Source: Scenedesmus sp. PABB004
Lineage: Eukaryota
Length of the DNA: 64,000 nt
Assembly: GCA_014905635.1 (NCBI GenBank)
Contig: JABVCE010000027.1
Span: 124,001-188,000, forward strand
Direction: 5' to 3'
Shown: positions 1-64,000 of the stretch, piece after piece
How the letters are laid out: each line of letters opens with the position of its first letter
Position numbering within the stretch: the first letter of the stretch is position 1
Position numbers and translations under genes: made by a program
The notes under the pieces: model-generated
What the model was told of the DNA's origin: nothing
What the model saw: only the letters and a program-made list of their open reading frames with translations
Database searches by the model: none

Positions 1-172
1 CGCCGCCCGTCGTCGTCGCCGCCGTCAAGGGGGTGTCAAAGGGGTGCTGTCGTGTGGCGCCCCGCCCCGCCCCGCCCCGCCCCGCCGCCGCCGGGCCCGC
101 CCCGCCCCGGCCCGGCCCGCCCGTTCCGCGCGCGCCGCCGGCGCCGCGGCGCTCGCTCGCGCCCGCGCGCGC

Positions 173-3100
173 TTACTTGCCGCCGCCGCTGCCCACGAGT
201 GCGCGCAGCTGCGTCGCGAGCGCGCTGTCAGTCGCGAGCACCGCCTGCAGGCCCTTGATGAGCCCCTCCTTGCCCTCGCCCGTCGCGACCATGTCGCGCA
301 CGAGCCGCGCCGCCGCCTGGCTGCGCAGCGCCTTGAGCTCCACCGCGATCTGCGCCTTGCCGCCGGGCGACTCGGCCCACGCCAGCAGCGCCGCGTCGCT
401 CGCGAGCAGCGCCTCGTACAGGCTGCCCACGTCGCCGCCCGCCGCGGCCGCCGCGGCGGCCGCCGCCGCCGCCGCGACCGCGGGCGCCGCGCCGCCGCCG
501 CTGCCGGCGCCGCCGGGCGCGCCGCCGCCGCCGCCGCCGGCCGCGGCGCTGCTGCCCCACGCGAGCTCGTCGTGCAGCCCGCTGCCGGCCATGCTGCTCC
601 ACGCGCGCACCATCGCGATCGCCTGGCGGCGGCTGATGCTCACGTCGGTGCTCGCGACGTGCCGGATCAGCCCCTCCTCGGTGAGGCGGCGCTTGAGGCG
701 CAGCGCGAAGAACCGCCGCGCCTCGCGCCAGGGCACCACGCCGGAGAGCACGCCCTTGGCGTACATGCGCGCGGGCGTGTCGTGCATGTCGGCGAAGCGC
801 AGCGCCATCTGCTGGTACGCCGGCAGCAGCGCCTTCTCGCGCGCGCGGATCGCGGCGTCCGCCATCGCGCCGCCCGCGGCCTTGTGGCGCCGGATGACCG
901 GGTCCAGCCTGCGCACGCGTGAAACGGGGCGGGGAGCGAGGGGAGCGAGGGGAGCGAGGGGAGTGAGAGGAGGGCGAGCGAGCGCGGCGGCGGCGCGCGC
1001 GTGCGCGAGGAAAGGGGCAGGCGCCGCGCCGCGCGGCAGCCCTGCGCGCCTTGCCGCCCCGCTGCCCCTCTGCTCCCCCCTCCCTCCGCCCGGCACCCAC
1101 GCGGCACACCCACACCCAGTCAAGCGCCGCGCACCTGTGCATCGTCGCGAGCAGGTCGCGCTCGCGGTACTTGATCTCCACGACGCCCTCGGGCTCGAGC
1201 ACGCCGCCGCGGGCGCGCGGGTCGGCAAACGTCTCGATGTGCGTCGGGTTGATCTGTGTGGTGGGTGGGGGAGGAGGGGCGGGGCTCAGGGCTCAGGGCT
1301 CGGGGCTTATCAGGGCTTGTCAGGGCTCGGGGCGCTCGCGGGCGCGGGCTGGCCGGCGCCACGCGGGGGAGGGAGCGAAGGAGGGGCGGCAACGCAACGC
1401 AGGGCTGCCGCCGCCGCGGGCTGCCGCCGCCGCCGCGCGGGCTGGTGGTCTCGCTCCCACCCACCTGGCTGTCGACGACGACCCACGCGCCGCCGCGCAG
1501 CTCCGCGCCGCAGGGGATGTAGACAAACACGGGCTGCTTGTACACGCGGAGCTGCTCCACGATGAGGCTGCCCGCCTGCAGCACGCCATCAAACAGGTCG
1601 CGCTGCCCGCCCGCAAAGCCGCGCCAGTTGGCGAGGATGAAGAGCGGCAGGCCCTCGCGGTCAAACTCTTCGATCGCCTGCGCCGTCTTGTCGGCGCTGT
1701 CGGGGAACCACACCTGCGCGCGGGTGCGGGGGGCGGCGGGGCGCGACGGGGGCGGCGCCGAGGGGGGCGGTGAGAAGGGGGGGGGGGCGGTGAGGACGGG
1801 AGGGACGGCTGTGAGGAGGGGGCTGGCAAAGAGAGCAAGGGAGGGTGGAAGAGGGCACGGCGGCGCACAGGGCGCGCGGGCGGCGCGCGCACCTGGCCGG
1901 CCTGGGGGATGGAGGTCTCGCTGCTGTCCAGCATGCCGGGGTCGGCCGGCACCACGCGCGTCACCGTCTGCGGCGGCGAGCGGGGGACGGGGGCAGGCAG
2001 GGGTTGGTTGGGGGGTGAGTCGGGGGAGGGAGCGGGCCGGCGCGGCGCGGCGCGGCGGCGCTGCGCTGCTGCGCCACTGCGCTGCTGCGCTGCCGCGTCT
2101 GCGGCTCGGGCGGGCGCGGCCGGGCGGCCCACCTGCGTCTCGACCGCGATGACGCCGACTGGGATGCCGCCGAGGCGGGCCCGCCCTGTGACGACGGTGC
2201 GGGCCCAGCCGGCCTGGGCCTCGGTGAAGCTGTTCTTGTCAAACAGGCCGCTCTCCCACCCGGCCTCGCCGCCCTCGCGCCCTGCGCGCAGCGGACGGAC
2301 GCCGCGGCGTCGGCGGGCGGGCAGCGTCAGCGTGCAGCACGAGGCGGCGGGGCGGCCGGGCGCGCAGGCGCGCGCGCGCGCGGCGCGCGCCGAGCCGCGG
2401 CGCCCCGGCGGCGCCCCGGCGGTGGGCGAGTCTGTTCAGCCCGAGCTGAAGACACTGGGCCACGGCCGGGGCGCCGCCCGGGCGCGGCCGGCAGCAGACA
2501 ACACACGCTGGATCAAGCAAACGGCCGGCCAGCAGCAGACAGCCGGCAGCCCGCGCGCGGCAGCCCGCGGCGGCAGGCGGCAGCCCGCGCGCGGCGCGCG
2601 CGGCGGCGCGTGGGCGCGCACCGCTGATGGCGGCGCGCGGGTCGAGCTTCTCGTGCGCCTCGGGCGCGTACGCGACGGGGCGGTCGAGCGGGTCGTTGGT
2701 CGGCAGCAGCGGCGGCTCCGCGCCGAGCTGGGGCGGGCAGTAGGAGAGCCAGCGCAGGATGGTGGCCGCGCCCTCGAGGTCGTCGTCGACGACGTAGTGG
2801 CTCACGCCGTTCTCGCCCATCACGCGGGGGCCGCCGAGCTGCATCTGGCTCGTATAGACCTGGCAGGGTTTAGGGGGGCGGGGTGGCGCGGGGTGGCGCG
2901 GGGCGGGGGAGGCAGGTGAGGGGTTTGAGGTGCGTGGGCCGGCGGCAGGCGCCCCGCCCCCTTGCGCCCAGTCCAAAGGGAGGGCTCGGGGTGAGAGGGC
3001 TCAACAGAAGCCGGCCGCCGCCGCCGCTCTGCGGCCGTGCGCGCCCCGCGGTCACCTGGCGACCGAGGACCTTGTTGAGCGCGTTGTAGCCGGTGAGGAT

Positions 3101-6100
3101 GATGGGCTGGTCGCTGCGCTGCACGCAGCGCCGCCCCAGGCGCGCGAGGTAGGCGCCGATGCCGACGGTGCGCCCGCTGACGAGCGTGATGGTAAAGCCC
3201 TCGCGCCACGCCCTGGCAGGTGGGTGTGGTGGTGGGTGTGGTGGGTGGGCGGCGGTGGGCGGCGGTGTGGAGTGGTGGGTGGCGGCGTGGGTGGGGCGCT
3301 GGGCGGGCGCCGCGCCGCCGCGCCGCCGCCGCCGCGCCCTGCACCGCCGCCGTGGCTCCGCACCGCCGCCGCCCACCCACACGCACGCGCAGCACACACC
3401 CACACAGCGCAGCGGCCGCACCTGCAGAAGAGCGTGCCGATCGCGGCGGAGCCGCTGAGGTTCTCCACGCCGAGCCCGTCCTCCGCGCCGATGATGTCGG
3501 ACACCACCCAGCGCCGCTCGCCGCCGGGCGCGGTCAGCGCCTCGGCCTTGACGCTGCCCTTGAGGCGCGCGTGGTCGTCGTCGCTGAGGTACACATAGGC
3601 CAGACCCTTGGTGGGGTCCTCCTCGCTCACCCACGCGAGCTGCAGCGCGTCGCGGACCTCGCCCGCGACGCCGACGCGCGCGCCAGAGTTCGCGGCGAGG
3701 TAGACCAGCGGCAGCCGCTCCGCGAGCGCGAGCTCACCCGCAGCCCTGGCGGCGGGGTCGGGTGTGGTGCGGTGCGTGGTGCGTGGCGGTGGGGCGCGGC
3801 CGCGGCGGCGTGAGCGGGCGCGGGCGGCGGGGGACGGCCGCGCGGGGCGCGGCCGAGGGCGGCGGCCGAGGGCGGCACAGGCGCGCGCGCGCGCGCGCGG
3901 CCGCCGCAGCCAGCCCAGCGCTCAGCCAGCGCAGCGCAGCGCGGGCCGCGCACCTGAACAGCGCGTCCTCGCGCGGCCCAAACGCGCCCGACTGGTGCGT
4001 GATGTCGTTGGCGACCGCGATGACCTGGCGGCCCTGCTGGCACTCGGGCGTCTTGAGCGTCACGTGCCACGCGACCATGCCGACGTCGTTCTGCCCGGGG
4101 CCGCGGCTCACGCGCGCGAGGCGCAGCGCGTTGGACGCAAAGTGCTGCTCGCTGCCGGGCGCGAGCACGAGCTCGTGCGCCTCCACGAGCCGCCCCGGCG
4201 GCGGCATGCTCTGCGGCTCGCCCGCCGCCGCGCGCGCGGCCCACGCGCCGCGCAGCGCGTTCTCAAACACGCTGGGGAAGTCATAGCAGTACGTGGTGTT
4301 GTGCCGCCGCGCGGCGAGGCGCTTCTGCTGCAGCGCCTGCGTGTGTGCGAGGGTGAGCCGGGGAGGGGGAGAGGGGGTGAGCGAGGCGAGGCGAGAGCGG
4401 ACAGAGGGAGGCCCCGCGCGCCGTGCGGTGCGCGCCGTGCTGCGCCCGCCACGCCGCGCCCGCTGCCGCAGCAGCAACAGCACACACACGCGCGCTGTGC
4501 GTGCTGTGCGTGCTGTGCACACGCATGCTCGCGCGCACCTCGAGGGCGGGGTATGGCTCCAGGATGGGGCGGCCGTGCAGGCCGGCGGGGCTGGCCGGCG
4601 CGACGCCGTCGTGGGAGGGCAGCACATACACGAGGCCCCCCTCGGGCGTGAGCGCCTCGCGGTACACCTCCACATGCTCCTCGCCCGCCTCGTGGCCTGG
4701 GGGCGGCGCGTGCGTGTGCGCGCGCGTGAGCAGCAGGCAGCGGGCGCGGAGCAGGGCCCAGGCAGCGCGCAGTGTGCCGGCGGCGGGCGGCAGCGGCGGC
4801 GGCGGCGGCTGGCCGGCCCAGAAGCCCCGCGCCGCACCGGTGGGGCACGACACGAGCAGGCGCCACGCGCCGCCGGGGACGCGGAAGCGCATCTCCCACA
4901 CCGCGACGCCGGCGGAGCGGAAGAGCCCGTTGTGCTTGGCCACGAGCGCGGCGCACGCGCTGCGCAGCGCGCCCGCGACGCGGCCCTCGTCCACGTTGTG
5001 CAGCGGCAGCACCGGCAGCACCGAGTGGTAGATGTGCACCCAGTCGCTGCGCCCCGTCACGCCGCAGTGGTCGGGCGCGGGGCGCGTGAGCTCCTCCAGG
5101 CAGTTGGTCTGCGGCGGTGCCGCGGCGGCGGCGGCGGCGCGGCGGCGGCGCGCGGCGTGAGCGTCGGTGGCCAGGCGGGCGGGCGGGCACGCGGGCGCAC
5201 GGCGCCGCGCTGGGGCCTGGGGAGCCACGCCGGCGCGCCGGCGCGGCGCCGCCGCCCCGCGCGCCCCCGAGCGGCGGCGCGGCGAGCGGCGCGGCGAGCG
5301 GCGCACCAGCGCCTCCTCCAGCTCCTCCACCGCCGCCGAGGCGACCTTCTCGGCGTTACCGCTGTACGTCGCCGCCAGCATCGCGGGGCTGCCCAGCTGG
5401 CGCACGAGGCCGCGCAGGAAGGTGCGGCGCAGGCTCGGCGCGCGCTGGTCCTTGCGCTCGGTCGCGTTGTACATGTGCCACTGCCGGTTGCGGCTCGGCG
5501 TGTATACGACCTGCTGGCTCGCCAGCTTGTCCAGCTCGAGCAGGCACGCCACGGGCGCCTCGACCTGGCGGCGACGCGGCGGGCGGCGCGCGCGGCGGCG
5601 GCGGCGGCGGAAGACGTGAGCGCCGGGCCGCTGCCGCACGCGCGGGGCGCGGCCCCTCCCTCCCTCCCGCGCGGCCCGCGCCGCGCCGCGCAGCCGCCGC
5701 ACCTGGCGCAGGCAGGGCTCAAACGCAAACGCCGCCTTGGCCGCGTCCCACACAAACGCGTTGCGCACGGGCATAAGCGCCGCGGCGGCGAGCACGCTGA
5801 CGGTGCCCACGCGCATCGCGCTCAGCGTCGGCGTCGCGTCCTGCACCGCCGCCGCGACGACGCGCGCGATCTGCTTTGGCGTCGCCGTGCTGCCCGGGCC
5901 GCCCGAGCTGATGAGCTCGACGCTGCTGAACTCAGCCGCGTCGCAGCCGAGCAGCGGCGCGCCGCTCGAGAGCAGCGCGGCCGCGCTGTCGCTGACGGCG
6001 AGGCAGTCGTTGCCGTTGCACACGGCGATGTGCAGCACGCTGCCCGCGGGGTCGACGCGCGCCTGGCTCGCGAGCCCGGCGATCGCGGCGCCCACGACCT

Positions 6101-9100
6101 GCAGGCCGCGCCCGAGCTCGCGCAGGCTGGGCAGCACCAGGAACGCGCCCATGGTCTGGCGCCGCGCCTCGGTCTGCGCGGTGCGGGGGTCGTGGAACAT
6201 CCACGTCGCGCTCAGCAGGCTGCCGCACTGGTTGACCTGCGGCAGGCGCGGCGCGCGGGCGCGGGCGGCAGGCGGGCGGGTGGGCGCGCGCAGCGCGGGC
6301 AGCGCGCGCAGCACGCCCTCTCCCTCCCTCTCTCCCTCCCTCGCCCCCGTCCCACCACCCCTAACAGACACCACCAGCCCCCCATCGCCCTCTCCATGCT
6401 CTCCATCCATGCTCTCCATCCATGCTCTCCATCCATGCGCTCACCTGGGGCTCGCACATGAGGAAGGGGTGGTACACGCGCTTCACGTACGTCACCAGCG
6501 CGCGGTACTGCAGCGCGTGGTACTTGTCCTGGTTGTCAACGATCAGGCTCGCCAGCGCCTCCTCGACCGCCGCTGGCGCGGCGACGAGCGTCTCGATCTT
6601 GTGCTCCACCGCGGGCGTGATCGCGCCGCCGGTGCTCGAGTGCCGGTGCGGCGACGCGGCGCGCGGGGCCATGAGGCCGGTCAGGCCCGTGAACACGCCC
6701 TCCCGCATCGTCGCCTTGCGCGGCACGACGGTCGAGCCGCCGGCCATGCCGGTGCGGCCGCTCGCGGTGCCGGCAAAGTCGCCGGAGACCTGGGGGCTGA
6801 ACGGCGTGACGACGCCGGACGAGACCGTGGGGCTGAGCTTGCCGTCGGCCTCGCTGAACATGTCGAGCCCGCTCAGCGCGCGCGCGACGACGGCGCGCAG
6901 GTCGGCGAGCAGGGACACCTCCTGCGGTGGGCGCGCGCGCGGGGGCGCCGGGGCGGGGCGGCGGGAGGGGCGTGAGCGGGCGCGAGCGGGCGTGAGCGGG
7001 CGTGATGAGGGGGGGGGGGGGGGGGGGGAGGCCGAGCGCGCGGCGGCGCAGGCAGGCGCGGCGCCGCAGCGCAGCGCAGCGCGGCGCGGCGCGGCACAGC
7101 ACGGCGGCGCGCCGCGGCGCACCAGGAGCTGCTGCGCGCGCAGCGCAACCTCCGCGGTCGCCTTGGAGCTGAGCGCGGCGAAGCGGCGCAGCAGGGCGCG
7201 GTAGGGCACGGGCGCGGGCAGCACGAGCGTGGAGAGGATGCGCTTGACCAGCTCCATCTTGTGGGCCAGGCCCTGGTGGCTGATCACCATGTCCAGCACC
7301 GCCTGGGGGCCAGAGGGGGGGGGGGGGTCAGTGGGCGGCGGCGGGCGCAGGGTGGCGGGCGCAGGCGTCGCCGTCCCGGCGCGCCGCGGCCGCGCCCCAC
7401 CACCCCCGCCCCCGCCCTCCCGGCCGGCCCCGCGCCGGGGCCCCGCGCGGCGCCGTCGCGGCCCCAGCCCCGCGCCAGCCCCCGCCGCGCCGCCGCCGCG
7501 CCGCGCGCGAAACCCCCGCGGCGTGCCTGGTGGTCGTTGGGGTAGCTCTTGCGCAGCGCGTCGATCATCTCCTGCTCGGTCGTGAGGCCGACGCTGCTCT
7601 GGAACTTCTCCTCCACGTCGGCAAAGAGGCTCAGCACCTGGGGGCGGGGTTCAGGGTTTCGGGTTGAGAGGGCGGGCGGCGGCGGGACGGGGTTTAGGGG
7701 GCGCAACCAAAACCCTCGTCGGCCTTTCCCCGGCCGCGTGGGGCCTTTTGCCCTCCGCGGCGCCGCGGCGCAGGCGCACCTCCTGCACGATGGAGCGCGC
7801 GTACTCCTCCGGGCCGCGCGCGTGCGCCTTGGCCACGCGCACGAGCGGGTCGAGCTGCTGCTTCAGCATGCCCTGGTCCCCGGGCGGCGCGGCCTGCGGG
7901 CGGGGCGGGGCGGGGCGGGGACGCGCCGCGGGCAGGGGCGGGGGCAGGGGGCGACGGGTCAGCCGGCAGGGCTGGCGCGCGCTGGGCAGCGTCCGCGCCG
8001 CGCCGCCGCGCCGCCGCGTGCGTGCCCCTGCACCGCTCCGCTGCACCGCCCCCGCCGCGGCGGCGGCGCCTCACGTCGACGGCCTCGCGCAGCAGGCGGA
8101 TGAGCGTGCGGCCAGGGAACTCGGTGCTCAGCCGGTCGGCGCTGAGCGCGCTGTTGAGCGCGAGCTCGTGCTCGCTGGTCACGGCGTTGAGCTTGGGCGC
8201 GAGCCCCTGGGGCAGGCGGTTCTCGACGAAGCTGAACTCCTCGTTCCACTGCAGCAGCGGCAGCGCGGGGTGGTCCAGGCAGGAGACCAGCTCCTCCAGG
8301 ATGTCGTCGACCGGGTAGTTGTAGCCTGGGGGCAGGGTTTAGGCGGGCGGGCGGGCGGCGGGGTTTAGCGGGCTGCGCGCGTTGGGAGTCGGGGCGCGGC
8401 TGAACGGCGGGCGGGCAGGGGCGCGGGGGGGAGCCAGCGGCGGCGCGCGGCCCATGCGGCGCCGCCGGCGCCCGCCCCGCCGCCCCGCGCCGTGCAGGCC
8501 CCGGCCCCGCGCGGCGCCCTACACCCCCGCGCACCGGCCATGATCATCTTGGCGGCGTTGAGCGCCTGCCGGAAGCGGTAGTCCACGCGGTCGCAGTGCA
8601 CCTGGGGCGGCCCCAGCGGCGGGAGGCCCGCAGTGAACCTGCGCGCGCGCGCGCGCGCGCGCGGCGGCGGCGGCGGCGGCGGCGGCGTGGGGCGCGAGCG
8701 CGGCGGGGGCAGGGAGGGCAGCACGCCAACCCGCGGACCGGCGCGCTCAACCCACCAACCAAAAAGCGACACCCTCCCCCGCGCCCTGCAAAACACACAC
8801 ACACACACACACACACAGTCGAACCCAAACCAAGCGCCCCCCCCAAAAAGGCGCCGCGGCGTCGCGCGCGCGCGCGTGTCTCCCTCCCTCCCCCCCTAAA
8901 GGCAAGTGAGAGGGCCCCTCTCACTTGGTCGCGACCTTGACCTTGCTGGGGTCGTCCAGGGCCATGACCGCGATGACCTGCCCCGCCGCGAGCGCGGCGC
9001 CCTCGTTGACGCTAAAGTGGATCACGCCCGCCGCGGGGCAGAGCTGCGGCATGATCATCTGCGCGCGCGCGTGGGGCGCGGGGCGCGTGTGAGCGGTTGT

Positions 9101-10131
9101 GGGTGTGTGAGCGCGTGTGTGCGAGCGTGTGTTTGGGGGAGAGGGGGGGGGGTGAGGCGCCGGAGCGTGAGCGTGAGCTGCCCGGGCGCGGCGGCGAGGC
9201 CCGCGTGCCCCCTGCTCCACGTGCCCGCCAAGCACCAACCCAACCCCTAAAAACCCTAAACCCTGAGCCCTCCACTACCCCCCCCCCACCTTCATGACCT
9301 CCACCTCGGCGTAGGGCTGCCCCGCGGCCACGTGCTCCCCGTCCGCGACGAGCATGCGCACGAGCTTGCCGGGGCTCTGCGCGCGCGCGCGGGCGGGGTC
9401 CAGCGCCGCGGCGGCGGCGCGGGGCTCGGCGCCACCCCAGGGCGTCGCCCGGGGCGCGCGCCCCGGCTCGGCCCCCTGCCCACAGCTGCCCCCCGCCCGC
9501 GCCGCGCGCCGCGCGCCGCGGGCCGCCCCCCCCCCTCCCCGCCCCGGCCCCCGCCCCACCTGCGCGACGAGGCGGCTGGGGTCGGCCTCCTTGGCAATGA
9601 GGCAGGAGAGCGTGTCCATCACCAGCCGCGTGCCCATCGCCTCCTCCTCAGTGTGCAGCACGTGGCCCTCGCCGTCAACCTGCGCCGCAGCGGGCGGCGG
9701 GCGGCGGGCGGTCAGCGCGCGCGGCGCGGTCGGCGCGGTCGGCGCGCCGGCCTCGCCGGCCTCGCGGCGGCGGCGGGCGCAAACATCCGCCCCCGCGCGC
9801 GCCGCGCGCGCCGCCCAGCCCCGCCCCCGCAGCGCACGCAGCCCAGCCCCTGCCTAAACCCCGCCGCGCCCACGCCGCGCCGCGCGCGCGCGCCTGCAGC
9901 AGGAAGCCGCCGTCGCCGAGCTTGCGCGCCCAGACGTCGACGTTGGTGTCGTTGACGGCGACGTTGAAGATGAACGGCGCGCGGCGGATGACGCGCACGT
10001 GGTACTTGGTGTCGTCGATCACCAGGTCGTCCTGTGCCGTGACGGCGGTTTAGGGCGGCGTTGAGGGCGGGGTTTAGGGCGGGGTTTGTTGAGGGGGGTT
10101 ATTGAGGGGGCGCGCGGCAAGGCGTCACACA

Positions 10132-10167
<36 letters not shown>

Positions 10168-13100
10168 CACGCACAAAACAAAACACACGAGCAGCCACAC
10201 CGCGCGCGCGCGAGCCACCGCGCGCGGCGCCCAGGCCCACCTGGAAGTAGATGAGGCTGATGTCGGGCGGCGGCAGCTGGCCCTTGGCGAGGAAGCCCAG
10301 GTACTCGGCCGCCTTGCACGCAAACGCCTCGTGCGCGCGCACCGCGGCGGCGCCGATGACGCACAGGTGCCACGGCGGGCGCTCGGCCTTGACGTTGGCC
10401 GCGATGCGGCTGTCCAGCCAGCCGGTGTGGATGTCGTTGTTCACAAACTCGGGGCTCTGGGGGGTGGGGTTGGAGGGCGCGGCGGCGGGCGGACGGGTCA
10501 GCCGGGGATCGGCGGCGGGTCGGCGGCGGCGCGCGCGCCCGCCAGAGCCCCGGCCGGGGTTCAGGGGCCCAGGCCCCCCAGGTTGAGGCGCCCGTAAGCC
10601 CCTGCCGCCGCCGCCGCCCCCGCCGCGGCGCGCGCCTGCAGCATGTCTGCCGCGTAGTCGATGATGGTGTGGATCTCCCCCCGCACGCGCACGTCGCGCA
10701 GCGCGACCACCATCGCGCGCGTCGCCGCCTCGCGCGTCGGGCCCTGCGCAAAGAGGTGACCAAACTGCGCGCGGCGCGCGGCGGCGGGGTGCGGGAGCGC
10801 GGGGCGGTGCGAGGGAGCGGGGTGAGCGCCGGCGCGCGCGGCGGCGCCGCGTGCGCTGCGGCCGCTCCCGCCCCGCCGCGCAGCGGCCCAGGCCGGCGCG
10901 CCCACCACCGCCCGCGCCCCCTGAAACCCACCGTCCTAAACCCCAAACCCCGCACCCCAAACCCTGGTCCCCCCCCCCCCCGCGCCGCACCTGGCTGTCG
11001 CTGTACTCGTGGATGCCGCCGCCGCCCTTGACGCTGAAGTAGCCCCACACCTCGGGCGTGGGCTTGAACACGACCTGGGGGCGGCGGCGAGGGCAGGCGG
11101 CGGGGGCGGCGGGCGCGGGTGAGGGGGGGTGGAGGCGGGCGGGCGCGCGAGGGCGATGTGCCATCGCGAGCCAACAGAAACGCGGCGCGCAGCACGCAGG
11201 CCGCAGCACCCAGCGCGCGGCGTGGCGGCGCGGCGCACCTCGTCGACGCGGCCCGCGGTGGGCTTGAAGCCGTCGCCCGCGTTCTCGCTCGTGATGCGCA
11301 CCGCGACGACGTGCTTGGCGGGCAGGCGCTGCGGCGTGGTCTCGAGGTCGAAAAAGTCAGAGCCTGGGCAGGGCGGGTGCGAGTGCGTGGGCGGGCGGGG
11401 AGGAGTGAGTGAGTGGAGGAGGGAGGGGCGCGGGTGAGGGAGGGGCGCATGAGCGGGGCGCGAGCGTGCGAGGGAGGCGCGCGTGCGTGAGGGCGCGAGT
11501 GCGTGAGGAGGGGCGTGAGTGGTGCACGCCCTGGCTGCCAACACCGCTGGCCAGCGCATTCACCACACACGCCGCTCATCACGCACTCGAGCCCTCACCA
11601 CCCACACCCACCCACACACACACACACGCACACCCACACGCGCGCGCAGCCAGCGCCGCGCGCACCCGCGGGGTCCATGCTGAACGACTGGCGTATGCCG
11701 GGCATGCGCCAGAGGGGGATGCCCATGCCGACCATGAGCTGCAGGCTGGGGATGTTGGTGTCGGTGATGCCCTCCGTCACCGGGTGCTCCACCTAGCAGG
11801 CGGCGCGGGCGGGGCGTGTGTGTGAGCGAGTGTGTGAGCGCGTGCGCGCGCGCGTGTGAGTGAGTGTGTGTGCCGCGCCGCGCCCCAGGCGAGGGGGCTC
11901 CCCGCCGCCCCCTCGACCGCCTCCCTTCCGCCCTTCCGCGCGGTCAAACGACCATAACATGACAACATGACAACATAACACACACAGTAACGCACCTGGA
12001 GGCGGGGGTTGAGCTCGAGGAAGCAGTACTTGCGCTCCTCAATGAGGTACAGGTACTCCACCGTCGCGGCGCCCACGTAGCCGACGCTGCGCGCGAGCGC
12101 GCGCGCGCAGCGCTCCATGTCGCGCAGGACCTGTGGGTGAAGCGGCGCGGGGTGTGGGCGGGCGGGCGGGCGGGGTGCGGGCGGGAGGGAGGAGCGGGGG
12201 TGTGGGCGAGGGCGGGGGGTGGTGCGCGAGGGCGGGGGGGGGGGGGGAGAGAGCCGGGCGCCGCCGCGCGCGCGCCGCTCCCCCTCCCCGCCGGCTGGCC
12301 CCTCCTCCCGCGCGCGCGCCGCGCCGCGCGTCACCTCCTGCGGCGCGGCCATGGCGGGCCCCTCCTCGATGATCTTCTGGTGGCGGCGCTGCACGCTGCA
12401 GTCGCGCGTGAAGAGGGAGACAACGTTGCCGTGCGCGTCGGCGACGAGCTGCACCTCCAGGTGCCGGCTCAGCGGCGCGAGCTTCATCGCAAAGATGGGG
12501 CTGCCGGGGACCTGTGGCGCCACGTCATGTGACGTGTGATGGGAGGGACAGGGGGCGGGGCGCGACGGCAGCGCGCGCGTGAGCAGAGCCCTCCTCCAGC
12601 AGAGCAGGGCCGGCGGGGGCCGACCGCCGCGCCGCGCCGCGCTCCCCCGCGCACGCCGCGCCGCGCCGCGCCGCCCGCCGCGCGGCGTGCAGCCCAGCCC
12701 CGCCCCCTCCCCTCCTCGCCGCCGGCGCCGCGCGTCGCACCTCGCCCTTGATCTGGTTGAACACCTGGCGGACCTCGTCGTCGCTGTGCACCTTGCGGAT
12801 GCCCTTGCCGCCGCCGCCCCAGCTCGCCTTGAGCATGATGGGGTACCTGGGGGTTTAGCAGAAAGGCGGGGGCGGGGGTTTAGCGAGAGGCGGGGGCGGG
12901 GGTTTAGGGAGGCTGAGGCGGGGCAGGCGTTGGAGAGGCGGCCCGGCGGCCCCCGGGCGCGGCCGCACGCGCGCTGCTGCTGCTGCCGCCCCCACGCGGC
13001 GCGCGGCGGCGCGCACCCGATGCGCTTGCAGCTCTCGATCGCCTCCTCCAGGCTCTCCACGCAGGCCTTGCGGTAGATCTCCTCAGGGATGTCGCCCTGC

Positions 13101-14738
13101 GGCGCGGCGGGAGCGGCGGCGGCGCGCGCGGGCAGCGGAGGGAGGGGAGGGGAGCGAAGGGTGGGTCGGCGGCCGAGCCGGCGGCGGCGCGGCGTGCCAG
13201 GGCGCGGGCGCGCGCGCGCCGGGCCCGCACCTTGCAGTCGGCGAACGACACGGCCACGCCGGAGCCGGACCAGGGCAGCGTCGGCACGCCCGCCGCCTGC
13301 GCCAGGATGGTGGACCCGATCTGCGGCGGCGGCGGCGGCGCGGCGGCGGGGTCGGCGCGGAGCCCCTGCGGCCGCGCGCCCCCGCTGACCGCTGCCGCTG
13401 GCGGCTGCTCCCGCCCCCGCTGCTGGGTGCTCCACTCGCTGCTGCTCGCTGCGGCCGCCGCCGCTCGCTGCGCTGCCGCTCCCGCCACCCGCCCCGCTGC
13501 CCCCGCGGCGCCGCACCTTGTCGCCGAGCGCCGCCATGGCCGCCGCGGGCGGGCCCAGGAAGCGGATGCCCTTGGCCTTGAGCGCGTCGGGCAGCTCCGG
13601 GTTCTCAGACGCGTGGCCCCTGCGCCGCCGCCGCAGGGCTTTGTCAGCGCGCGCCCGCGCGCCCGCGCGCCAGGCTGGCGCCCGCCCGCGGCGCAGCCCG
13701 CGGCGCAGCCCCCCCCCCCCCAGCAACAAGCGACAACAAGCAGCGAGCGCGGCGGGCGCACCAGCCGGGCCAGACCGCGTCGACGCCCGCGCGCTCCGCG
13801 ACCTGCACGATGAGCTTCACGTTGGCGTAGTTGTTGTTGTTGGTGCCGCCCGGGACCTCCACAAACTGGTCCGCCTGCGCGCCGCGCCGCGCCGCGCCGC
13901 GCGCACGGGGAGGGAGCGGGGCAGGGGCGGGGAGGGGCTCAGGGCCGCGCGCCCTGGGCTCTCCCGCCACGCCAGCCCCTGGCGGCCGCGGCGCGGCGGC
14001 GGCGGCGCGGCGCGGGGCGCGCGCGCCTGCGTGACGTGCTCGGCGTTGATGCGGATGTCCTCGGGCGTGGCCATCGCGACCATCGCGACCGCGCGCGCGT
14101 GCCCAAACGTCTGCACCGCCCAGCTGCGCACGCTGCGCATGAACTTGACCGCCGCGAGGCCGTTGTTGGCGACGAGCACGCTGCGGCGCGGCGCGGCGCG
14201 GCGGCGGCGTGGGCGCGGCGCGGGAGCGCCGCGCCGCGGCGCCCGCGGGCGCGGCGGCCGTCCTGCGAGCCCGCGCGGCGCGGCCGGCGCCCCGCGCGCC
14301 GCCGCGCGTGCGCCGCGCCCGCCCCGGCCCCGGCGCGGCGGCGCACCTGTGGATGGGCTTGTCGCCGCCCAGCTCCGCGACGTACGAGTCAATCAGCTTG
14401 GCCAGGCTCGGCGGGCGCTTGGGCAGGCCCATGCGCATGGGGTTGGTCGGCGCGCTGCGGGGGCAACCGCCGCCGGCGGCGCGCAGCAGCGGGCGGCGGC
14501 GCTCGGCGGGGCGCCGGCGCGCGCGCCGGCCGGCGGGCGGCCCGCGGCGGCGCCGGTGCGTGGCGGGGCGTCCGGGGCACGCCCTGGGCCGGCTCCCGCG
14601 CCCGCACCTGGCCATGTCGGTGAAGGAGAGCGTCCTGGAGTGGAAGCCGCACTTGGTGGCCGACGGCGCGTCGCCGTTCTCATACTCCGCGCCGTTGCCA
14701 TTGCCGTTGGCCACCGGGCTGGCGTGCTCGGCCGGCAT
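173..14738 (-). CDS. ACC1: Homomeric (eukaryotic, probably cytosolic) acetyl-CoA carboxylase, about 37 introns
   Basis: Exons in order: BC domain ([76 protein letters not shown]), biotin carrier (AEVEVMK|MIMPQL), central domain, CT domain ([65 protein letters not shown]). ATG 14738 (MPAEHASP...), TAA 173-175. Confidence 0.97.
6395..6438. repeat. 13-bp tandem repeat (CATGCTCTCCATC) x3.4 in an ACC intron
   Basis: Three perfect units plus CATGC, adjacent to the donor at about 6444. Confidence 0.9.
10129..10166. repeat. (ACGC)n microsatellite in an ACC intron
   Basis: Direct reading. Confidence 0.9.
11487..11598 (-). ncRNA. Intronic hairpin, candidate pre-miRNA (copy A, ACC intron 11364-11665)
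   Basis: 11487-11524 vs reverse complement of 11561-11598 match at 34/38; contains 47-nt block 11496-11542 identical to 43896-43942. Confidence 0.5.
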
Positions 14739-15536
14739 GGCGCCGGACGCGCGCCGCGCGCGCAGCTCCTGCGGGCTGCGATGCCCCGCCTCCTCGCCGC
14801 AGCGCCGCTGGCCTGCCGGGCGGGCGACGTGGGGCAAGCCCAGGTCAGGCTCGCGCCGTCGCCGAGTCAATGGCTGCCCCAGCGCCCCGCCCGCGCCGCG
14901 GCGTGCCCAAAGAGGTGGTTGCTGCCCCGCGGCAGCTCGCCCGCGCGCGAGAGCTCACGTGTCGCGCTCCCAGCTCCTAGGCCGCTCCCTCCAGCGCCCG
15001 CGCCGCAGCGCGCGCGCGCTGCCTGCCAGTAACTCCCGGCGCTCAACGCCGCGGCTCCCGGGGCGCGTCGCTGGTGGTGCGTTGCGGCGCTGGACGCGCC
15101 GGAGCTGCCCGGTGTGGTCGGCGCGAGCGTGCGGGCAGCGGGTGCGGTCGGGGCTCAGCAAGGTTGCGGTCACGTCGCGGGTTGGAGACGTTGACGGCGC
15201 GCCGGCGCGTCCCCGGCCACGCCCGCGACGCTGCCACGGCCGCACGCACGGCAACGCGCACAACGACGCGCGCGGGGCCGAGCGCGGCGGCCGGTTGACC
15301 GCGCCGCGCGGCAGCCGCCGGCGGCTGCCTTTGCTCAGCGCACACTCTCACACAGAGAGCGCCCCGCGCACGCCAGGGCGCCACCCAGGCCGCCAATGCG
15401 GCGGCGCGCAACTGCCGCCGCGCCGCCGCCGATCACCGCGCACGCGCGGCCCGCGCTCTGCCCCTCTCGCCCCCCGCGCGCGCCGCCGCCGCCCCCGCGC
15501 GCCGCCGCCGCCGCGCCAGTCAATCAATCGCAATCG

Positions 15537-16571
15537 CTACTGCGCCTTCTTGGCCGCCGCGAGCTCCGCGGGGTCCATGTACGTCCCCAGCAGCCGGTCC
15601 CAGTGCGTGAAGAAGGGCTGGCTGTAGTTGCGACGAAAGCCGCGCGGGTCGTGGTGCACGTCGTGGTACGCCGCGCTGTTGGGCAGCAGGTTGTGGAACA
15701 GGTTGACCGGGAACGTGTAGCCGCTGTGGTCGAGCACGGTCTTGACGGTGCTGAAGGTGAAGAACCACATGCTGCCGACGCAGGAGATGCCGCTCGCATA
15801 AAACGTGACGACGCCGCCGAGCGTGTCGAGCAGCAGCGCCTCGGCGGGGTGGTTGTACAGCGCGCCGTGCGCGTAGCACACGACCAGCCGGTGGTGGTGG
15901 CTGTGCACCGCGTTGTACAGCGCCTTGCTCTCGTGCATCGCGCGGTGGATGAGGTACTGTGGCGATCGACGATTGCATGATGGCGGCGGGGGGCGGCGGC
16001 GGCAGGGCGGGGCGCGTGGGCGCGCCGCGGCGCCGCGGCGCACGCGCGCCCCGCCCGCCTGCCGCACGCGCGCCCCGCCCGCCGGGCTGCGTGTCGGGCC
16101 GCCGCGGCCGCCACCGGCCCGCCGAGCCCCGCCCGCCGCGGGCGCGCCGCGGCCGCGCGCGCGCGTGCGCCGCACCTGCCACGCGTCGAGCACGAGCATT
16201 GCGAGCACCCACTCCGGCACCGCGCGCGCCCAGCCCGTCCAGGGCTTGGCGTCGCAGAAGCCCGGGTCTGCCAGCGTCATCACCGCGCCGACGGCGACCT
16301 GGATGCCGTGCTGCAGCAGCACGCGCGCCGCGACGTGGCCGCGCGAGACGGTGTTGCGCGCCGCCGCCTCCTTGGCGCTGTGCAGGCGGCAGCGCTCGAC
16401 CGCGGGGATCTGGAGCCGGTCCAGGGTGTCGAAGAAGCCCGCGACGGCCCAGTAGAAGACCACGGGCAGCAGCGACACCCAGAGCTCGGTCGAGCGCAGC
16501 GTGAGCCGCTCCGCCGCGACGCCGCGCACGTGCGCCGCCAGCGCCGACGCGGCGCCGGCCAGGGCCTCCAT
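15537..16571 (-). CDS. SBH: Sphinganine C4-hydroxylase-like, fatty acid hydroxylase superfamily (1 intron)
   Basis: LDAWQ|YLIHRAMH, HSHHH, ALYNHPAE, KTVLDHSGY, YHDVHH, NYSQPFFTHWDRLLGTY histidine boxes typical of SUR2/SBH. Confidence 0.9.
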   Translation of the reverse strand: MEALAGAASALAAHVRGVAAERLTLRSTELWVSLLPVVFYWAVAGFFDTLDRLQIPAVERCRLHSAKEAAARNTVSRGHVAARVLLQHGIQVAVGAVMTLADPGFCDAKPWTGWARAVPEWVLAMLVLDAWQVRRTRARGRGAPAAGGARRAGGGRGGPTRSPAGGARVRQAGGARVRRGAAARPRAPPCRRRPPPPSCNRRSPQYLIHRAMHESKALYNAVHSHHHRLVVCYAHGALYNHPAEALLLDTLGGVVTFYASGISCVGSMWFFTFSTVKTVLDHSGYTFPVNLFHNLLPNSAAYHDVHHDPRGFRRNYSQPFFTHWDRLLGTYMDPAELAAAKKAQ

Positions 16572-17940
16572 GGCCGCCCGGGCCGCGCCTCAGCCGGGCC
16601 TGCGGGGCGGGGCGGGGCCTGGGCGCCGGCGCAGACGCGTGGCCGCGACTGCTGCCGCACCCCAACCAACCCGCGCCCCCCGGCCGCCCCGCCGGTCGTG
16701 CGGACGCGCACCTGGCGCCGCTGTCGGTGGCGCCGCCCTGCACCGCCTGGCGCCCGCCTGGCGCGCCGCTCCGGGGCGGGGGCGCGATGGCTCGCTGCGT
16801 GCCCGTCGCCACGCGCCGTGTTTCGAGGGGCAGCGGCGCTGGTGCGGGGGCTGGTGTGGCGCGCCATCGCCGGGCAGCGGCGCAAGGCTCGGGGAGCCCC
16901 AGCGCCGCGGCGGCGCAGGCGTCAGGGCGCCGCGGCGGGCGAGCGGGCGGCGCGGGGCGGCGGCGGCGCACCAGGCTGCTCGCGGGTGTTACGCTACTCT
17001 CGGGGGACCGCCTCACTCGGCAGGGGACGCCACCGCCGCACCCGGCAGTGGGCGCCGCCGCGCGAGCGCGCCGCGGCCGCCCACTCCCGCGCCGGGCGCA
17101 CGCCGCGCTCGGGGCCCCGCTCCAGCTCACAGAATAAATGGTGGCCTGGCCTGGGCCGGCAGCCCTCACGCGCCGCGAGGCCTCGGCGGCGGCGGGGCTG
17201 GCTGCAAGCCCCGCCGGCCGGGCGCCGTGTGCAGGAGCGTGTGCGTCAGGGCGGGTGCAGTGTGCGTATGTGTGCGTGCACCGCCGCCGTCTAAGCGCGA
17301 GCAAAAGAAAGAAAGGAGGGGTGCCATCGTTTCCGCCGACGCGCGCGCCACGCTGGCGCGCGCAGGGGCGCTCTCGTTTGGGGCGCGCGCACGCGGCCCG
17401 CACGACCAGCCACGGCGCGCGCCGCCGCCCCCTGGCCCGCCGCCGCTGGTTGACGCCGCCGCTCCTGCATTGCGAGACAAACCAGTGCGCGCCTCCCTCC
17501 TGCGTGGCATGCTCTGAGGCATGGCCGGTTGATGATGGCCGAATCCCCCCGCTCGTCGCCGCCAAAACTCGCCCCCCGCGTGCAGCCGCCCCGCAGAGAG
17601 GGGCGCCCGCGGAGGGGGACATGCTGCGTGGGCGTCCGCGCCAGGCACCATCACTGGACGGTGCGCCGGCGGGCGCGGCCCCAGCTTGTGCAGCTGCGGG
17701 GTGCGGCGGTGCCGAGACACAGTGCTTTGCGCTGCGCTGCATGTGCAGAGCGCGCGGGCCCGGGCAGCCGTGCCGGCGCGCGCGCCCGCGGCCGCCACAG
17801 GGCGCCCGCGGGGCGCCGCGCCGGCCAGGGCGGCGCTCCCCGCGTGTCGCAGCGGGGGGGGGGGGGGGGGCAGGCGCGCTCGCTCGCGTGTCTTGGCGCG
17901 CTCGCGTCGCGTGACGTCGACGAATCATCGTTTTTGGCTC

Positions 17941-19898
17941 TCACAGCACGTGGCTGACGTTGTTAATGTTGACCTGGTCAACCTCCTCGTCGCCGCAGGC
18001 CGGCGGCGCGTGGGGCTGCAGCGGCGCGCCGCCGCCGCACGGCGCGCCGCCCGCCTGCTGGTCGCCCAGCAGCGCCACGAGCTGCCGCAGCTCCTCTGGG
18101 CCCCACTGCCGCTGCGGCTGCGCGCCGTCGGCCGGCGGGAAGGCCCCGGCGGCGGCCCCAAACGCAGGGGAGCCGGCGCAGGGCCCCGCAGCCCAGCAGT
18201 GGCCCGGCTGGCCGCCGGGCGCGGAGGCGGAGAGCTGCGCCGGCGGGGCCCTGCCGGGCTCGGGCGCGACCGGCACAAAGCGCGGCAGCGCCGACCCCGA
18301 CGGCTGCAGCTGCGCGATCGGCAGCTGCCGGAAGCCGGGCGCCAGCTGCGCCGCCAGCGACGGCAGCGGCAGCGCGTGCTGCTGCGGCGGCGGCGGCGGC
18401 GGCGGCGCGAGCTGCGGCGCGCCGGCGCCGGCCGCCGCCCACGGCGGCGGCGAGCGCCGCCCGCCCGCCAGCTGCGCGGCGGCGCCCTGGGGCGTGGGGG
18501 TGCAGAGGTACTGGTACAGGGCGTTGAGGCCGCCCGGGCCCTCGCCGGGGCTGGCCAGCGCGGCCATGGCCTCGTCGTGCGCGGCCTGGCGGCTGGTGGA
18601 GAGCTGGCTGTCCTGCTCCATCGCCCCGAGCGGCAGCGGCCCGTCCGCGTCGCCGGGCAGCTGCAGCGCGGGCGGCGGCAGCGCGGCCTGTGCAGGCGGC
18701 GCGCGGCGGGCGTGCTCAGCGGGCGCGCTCAGCGGCGCCGGCGCGCGCGCGCATGCGGGGCTCGGGGGCCGTCCTGCTGCGGCCGCCACGGCCGCTCACC
18801 CTCAGCAGCGCGTAGCCGGCGGCGGCGCGCTGCTGGCTGTACGGCACCTCCAGCGCCGTCGCGCCGTGCTGCCCGTTGTTGAGCGCGTGGTGCTCTGCGG
18901 AGCGGCGGTGGCGCCGACCGCAGCGTGAGCGGCGGGGGCGGGGCGCGGGCGCGGGCGCGGGCGCGGCCGGGGCGCGGGCGCGGCGCGCGGCGCGCGCTCC
19001 CACCTGCTGACGTCTGGTGCAGCAGCTGGCACGGCCGCGGCGGCATGGCCAGCTGCACCTGCTCCGGCGGCGCCGCGAAGCCCGCCGGTGGCTGCAGCCA
19101 CGCGCCGGGCGGCGCCTGCTGCTGCAGCAGGCCCGCCGCGGCGGCCGCGGCCGCGCCGCGGAGGCGGGGCTGGTCCTTGGCGATGGCGCGCCGCGCGCCG
19201 AGCAGGTCGTTGGCGGCGCGGCCGGCGTACGGCGGGCGCTCGGGGCTGCTGCTGCCGCCGTCGTCCTCGCCGTGCCGCCGCTTCGTGAGCGCCGCCCAGC
19301 GGTTCTTCACCGCGTTGTCGGTGCGGCCACCGATCTCCTGCGCGATGGCGGTCCACTTGTTGCCGTGGCGGCGGTGGCCGTCCAGCAGCGCCGCGTCCTC
19401 CTGCGCGGCCGCGTGGGCGTGGGCGCTGGTGCGCGTGGGACTGGGCGCAGCGGGCGTCGCCGCAGCGGGCCGTCGCGCCGCGCGCGCGCGCGCGCAGCAG
19501 CAGCGCCGCGCGCCGCGCGCCGCACGGCGGTCACCTCGGCGGTCCAGATGCCCTGCTTGCGCTCGTCGATGGCGATGAAGTTCTTCCAGCGCCGCCGGCA
19601 CTGCGTGGGCGGCGTCGCGGGGGCGGGCGTGGGCGGGCGGGGCGGCGCGGAGCTGCAATCTCGGCCTACTGCTGGGGTAACGCGCCCCACCTGCTTGCTG
19701 CCCTTGGTGCCCAGCTCGACCGCGATTTGGGCCCACTTCTTGGGGCCGTGCTTGGCCACGAGGACGTTGAGCACCGCATCCTCCTGCGCGGCGCGCCCGG
19801 TCGCCGTCAATGCCCGGTCGCGCCGTGGCAACCCGCGCCGCAGCCCCCCCGGGCGGCGCCGCCCCCACCTCGGGGCTCCACAGGCTGCTGACGGGCAT
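17941..19898 (-). CDS. R2R3-MYB transcription factor (FLP/MYB88-like repeats), about 5 introns
   Basis: Spliced repeats WSPE|EDAVLNVLVAKHGPKKWAQIA...KQ|CRRRWKNF...GIWTAE|EDAALL...HGNKWTAIAQEIGGRTDNAVKNRW; low-complexity P/Q/A C-terminus. C-terminal exons less certain. Confidence 0.88.
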
Positions 19899-20584
19899 TT
19901 TAACGGGCCGCCAGCGCCCTGCGCGCCGAGACAGCTCCGGGGCGGGCCTCGCCGACGCGGCCGCGGGGCCTGCTGCGACTGCTGCGCCTGCCGCGGGCGC
20001 GCGGCTCGGGGGACGGGCGCCGACAGCCCCCGGCGGGTGGCGGGCGCCTCCGAGCTGGCCGCGAGCGACAGGAAAGGACGGGGCACAATCAAGACCGCGC
20101 GCGCGTGGGCGTGCTGCGTCGCGCTGGGCGTGGCGAGGTTCTCGGGAGACTAGCGTCGAGCTCTGGGGACCGACGCCGAGGTGCGCCGGGGTGGGGCGGG
20201 CCGCGTGCCGGGAGCCTGGCAGTCGCGCGCCAGCTCTTTGAGCCCTGGCACCGGCTTGCTTAGGCGCGCGGGCCCGGGCCGCCGGCTGCGGTGTCGTGGC
20301 GATGTTACCAGCGCGTGTGCGCCCCGGCGCGGGCGGCCGGGAACTGGCGGCGAGTTGCCTGGGCGCGCGCATGCGCGGCTGGCGCGGTACGCGCCTTACC
20401 GCCGCGCCCGGCGCACCAACGGCCCGCGCGCAAGGCGCACCGTCCCCACGCGCGCAATGCCAAGCACACGCGCGCTCCGACGGGCCGGGGCGGCGCGCAC
20501 GCCGCCGCCGCCGCTGCTGCTGCTGCGTCACCCGCGCGGGTGACGCCGCTCTTTTTTTGCCCCAGCTCTCGCTCCACCGCGCGC

Positions 20585-21934
20585 TCAGCGCCGCTTGCCC
20601 AGCAGCTCCACCTGCGGAGCCACGGCGCGCGTGCGCGGGCGCTCTCGGCGGCGGCGCCGGGCGCGTTGCCTCCTCTCGCGCTGCGCGCTGCGCTGGCAGG
20701 CACGGCCGCCCACCTCGAACAGCAGCACAGCGTTGGGCGGGATGACGCCGCCAGCGCCGCGCGCGCCGTAGCCGAGCTCTGGAGGGCGGGGCGGGGCGGC
20801 GTGAGCCGTGGCAAGCGCGTGAGCCGCGGCGAGCGCGCAGCGGGGGCCCCCGGCGGCGCCCGCTGCGGCGGCGGCGGCGGCGGCGCACCCGCGGGGATGA
20901 GCAGCAGGCGCTTGCCGCCCTCGCGCATCGCCGGCAGGTCCTCCGCGCCCGCGATGCCCAGGTCCCAGCCCTGGATGACCTCACGCACGCCAACCTGCGC
21001 AGAGAGGGGCGGCGGCGCGGCGCGGCGTGGCGGGGCGGGGCGGCCGGCGCGCGGGGCGCGGGCGCGTGGCCGCCGCCCCTCGCCCGCGCCGCGCGGGTGC
21101 CGCCGCCGGCCCTCGCCCCTCAGCGCGCACCTTGAAGTTGAGCGGCCGGCCCCGCTCGTAACTCGAGTCAAACACGGCGCCGTTGGACGCGAGGCGCCCC
21201 GTGTAGTGGCAGCTGCGCGCACGCGCGCGCGCCGCGCGCAGCGAGGGCGGCGCGTGGGCGGGCGGGCCGGCCGGCGGCGCGGGGCGGGAGCGCGCGCGCG
21301 GGGCGGGGGTCGCACCGGATGAGCTGGCCCTTTGCCGGCGCGGGGCCGTCGCCGACGCGCAGGTCGCAGTACTGCAGCCCGCTCGCCGTGCTCACCTGCG
21401 CGCGGCGGGCGTCGCGGCGGCGGTCACCAGCGCGCGGGGCGGCAGCGCGCAGCCGCGCGCGCGCGGCCGGCGGCTGCAGCGCCGGCCGGCTCACCAGGTC
21501 GCACGCCGGCGCGGCCGCCGCGCCCGCGGCCGCCGGCGCCGCCAGCGCGACGGCCGCCGCGAGCAGGCCCGGGCCGGCGGCCAGCACGGCGCGCCGCCCG
21601 GCGGTTTCGGCCGCGGGCGCACCCGGCTGCAGCTCCGCCGCCGCGCGCACCGCGCAGCGCCGCCGCAGCGGCGGGCACGTGCGCGTCTGGAAGGGCCGCG
21701 TGGCCGTCTGCGGGCGGGCGCGGGGCGCGGTAGCTCGGCCGCGCCGTCGCGCGGCGCCGCGCCGTCGCGCGGCGCCGCGCCGCTGCTGCCGCGCCGCCGC
21801 TCGCCGCCGCTCACCGCCGCGGGCGCCAGCGCGCGGCCTCCTGCCGGGCGTAGGGCGGGCGCTGCGTGTCACGACCAATGCGCCAGGCAGCGCGCGCTCT
21901 GCTGCGCCGCCGCACCCGAGAGCGAGAGCCTCAT
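20585..21934 (-). CDS. Thylakoid-lumen FKBP-type peptidyl-prolyl isomerase (FKBP13/16-like)
   Basis: Transit peptide plus twin-Arg RRAVL signal; SGLQYCDLRVGDG, HYTGRL, FDSSYERGRPLNFK|VGVREVIQGWDLGI, GGKRLLLIP, GVIPPNAVLLFE|VELLGKRR*. Confidence 0.92.
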
Positions 21935-23019
21935 GCTGCTGCTCGACGCGGCGTGTGCTCGGAGAGGTGGAGCTGCGGCCGGCGGGCGCGCTTGCGGGGC
22001 GGGCGCTGTGTGTGGGGCACCGGCTGAGCTGCGCGGGACTGACTGACGACGACGACAGCCGGCGGGACGACGATCGCGACGACCGGGCCGCGCCTGCCGT
22101 CGGCAGCGACGTCGCAAAGTGATTTTCACCGCCGAGGCTTCCCGAGCCGGCTTTGGGGAGAGAGAGTGTTGGGAGAGTTTGTTTGGGACCCTAGGCGGTA
22201 CAGAGACGCCTGCTGTTGGTGACCCCCCGCCCGTCCCAACCCTGCGCGCGCCAAGCGCGTGGCGACGCGCCGCGAATGCTGCTGGAAAATGCATACATAT
22301 GCAGTACAACGGCGCCCGGTGAGGGGCGCGGCGGGGGCTAGCTATACAGCGCGCGCGCGCGCGCGGCGCAGCGCCCCCGGCGCCCGGGGCGAGAGGCGGC
22401 CCGCGGCGCGCAGCCCGCCGCCGGTGCGGGGCCCCGGGGGCGGCGCTGGCGCTCAAACAACAGCAACCGCCGTCGCGCCCGGCAAGTAGAATGGGTGAGG
22501 CTGTGGCTGGCCAGGGGCGGTGTGGTGCCCAACCAGCCGGCCGGCCAGGCCCCTCCGCAGCTCACGCACGCGCGCGACACGCGGCCCACCGCCACCACCG
22601 AGCCGGGCGGGCGGGCCGGGGACCGCGCGCCAGGCGGGCCCGGCGCGCGCCCGCCGCGGCACCTCACGCGGTTCACAGTGGGGCGGCGCAATCAGGCGGC
22701 GCGCGGGGCGGCGCGCGCCCGCGGACGGCGGCACGCGGTCGTCGTCGCGTCGCCGCGCGGGCGTGGATTCGAGCGTCAAAATGCAGCACACTCGCAAGTC
22801 GGTCGGTTTGGCGGGGCAGCTCGGCGCGCTCCGCGACGGCGCGGCGCGCGGCCGGCCGCGCAAAAAAGTGCGACGCCGGCGGGCCGCCACGTTGCGATGC
22901 AATTCCTTTCTTCCGGCGCGGGCACCCCCCACGGCTACTCTACACGCCCCCCCCCCCCCCCCGGCGCGCGCATCGCGGCAGCAGCAGCGTCAAGCGTCAA
23001 CCAGCCCCGGCGCGGCGCG

Positions 23020-23068
23020 GCGCGCTACCGCACGGCGCGCTACCGCACGGCGCGCTACCGCACGGCGC
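23020..23068. repeat. 15-bp tandem repeat (GCGCGCTACCGCACG) x3 containing the CTD phosphatase stop codon
   Basis: CTA at 23025, 23040 and 23055, i.e. TAG on the minus strand, all in frame. Confidence 0.9.
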
Positions 23069-24557
23069 AGCAGGCGTTCAGCTGCGCCTGCTGCGCCTGC
23101 GCGAACGCGGCGGCCGCCGCCGCCTGCTGCGCCGCCTCCTGCGTCGCAAAGTTGGGCCCTAGGTACGGCCGCACGTCGTCCACGCTCTCCACCTGCGCGC
23201 GCGGCGCGGCGCGGCGCGGCGGCGCGTGAGGCCGGCCCTGTCTGCCCGGCCCTGTCTGCGCCGCGCGCCGGCGCCCTGCGCCAAGCGTCAGCACCCGGGC
23301 GCCCGCGGCCCCCCGCGCGGCCGCGCGTGCGCACCTGCAGCAGCTGCGGCAGCAGCTCCAGCAGCTCCTGGTCCTCCATGTCGTCGATGAAGGTGCCGAT
23401 CGGCACCGCGTTGGCGGGCTGGAAGATGTAGCTGTGCGGGCTGCGCGCGCGCGTGGGGGCGGGGCCGCCGCCGCCGCGTCAGCGGCCCGCCGCGCACGCT
23501 CGCACGTGCCGCTGCGCCGCCGCCGCGCTCCGCCGCGCTGCCCCCCTCCCCGCGCGCGTGCACATCTGACAGCGCCGCCGCCGCCGCGAACAACCGCTGC
23601 GGACAACCGCGCCGCGCCGCGCGCCTGTTGTCGACGATGATGGTGCTGCACAGGTCGCGGCCGAGGCAGTTGAGGTCCTTCACGTAGTTGCCCTCGTAGG
23701 GCACGCAGCTCTCGCGGAAGAGGCGCCAGCGCACGAGGCCGCCCTTGTCCATGAGGTCGAGCAGCGGGTCCGCGTACTTGGCGAGCGACGCGGTGAACAC
23801 GACGACCTCGAAGCGCGGCCCAACCTGCGCGGCGGCGCGGCGGCGCGCGGCGGGCGCGGTGGGCGCGGCGCGCGCCGGCCGCCGCTGCTGCGCCTGGCGC
23901 TGCTGCTGGCGCTGCTGCTGCTGGCGCTGCTGCCGCTCGCGCGCCCGCGGCGGCCCGCGGCGGCCTGCCCCTGCCCGGCGGCCGCCCCCCGCCGCCGTGG
24001 CGCGCGCGGGCGGCGCGCACCGTGGCCATGAAGTGGTCGAGCCAGGGGCGCTTGAGCACGTACACGTCGACGAGGCGGCCGTCGATCTCGACGGGGATGA
24101 TGTAGTCGGGGTTGGGGATGGGCTTGAAGCTGGAGTGCACCAGCGTCTCGTCCAGGTCGAGCACGAGCGTCTTCTTGAGCGAGTCCTCGGCCCGCTTGGC
24201 CCCAATCACCGCCTCGCGGTACACCCGGGGCGGCTGGGGCGGCAGCGCGGCGTACGGGTTGCCGCCGCCGAGCGAGAGGTCGCCCTTGAAGCCGCCCGGG
24301 CCGGCGGGCGCGAAGCAGCAGAGCAGGTTGCGAACGCGGTGGCGCCAGGAGCCGGGGCGCTCGCCCTCGCGCTCCCGGGCCTCGCCGCCGGGCGCCCACT
24401 TGGGCGGCGCGGAGACCTGGGTGATCACGCTGCTCACGTCCAGCTCCACCGCCGCGTCGTCGCCGTCCGCGTCGGGCGCGACGTCGGGCGCCTCCCGCGC
24501 CTTGGCCAGGCCGCCGGACAGGCCGCCCGGCGGGCTGGGCGTGGGCGCCGCCGGCAT
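23055..24557 (-). CDS. CTD small phosphatase-like (FCP1/SCP, NIF domain), 3 introns
   Basis: [83 protein letters not shown]-terminal LLCCF motif. Confidence 0.95.
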
Positions 24558-25138
24558 GGTGTCGGGGGGCGGCGCGGGCGACTAGAAGGCGCGGCAGCGG
24601 CCCGGGGCGGCCGCGAGAGCCATCGCGCCCCGCGCGGGCGAGCGGCGGGGTCGCGCGAGTCGCTGAGCCTGCGACGACGATCGGGAGGGTGCCGGGCGGG
24701 CGCGAGGCGGGCGGAGCGGGCCACAGGCGCAGCGGCAGGGGGCGGCGAGTACCGAGCACGGCGCGGCGCGGCAGGGAGCGTGCTGAGTTGGTGCTGCGGC
24801 GCGGAGGTGATGGGTTGTGCGGCTCTGCGTGTGAAACAGCGGCGCGGGCGCGCAGGCTGCGGGCGACCGCTGCGCAGCGGGCGATATGACAATCTGCCGA
24901 GTGTGCCCGCAGCAGCCCGGCGCCCCTGGAGGCCCCGCCCCCGCCACACCGCCACCAGACCACCACGCCCTCGTCCCCCACATTGCCCGCACCAGGAATT
25001 GGGCCCCGGCGCCGCACCCCGGCCCCGACCCGAGCCTCCCCGCGCCGCAGCGCCCCCCTCGGCGGCGCTCCCGGCTCCAGGGCCACCGGACAGCGCGGCG
25101 GAGCAGCCGCAGCTGCGGCGGCGGCGGCAGCAGGCAGC

Positions 25139-25848
25139 ATGCAGCGGGCCGCCGGCAGCAGGAGCGCGGCGCGCGGCGGCCGCGGTGCCGCGCCGTGCAG
25201 CGGCGGCGGCGTCGGCAGCAGAGCCGTCGTGGCGCCGCCCTGCCGCGCGCCGCTGGCCGTGCGGGCGCCGCAGCGGCCGGCCGCGCCGCCGGCGGCGGCG
25301 GCGGCGCGGCACGAGCGGCCGCTGCCGCGCGCCGCGCGCCTGCTCGCGCGCTCGTCCGCGCCCGACACCGAGGAGGCGCGCTCGCCGCTGGACGCGCCCC
25401 AGGTGCGCGGCGCGCGCGCCGGGGACGGGCGCGGGCGCGTGCGCCGCCCGCGCCCGCGTCGCGCCGGCCGCCGGCCGCCGCCCGCGCGCTCGCGGGCGCC
25501 GGCGGCCGCGGCAGCTCACGGCAGCTCACCCGTGGCAGCTCACGCCCGCCGCCCGCGCTCACGCCCGCGCCGCGCGCGCGCGCGCGCGCGCAGGAGTGGG
25601 AGGCGCCCGCGCCGAGCAAGCGGCCGGACATCTTCCCAGAGTTTGAAAAGCCCGAGCGCGTGTTCCTGCCCAAGCCGCTGCCGGGCGACCCCGAGATGCC
25701 GGACGAGGAGGAGGAGGAGAGCGCGAAGCGCGGCGCCGAGCCGGGCGACCCCGACCCCGAGGCGCCGCCGGGCGAGCCGAGCGAGCCCGAGGGCGAGCCG
25801 GGCGGCGACCCGGAGAAGTCGCCGAACATCCCGACCATCCCCGAGTGA
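25139..25848 (+). CDS. Small Pro/Glu-rich protein with transit-peptide-like N-terminus, function unknown (1 intron about 25403-25593)
   Basis: ATG 25139; Arg/Ala/Ser-rich N-terminus, then SPLDAPQ|EWEAPAPSKRPDIFPEF...PLPGDPEMPDEEEEE with coding-like GC3; TGTAA at 26028. Confidence 0.75.
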
Positions 25849-26027
25849 GGGCGCTCACCCGAGGGGCGGCGCGGCGGCGGCGGGGAGGGTAGGCAGGCCG
25901 GGGCGGCGCGCAGGATGCGGCAGCGGCGGCTGCCGGGGCGGAGCGGGCGCGGCGGGCGGCGGGCTGCCGGCGACGTCCTCATGTTGGCGAGCTGCCGCGG
26001 CGGCGGCCGGGCGGGCGGGCGCGGCGC

Positions 26028-26032
26028 TGTAA
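26028..26032 (+). terminator. TGTAA polyadenylation signal for the 25139-25848 gene
   Basis: Chlorophyte consensus about 180 nt after the stop. Confidence 0.7.
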
Positions 26033-26283
26033 CGAGCGGACAGTCGATGAACACAGTGCTCGCTTTGTGCACGCGCGCCGCGTCGCCTGACAGCGGCTCC
26101 CGGCGCAGCAGTCGCGACGACGCCTTTGACCGCCGCCGACGCCCCGCCGCCACCCCTCACGCCCCCGGCGCGCTTCTCCTCGGCCAGACGCCCTTTCGCC
26201 TGCGCTCGTGCGCAGCGGCACCGCCTGCAGCGACCTGGGCGAGCCGCGGCGCGGGCGCGCGAGCAGCGGCGCTCGGGGAAGCG

Positions 26284-28126
26284 ATGCCGCCGCGCGCCAA
26301 GAAGGAGCCGCCGCCGCCGCCGCCACCCGACTTCACCAACGATGTCGTCCTTCTCGCCAGCCTGTCGGGGGTCCAGCTGCGCCTGGTGCGCGCCGCAGGC
26401 GCCGTGCCGTGTGCTGGTGTCGGCGCGCGCCGCCCGCCGGTCGGCCCCTCACGCCAGCCCCCTCTCCTTCGTCCGTGTGCTGCCCCAGGGCCTGCTGGCC
26501 GCGCCGGAGCGCCTGTTGCCGGAGCCGCTGGCCGACGCGAGCGCGGCGCCGCCGCTGGCGCTGGAGCTGGCGCACGGCGGCGGGCCGCCGGTCGCGGCGG
26601 GGCCGCCCGCGTGCCTCGCGCCCGACTTCAGCCTCCCGGTGGCGCTGGAGCACAGGTTCCGGCACCGCAAGGGCCCCGACGTGCTGGACCGGCTGATCAA
26701 CGAGCGCGTCGAGGTGCGCCTCCTGCACGGCGCGACGCGCGCGCTGCTCGCGGCCGCGAGCGTCGACCTGCTGCCGTTTGGGCTCGGCGCGTCGGCCATC
26801 GCCGAGGCCGAGCTCGCGCTGACGCCGGTCGCGAGCGGCGAGCTGGTCAAGGTCAGAGTGCGCGCGCGCGCCGTCGGGGCGCCGCCGGGGCGCCGCCGGG
26901 CGTCGCGGCGCAAGCGCGGTGCGCGGCCCGCCGCCCACGCGCTCGGACGGCTCGGCCGCCCCGCAGGTGCTGCCGGGGTCGCGCGTGTCGGTCACGCTGC
27001 GGCTCATGCACCAGCCCAGCCCCGCGCCGCCGCTGCCGCCGCCGCCCCCTGCCCCGGCCTCGCCGGCGGGCGGCGCCCCCGGCTCCGCCACGGCCGCGGC
27101 GGCGGCGGCCGCCGCAGCCGCGGCCGTGGCCGCGGCTGCTGGCCCGGCGCTGGAGCCGTTCTGCCCCATCGCCCCGAGGACGCGGCCTGCTGCAATGTCA
27201 TCGAGCTCGCACCCCTGCCCGCGGGGCCTCTGCCGCCGGGTCTCGCCGCCGCCGCGCGCGCCGCGGGCGGCGCGCTCACGTGCGCGTTCGCGCTCCACCT
27301 GCCCGGCGGCGGCGGAGGCGGCGGCGGCGACAAGCCGCGCGCGGTCGTCGTCGCCGGCGGCGTCGTCGGCGAGGCGGCGGTCGACTGGGGCGCGGCGCGG
27401 CGCGTGCGCGCCTGCCTGCCGCCGGCGGCGGTGCGGGCGCTGCAGGCGCACCTGGAGCTGGACCAGCCGCTGCACCTGGAGGTCGCCCGCTACCTCGCAG
27501 CGCCCGGCACCGCGCCGTCTGCCGCGGCTGGCGGCGGGCCGGCCCCGGCGGCGGCGAGGCGCTGTGCGACCCCGCGTTTGCCAGCTACCACGCCCACCTG
27601 CGCCTCGACTGCGCGGCGGAGCAGCTGCAGGAGCCGGGCGCCGTCGCGGCGGCGGGGCGCGCCGCGCCCGCCGGCGCGGCGGCCTGGGCGGTCGCGCAGG
27701 GCCGGCTGGCCGGCGCGGCGCTGCCGGCCTGCGCGCCGTCGCCAGGGTGAGCGGCAGCAAGCGCGCGGCGCCGCGCCGCCCACCACGCGCGCCGCCACGG
27801 CCGGCCCACGCCGCGCCGCGCCGCGCCGCGCCGCGCAGGAGCCGGGCCAGGGCGGTCGAGGAGGCGCCGCCGCCCGCGCCGGACGGCCAGCCGCCGCCAT
27901 GCGCGTGGGCGGCCGCGGGGACGCGCTTCCCGGTCGCGCTGCGCCTCGCGCGCCCGCTGTGCGCGCCGTGGGCGCCGCCGGCGCGGCCGCACCTGGCGCT
28001 GGCCGAGCTCATCCCGCCGCGGGCGCCGGCGCCGCCGCCGCCGCCGCCGGGCGCGGCGGAGCGCTTCAGGGCCAAGGTGCAGGAGGTCGTGCGCGAGCTG
28101 GCGCGCGAGCACGCCGCCGCGCTGGC

Positions 28127-28167
<41 letters not shown>

Positions 28168-30655
28168 ACAGCGACGCGCGGCGCGGCGCCGAGGCGCGGC
28201 TGGTGTTTGGCCTCAACGCCAGCGGGCGCTACCTGTCGATCAAGACCGAGCTCAAGGCCGCGCTGTTGGCGGCGCTGCGCGAGCGCCACGCGGCGGCCGC
28301 GCCGCCCACGCCGGAGCAGGCGCGTGCGCACGCGCGCGCGCGCTGGGCGCCTGGCCCCGCCTGTGGAGCGCGCGCACGCAGCACGCAGCACGCAGCACGC
28401 ACACCACGCGCCGCCCGCAGGTGGGGCAGCTGCACAGCGACCTCTACGTCCACCTGGCGGAGGAGCTGCGCCAGGCAGTGGCCGACGCGGTGGCGGCCAA
28501 GAACGAGGGCGGTGCCGGTGCCGGGGGCGATGGCGACGGCGCGGCGCAGCACGCGCAGCGCGGCGGCGACGCGCTGCTGGCGCTCGCGGCGGAGAGCGAG
28601 GCGGCCGGCGACGCGGCGCGCGGGCACGCCCTGCACCAGCGGCACCTGCTGCTGTCGCCCGGCGCCGACGTGCGCTGCCCGCGCGCGGGCCCGCCGCCCC
28701 CCCCCCCCCCCCCGCGCAGCGTGCACGCCCCTGCGCGCCGTCCCTCGCTGACCGGCGCCGCGCCCGCGCCCGCGGCTCGCAGGCGTGGCAGCGCTACGGC
28801 GCGTTCTGCGTGCGCGCCGGCGCGCACGCGCGCGCGCAGGCGGCGTTGGAGGAGGCCCTCGCCGCCGACCAGGGCGCCGCGCCCGCCGCGCTCGCGCTCG
28901 CGGCGCTGTGGATCGCGCGGGCGCGCGGCCTCGACGGCGGCGCCGCGGGCGCGGGCGCGGGCGCGGCGCCGACGCCGGGCGCGCTGGAGGCGGCGGAGGT
29001 GCTCGCGCACGCGGCCAAGGACGCGGGCGCCGGCGGCGTGCTGCCCTGGGCCCTTCTGGCGCTGCTGTACCGGATGCAGGGTGCGCTTGGCTGCGGCTGG
29101 CAGCCGCGCAGGCCTCGGCGGCGCCCTGGCCCGACGGCGGCCGCCGGCTGACCCGCCCCACCCTCCTCCCCCCAGGCAAGCCCAAGGAGGCGCAGGCGCG
29201 CAGCTGCCACCAGGAGGTGGTGCGCCAGTCCAAGGCGGCGCTGGCGGCCGCGGCCGCGCCCGGCGGCTCGCAGGATGGCGACGCGCCTGCGGCCGAGCAG
29301 CCGCGCCCGTCCACGGGCGAGGCGGCCGCGTCGGCCAACGGCTACCTGGCCGCCGCGGAGCTGGCGCTGGCGCTGCGGCTGCCGGGGCTGGCGGCGCAGC
29401 TGCTGGAGCTCGCCGCGGGTGCGCGCGACGGGGGCCCGGGTGCCGTCACGTCGCGGCCGCGGCCGCCGCCGCTGAGCGCTCTGGTGCTGCTCCGCGCACA
29501 GGCATCAAGGACGCCGGCGGGCTGCTGGCGCTGCGCGCGCGGCTCGCCGGCGCCGCCGCCGCGCAGCAGGCCGGCGACGCGGCGGGCGCGCTGGCGCGGC
29601 TGCAGGAGCTGTCCGCAGCGCTGGCCGCCGGCGGCGTGGCGTGCGCTGAGCCCGAGGCGCTGCACGCGCAGCTGCAGGCGCTGCTGGGCGACGCCCAGTT
29701 TGAGGTGGGCGTCGGCGGGCGGCGGGCTGGGCTCTGGCCGCGCCGAGCGGCGCCCTCGCCTCACGCCGTCGACCGGCCGCCGCCGCCGTCAGGCCGGGCA
29801 GCTCGGCCTGGCCAAGCAGCACTTCAGCCGCGCCGTGCAGCGCCGCGGCGCCGCCGCCTGGCCCGCCCGCCTCCACCTGCGCCTCGCGTCCTGCTTCATG
29901 GCCAGCGACGACGCGGGCGCCGCGGCGGACCTCCTCACCAGCTGCCTCGCGGCCGGCCGCGACCCCGCCGGCGACGGCACCGGCAGCGTGCCGCCGGACC
30001 CCGCAGCGGCCGGCGGCGCGACCGCAGTGGCCGCGGCGCTCGCGCCGCCGGCCGTGCCGCTGCGCTGCGCGTCGGTGTGGCTGGGCCTGGGCGTGGCGCA
30101 CCTGCGGCTCGGCGACCACGGGTGGGCGCGTGTGCACTTGCAGCGCGCGCGCGCGTGCCTGCCGGGCCCGCCTGCGCGCGCGCCGTCGTTGACCCCGCGC
30201 GCGGCGCCGACCCCGCCGCCCGCCGCCCTGCCCCTGACAGGCAAGCCGAGCTGGCGCTGGCGGAGGCGAACCTGCTGGACCCAGAGCACCCGGGCGTGTG
30301 GGGGCAGCTGAGCCTGCTCGCCCTGGCGGCGGGGCGCGAGGCCGACGCGGCCGCGGCGCTCACGCAGGCGCAGCGCCACGGCCTGGCCGAGCCGCAGCTG
30401 CTCGCGGAGCTCGGCAGCGCGTGGCAGGCGGCGGGCCGCTTCGACGTCGCGGCCGCGCTGCTCGCCAAGGCCGCCGCGGCGCGCGACTGCGTGCAGGTCC
30501 GGTGCAAGCTCGCGGCGGTGCTGCTGGCGCGGCACGACCACGCGGGCTGCCAGCAGCAGCTCGCGGCGGCGGCGGCGCTGCCGGCGAGCGAGGGCGAGCG
30601 CGAGCTGCTGCTGTCGGTGGTGCGGCGCCTGCAGGTCGCGTGGCCCCACCTGTGA
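26284..30655 (+). CDS. CFAP70: Cilia- and flagella-associated protein 70 (TTC18)-like TPR protein; two apparent 1-nt deletions near 27172 and 27540
   Basis: ELIPPR, FGLNASGRYLSIKTELKAA, LHSDLYVHLAEEL blocks resemble CFAP70 from my recollection of the family; C-terminal TPRs (WLGLGVAHLRL, AELALAEANLLDPEHPGVWGQL). Confidence 0.78.
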
Positions 30656-30672
30656 CCGAAACCGGGTGCCGC

Positions 30673-30677
30673 TTACA
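30673..30677 (-). terminator. TGTAA polyadenylation signal for TMEM258
   Basis: TTACA on the plus strand about 240 nt past the stop. Confidence 0.7.
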
Positions 30678-30913
30678 CCCGCCGCGCCCCAGCGCCGCGC
30701 CCGCGCCCCGCCGCTCAGGCGCCCCAGCGCCGCCCGCCCTCATTTCAGCGGGCCCGCCGCCGCCGCGCCGGCCGGCCGTCTCGTGGGCCGTCCGTGTCCC
30801 GCTGCTGCTCGCCGCGGCCCTCGCCGCGGCGCGCTTGCGCGCGCGCGCAGGGATCCCGCCTGCCTGCCTGCACGCGCACGCGCCGCCGCCGCCGCTGCTG
30901 CGGATCAGACGGC

Positions 30914-31147
30914 TCAGACGTAGACGCCGACCCAGAGCAGCAGGAAGAGCGTGCCCAGCCCCAGCGTGACCGCCGCGACGCCGCCGAGCGCCAGCTCGCT
31001 GGAGACCTTGCGGCTGTAGCGGCTGGTGGTGACCTGGTAAAGGAAGAAGCCGGCGGACGCGACGACGCCCGACGTGAGCAGCAGCGTCGCGAGCGTCGGG
31101 TACAGCGCCTGCGCCACGGGGCTGTGCACCGGCGCGCCGGCCTCCAT
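30914..31147 (-). CDS. TMEM258: TMEM258/OST5 oligosaccharyltransferase small subunit (intronless, 77 aa)
   Basis: SPVAQALYPTLATLLL...FFLYQVT...ELALGGVAAVTLGLGTLFLLLWVGVYV with the diagnostic LLLWVGVYV C-terminus; two TM helices. Confidence 0.93.
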   Translation of the reverse strand: MEAGAPVHSPVAQALYPTLATLLLTSGVVASAGFFLYQVTTSRYSRKVSSELALGGVAAVTLGLGTLFLLLWVGVYV

Positions 31148-31666
31148 GCTGACCGGCGGGCGGCCTAGGCGCTGTGTGGACCGCGATCGGCGACGCTCGG
31201 GCGCCAGGCACGCGGGAGGGGGCGGCGGTTGATGGCGGCAGCAGCAGGGGGCAGCTCCTTGGTGCTGGCGGCGTGCGCGGGGCGGTGACGCGTCCGGAGA
31301 GCACGATCAGAAGAGCGAGGCGTTGACGCAGAGCGAAGGCGCGTCATGTGACATCTGTGTGTGCTCGCGCTGTGCCGCCGCGGGGCGTCGAGCGCCGCGC
31401 GCACGGTCACCAGCGGCCGTAACGCGACGTTGGTGCACTCACGCGCAGACCGCGCCGCTCGCCACGCGCCCGCGCGCGCCACACCGGGCCGCCGCGCGCT
31501 CGCGAGCCCCGCCGCGCCCGCACGAGCCGCCCAGGGCCCGCGCCCGCCCGCCGGCACCTGGCGCGCCCGGGCCTCGCCCCACCGACAGCGCGAGCGGCGC
31601 GCCCAGCGGCCGGCGGCGGGCGCCGCTGCTGCGCCGGACGGCGCCGGCGGCTCGCAGCGCGGCGCG

Positions 31667-33974
31667 ATGAACTACAAGTTCGCCAACCTGCTGGGCGCGC
31701 CCTACCGCGGCGGCAACGTCCTGCTGCATGGCGCGGAGCTGCTGTCGCCCGTGGGCAACCGGGTGTCGCAGGCGAGCGGTCGCCGGCAGCAGCGGGCCGC
31801 GGCGGCTGGCCGCCGCGCGCCGCCGGGCGCCGGCCGACGCGCACTGCGCGCCCGCACGCCGCAGGTCAACCTCGCGCACTCGACGAGCCAGACGCTGCCG
31901 TTTGAGAACCTGAACCAGGCGCGCGCCCCGGCAAACGCGCGCGCCTCGCGGCGGCCTGCCGCCGCACGGCCCGCCGAGCCGCCGCCTCCCGCCGCCGCCC
32001 CCGCGCGCAGATCCGCACGCTCGCGCTCAGCCCCGACGGCCAGCTGCTGCTCTCGATCGACGAGCACGGCCGCGCGCTGCTCATCGCGCGCGCGCGCCGC
32101 GTGCTGCTGCACCACTTCAGCTTCCGCGGCCCCGTCGCCGCGGCGGCGTTCAGCCCCGACGGCAAGTACGTCGCCGTCGCGGTCGGGCGGCTCGTGCAGG
32201 TGCGGCGCCGCCGCGGGCGCGTGGCCGCGGGCGCGAGGCCGCGCCGCACACCGGCGGCGCGCCCCGCCGCACGCACGCCCGCGCACCCACCGACCGGCGC
32301 GCCCCGCCCGCTTCCCGGCCGCCAGGTCTGGCACGCGCCGGGGTTTGACAAGCTGCTGACGCCCATGCAGCTGCACCGCACGTACGGCACCTGCCACGAC
32401 ACCGTCACGGCGCTCGACTGGAGCGCCGACAGCGCGTTCATCGCCGCCGCGTCCAAGGACCTCACCGCGCGCGTGTTCAGCCTGGACCCCATCCCCGGCT
32501 GGACCCCGCCCACGCTCGCGGGGCACCGCGACGCGCTCGTGGGCGTGTTCTTCACCAGCCCCGCCACGCAGCAGGCCGCGGAGCTCGCGGGGACGGCGCC
32601 GGTCGCGCTCTACACCGTGTCGCGCGACGGCGCGCTATACGGCTGGAGCGTCAGCGGCGCCCCGCCGGCGGCGCCGGCGCCAGCAGCGGCTGGCGCGGCT
32701 GGCGGGGCCGGCGGCGGCGACGACGGCAGCGACAGCGACGGCGGCAGCGGCAGTGGCAGCGGCAGCGGCAGCGGCAGCGGCAGCGGCAGCGGCAGCGAGG
32801 GGGGCGAGGGCGACGAGGGGCAGGCGGCAGCGCCCGAGCAGCAGCAGCAGGAGCAGCAGGAGCCGGCGCCGCAGCAGCGCTCGCCGCTGCTCGGCAGCGC
32901 CTGGGCGCTCGCGGCGCGGCACTTTTTCATGCAGCGCGGCGCGCGCGTGAGCGCGGCGGCGTACCACCGCGCCAGCGGCGTCCTCTGCGTCGGCTTCACC
33001 AACGGGCTGTTCGAGCTGCACCAGCTGCCCGAGTTTGCGGCGCTGCAGGCGCTGAGCGTGAGCCACGAGCGCATCAGCGCGGCCGCGTTCAACGCCGCCG
33101 GCGACTGGCTCGCGCTCGGCTGCGCGCGGCTCGGGCAGCTGCTCGTGTGGGAGTGGCGCAGCGAGGGCTACGTGCTGCGCCAGCAGGGCCACTTTTACGA
33201 CGTCGCCGCCGCGTGCTACAGCCCCGACGGCGCCATCATCGCCACGGGTGCGGCGCGCCGCGCGCGCCCCTCCGCGCCACGCCGGCGCCCCCGGCGCGCG
33301 CCGCGCCGCGCGCCGTGCCGCCCGCCGCCGCGCGCGCCGACGCCTGTCCCGCCGTCCGCCTCGGCCTCGGCCGCGGGCCGCACGCGTGGCGCGCGCACCC
33401 CCAGGCGCTGACGACTGCAAGGTCAAGCTCTTCCAGCTGTCCAGCGGCTTCTGCTACGTGACCTTTGCCGACCACGCCGCGCCCGTCACGGCGCTCGCGT
33501 TCCTCCCGACCGGCGCGGCCGTGCTGAGCGCGAGCCTCGACGGCACCGTCCGCGCGTTTGACCTCCTGCGCTACAGGTCGGGCGCGCGGCCCCGCCGGCC
33601 CCGCCCGCGCCGCCGGCGCCGCGGCGGGCGGCGGGAGCGCGCGCGCGCGCGCGGCGGGCTCCCCGCCGCGGCGCCCGACCTGACCGGCCGCGCGCCGTGC
33701 CGCGCCGCGCTGCGTGCCGCGCAGGAACTTCCGCACCTTCACGGCGCCCTCGGCGGTGCAGTTTGTGAGCCTCGCGGTCGAGGCGAGCGGCGAGGTCGTG
33801 GCCGCGGGCAGCCAGGACGACTTTCAAATCTACGTCTGGTCGGTCAAGACCGGCCGCCTGCTCGACGTCCTCGCCGGCCACGAGGGCCCCGTGAGCGGCC
33901 TCGCGTTCTGCCCCACGCAGCCGCTGCTCGCGTCGTGCAGCTGGGACAGGTGCGGCGCGCGCGCCCTGCGCCCT

Positions 33975-34035
<61 letters not shown>

Positions 34036-35129
34036 GGCGCTGCGTCCGCGTCCGCGGCACGCCGCGCGTCGAGCAGCTCCCGCCGCCGCCGCGCGTCGTC
34101 CGGCGCGCGCGCGCAGGACTGTGCGCACGTGGGACGTGTATGACGGCAAGAGCCAGCTGGAGGTGCTGCAGCACGGGCACGACGTGCTCGCGCTCGCGTG
34201 GCGCCCCGACGGCAAGCGCCTCGCGTCGGCCACGCTCGACGGCCAAATTTACCTCTGGAACGCCCAGGTGCGTGGCTGTGTGTGTGCGTGAGTGTGAGTG
34301 TGGGCGGGCCTGGCGTGGGTCTGGCGTGTGGGAGCGGGTGGCGGGAAGGGGTGCGGGCCCGCGCACGCCAGGCAGCACGCGGCGCCGCCCCACGCTGCCA
34401 CCGCCGCCGCCGCCGCGCCGCGCGTGTCGGCTGCAGGACGGCGTGCTGGAGGGCGTGATCGAGGGCCGCCGCGACATCCGGGGCGGCCGCCTCGTCGGCG
34501 ACCGGTGCGGCGTGCGCCGCCGCGGGCGCGCACCGCCCGGCCGCCGCGCCGCGCCGTGCTGCGCTGCGCCGACCGCCGCCCTCCCTCGCTCCCGCGCGCC
34601 GCGCAGGCGCGCCGCGGGCAACCTGAGCAGCGGCGCCGCGTTCACGAGCCTCGCGTTCAGCGCCGACGGCGCGCTGCTGTTTGCGGGCGGGCGGTCCAAG
34701 TACGTGTGCGTGTACGACGTGGCGGAGCGCGTGCTGCTGCGCCGCTTCCAGGTGCGCGCACGCGCGCGCGCGGCTGCTGCTGCTGCTGCTGCTCTCTGTC
34801 GCTGCTGCTGCGCGCGGGCGCGCGCGCGCGCCGTCCTGCGAGGGGCGCGGGGCGAGCGTGCCAGTGCCGGCGCCGGCGCCGACCCCGCGCGTGCGCGCCG
34901 CACGCAGGTCACGCACAACCGCTCGCTGGACGGCGTGCTGGACCAGCTCAACTCCAAGCACCTCACCGACGCGGGGCCGCTGCAGCTCATCGCGCACGAC
35001 GGCGGCGACAGCGATGAGGAGCTGCTGCCGCCCGGCGGCGACCCCGCCGCCGCGGCCGACCTGCCCGGCGCGTCCGGCAAGAAGCGGCCGGTCGCGCGCA
35101 CGCGCGCGCTCGCGCTCAGCCCCACCGGT

Positions 35130-35178
<49 letters not shown>

Positions 35179-35853
35179 GCCGCCGCCGCCGCCGCCCGAG
35201 CGCCGCGTGCCCCCCACCGATGCCCCCCCCCCCCCCCCCCCCGCGCCTCTCACGCCTCGCCCTCTCTCGCACGCGCGTTCGAGCAGGCGCGTCGTGGGCG
35301 GCCGCGACGACCGAGGGTCTCCTGGTCTACGCCCTGGACGCGGGGCTCAACTTTGACCCCACCGACCTCACCGAGGCGCTCACGCCGGCGGCCTTCCACG
35401 CCGCGCTCGGCGCGCGCGGCTTCGGCCGCGCGCTGCTCATCGCGCTGCGGCTCGGCGACCCCGCGCTGCTGCGGCACGGCCTGCTGAGCGTGCCGCCGGC
35501 GCAGCTCGGCAGCGTGGCGCGCGCGCTGCCGGCGGTGTTCCTGCAGCCCGTGCTCGCCGCGCTCGTCGAGTGCTTGCAGGACAGCCCCCACATGGAGTTC
35601 CTGCTCGGCTGGGCTCGCGCGCTGCTGCTCGCGCACGGCCCGACGCTCGCGGCCGCGGCCGGCGGCGGCGCGGCGCTGCGCGCGGCGGTCGCGGGCGGCG
35701 GCCCCGCGGCGCCGCCGCGGCGGCCGGCGCCGGCGGGCTCGTCGCGGCGCTGCGCGCGCTGCAGCAGGCGCTCGCGCGGCTGCACAAGGACCTCGCGGCC
35801 ACCGCGGAGGGCAGCGTGTACGCGCTGGACTACATCGTGGCCGCGGGCCAGCT

Positions 35854-35901
<48 letters not shown>

Positions 35902-36112
35902 CGGCGGCGGTGCCGGGGGCGGCGCGGAGCCGGGCTCGGACGCGGAGGTGGAGCTCGAGCCGGAGCGCCCGCCGATGGGCCGCAAGGCAGCCAAGGCGGC
36001 CAAGGCGGCCAAGGCGGCCAAGGGCGCCCAGGCGGAGCCTGCCGCTGTCGCCGGCGGCGGCGCCAAGCAGAAGCGCGCCGGCAAGGGCAAGCGGCGCGGC
36101 GCGGCGGCGTGA
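31667..36112 (+). CDS. PWP2: Periodic tryptophan protein 2 (UTP1), WD40 SSU processome subunit; apparent 1-nt deletion near 35705
   Basis: MNYKFANLLGAPYRGGNV, LSPVGNRVS, GQLLVWEWRSEGYVLRQQGH, SASLDGTVRAFDLLRY|RNFRTFT, NRSLDGVLDQLNSK, ATTEGLLVY, SPHMEF. Confidence 0.96.
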
Positions 36113-36348
36113 GCGGGGCTGTGCAACGCGGAGCCCTGCCCGCCGTGTCCCCTGATCGAGCTCGATCGCCGGCGATCCCGGGGGCAGCGTGCGCGAGTCC
36201 CGGCCCACGCAGCTCTGCGCCGTCGCCGCCAGCAGCGGCTCCGCTGTGCAGCGCTCGCCTGGTGTCGTGCGCCACCCGCCAATCGCGGGCGCGCGCCGTA
36301 CGCGTGGAACACTCACAGAGACTCCCTGGACGGCGGCAGCGCGCCGCG

Positions 36349-37098
36349 ATGCTCCACGCGGGCCTCGCCCGCGTGGCGCCGCGGCTGGCGCCGAGCCTGG
36401 CGGGCGCCGGCGCGGCGCTCGCCAGGCGCTGCGCGAGCTTCGTCGGGCTCACAGACGACCAGGAGGCGATGAGGGAGCTGGCAGCCGACTTTGCGAGCCG
36501 CGAGCTAGCCCCGCACGGCGCGCGGTGCGCGCGGGAGGGCGCCGCGCGGGCGCGCGGGCGCGCGGGGCCGCAGCGCCGCCGCTCACCGCCGCTCACACCG
36601 CCGCGCAGGTGGGACGAGGAGAAGATTTTTCCCGTGGACGTTCTGCGCCAGGCCGCGGCGCTCGGCTTCGCAGGCGCGCTGCGCGCGCCGCGCCTCGCCG
36701 CGGCCCCGCGCGCGGCTCTCTCTGCCAATGCCGGCCCAGCCGCGTCCGCCGCCGCTGCTCCGCTCTGCGGCCAGGCCTGTACGTCCCCGAGGAGCACGGC
36801 GGCGCGGGGCTGGGGCGCCTCGACGGCGCGGTCGTGTTTGAGGAGCTCGCCCGCGGGGATGTCCCTTTCGCTGCCTACCTGAGCATCCACAACATGGTGC
36901 TCAGCAGCGCAGTGGCGGGGGCGCTGCCGACGAGGGCGCTGCTGCGGCTGCGCGCGGCGGCGCGGGCGCGCCGCGGCTGACACACGCCACCGCCGACGGC
37001 GCCAGGTCTCGTACGTGGTGAGCCGGTTTGGGAGCGCCGCGCTAAAGTCTGCCTACCTCCCCCGCCTGGCCTCGCTGGAGCTGCTGTCGGCGTACGCG

Positions 37099-37129
<31 letters not shown>

Positions 37130-38320
37130 GCGCGCTGTCGACGTCCGCGGCGCCATCGCCGTGCGGCGGGTGGCTGCTGAGCGGCAGCAAGGCCTTCATC
37201 AGCGGCGGCGGCGTGGCAGACGTGTACCTGGTCATGGCCCGCGCACAGGGCAGCGGCGGCGGCACGGGCCAGGGCGGCGGCGGCCGCGGGGGCAGCAGCG
37301 GCGACGGCGGCGGCCAGGGGGCCGGCCAGGGCGGCGGCAGCCGCGGCGCCGGGGGCGGCGGGGGCGGCGGCATCACGGCGTTCCTGGTCGAGCGCGACTG
37401 GCCGGGCGTGAGCTTCGGCGCGTCGGAGCGCAAGCTCGGGTGGCGGAGCCAGCCGACCGCGGCGGTGCACCTCGACCGCGTGCTCGTGCCGCCACGCAAC
37501 GTGGTCGGCCCGCTCGGCGGCGGCCTGGCCATCGCGCTCCACGCGCTCGACGGCGGCCGCGTCAACATCGGGCGCGCTGCGGCGGCGCCGGCGGCGGGCG
37601 GCGCTCGCGCCCGCGCCCCTCGCCGCCCGCCGCCCACGCCCACGCCCCGCCGCCCGCCGCCCGCCGCCGCGGCCGCAGGGCGTGTAGCGTCGGCGGCGCG
37701 GCGTTTTGCCTGGACTATGCCTGGGCGTACGCGGCGACGCGCCGCCAGTTTGGCCGCCCGGTGGGCGACTTTCAGGCGAGCCAGTTCAAGCTGGCCGACG
37801 CCGCGACGGGTGGGTGCTCGGGCAGGGCGGCGACACGAGTGAGCGCACGCGGGCAGCCGCCGCCGCGACACCGCGGCCCCGCCGGCCCCAGTCGCGGAGT
37901 GCCGCCCCGCCGCCGCGCCGCCGCGCCGCGCCGCGCAGAGCTGGAGGCGAGCCGCGCGCTCGTCCGGGGCGCGGCGGCGGCGCTCGACGCCGGCAGCCCG
38001 CGCGGCACGCTCGCGGCGGCGATGGCCAAGCGCTACGCGAGCGACGCGGGGTGGCGCGTCGCCAACGACGCGCTGCAGCTGCTCGGTGCGCGGAGCGGAG
38101 CCCGGCCGCCCCGCCGCCGCCGCCGCCGCCGCCGCCCCCGCCGGCGGCGGCCGGGGGACCGCCCACTCACACACGCATGCGCTCACACACGCCCCGCCCC
38201 CTCTCACGCACGCACGCGCGCCACCAGGCGGCTACGGCTACCTGGCAGACCACCCCATCGAGCGCTTCGCCCGCGACCTGCGCGTGCACAGCATACTCGG
38301 TGCGCCCGCCCGCCGCGCCC

Positions 38321-38371
<51 letters not shown>

Positions 38372-38498
38372 CTGCGCCCCGCGCCGCGCCCGCGCCCTGC
38401 GCCACTCGCCGCGGGCCGCAGAGGGCACCAACGAGATCATGCGGGTTGTCATCCACCGCGAGCTCGCGCGCCTCGACCACGCGGCGGCTGCGCGCTAG
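36349..38498 (+). CDS. ACAD8: Isobutyryl-CoA dehydrogenase-like acyl-CoA dehydrogenase, mitochondrial
   Basis: WDEEKIFPVDVLRQAAALGF, AYLSIHNM, YALTEPGAGSDA, GSKAFISGGG, ERKLGWRSQPT, LDGGRVNIG|ACS, RDLRVHSIL|EGTNEIMR; Gly-rich insertion 37249-37371. Confidence 0.92.
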
Positions 38499-38723
38499 GC
38501 CGCGCTCAGTAAGCCCCCGGTGTTGAGGTTCAACCAAAACCGCCGCCGTCCGTTCGCCGCGCCGCGCCTGCACCCCGGGCGCGGCTGATGCAGCGCGCAC
38601 ACAACGGGCTGCTGCGGCCGGCCGACCGCGCCGCCGTCGCCGCTGCCGCGGACGCCGCGGCTCCGCCGCCGGCGCGCGACCGACCGATCGGCAGCGCGGC
38701 CCGTGACGCGGCGGCCGGCGGCC

Positions 38724-40866
38724 ATGGCGCTGCCTCCGGCGCTGCTGCTGGTGGTGGCAACGGCGGCGCGCCCCGCAGCGGCGGCGTTGCCGACGTCCGC
38801 CGACGTTGCCGCGCTGCTCACGGCCGAGAACGCGTGGCGCTTCCGCGGCGAGCTGCTGGGCGTCGCTGCGGTGCTGCTCTACATTGCCTGGGCGATCACG
38901 GGGACCAAGAAAAACGGCGACCTGGCGCGCTCGTGGTACAGGTGCGCGGCGGGCGGCGACGGCGGGCGGCCGTCGCGCCTGCCCCACCCGCCCTCCCTGG
39001 CGCAGTGGGGCCGCGCGTCGGCCTGCCGGCCCCGCGTGATCGAGGCCAGAGCGCGTGCCAGCGCCCTGGCAGCGGATCAGCATCGCCGCACGCCACGCGC
39101 CGCGGCGGCCTGGGTCTGCAGCGTCCGCCGCTGCTGCTGCCGCCGCCCGCCGATCCCGCCTCCGCGCCGCCGCTGCCGGGGCAGGGTCCTGGGCGCGCCG
39201 GAGGGCGTGCTGGCCCGCAACTTTGCCGTGCACGGCGGCGTCGACACGGGCTCGGACGGCGGCGACAAGCTCTGGTGGAAAGAGAGCGCCACCGCGTTCC
39301 GCGCGTACGCGAGCGGCCGCCGCTACTGCACGGGCGCGCTGGTCGGCCTCAGCCTGCGGCCGCGCCAGGACGTGTTCTCGCTGATCTGGTGCGCGCGGGC
39401 AGGGCGGACGGGCGGCGCGCGCAGCGGCGGGCGCGTCGGCGGCGGCGGCCGCGGCGGCGTGCCATCGCGCGCCCGCCGCGCGCCCGCCGCCGCCGCCGCC
39501 GCCGCCGCCAGGTCGCTGGTGGCGCCGAGCGAGGACCGCCTGGAGCTGGAGGTGCTGCTGGGCGAGGCGAGCAGCCTGCCGGAGAGCGTGCTCGTGCTGG
39601 GGCAGCCAAAGGCGGTCAAGGCCCTGCTGCGCGACCAGCCGGAGCTCACCCAGTTCGCCAAGCCCATGCAGGTGCGGGCCCGGTGGTGGTGGTTTGGGGG
39701 GGGGGGACCTGTACACGCGCGGTGCCCGAGGGCTGGCCGCGCGCGCGCGCACGGCGCGCGCGCACGTGCGGGGGGCGGCGCGGCTCGACGCGCCGCTGCG
39801 CCCGCCCGCGCGCCCGCCGCCGCCAGGTGTCGCGCGAGCGCGTGCCCGGCTGGCCCGCCGGCCGCGTGGGCGTCGCGGCGGAGCACCCGGGCCTGCTGTA
39901 TGACCTGATGACCGCGGAGCCCGGCCTGGCAAAGGCCCTGGGCAGCAAGTGCGCGCGCGGCGCTGCCCAGGGCGCGTGCCGCCGGCGCCGAGCGCCCGCC
40001 GGGCCCCGCGTCGCGCCGCCGCCGCCGAGCCGCCGCCGCCGATGCAGGTGGCTGCGCAGCGTCGTCGTCAGCAGCGAGGTGCCGCCGGGCGCGAAGCCGG
40101 CGTGCCCGCGGCTGAGCTTTGCGTTTGCGCTGCCGCCGCTGGCGCAGGCCGACGAGCTCACCGCGCTGCTGGTGCGCCGCCGCCGCCGTGGCAGTCGCGA
40201 CCACGGCTGCCGCGCCCGCGCCGCCGCGGCTGCCGTGACTGCCGCGACTGCCGCGCCCGCCGCGAGTGCCGCGCCCGCCGCGCCCCCGCCCGCCGCCGCG
40301 GCGCAGTCGTGGTCGTTCGTGCTGCTGGACCTCCTGGGCGGCTACAAGGCCTCGCCGGAGATGCGCAAGCGCGCGCAGGAGCTGCGCGTGCGGCTGCAGG
40401 AGGAGGAGGCGAAGAAGGCGCGGCGGCCCGCGCGGCGCGCGGCGTGGCGCGACGCCGCAGCGGCAGCGGCAGCGGCTGCGGCGCACCGCGGCGCGGCGAC
40501 GGCAGCGGCAGAGGTGGCCGGGCTGCTGGCCGCGCGCGGCGCCGAGCGCTCACTTGCTCCGCCGCCGGCGCGACTGTCGGCGCGCAGGGCAGCCAGGACC
40601 GGCAGGAGGCGCTGCAGCTGAAGCGCATGGAGCGGCTCGAGGCGGAGCGGGTGCGCCGGCGGGGGCGGCGGCGGCCGCGGCAGCCAACGGCGCCCGCCCG
40701 CGTCGCTGACGCACACGCGCGCGCCGCGCGGCGCGGCGCCGCGCCGCGCCCGCGCCTGCAGGCCAAGGCGCGCGCCGCGGGCCCCGCGGCGCTGGCCAAG
40801 TACGAGGAGAAGCTGCAGGCGCGCATGCGGCAGCGCGAGATGCGCAAGCGCACGCTGCGCGGGTGA
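38724..40866 (+). CDS. CCDC47: CCDC47/DUF1682 (PAT complex subunit)-like ER membrane protein
   Basis: Signal/TM N-terminus, ITGTKKNGDLARSW, LWWKESATAFRAYASGRRYC, LSLRPRQDVFS, basic coiled-coil C-terminus (AKYEEKLQARMRQREMRK). Confidence 0.85.
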
Positions 40867-40928
40867 CCGCCGGCGGCGTGGCTCGGCGCGGCGCGGGGGG
40901 GGGGGGGGTCGGTGCGCGGTTCGCGATT

Positions 40929-40933
40929 TGTAA
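40929..40933 (+). terminator. TGTAA polyadenylation signal for CCDC47
   Basis: About 60 nt after the stop. Confidence 0.7.
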
Positions 40934-40981
40934 CGGCGGCGGGGAGGGGAGTCGGCGCCCTGCGAGCCTTTGGTCACACGC

Positions 40982-40986
40982 TTACA
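40982..40986 (-). terminator. TGTAA polyadenylation signal for ClpD
   Basis: TTACA on the plus strand; first such site I found after the ClpD stop, about 770 nt downstream. Confidence 0.6.
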
Positions 40987-41757
40987 CGCTGCGGCCGGCG
41001 CCCCCGTGCGCCCGCGTCAGCCCCCGTGCGCAAAAGCCCCCGCCGCAGATACCCTCGCGCGACCCCCCGGCAGCGCCCGCATGCAGGGACATGCAGAGGC
41101 GCGCCGCGGGCGCCCGCGTGCGCGCGCTGGCTGCTGCGCGCCACCCGTCTTGCAGGGCTGCCACACGACACCACACCGCACACCGCACCACACCGCCGTC
41201 GTCATGCTAGGAGGGAGCGAGGGGCCACGGCGGCGCCCACGTGCAATGCAGTGCGTCGTCGGTACACGGCTGGGGAGGGGTGTTGTACATTTCGGGCGCG
41301 GCGCCCGGCGCTGTGCGCCGGCGTGCCGCGCCCGGCCGTCCGCAGCGAGAGCCCGCCAGCCAGTCACGCCCCACGACGACGACGACAACGCCACGGGCGG
41401 CCAACACACACACACACATGGTGTGCGCACCGAGAAGCAGCAGCAAACAGCAGCGAACAACACACGCCGCGCGGCGCGCGCTGGGCGCGGCGCGGGCCGG
41501 CGGCCGCGGCGGCGGGGCGCAGGCTGCTGCGCCCCGCCACGGCGCGGCGCCGGCCGCGGCCCGCCGGCGCGCAGCCGTGACCGCCGCGCGCGGCGTGGGG
41601 CAGAGTACAGACGCGCGGCAACCGCCGCCGCACAAAGGGAGAGATTGGAGTCGCTAGCGTAGTAATGCACATCGGCGGGGCCGCCGCCGCCGCCGCCGCG
41701 GCACGCGGCGCGCAGCCCACGCACCCCCACAACCCCCCCAAACACCCGCCGCGCGGC

Positions 41758-48066
<6,309 letters not shown>

Positions 48067-48283
48067 GGCGATCGCCTGGGCGCCCTCAGGCGGCGCCGCT
48101 GCTGCTGCAGGCCGGGACGGGGGCGCGACGGCAGAGCTTGCCGACAGTCACGCGACGAGGGCGGCTCCCGGGCCGCTGGCGGCGTGGGTCGAACTGGATC
48201 GTCACGGGAGCGTCACGGAGCTGTGGCGGCGGCGAAGCCGCGACCAGGGTTTTCCGAAGCCGCCTGACGCGTGCGGCAGCGGC

Positions 48284-49069
48284 TCAAAGCGCGGCGCCGC
48301 CGCCGCTCAGCTCAAAGTCCGCCACCAGCGAGATGTGGTCCGACGGCACCGTCGCGCTGGGCAGCCCGCCGCCGCGCCCGCGGCCAGGCAGCGGCGGCGG
48401 CAGCAGCACGGCGCGCGGGCGCAGCGCCGCGCCGCCCGCGCGCGGCGTGAACCAGATGAAGTCGACCGTCCCGCAGAACGAGTCGTGCGCGCTCGTGTAG
48501 GCCGGCTCCCGGCCCAGCAGCTCGGCGTACGTCGAGCGCAGCGCGAGGCCGTGCCGCGCGACGCCGTCGCCGAGCGCGGCCGGCAGCGGCGCGTCGGGGT
48601 GCAGTCCCACCCAGCACGGCGCCGGCGGCGGTGCCGGCCGCGGCGCCGGCGGCGCTGCCAGCACCGGGCCCAGCCACGCCGGCGGCTCGCTGGCCGGCGC
48701 CTCGCCTGCGCTGCTGCCAGCGTCGCCACGCTGCTTCTTTGCCGGCGACCCGCCCGCGCTCTCCCCCAGCTCCATAGCCTCGCCGCCGCCGCCCTCGCTC
48801 GCCGGCGCCCGCTGCTGCTGCTGCTGCTGCTGCGCCTGCTGCTGCTGCTGCTGCTCCGCCTGCTGCTGCGCGAGGAAGTGCTGCAAGTGCGTGCCCTGCG
48901 CGCCGCCTGTGGCAGTGATGAGCTCCTCCGGCGCCCAGCCCGCCTGCCGCAGCCGCCGCAGCGTCAGCGCCGCCGGCGCCGACGCGCTGCGCTGGTGGTG
49001 GCGCTGATGCTGCTGCTCCTGCCGCCACTGCTGCTCCTGCTGCTCCTGCTGCTGCTCCTGCTGCTCCTG

Positions 49070-49100
<31 letters not shown>

Positions 49101-50766
49101 GCCGCGCCGCCGCCGTGCCAGCCGCCGCCGAACGCGCCAAACCTGCTCGCCAGGCGGTTCACCGTCAGCTCCCCCGGCGCACCTGCGGGGCCGGCGCAGC
49201 AGGGACGGGCGCGGGCGCTCGCGGGCGCCCGCCGCCGAGCGCCGCGCGCCGCGCCTCGGCCCCGCCCGGCGCGGGCGCGGCGCCGCGCCGGCGCCGTGCT
49301 CGCGGCGGCGCCCGCGCCCGCGCCGCGCACCGGCCATGTCCTTGCGGTGGCCGGCGAGGCAGTCGACCCAGCCGTGTCGCATGAAGTGATATAGGGGCGT
49401 GCCGGGCGCGTGGTTCATGTCGCCCATCACCAAGCACGGCACGTGCTCCGCCGCGCCGCCCGCGGCGCGCGACGCGAGGCCCCGCAGCTCCGCGATGAGC
49501 AGGCGCAGCTGCGCGAGCTTGACGTCGCCGCGCTTGGGGTTGAACAGCACGTGCGTGTTGGCGACCGCGACCGCCGCGGCGGACGGCTGCGCCTGCCCCG
49601 GCAGCCGCTCCCCCTCCTCCAGCTGCTGCTGCTGTTCCTGCCCCGCCTTGTGCTTTCTCCTCTTCTTCTTCTTGGGTTTGAGGTTGCCCAGCTGCAGCGC
49701 GGCCTGCGCTCCCTGCTGCTGCGCTCCCTGCTGCTGCGCCTGCTGCGCTCCCTGCTGCTGCACCTGCTGCTCCTGCGCTCGCTGCGCCTGCTGCGCCGCT
49801 TGCTGCGCCTGCTGCGCCGCTCGCTGCTGCGCCGCCGGCTGCTGCCGTGGCCTGACCGTGAGCAGCGTGAGCAGGCCCACGTTGTCGCGCAGGCCGTATT
49901 CAGCAAAGGACAGGCGGCTGACCGCGGACGCCTCAAACACCGACGAGCGCCTGCACGCGCAGCGCACGGCGGCGTCGGCGCGCGAGCACGCGGCGGCGCC
50001 GGCGCGGCGGCGCCGGCGCGGCGGCAGCGGCGGCGGCGGCGGCGGGGCCCGCACCAGAAGGTGGCGCAGCCGTCGCTGCGGCCGCCGGAGCGCTGCGCAT
50101 GAACGCCCTCAAACCTGGCGGCGGGCGGCGGGCGGGCGCGGCGGTGACTGGGCGCCGCGCCCGCGGCGGGGCCAGGCTGCCAGCCTGGCTGGCGGCCGCG
50201 GCGAGCAGACGGCGCGCACCCGAGCGTGCGCATGTCCGCCTCCACCTCGGGCCAGCGGTCCACCTCCTGCAGGCAGACGAGGTCGGGCGCGTGGTGGCGC
50301 AGCTCGGCGCGCATCATTGCCCAGCGCCGCGCCCACGACAGCGCCGCGTCGGGCGCCGCGCGGTAGAGCTCCGCGCGGTGCGTGTGCGCCAGCGTGTCCG
50401 CGAGGATGTTGTAGCTCATCACCCGGAAGCGCGCGGCACCGCTGGCGGGCGGCGGCGCGCTCGCGCCCTGCTGCGCGGCGGCGGCGGCGGCGGCGCGCGC
50501 ACGTGGGCGGCCGCGGCGCAGGCCGCCGCGGGCGGCGGCGGCGCGCGCGAGCGCGGCCGCACGTCCGCCGCGGCGTCGTGCCACCACTCCCGGCTCTTGT
50601 GCGCCGGCTCCGGGCGCCGCCTGCGGCCGCCGGCGCCGCGCTGCCCGCCGCCGGCGCTGCGCTGGCCGGCGGCGCCCGGCTGCTGCGGGCCGGCGTCGTG
50701 CAGGAAGCGGCAGGCGTCGCCTAGTCGACAGTGGCCCGCCGCCCAGAATCGGCAGAGCGCCGACAT
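48284..50766 (-). CDS. Angel/CCR4-like EEP-family phosphatase/deadenylase with N-terminal CCCH zinc finger
   Basis: CRFWAAGHCRLGDACRFLH; RVMSYNILAD, DLVCLQEVD, DGCATF, VANTHVLFNPKRGDVKLAQL, MGDMN, TVDFIWF, PSDHISLVADF. Confidence 0.9.
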
Positions 50767-51062
50767 GGAGCCAGCCCGCGCGCTGCTGCCGCTGCTGGCG
50801 CCGCCGCGCCCGGCGGTCCGGACGAGTGCCAGCAGGGTCGGCTGAGGCGCGAGGTTGGGGCGGCCCGAGCAGCGGCGGCGGTTCGCGGCAGCGTCAGGGG
50901 GCGGTGTGGGCTGGCGGCGCAGCGCTGCACCCTCGCCCGCCGTCACGGCACGGCGGCGCCGTGCCAAGCACCTTGCCCCGCAGCTACCCTGCGCACAGGC
51001 CCGCCCACCCTCACGTCTGTGCGCTGTAGCTCCCGCGCCGCCAGGCGGGGCCCGCCGCGCGC

Positions 51063-53696
51063 ATGCTGCTGCCGCTGCGCCCGGCGCCAGGCGCCGCGCG
51101 GCCGCCGGCGCGGGCCTGCCGCCGGCCCCGCGCCGCCGCCGGGCGCCGCCGCCGCCGCCACAGCAGCGCCGCGGTCGCCGGCGCGGGCGGCAGTGCTGCT
51201 GCCGCGCCAGCACCTGCTGTGCCGCCGCGCGTGGTCGACGTGGTCGTTGTCGGCGCCGGCATCGGCGGGCTGTCCTGCGCCGCGCTGTGCGCGCACTACG
51301 GGCTGTCGGTCGCCGTGGCCGAGGCGCACACGTCGCCCGGCGGCGCGGCGCACTGCTGGCACCGGCGCGGCTGCGCGCTCGACTCTGGCACGGCGCTTTT
51401 CTTCGGGCTCCCCGGCCGCGCGGGCGCCGGCGGCGCAGGCGCCGCCGCCGCCGCCGCCGCCGGGGCCAGGCCGCGGCGGCGGCGATCGCCGGCGGCGGCG
51501 GCAGCCCCAGTGGCAGCGGCGGCGGCGGCGGCAGCGACAACCCGCTGTCCGCGGTGCTGGAGCTGCTGGGGGAGCGGCTTGACCTGATTGATTATGGCCC
51601 AGACGCCACCTGCCTCGTCTTTGGCCAGGGGCGGCGCTTCCGCGCCCAGATCGGGTCGCCCCTCTTCCCCGCCGTCGTGCGCGAGCTGTGGGGCCCCGCG
51701 GCCGAGCGCGAGTGGGCCGAGCTGCAGCGCCTCTGCCGGCGAGCCGCGCGCCGCGCCCCGCGCCGCGCCGCGCCGCGCCGCGCGGCGCGCCCGCCCGACG
51801 CGGCCCGCCGCGCCGCGCCGCGCCGCGCCGCCGGGCAGGGCGCTCGCGTCGGCGGCGGTCGCGCTGCACCCGCTGGTCGTCCGCCACGACGGCTGGCTGC
51901 CGGCGACCGCCGCGCTGCGCCGCCCGGGGCGCTTCCTGCGCTTCCTCTCGGGCCGCCCGCCGCAGCTGGCCGAGGGCGTGACCTTCGCGGCGCTCGTGGA
52001 CGGCGTGGTGGCCACGCCTGGGCTGCGCGACTTCGTCGACGTCCTCTGCCGAGGTGCGGCGGCGGTGGTGGTGCTCGGCGGGCGCGCGCGGCGCCGCCGG
52101 GCGGCGGGCCCCCGGCCTCTCAGCCCCGCGCCCTCCCCACGCAGGCACGAGCGGCGCGCCCGCGGCGGAGATCTCGGCGGCGTACATGGTTCGCGCGTTC
52201 GCCGGTGCGCCGCGCCGCGCGCGCACGCGCCGCCTGTGGCCGACGCGGCACGCGCCCGCGCGCCCCGCGCTGTGCACCGCGCCGCGCCGTGCTGGCGGGC
52301 CGCAGAGATGTACGACGCCTCCACGCAGCTGCAGTGGCCGCGCGGCGGGCCGCAGGCCCTCGCCGACGCGCTCGTCCGCGGGCTGCGGCGCCACGGCGGC
52401 ACGCTGCTGCTCGGCGCGCACGTCGAGCGCGTGCTGACTGACGGCCGCGGCGCCGCGGCGGGCGTGGCGCTGCGCGGCGGCGCCACCATCGAGGCGCGGC
52501 TCGCGGTGGTGTCCAACGCCTCGCTCTGGGGCACGGCGCGCCTCCTGCCGCCCGGCGCGTCGCCCCCAGAGTTCCAGCAGCTGGTGGGCGCGCTGCCGCC
52601 CGCGCGCGCCCGCCGCCGCGCCGGCCGCCCGGCCCGCGCCCCGCCCCGCGCGCGCGCGCCGCCTCGACGGCCCCCGCCGCGCCGTGCCGCGCCGCCGCAG
52701 CTGGCCGGCTCGGCGCCGAGCGACAGCTTCGTCCACCTCCACGCCGTCGTGGCGCCGCCGCCGGGCGCGACGCCGGACCTGCCGGTGCACAGCTACTATT
52801 TGGACCCCGGGCTCGTCGGCGACGCCGGCTGGCCGACGCTCACGATCGCGACCGCCGTCGACGCCTCGCTCGCGCCGCGGGGGCAGCAGGTCCGGCCCCG
52901 CGCCCGGGCGGCACCGCGCGTGCCGCGGCCGCGCCCCCGCCGCCGCCCGAGGCACAGCCCGCCGCGGCACGCGTCGCCACTGGACCCGCCACTGGATCCC
53001 CCCCCCCCACACACACACACACACACGCAGGTGCTGCATGCATACGCCGCTGAGCCGCTCGCGCCCTGGGCGGCGCTCGAGCGCGGCAGCGACGGCTACG
53101 CGCGGCTGAAGGCGGAGCGCGCGGAGGCGCTGTGGGGCCTCGTCGGCCAGGTCGGCGTGCGCGATGGCCGCGCCGCGCTGCGTGCTGCGCCGTGCCCCTG
53201 CGCACACGGGTGGCGCCGCCGCGGCCGGGCCGGGCCCGCGGCCGCGAGCGCGCCGCCGCCCGTTCTCGGTTGCCGCAGGTGTGGCCCGACGCGCGCGGGC
53301 ACCTGCTGTGGCAGACGGTCGGCACGCCGCTCACGCACCAGCGGTTCAGGCGCCGCGCCGAGTACGGCCTGCGCGGCGGCAGCGGCGGCGGCGGCGGCGC
53401 GCCGCGCGCCGTGCTCGCGGCGCCGCGGCTGTTCTGCGTCGGCGACCAGGTGCGGCGCGGCGCGCTGCCCCGGGGCGCTCCCCCGCGGCCCAGCGAGCGG
53501 GCGCTCGCTGGGCGCCCGTCCCCGCCGCCGCTCGCCGGCCGCCCGACCCTCCCTCCCCCGCGGTGCTCCTCCGCCGGCGGCGCAGACGTTTCCCTTCGTC
53601 GGCACGCCCGCGGTCGCGGCGAGCGGCGCGTGGGTGGCCAACACGCTCGCGCCGCCCTGGCGCCACTGGCAAGCGCTGGACGCGGTGGACCCGTGA
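51063..53696 (+). CDS. FAD-dependent oxidoreductase, carotenoid isomerase (CrtISO/CrtH)-like; apparent 1-nt deletion near 51463
   Basis: DVVVVGAGIGGLSCAA, EAHTSPGGAAH, DSGTALF, WPRGGPQALADALVRGL, VVSNASLWGT, SFVHLH, GTPLTHQRF, LFCVGDQ|TFPFVGTPAVAASG. Confidence 0.85.
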
Positions 53697-53950
53697 CGGG
53701 CGCAGAGAGCCGGGGGCGGCGCCGGGGCGGCGCAGCGCGCGCTGAGCCCCGGCGCCGCAGCCGGCGGCCGTCGGCCGTGTGCCGGCCCGTGGCGCCAGTG
53801 CCGCCCATCACTGTCTGGGGCAAGCCAGTGCACGCGCGAGCTCGCCGCCGCCCGACTGCGCCCGGCGTCGCCGCCGCCCGCCCCCGCCCCCGTCGCCCGG
53901 CGCACCGCGCTCACCGCCGCCCATCCCTGGGTGCTCCCAGTCCCGAGGCC

Positions 53951-61057
<7,107 letters not shown>

Positions 61058-61809
61058 GCCGCCGCGGCGCGCCGCCGCGCGACCGCCGCCGCTGCGCGGC
61101 CCCGCGCTGAGCGCGCGGGGGGCCTAGCTGCGCCGCGGGGCTGCCATGCGCGTGCCGCGCACTCTCTGACGCCGGGTCGCCCGGGCGCGGCGCGCGGTGC
61201 TGCGCCGCAGGGGCGCGCCGGCGGCACCGGCGCCGGCGCTGATGTTCTGCTCCCCTGGCGCGGGCCGGCGCCGCGGCGTTGCGGCCACGCCGGCGACGGC
61301 TTGCGCGGCACGAGGCGGCCTCTCGGCGGCTGGCTGGCGGCCTGGGCGGCCTGCGCGCGCAAAAACTGCTGTCGCCGGCTCGGGTGGAAGCGGGGTGCCA
61401 GCGCGCGTGGGGTCACCTCTGACCGCGCCCGAGCGTCCGCGGCGGCGGTTGGGCGCGCCCCGCGGCGGGAGGCGGAGGGGCGCGACCTTTGACACCCGGC
61501 GCGCGCGCTGCGGCCGCCCGCCGCACGCTAGATCGGCCGAACACCCGCCGTCCTCACTGCCACGCCGCGACCGATCGCTACGACCCGCGCCGCCGCCGCC
61601 AGGATTCGCGCCCAGCCGCTGCTGGCAGCGCTGCCCCGGCCGCCGCGCCCAGCTCCCGGCGCCCTCCCAGCCGCGGCGCCCGGCGCAGGCGGTCCGCCCG
61701 GCCGCCCTCCTCCTCCCTGGCATGCGCGCCGCCGCGGCGGCCGGCGGCGCGTGAGCGGCGGCGGGGCCGCGCGCGAGCAGCGGCGGCGGGGCCACGCGCA
61801 GCAGCCGCC

Positions 61810-62782
61810 ATGTTCCGGAACACCTTCCAGAGCGGCTTCCTCAGCGTCCTCTACTCCATCGGCAGCAACCCGCTGCAGATTTGGGACAAGGAGGGTGCGC
61901 GACGCGGCCGCCGCGCGACGCGGCCAGCGCACGCCGCTGCTCGCACCCCTCGCGGCGCGGCCGAGCCGCGCGCGGCCGCCGTGCCCACCGCGGCGCCGCC
62001 GCCGCCACGCCGCCGCCGCTGCGCTGCGCTGCACGGCGCGCAGTGCGGCAGGGCCACGTCAAGCGCGTGACCGACGAGACGCTGCAGAGCGAGGTGCTCG
62101 AGCTCGCGGGCGAGAGCGTCGCCGCGGTGTTTGTCACGTGCCCCGCCGACCCCGCAAAGACGCTCGGCATCAAGCTCCCCTTCCTGGTGCTGGTCGTGAA
62201 GAACCTCACAAAGTACTTTAGCTTCGAGGTCCAGGTCCTCGACGACAAGAACGTGCGGCGCCGCTTCCGCGCGAGCAACTACCAGGCGCGGCGGCGGCGG
62301 CGCACGGCGGCGGCGGGGCGCGGCGGCGCGGCGGGTCGCGGCGGGGCGCGGCGGGCCGCGGCGGGCCGCGGCGGGGCGCGGCGGCGGCGGCGCGGGCGTG
62401 CGAGCCGGCGTCGCGCGGCGCGCGCGCGCAGAGCTCCACGCGCGTGAAGCCCTTCATCTGCACCATGCCGCTGCGCCTCGACGAGGGCTGGAACACCGTG
62501 TCCCTCAACCTCGCCGACCTCGTGCGCCGCGTGTACGGTGGGCGCGCGGCGCGCGGCGGGCGGGCGGGCGGGCGGGCGGCGGCCCCGCGCCTCGGAGAGC
62601 CTGGCGGCGCCGCCCACGCCGGCCGCTCGCGGCGCGCCGCGCCGCGCGCAGGCACCAACTACGTGGAGGCGCTGCGGCTGCAGGTGCACGCCAACTGCCG
62701 CGTGCGCCGCATCTACTTTGCCGACCGCCAGTACGCGGAGGAGGAGCTGCCGCCCGAGTTCAAGCTCTACGTGCCCGCCTGA
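61810..62782 (+). CDS. CFAP20: CFAP20/BUG22 (DUF667), 3 introns
   Basis: [97 protein letters not shown]. Confidence 0.97.
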
Positions 62783-63055
62783 GGCCGTCGGGACGGGCCC
62801 TCGCTGCGACACGCGAGGGGCTTGCGCCTGTGCGCAGAAGGGCAAACCGCGCCGCTGGGTTCTGGCGTGGTTCCCCGCTCCCGCCACGGGCTTTGGCCGC
62901 CACACACGAGCGCGCGCGGCAGCCCCTCCCGCACACTTCCCGCACGCTGCCGTGCACGTCGACACTCCCGGGCGCCCCGCCAGGCCCGGCAGCCGCGCCG
63001 CTGGGCCGCGCCGCCAGCAACGGCAGCCCACGCTGCTGGAATTGCCCCTCTCGCC

Positions 63056-63214
63056 ATGGCTCGCTCCGCGGCCACAGCGCTGGTGCAGGCGCACTACTCG
63101 ACCCTGTGGAGCACCTGCTTCGGCCTGGTCGTGCTGCTCGCGTCGCCGCTGCTCGCGCTGCTGGCCGTGTCCCTGGGGGTGGGCAAGTCCCTTCACGATC
63201 TGCTGGCCCACTGA
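63056..63214 (+). CDS. Putative 52-aa single-pass membrane microprotein
   Basis: gccATGg context, codons almost all G/C-ending, hydrophobic core FGLVVLLASPLLALLAVSLGV; next TGTAA at 63660. No family recognised. Confidence 0.55.
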   Translation: MARSAATALVQAHYSTLWSTCFGLVVLLASPLLALLAVSLGVGKSLHDLLAH

Positions 63215-63659
63215 GCTGAGCGGCTCCGGGATGGCCGGCACGGCGGCCGGTGGGCGCCGCGGGCGTGCGCCGCTGTCGCGCGCAGCAGCGCGCAGCAGCG
63301 GCGGCGGGCGGCGCCGCGGCGCGACCCCCGCCGCGCCGCCGCGCCGCGGGTGGCGGTGGGTGTACTAACAGCGCAGCGCGGGGTTTGGCCAGCGGCGCAT
63401 GGCGGCCGCTTGATGGGCCCGCGCGCGCTGCTGAGCCTTGGCCAGCAGCGCGCGGGGCGACCGGCCGCGTGAGGCGCGCCGACGCCGCCCACCCTCCTGT
63501 GGGCCGCGGCGCGCTGATGTTTTTTGCCGATTTTTGGGGGCGGCGCACGGCGGTCTGAGCAGCGGCAGCAGCAGCGGCAGCGGAGCTCGCTCGCTGAGAA
63601 TGGGGGGCTGCAGCTCACACAGCTGCGCGCGGTGGTGGGGGACGGCGGCGGGCTGCCAG

Positions 63660-63664
63660 TGTAA
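63660..63664 (+). terminator. TGTAA polyadenylation signal for the microprotein and possibly CFAP20
   Basis: First canonical TGTAA I found after 62782. Confidence 0.55.
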
Positions 63665-63759
63665 ACTGGCTGCACCGGCATGGCGCGCACAACTCCAGCG
63701 CTCGCCCACAACTCCAGCAGCGCGCGGCCTCGCGCACGGGGCCCCGGCCGCGCGCGGCT

Positions 63760-64000
63760 CTACTCGCCGCCGCCGCTCGCGGCCGCCGCACCGCCGCCGC
63801 CGTCGCTCGCGGCCGCGGCCGCGCGCGCCCGCTCAGCGCGCGCCGCGGCCGCCGCGAGCTCGCCGCGGCGCAGCGCGCCAAACGCGGCGCGCAGCACGTC
63901 GAGCCGCCCCACGGCGACGTAGGCGTCGTACGCGACCTCGGCGCGCGGCGTCACGGCCGCCGTGATGAGCGGGGCCAGATAGGACGTTAGGTAGGGCCGC
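63760..64000 (-). CDS. 3' end of an unidentified gene continuing beyond the window
   Basis: Coding-like frame ...RPYLTSYLAPLITAAVTPRAEVAYDAYVAVGRLDVLRAAF...GGGE, TAG at 63760-63762. Confidence 0.6.
   Translation of the reverse strand, partial: RPYLTSYLAPLITAAVTPRAEVAYDAYVAVGRLDVLRAAFGALRRGELAAAAARAERARAAAAASDGGGGAAAASGGGE

Follow-up and report, generated by a model that had tools for sequence, protein, structure and literature searches.

Two intronic hairpins with an identical 47-nt arm in an extremely GC-rich alga: a possible dispersed fold-back repeat

Two long introns in unrelated genes of the window (the whole stretch of DNA analysed, 64,000 nucleotides with a GC content of 79%) carry hairpins that are co-oriented with transcription and have one 47-nt arm in common. 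We give a probability of about one half to the reading that both sites derive from one dispersed intronic fold-back repeat, which arose by transposon-like duplication and may be a substrate for Dicer. The evidence for this reading, and for the alternatives in which the shared arm is a selected small-RNA source, the product of gene conversion, part of an intron-creating element or a structural aid to splicing, is presented below.

Results

Extent of the shared sequence

The identical block that the initial annotation had placed in two introns is an exact match between positions 11496-11542 (copy A) and 43896-43942 (copy B), both on the minus strand. None of 100 shuffles gave any such match, and no further copy of the 47-mer was found elsewhere in the 64-kb window, even with up to 3 mismatches allowed. 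On the transcript of copy A the block constitutes the 3' arm of a stem-loop and 3-4 loop bases. The identity is contiguous: it covers the whole arm, extends 3-4 nt into the unpaired loop and is sharply bordered, at one end by the loop and at the opposite end by a 1-nt indel. Such a contiguous whole-arm identity reaching into the loop is more in keeping with a tract of copying or conversion than with a functional core of 21 nt.

Homology between the copies is wider than the conserved arm alone. It spans approximately 135-140 nt in pairwise alignment, and in a dust-masked BLAST comparison copy A matched copy B across 190 nt with an E value of 1.4e-27. Alignments and segment counts delimit a homologous block of ~142 nt in copy A (11455..11596, minus strand), which includes both arms, the loop and ~40 nt of 3' flank, and one of ~134 nt in copy B (43859..43992, minus strand). 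The two copies lie 32.4 kb apart in the same orientation and have a common layout, in which a GU-rich lead-in is followed by the 5' arm, a variable apical part, the 47-nt 3' arm and the ~40-nt 3' flank. That the homology reaches clearly beyond the arm counts in favor of a fold-back repeat. The flank, situated at the lower coordinates, is a degenerate 17-nt tandem repeat that continues into the 47-mer (TRF), and the element is made of low-complexity units.

In the BLAST comparison of the window with itself the pair was the sole real dispersed repeat, the only other repeat pair being a (GGC)n tract. A covariance model built from both copies recovered these two sites only, with the next match at an E value of 0.012; the weak matches at 12526-12601 (E 0.012) and 10076-10182 (E 0.017) proved unrelated in sequence and were rejected.

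Host genes and introns

Intron A (11364..11665, minus strand, 302 nt) was delimited by its GT..AG ends and a continuous reading frame in a gene for homomeric acetyl-CoA carboxylase (ACCase), where it separates, within the biotin carboxylase region, the ATP-grasp part from the C-terminal part; the Pfam domains CPSase_L_D2 and Biotin_carb_N were found in frames upstream of it. Intron B (43728..44082, minus strand), also defined by GT..AG ends and frame, lies within the AAA_2 domain of a Clp/Hsp100 ATPase gene, with positions 1-32 of the Pfam profile matched upstream and positions 32-73 downstream; Clp_N, AAA_lid_9 and ClpB_D2-small domains are also present in this gene (Pfam). Of the intron lengths given originally, 302 and 356 nt, the first was reproduced, whereas the second reads 355 nt. 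By their Pfam domains the two hosts are unrelated, as had been proposed, and this rules out gene duplication as the source of the shared sequence and indicates that the element itself was copied. Each of the host genes is encoded on the minus strand and each hairpin is sense, in agreement with the claim that they have the same orientation to transcription.

A (GU)n-rich tract preceding the hairpins on the pre-mRNA was likewise present in both introns. In intron A a degenerate (GU)n/G-rich tract of period 10 is found directly 5' of the hairpin on the transcript (11598..11639, minus strand; TRF), and in intron B the sequence begins at the 5' splice site with a pure (GU)n tract of ~35 units (44012..44082, minus strand). 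The base of hairpin A is 62 nt away from the 5' splice site and 117 nt from the 3' splice site, with corresponding distances of 92 and 159 nt for hairpin B. Another intron of the ACCase gene contains a third strong hairpin, which is unrelated to the pair.

Folding of the two copies

In minus sense each copy folds into a single long hairpin, with the 47-nt block as one arm in both places as originally described. Hairpin A (11481..11603, minus strand) has an imperfect stem of ~55 bp and a folding energy of -93.8 kcal/mol (z -8.15), and hairpin B (43887..43990, minus strand) has -81.1 kcal/mol (z -5.98); none of 200 shuffles of either copy folded as well. An inverted-repeat search detected 49-nt arms with 86% complementarity in copy A. 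Raw folding energy by itself does not set the two hairpins apart from the rest of the window, since folding is stronger still in windows with more than 90% GC. The GC-adjusted residual, in contrast, ranked hairpin A first and hairpin B second among 3195 windows, both strands included.

The plus sense folded to -87.4 kcal/mol (z -9.45) for hairpin A and -82.5 kcal/mol (z -6.97) for hairpin B. The two strands thus fold equally well, and this is true of the hairpins as well as of the entire introns. Equal folding of either strand is what an inverted repeat at the DNA level predicts, and it argues for the repeat.

Within the 47-nt core 37 positions are paired in copy A and 35 in copy B. Core position 36 is unpaired in both, with C opposite U, which bears out the claim that the copies keep a mismatch at the same stem position. 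In plants and algae, miRNA genes are recognized by a duplex with few mismatches and without large asymmetric bulges, by precise 20-24 nt reads of the miRNA and its star strand with 2-nt 3' overhangs, by Dicer-like dependence and Argonaute loading in an organism that has RNAi genes, by assignment to a described family and, among paralogues, by a mature arm that is conserved above the star arm and the flanks. The 21 nt at core positions 20-40 form a duplex of the kind expected between a miRNA and its star strand: 3 positions are unpaired in copy A and 1 in copy B, all of them in 1x1 mismatches, with no large asymmetric bulge.

The lower stem contains 3 mismatches in copy A vs 1 in copy B. Among 32 consensus pairs of the hairpin 28 are invariant, 4 vary on one side and none has changed on both, and the lack of compensatory double changes means that there is no covariation support for a selected RNA structure. 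The initial annotation had described a partner arm that drifts but keeps pairing; this holds for two of the four lower-stem changes, which yield G.U pairs, and fails for the other two, which break the pair in copy A.

Asymmetry between the arms

Identical columns number 23 of 27 in the lower stem of the 5' arm, 47 of 47 in the core and 33 of 41 in the 3' flank, where looser similarity toward lower coordinates, previously put at ~35 nt, is seen over ~40 nt. In the apical part only 4 of 19 columns are identical, and there are 4 gaps. The statement that the partner arms and loops differ in sequence holds for the apical part and is overstated for the lower arms.

Counted by differing columns, the 47-mer (0/47) departs from the opposite arm (19/46; Fisher's test, p 1.4e-7) and from the flank (8/41; p 0.0015), whereas for the lower stem alone p is 0.11. 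An identical run of at least 47 columns has a probability of 4e-5 if all differences are placed at random, and of 0.015 in a conservative count that leaves out the scrambled apical columns (12 differing columns in 115). The 47-mer appears better kept than its surroundings. The significance is high with all differences counted singly and marginal (p 0.015-0.11) with the apical scramble taken as a few events; the statistics compare two sequences only. Asymmetry of this sort is the expectation of selection on one arm and is not predicted by a neutral repeat, and to that extent it speaks against the repeat reading.

Signs of mobility and of small-RNA function

No target-site duplication of 6 nt or longer was found at the borders of the homology. 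The matches seen there are 4-5 nt long, differ between the copies and are at chance level, the borders of the element being fuzzy. The homology continues ~40 nt past the hairpin on one side only, so the arms do not look like clean terminal inverted repeats, another point against the repeat reading. Pfam searches of the window's 422 ORFs with a length of 100 aa or more identified no transposase, reverse transcriptase or integrase domain. They also identified no PAZ, Piwi or RNase III domain, a result that applies to the window and is silent on the rest of the genome.

At gathering thresholds Rfam gave no match, and the pair does not fall into any miRNA family described there; the best sub-threshold match was MIR1858 (54.3 bits vs a gathering threshold of 137), and the two strands scored similarly. 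A full-text literature search for six 17-mers taken from the block gave no match. Exact scans with sub-stretches of the 47-mer returned no hit in metagenome, viral and prokaryote contigs, collections that are not expected to contain a eukaryotic alga. Within the window there was no site with 3 or fewer mismatches to the candidate guide, and the six sites with 4 mismatches were all of low complexity.

Two other classes of non-coding RNA were rejected. An intronic snoRNA would need boxes C and D, or H and ACA, at the proper positions, and here the set is incomplete: UGAUGA occurs in copy A alone, within its 5' arm, and CUGA is lacking near the 3' end. The single snoRNA match in Rfam scored 9.9 bits with an E value of 9.4. 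A tRNA or SINE head was dismissed after ARAGORN reported no genes.

Discussion

A dispersed fold-back repeat

In the reading that we prefer, one short (~135-165 nt) fold-back repeat would have spread duplicatively, in the manner of a transposon, into introns of two unrelated genes, where it is probably tolerated because it is removed with the intron on splicing. When the host gene is transcribed, the sense copy would fold into an imperfect double-stranded stem of ~50 bp, and such a stem would naturally lend itself to cleavage by a Dicer-like enzyme, provided that the organism possesses one. As a foldable candidate Dicer substrate the repeat is read, at most, as a proto-miRNA or a source of hairpin siRNA. 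The 47-nt identity would most simply be the portion that has changed least between two copies diverged by ~10% outside the scrambled apical segment, and a short ectopic conversion tract may have contributed to it. MITEs and other fold-back DNA transposons typically have terminal inverted repeats, flanking target-site duplications and many dispersed copies in either orientation. The finding of just two copies in 64 kb, both intronic and both sense, counts against the repeat reading, as does the lack of transposase, reverse transcriptase and integrase domains among the window's ORFs.

That hairpins of miRNAs can originate from inverted-repeat transposons is documented in the excerpted texts of PMC1784062 (hsa-mir-548, derived from Made1) and PMC9641971 (plant miRNA genes). 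The present pair resembles these MITE-derived genes, as far as the excerpts portray them, in that it is short, dispersed and non-coding and that read-through transcription of its inverted repeat gives a near-perfect hairpin. It differs from them in having no target-site duplication, in the homology that passes the inverted repeat on one side, in its copy number (two in the 64-kb window) and in the lack of a cognate transposase in the window.

Selection on one arm

According to the foremost alternative, which we regard as rather unlikely, the hairpins are members of a lineage-specific family of small RNAs made from introns, either miRNAs or hairpin small RNAs. One or two small RNAs would be cut from the transcript 3' arm by a Dicer-like enzyme, and selection would freeze the 47-mer while the other arm decays. 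The arm asymmetry is what such selection should produce, both against the opposite arm and against the flank, and all 4 lower-stem changes that can be polarized are on the 5' arm. The 21-nt window of the core has 3 and 1 unpaired positions, all symmetric, both copies are intronic and sense, and after GC adjustment the pair comprises the two most exceptional hairpins in 64 kb. The identity, however, runs through 47 nt and includes loop bases, unlike the conservation of miRNAs, which is centered on a core of ~21 nt; two of the four lower-stem changes break pairs, and folding has no strand preference. Furthermore, the Rfam matches are sub-threshold, generic and on both strands, a target-like site with 3 or fewer mismatches is absent from the window, and with two copies only the asymmetry becomes marginal under conservative counting (P 0.015; lower stem p 0.11).

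A precedent for intronic miRNAs exists in Chlamydomonas, where, in the excerpted part of PMC4817775 (Valli et al. 2016), 9 of the high-confidence miRNAs are described as intronic and DCL3-dependent, with splicing not required. The precursors in Chlamydomonas reinhardtii, such as cre-miR1157 in the same excerpt, are likewise sense stem-loops in spliceosomal introns of protein-coding genes. The stem-loops studied here are situated away from the splice sites, so their processing would be independent of splicing, as reported for Chlamydomonas in that text. Here, unlike in the Chlamydomonas precursors as presented there, the same hairpin occurs in two unrelated genes, and in contrast to known miRNA families the pair has no relation by sequence or through Rfam. 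Mirtrons (Ruby et al. 2007, as cited in the excerpt of PMC4817775) are also intronic hairpins, but the hairpin ends found here, 62-159 nt from the splice sites (62/117 nt in A and 92/159 nt in B), mean that the intron itself is not the pre-miRNA, and a mirtron was ruled out.

In its fullest form, which we hold to be unlikely, the 47-mer would be the selected, guide-bearing arm of a lineage-specific intron-hosted family of miRNAs or hairpin small RNAs in an extremely GC-rich alga. A mobile fold-back module would have spread this family into housekeeping genes (the ACCase of lipid synthesis and the Clp chaperone), with its output coupled to transcription of the host.

Gene conversion without selection

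It is quite improbable, in our estimate, that the 47-nt identity stems from a short and recent event of ectopic gene conversion between old copies of the repeat, with no selection acting on the arm. The single contiguous tract with its sharp borders at the loop and the 1-nt indel is compatible with conversion, as are the co-orientation and the 32.4-kb distance of the copies. Copy A, with its 3 lower-stem mismatches against 1 in B, could be the recipient, and the 79% GC of the window may suggest that gene conversion in this genome is strongly biased. There is, however, no direct sign of conversion, its limits would need to agree almost exactly with those of one arm, and a run of 47 identical columns can arise by chance in ~1.5% of cases (12 of 115 columns differing), so that conversion is not required.

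Introners and structural elements

We consider it very unlikely that the repeat is an introner-like element, that is, a mobile repeat that created the introns on insertion and whose hairpin helps to bring the splice sites together. Introners of algae and protists (Gozashti et al. 2022, PMC9860276) are, in the excerpts of that work, also related sequences that sit in the introns of unrelated genes and run in the direction of transcription; their main reported hosts there are aquatic protists, algae included, and inverted repeats or site duplications are seen in some of the families. In intron A, moreover, GU-rich 5' and C-rich 3' parts extend the stem over most of the intron (z -6.9 for the whole intron). 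On the other hand, the similarity within an introner family should, by the same excerpts, begin and end near the intron-exon borders. In our pair it stops short of them except for low-complexity sequence, (GU)n and C-rich, which is all that the intron ends share. Unique homology is confined to the interior of the introns, beginning 62-92 nt after the 5' splice site and ending 117-159 nt before the 3' splice site. Only two of the many introns of the intron-rich genes in the 64-kb window carry the repeat, and a site duplication was not found.

A purely structural element with no small-RNA role is highly improbable. In this reading the hairpin would bring the branch point effectively closer to the 5' splice site in introns that are long and extremely rich in GC. 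In its favor, each hairpin is placed after the 5' splice site and ahead of branch-point-like motifs, and the third, unrelated strong hairpin sits in another ACCase intron. Against it, the reading leaves unexplained that two unrelated introns share sequence and one identical arm, and most introns of both genes have no such hairpin.

Implications

If no small RNAs are made from the two stems, the dispersed fold-back repeat would be an ordinary one, useful chiefly as a caution that in low-complexity introns of 79% GC even a perfect 47-nt identity between two hairpins does not by itself amount to a small-RNA gene. Judged by its sequence, the shared hairpin repeat could nevertheless be raw material for a small regulatory RNA, and the pair consists of one near-perfect stem and one that is more decayed. 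Should the frozen arm in fact yield small RNAs, the two introns would harbor a miRNA family emerging from a mobile hairpin of introns, in a lineage that is extremely GC-rich and poorly studied.

Two copies of a hairpin with one identical arm

Scanning of the whole window found the 47-nt block at two exact sites, 11496-11542 (copy A) and 43896-43942 (copy B). There was no third site in the window at up to 3 mismatches, and none of 100 dinucleotide-preserving shuffles of the window (79% G+C, zero N) contained a match. As the initial annotation had claimed, the block forms one arm of a stem-loop at both places. On the transcribed minus strand it is the 3' arm of hairpin A (11481-11603; -93.8 kcal/mol, z -8.15) and of hairpin B (43887-43990; -81.1 kcal/mol, z -5.98), and neither value was equaled in 200 shuffles. 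The raw folding energies are unexceptional because windows of more than 90% GC fold more strongly still; when energy was regressed on GC over 3195 overlapping 120-nt windows, the two sites ranked first and second on either strand. In an inverted-repeat search copy A was the top hit outside triplet and simple repeats, with 49-nt arms of 86% complementarity. Paired core positions number 37 of 47 in A and 35 of 47 in B, and the mismatch described at the same stem position was found at core position 36, where C is opposite U in both copies.

A third strong hairpin was detected at 2390-2495 in another minus-strand intron (~2283-2622) of the acetyl-CoA carboxylase (ACCase) gene. It has 44-nt arms (84% complementarity, z -5.39), ranks third of the 3195 GC-adjusted windows on the plus strand, and is unrelated in sequence to the repeated element. 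Long hairpins may be a recurring trait of introns in this window.

Host introns

Both hairpins lie in introns of minus-strand genes, as proposed, and the two genes are unrelated. Intron A (11364-11665, 302 nt) belongs to a homomeric multi-domain ACCase gene covering ~0.2-14.9 kb of the window, with Carboxyl_trans, ACC_central, Biotin_lipoyl, ACCA_BT, CPSase_L_D2 and Biotin_carb_N domains, all in minus-strand frames. Intron B (43728-44082; 355 nt, initially given as 356) is in a Clp/Hsp100 gene with ClpB_D2-small, AAA_2, AAA_lid_9 and Clp_N domains, and splits AAA_2 (profile positions 1-32 in the upstream exon, 32-73 in the downstream exon). Both introns were delimited by GT..AG borders and frame continuity. 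Distances of 62 and 117 nt (A) and 92 and 159 nt (B) separate the hairpin bases from the splice sites; neither hairpin is therefore a mirtron.

The GU-rich tract reported 5' of each hairpin on the transcript is present in both introns, degenerate in A (11598-11639) and a pure (GU)n of ~35 units in B (44012-44082). The latter starts at the 5' splice site, so that the donor GU belongs to the microsatellite, and changes in repeat length could shift or duplicate the donor. Intron B also contains an AT-rich island (43760-43800) amid the GC-rich window; on the transcript it consists of tandem repeats that precede the 3' splice site and include several branch-point-like motifs of the CTAAC type. Over 11366-11667 intron A changes from GU/G-rich in its 5' half to C-rich in its 3' half, and the whole folds into a single extended stem that takes in most of the intron (-182.7 kcal/mol, z -6.9).

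The remaining genes of the window have ordinary housekeeping functions: fatty-acid hydroxylase, Myb, NIF phosphatase, Ost5, a WD40/Utp12 protein, acyl-CoA dehydrogenase, CCDC47, formyltransferase, GH47 mannosidase and CFA20. The gene for CFA20 (cilia/flagella-associated protein 20; 61755-62779, plus strand) suggests a flagellated organism. Together with the spliceosomal introns, the Clp_N/AAA_lid_9/AAA_2/D2-small layout and the homomeric ACCase it is consistent with a flagellate green alga, without being proof of one. At this G+C content all six frames are open over long stretches, giving 422 stop-free ORFs of 100 aa or more; true exons form short islands that only Pfam matches reveal, and TRF returned 322 rows of GC-rich tandem repeats for the whole window. 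No transposase, reverse transcriptase, integrase or RNAi domain was found in the 422 ORFs at the thresholds used.

Extent of homology and asymmetry of the arms

Homology between the introns extends beyond the arm, to ~135-140 nt. Identical columns number 23/27 in the lower stem of the 5' arm, 4/19 (with 4 gap columns) in its apical part and the loop, 47/47 in the core, 33/41 in the adjoining 3' flank and 14/31 in the more distant 3' flank. Dust-masked self-comparison of the window recovered this pair (190 nt, E 1.4e-27) and, as the sole other pair, a (GGC)n tract. A covariance model built from both copies matched the window at these two sites only; its next matches (E 0.012 and 0.017) were dismissed as unrelated sequence. 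In the lower-coordinate flank of copy A TRF identified a tandem repeat of degenerate 17-nt units (11419-11515; 5.7 copies, 72% matches) that extends into the beginning of the 47-mer. The arm of copy A is made of minisatellite-like units; the element is thus composed of low-complexity units. No target-site duplication of at least 6 nt was found at the homology borders.

The notion that one arm is frozen stands if every column is counted: 0/47 columns differ in the core against 19/46 in the opposite arm (Fisher p 1.4e-7) and 8/41 in the flank (p 0.0015), and the probability of 47 or more identical columns in a row is 4e-5 with 27 differing columns placed at random. It weakens to 0.015 for the run length when the scrambled apical segment is left out, and to p 0.11 for the lower stem alone (0/27 against 4/27). 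The bulk of the signal stems from this one scrambled segment, which could represent a few complex events, and with two sequences the asymmetry is real but only moderately significant. Polarized by using the copies as reciprocal outgroups, the four lower-stem changes all fall on the 5' arm. Two yield G.U, in line with the proposal that the drifting arm keeps pairing, whereas the other two disrupt a pair in copy A (C.C, U.U); among 32 consensus pairs 28 are invariant, four vary one-sidedly, and compensatory double changes are absent. The identical tract comprises the whole arm plus 3-4 unpaired loop bases; it has the shape of a tract copied or converted in one piece, not that of an ~21-nt guide.

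Strand and RNA-family tests

Plus-strand folds are about equal to those of the minus strand (A, -87.4 kcal/mol, z -9.45; B, -82.5 kcal/mol, z -6.97), and the whole introns compare similarly (minus versus plus: A, -182.7 versus -179 kcal/mol; B, -165.6 versus -154 kcal/mol), so there is no clear RNA-strand signature. Rfam gave zero matches to the element at gathering scores; in E-value mode miRNA precursor models matched, but only as generic long hairpins, on either strand and with scores well short of threshold (best MIR1858, 54.3 bits against 137). ARAGORN detected no tRNA-like sequence, and the element has no complete set of snoRNA boxes. Elsewhere in the window there were no target-like sites at up to 3 mismatches and six low-complexity ones with 4. 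Exact-pattern scans of metagenome, viral and prokaryote collections gave no match to stretches of the 47-mer, nor did a paper search to 17-mers from it.

Interpretation

We favor, with a probability of about 0.5, a dispersed intronic fold-back repeat passively carried in pre-mRNA. Four features fit a fold-back repeat at the level of DNA: symmetric folding on the two strands, absence of covariation, low-complexity composition and contiguity of the identical tract. Since the host genes are unrelated, it is the element that must have been copied, and its distribution is most simply accounted for by a duplicative, transposon-like origin.

A family of true miRNAs or hairpin sRNAs under selection, as first proposed, seems unlikely, though the results above speak neither for nor against miRNAs. 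In Chlamydomonas DCL3 is described as cutting many bona fide miRNAs out of stem-loops within introns, in a manner that does not depend on splicing (PMC4817775). Somewhat less probable still is a short ectopic conversion tract, which by itself could be enough for the perfect 47 nt and is compatible with a fold-back repeat. An introner is improbable: similarity should reach the intron ends by the criterion given in PMC9860276, and the unique similarity of A and B stops short of them. A hairpin assisting splicing is least probable; it leaves the shared sequence unexplained.

According to the fold-back-repeat reading, a duplicative, transposon-like process would have placed the element in introns of unrelated genes, where it would ride passively in the pre-mRNA of its host. 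Once transcribed, it would offer an imperfect ~50-bp stem to any Dicer-like enzyme. Fold-back repeats are a documented origin of new miRNAs (PMC1784062, PMC9641971) and, taken together with the intronic miRNAs of Chlamydomonas, this makes the miRNA idea of the initial annotation biologically reasonable.
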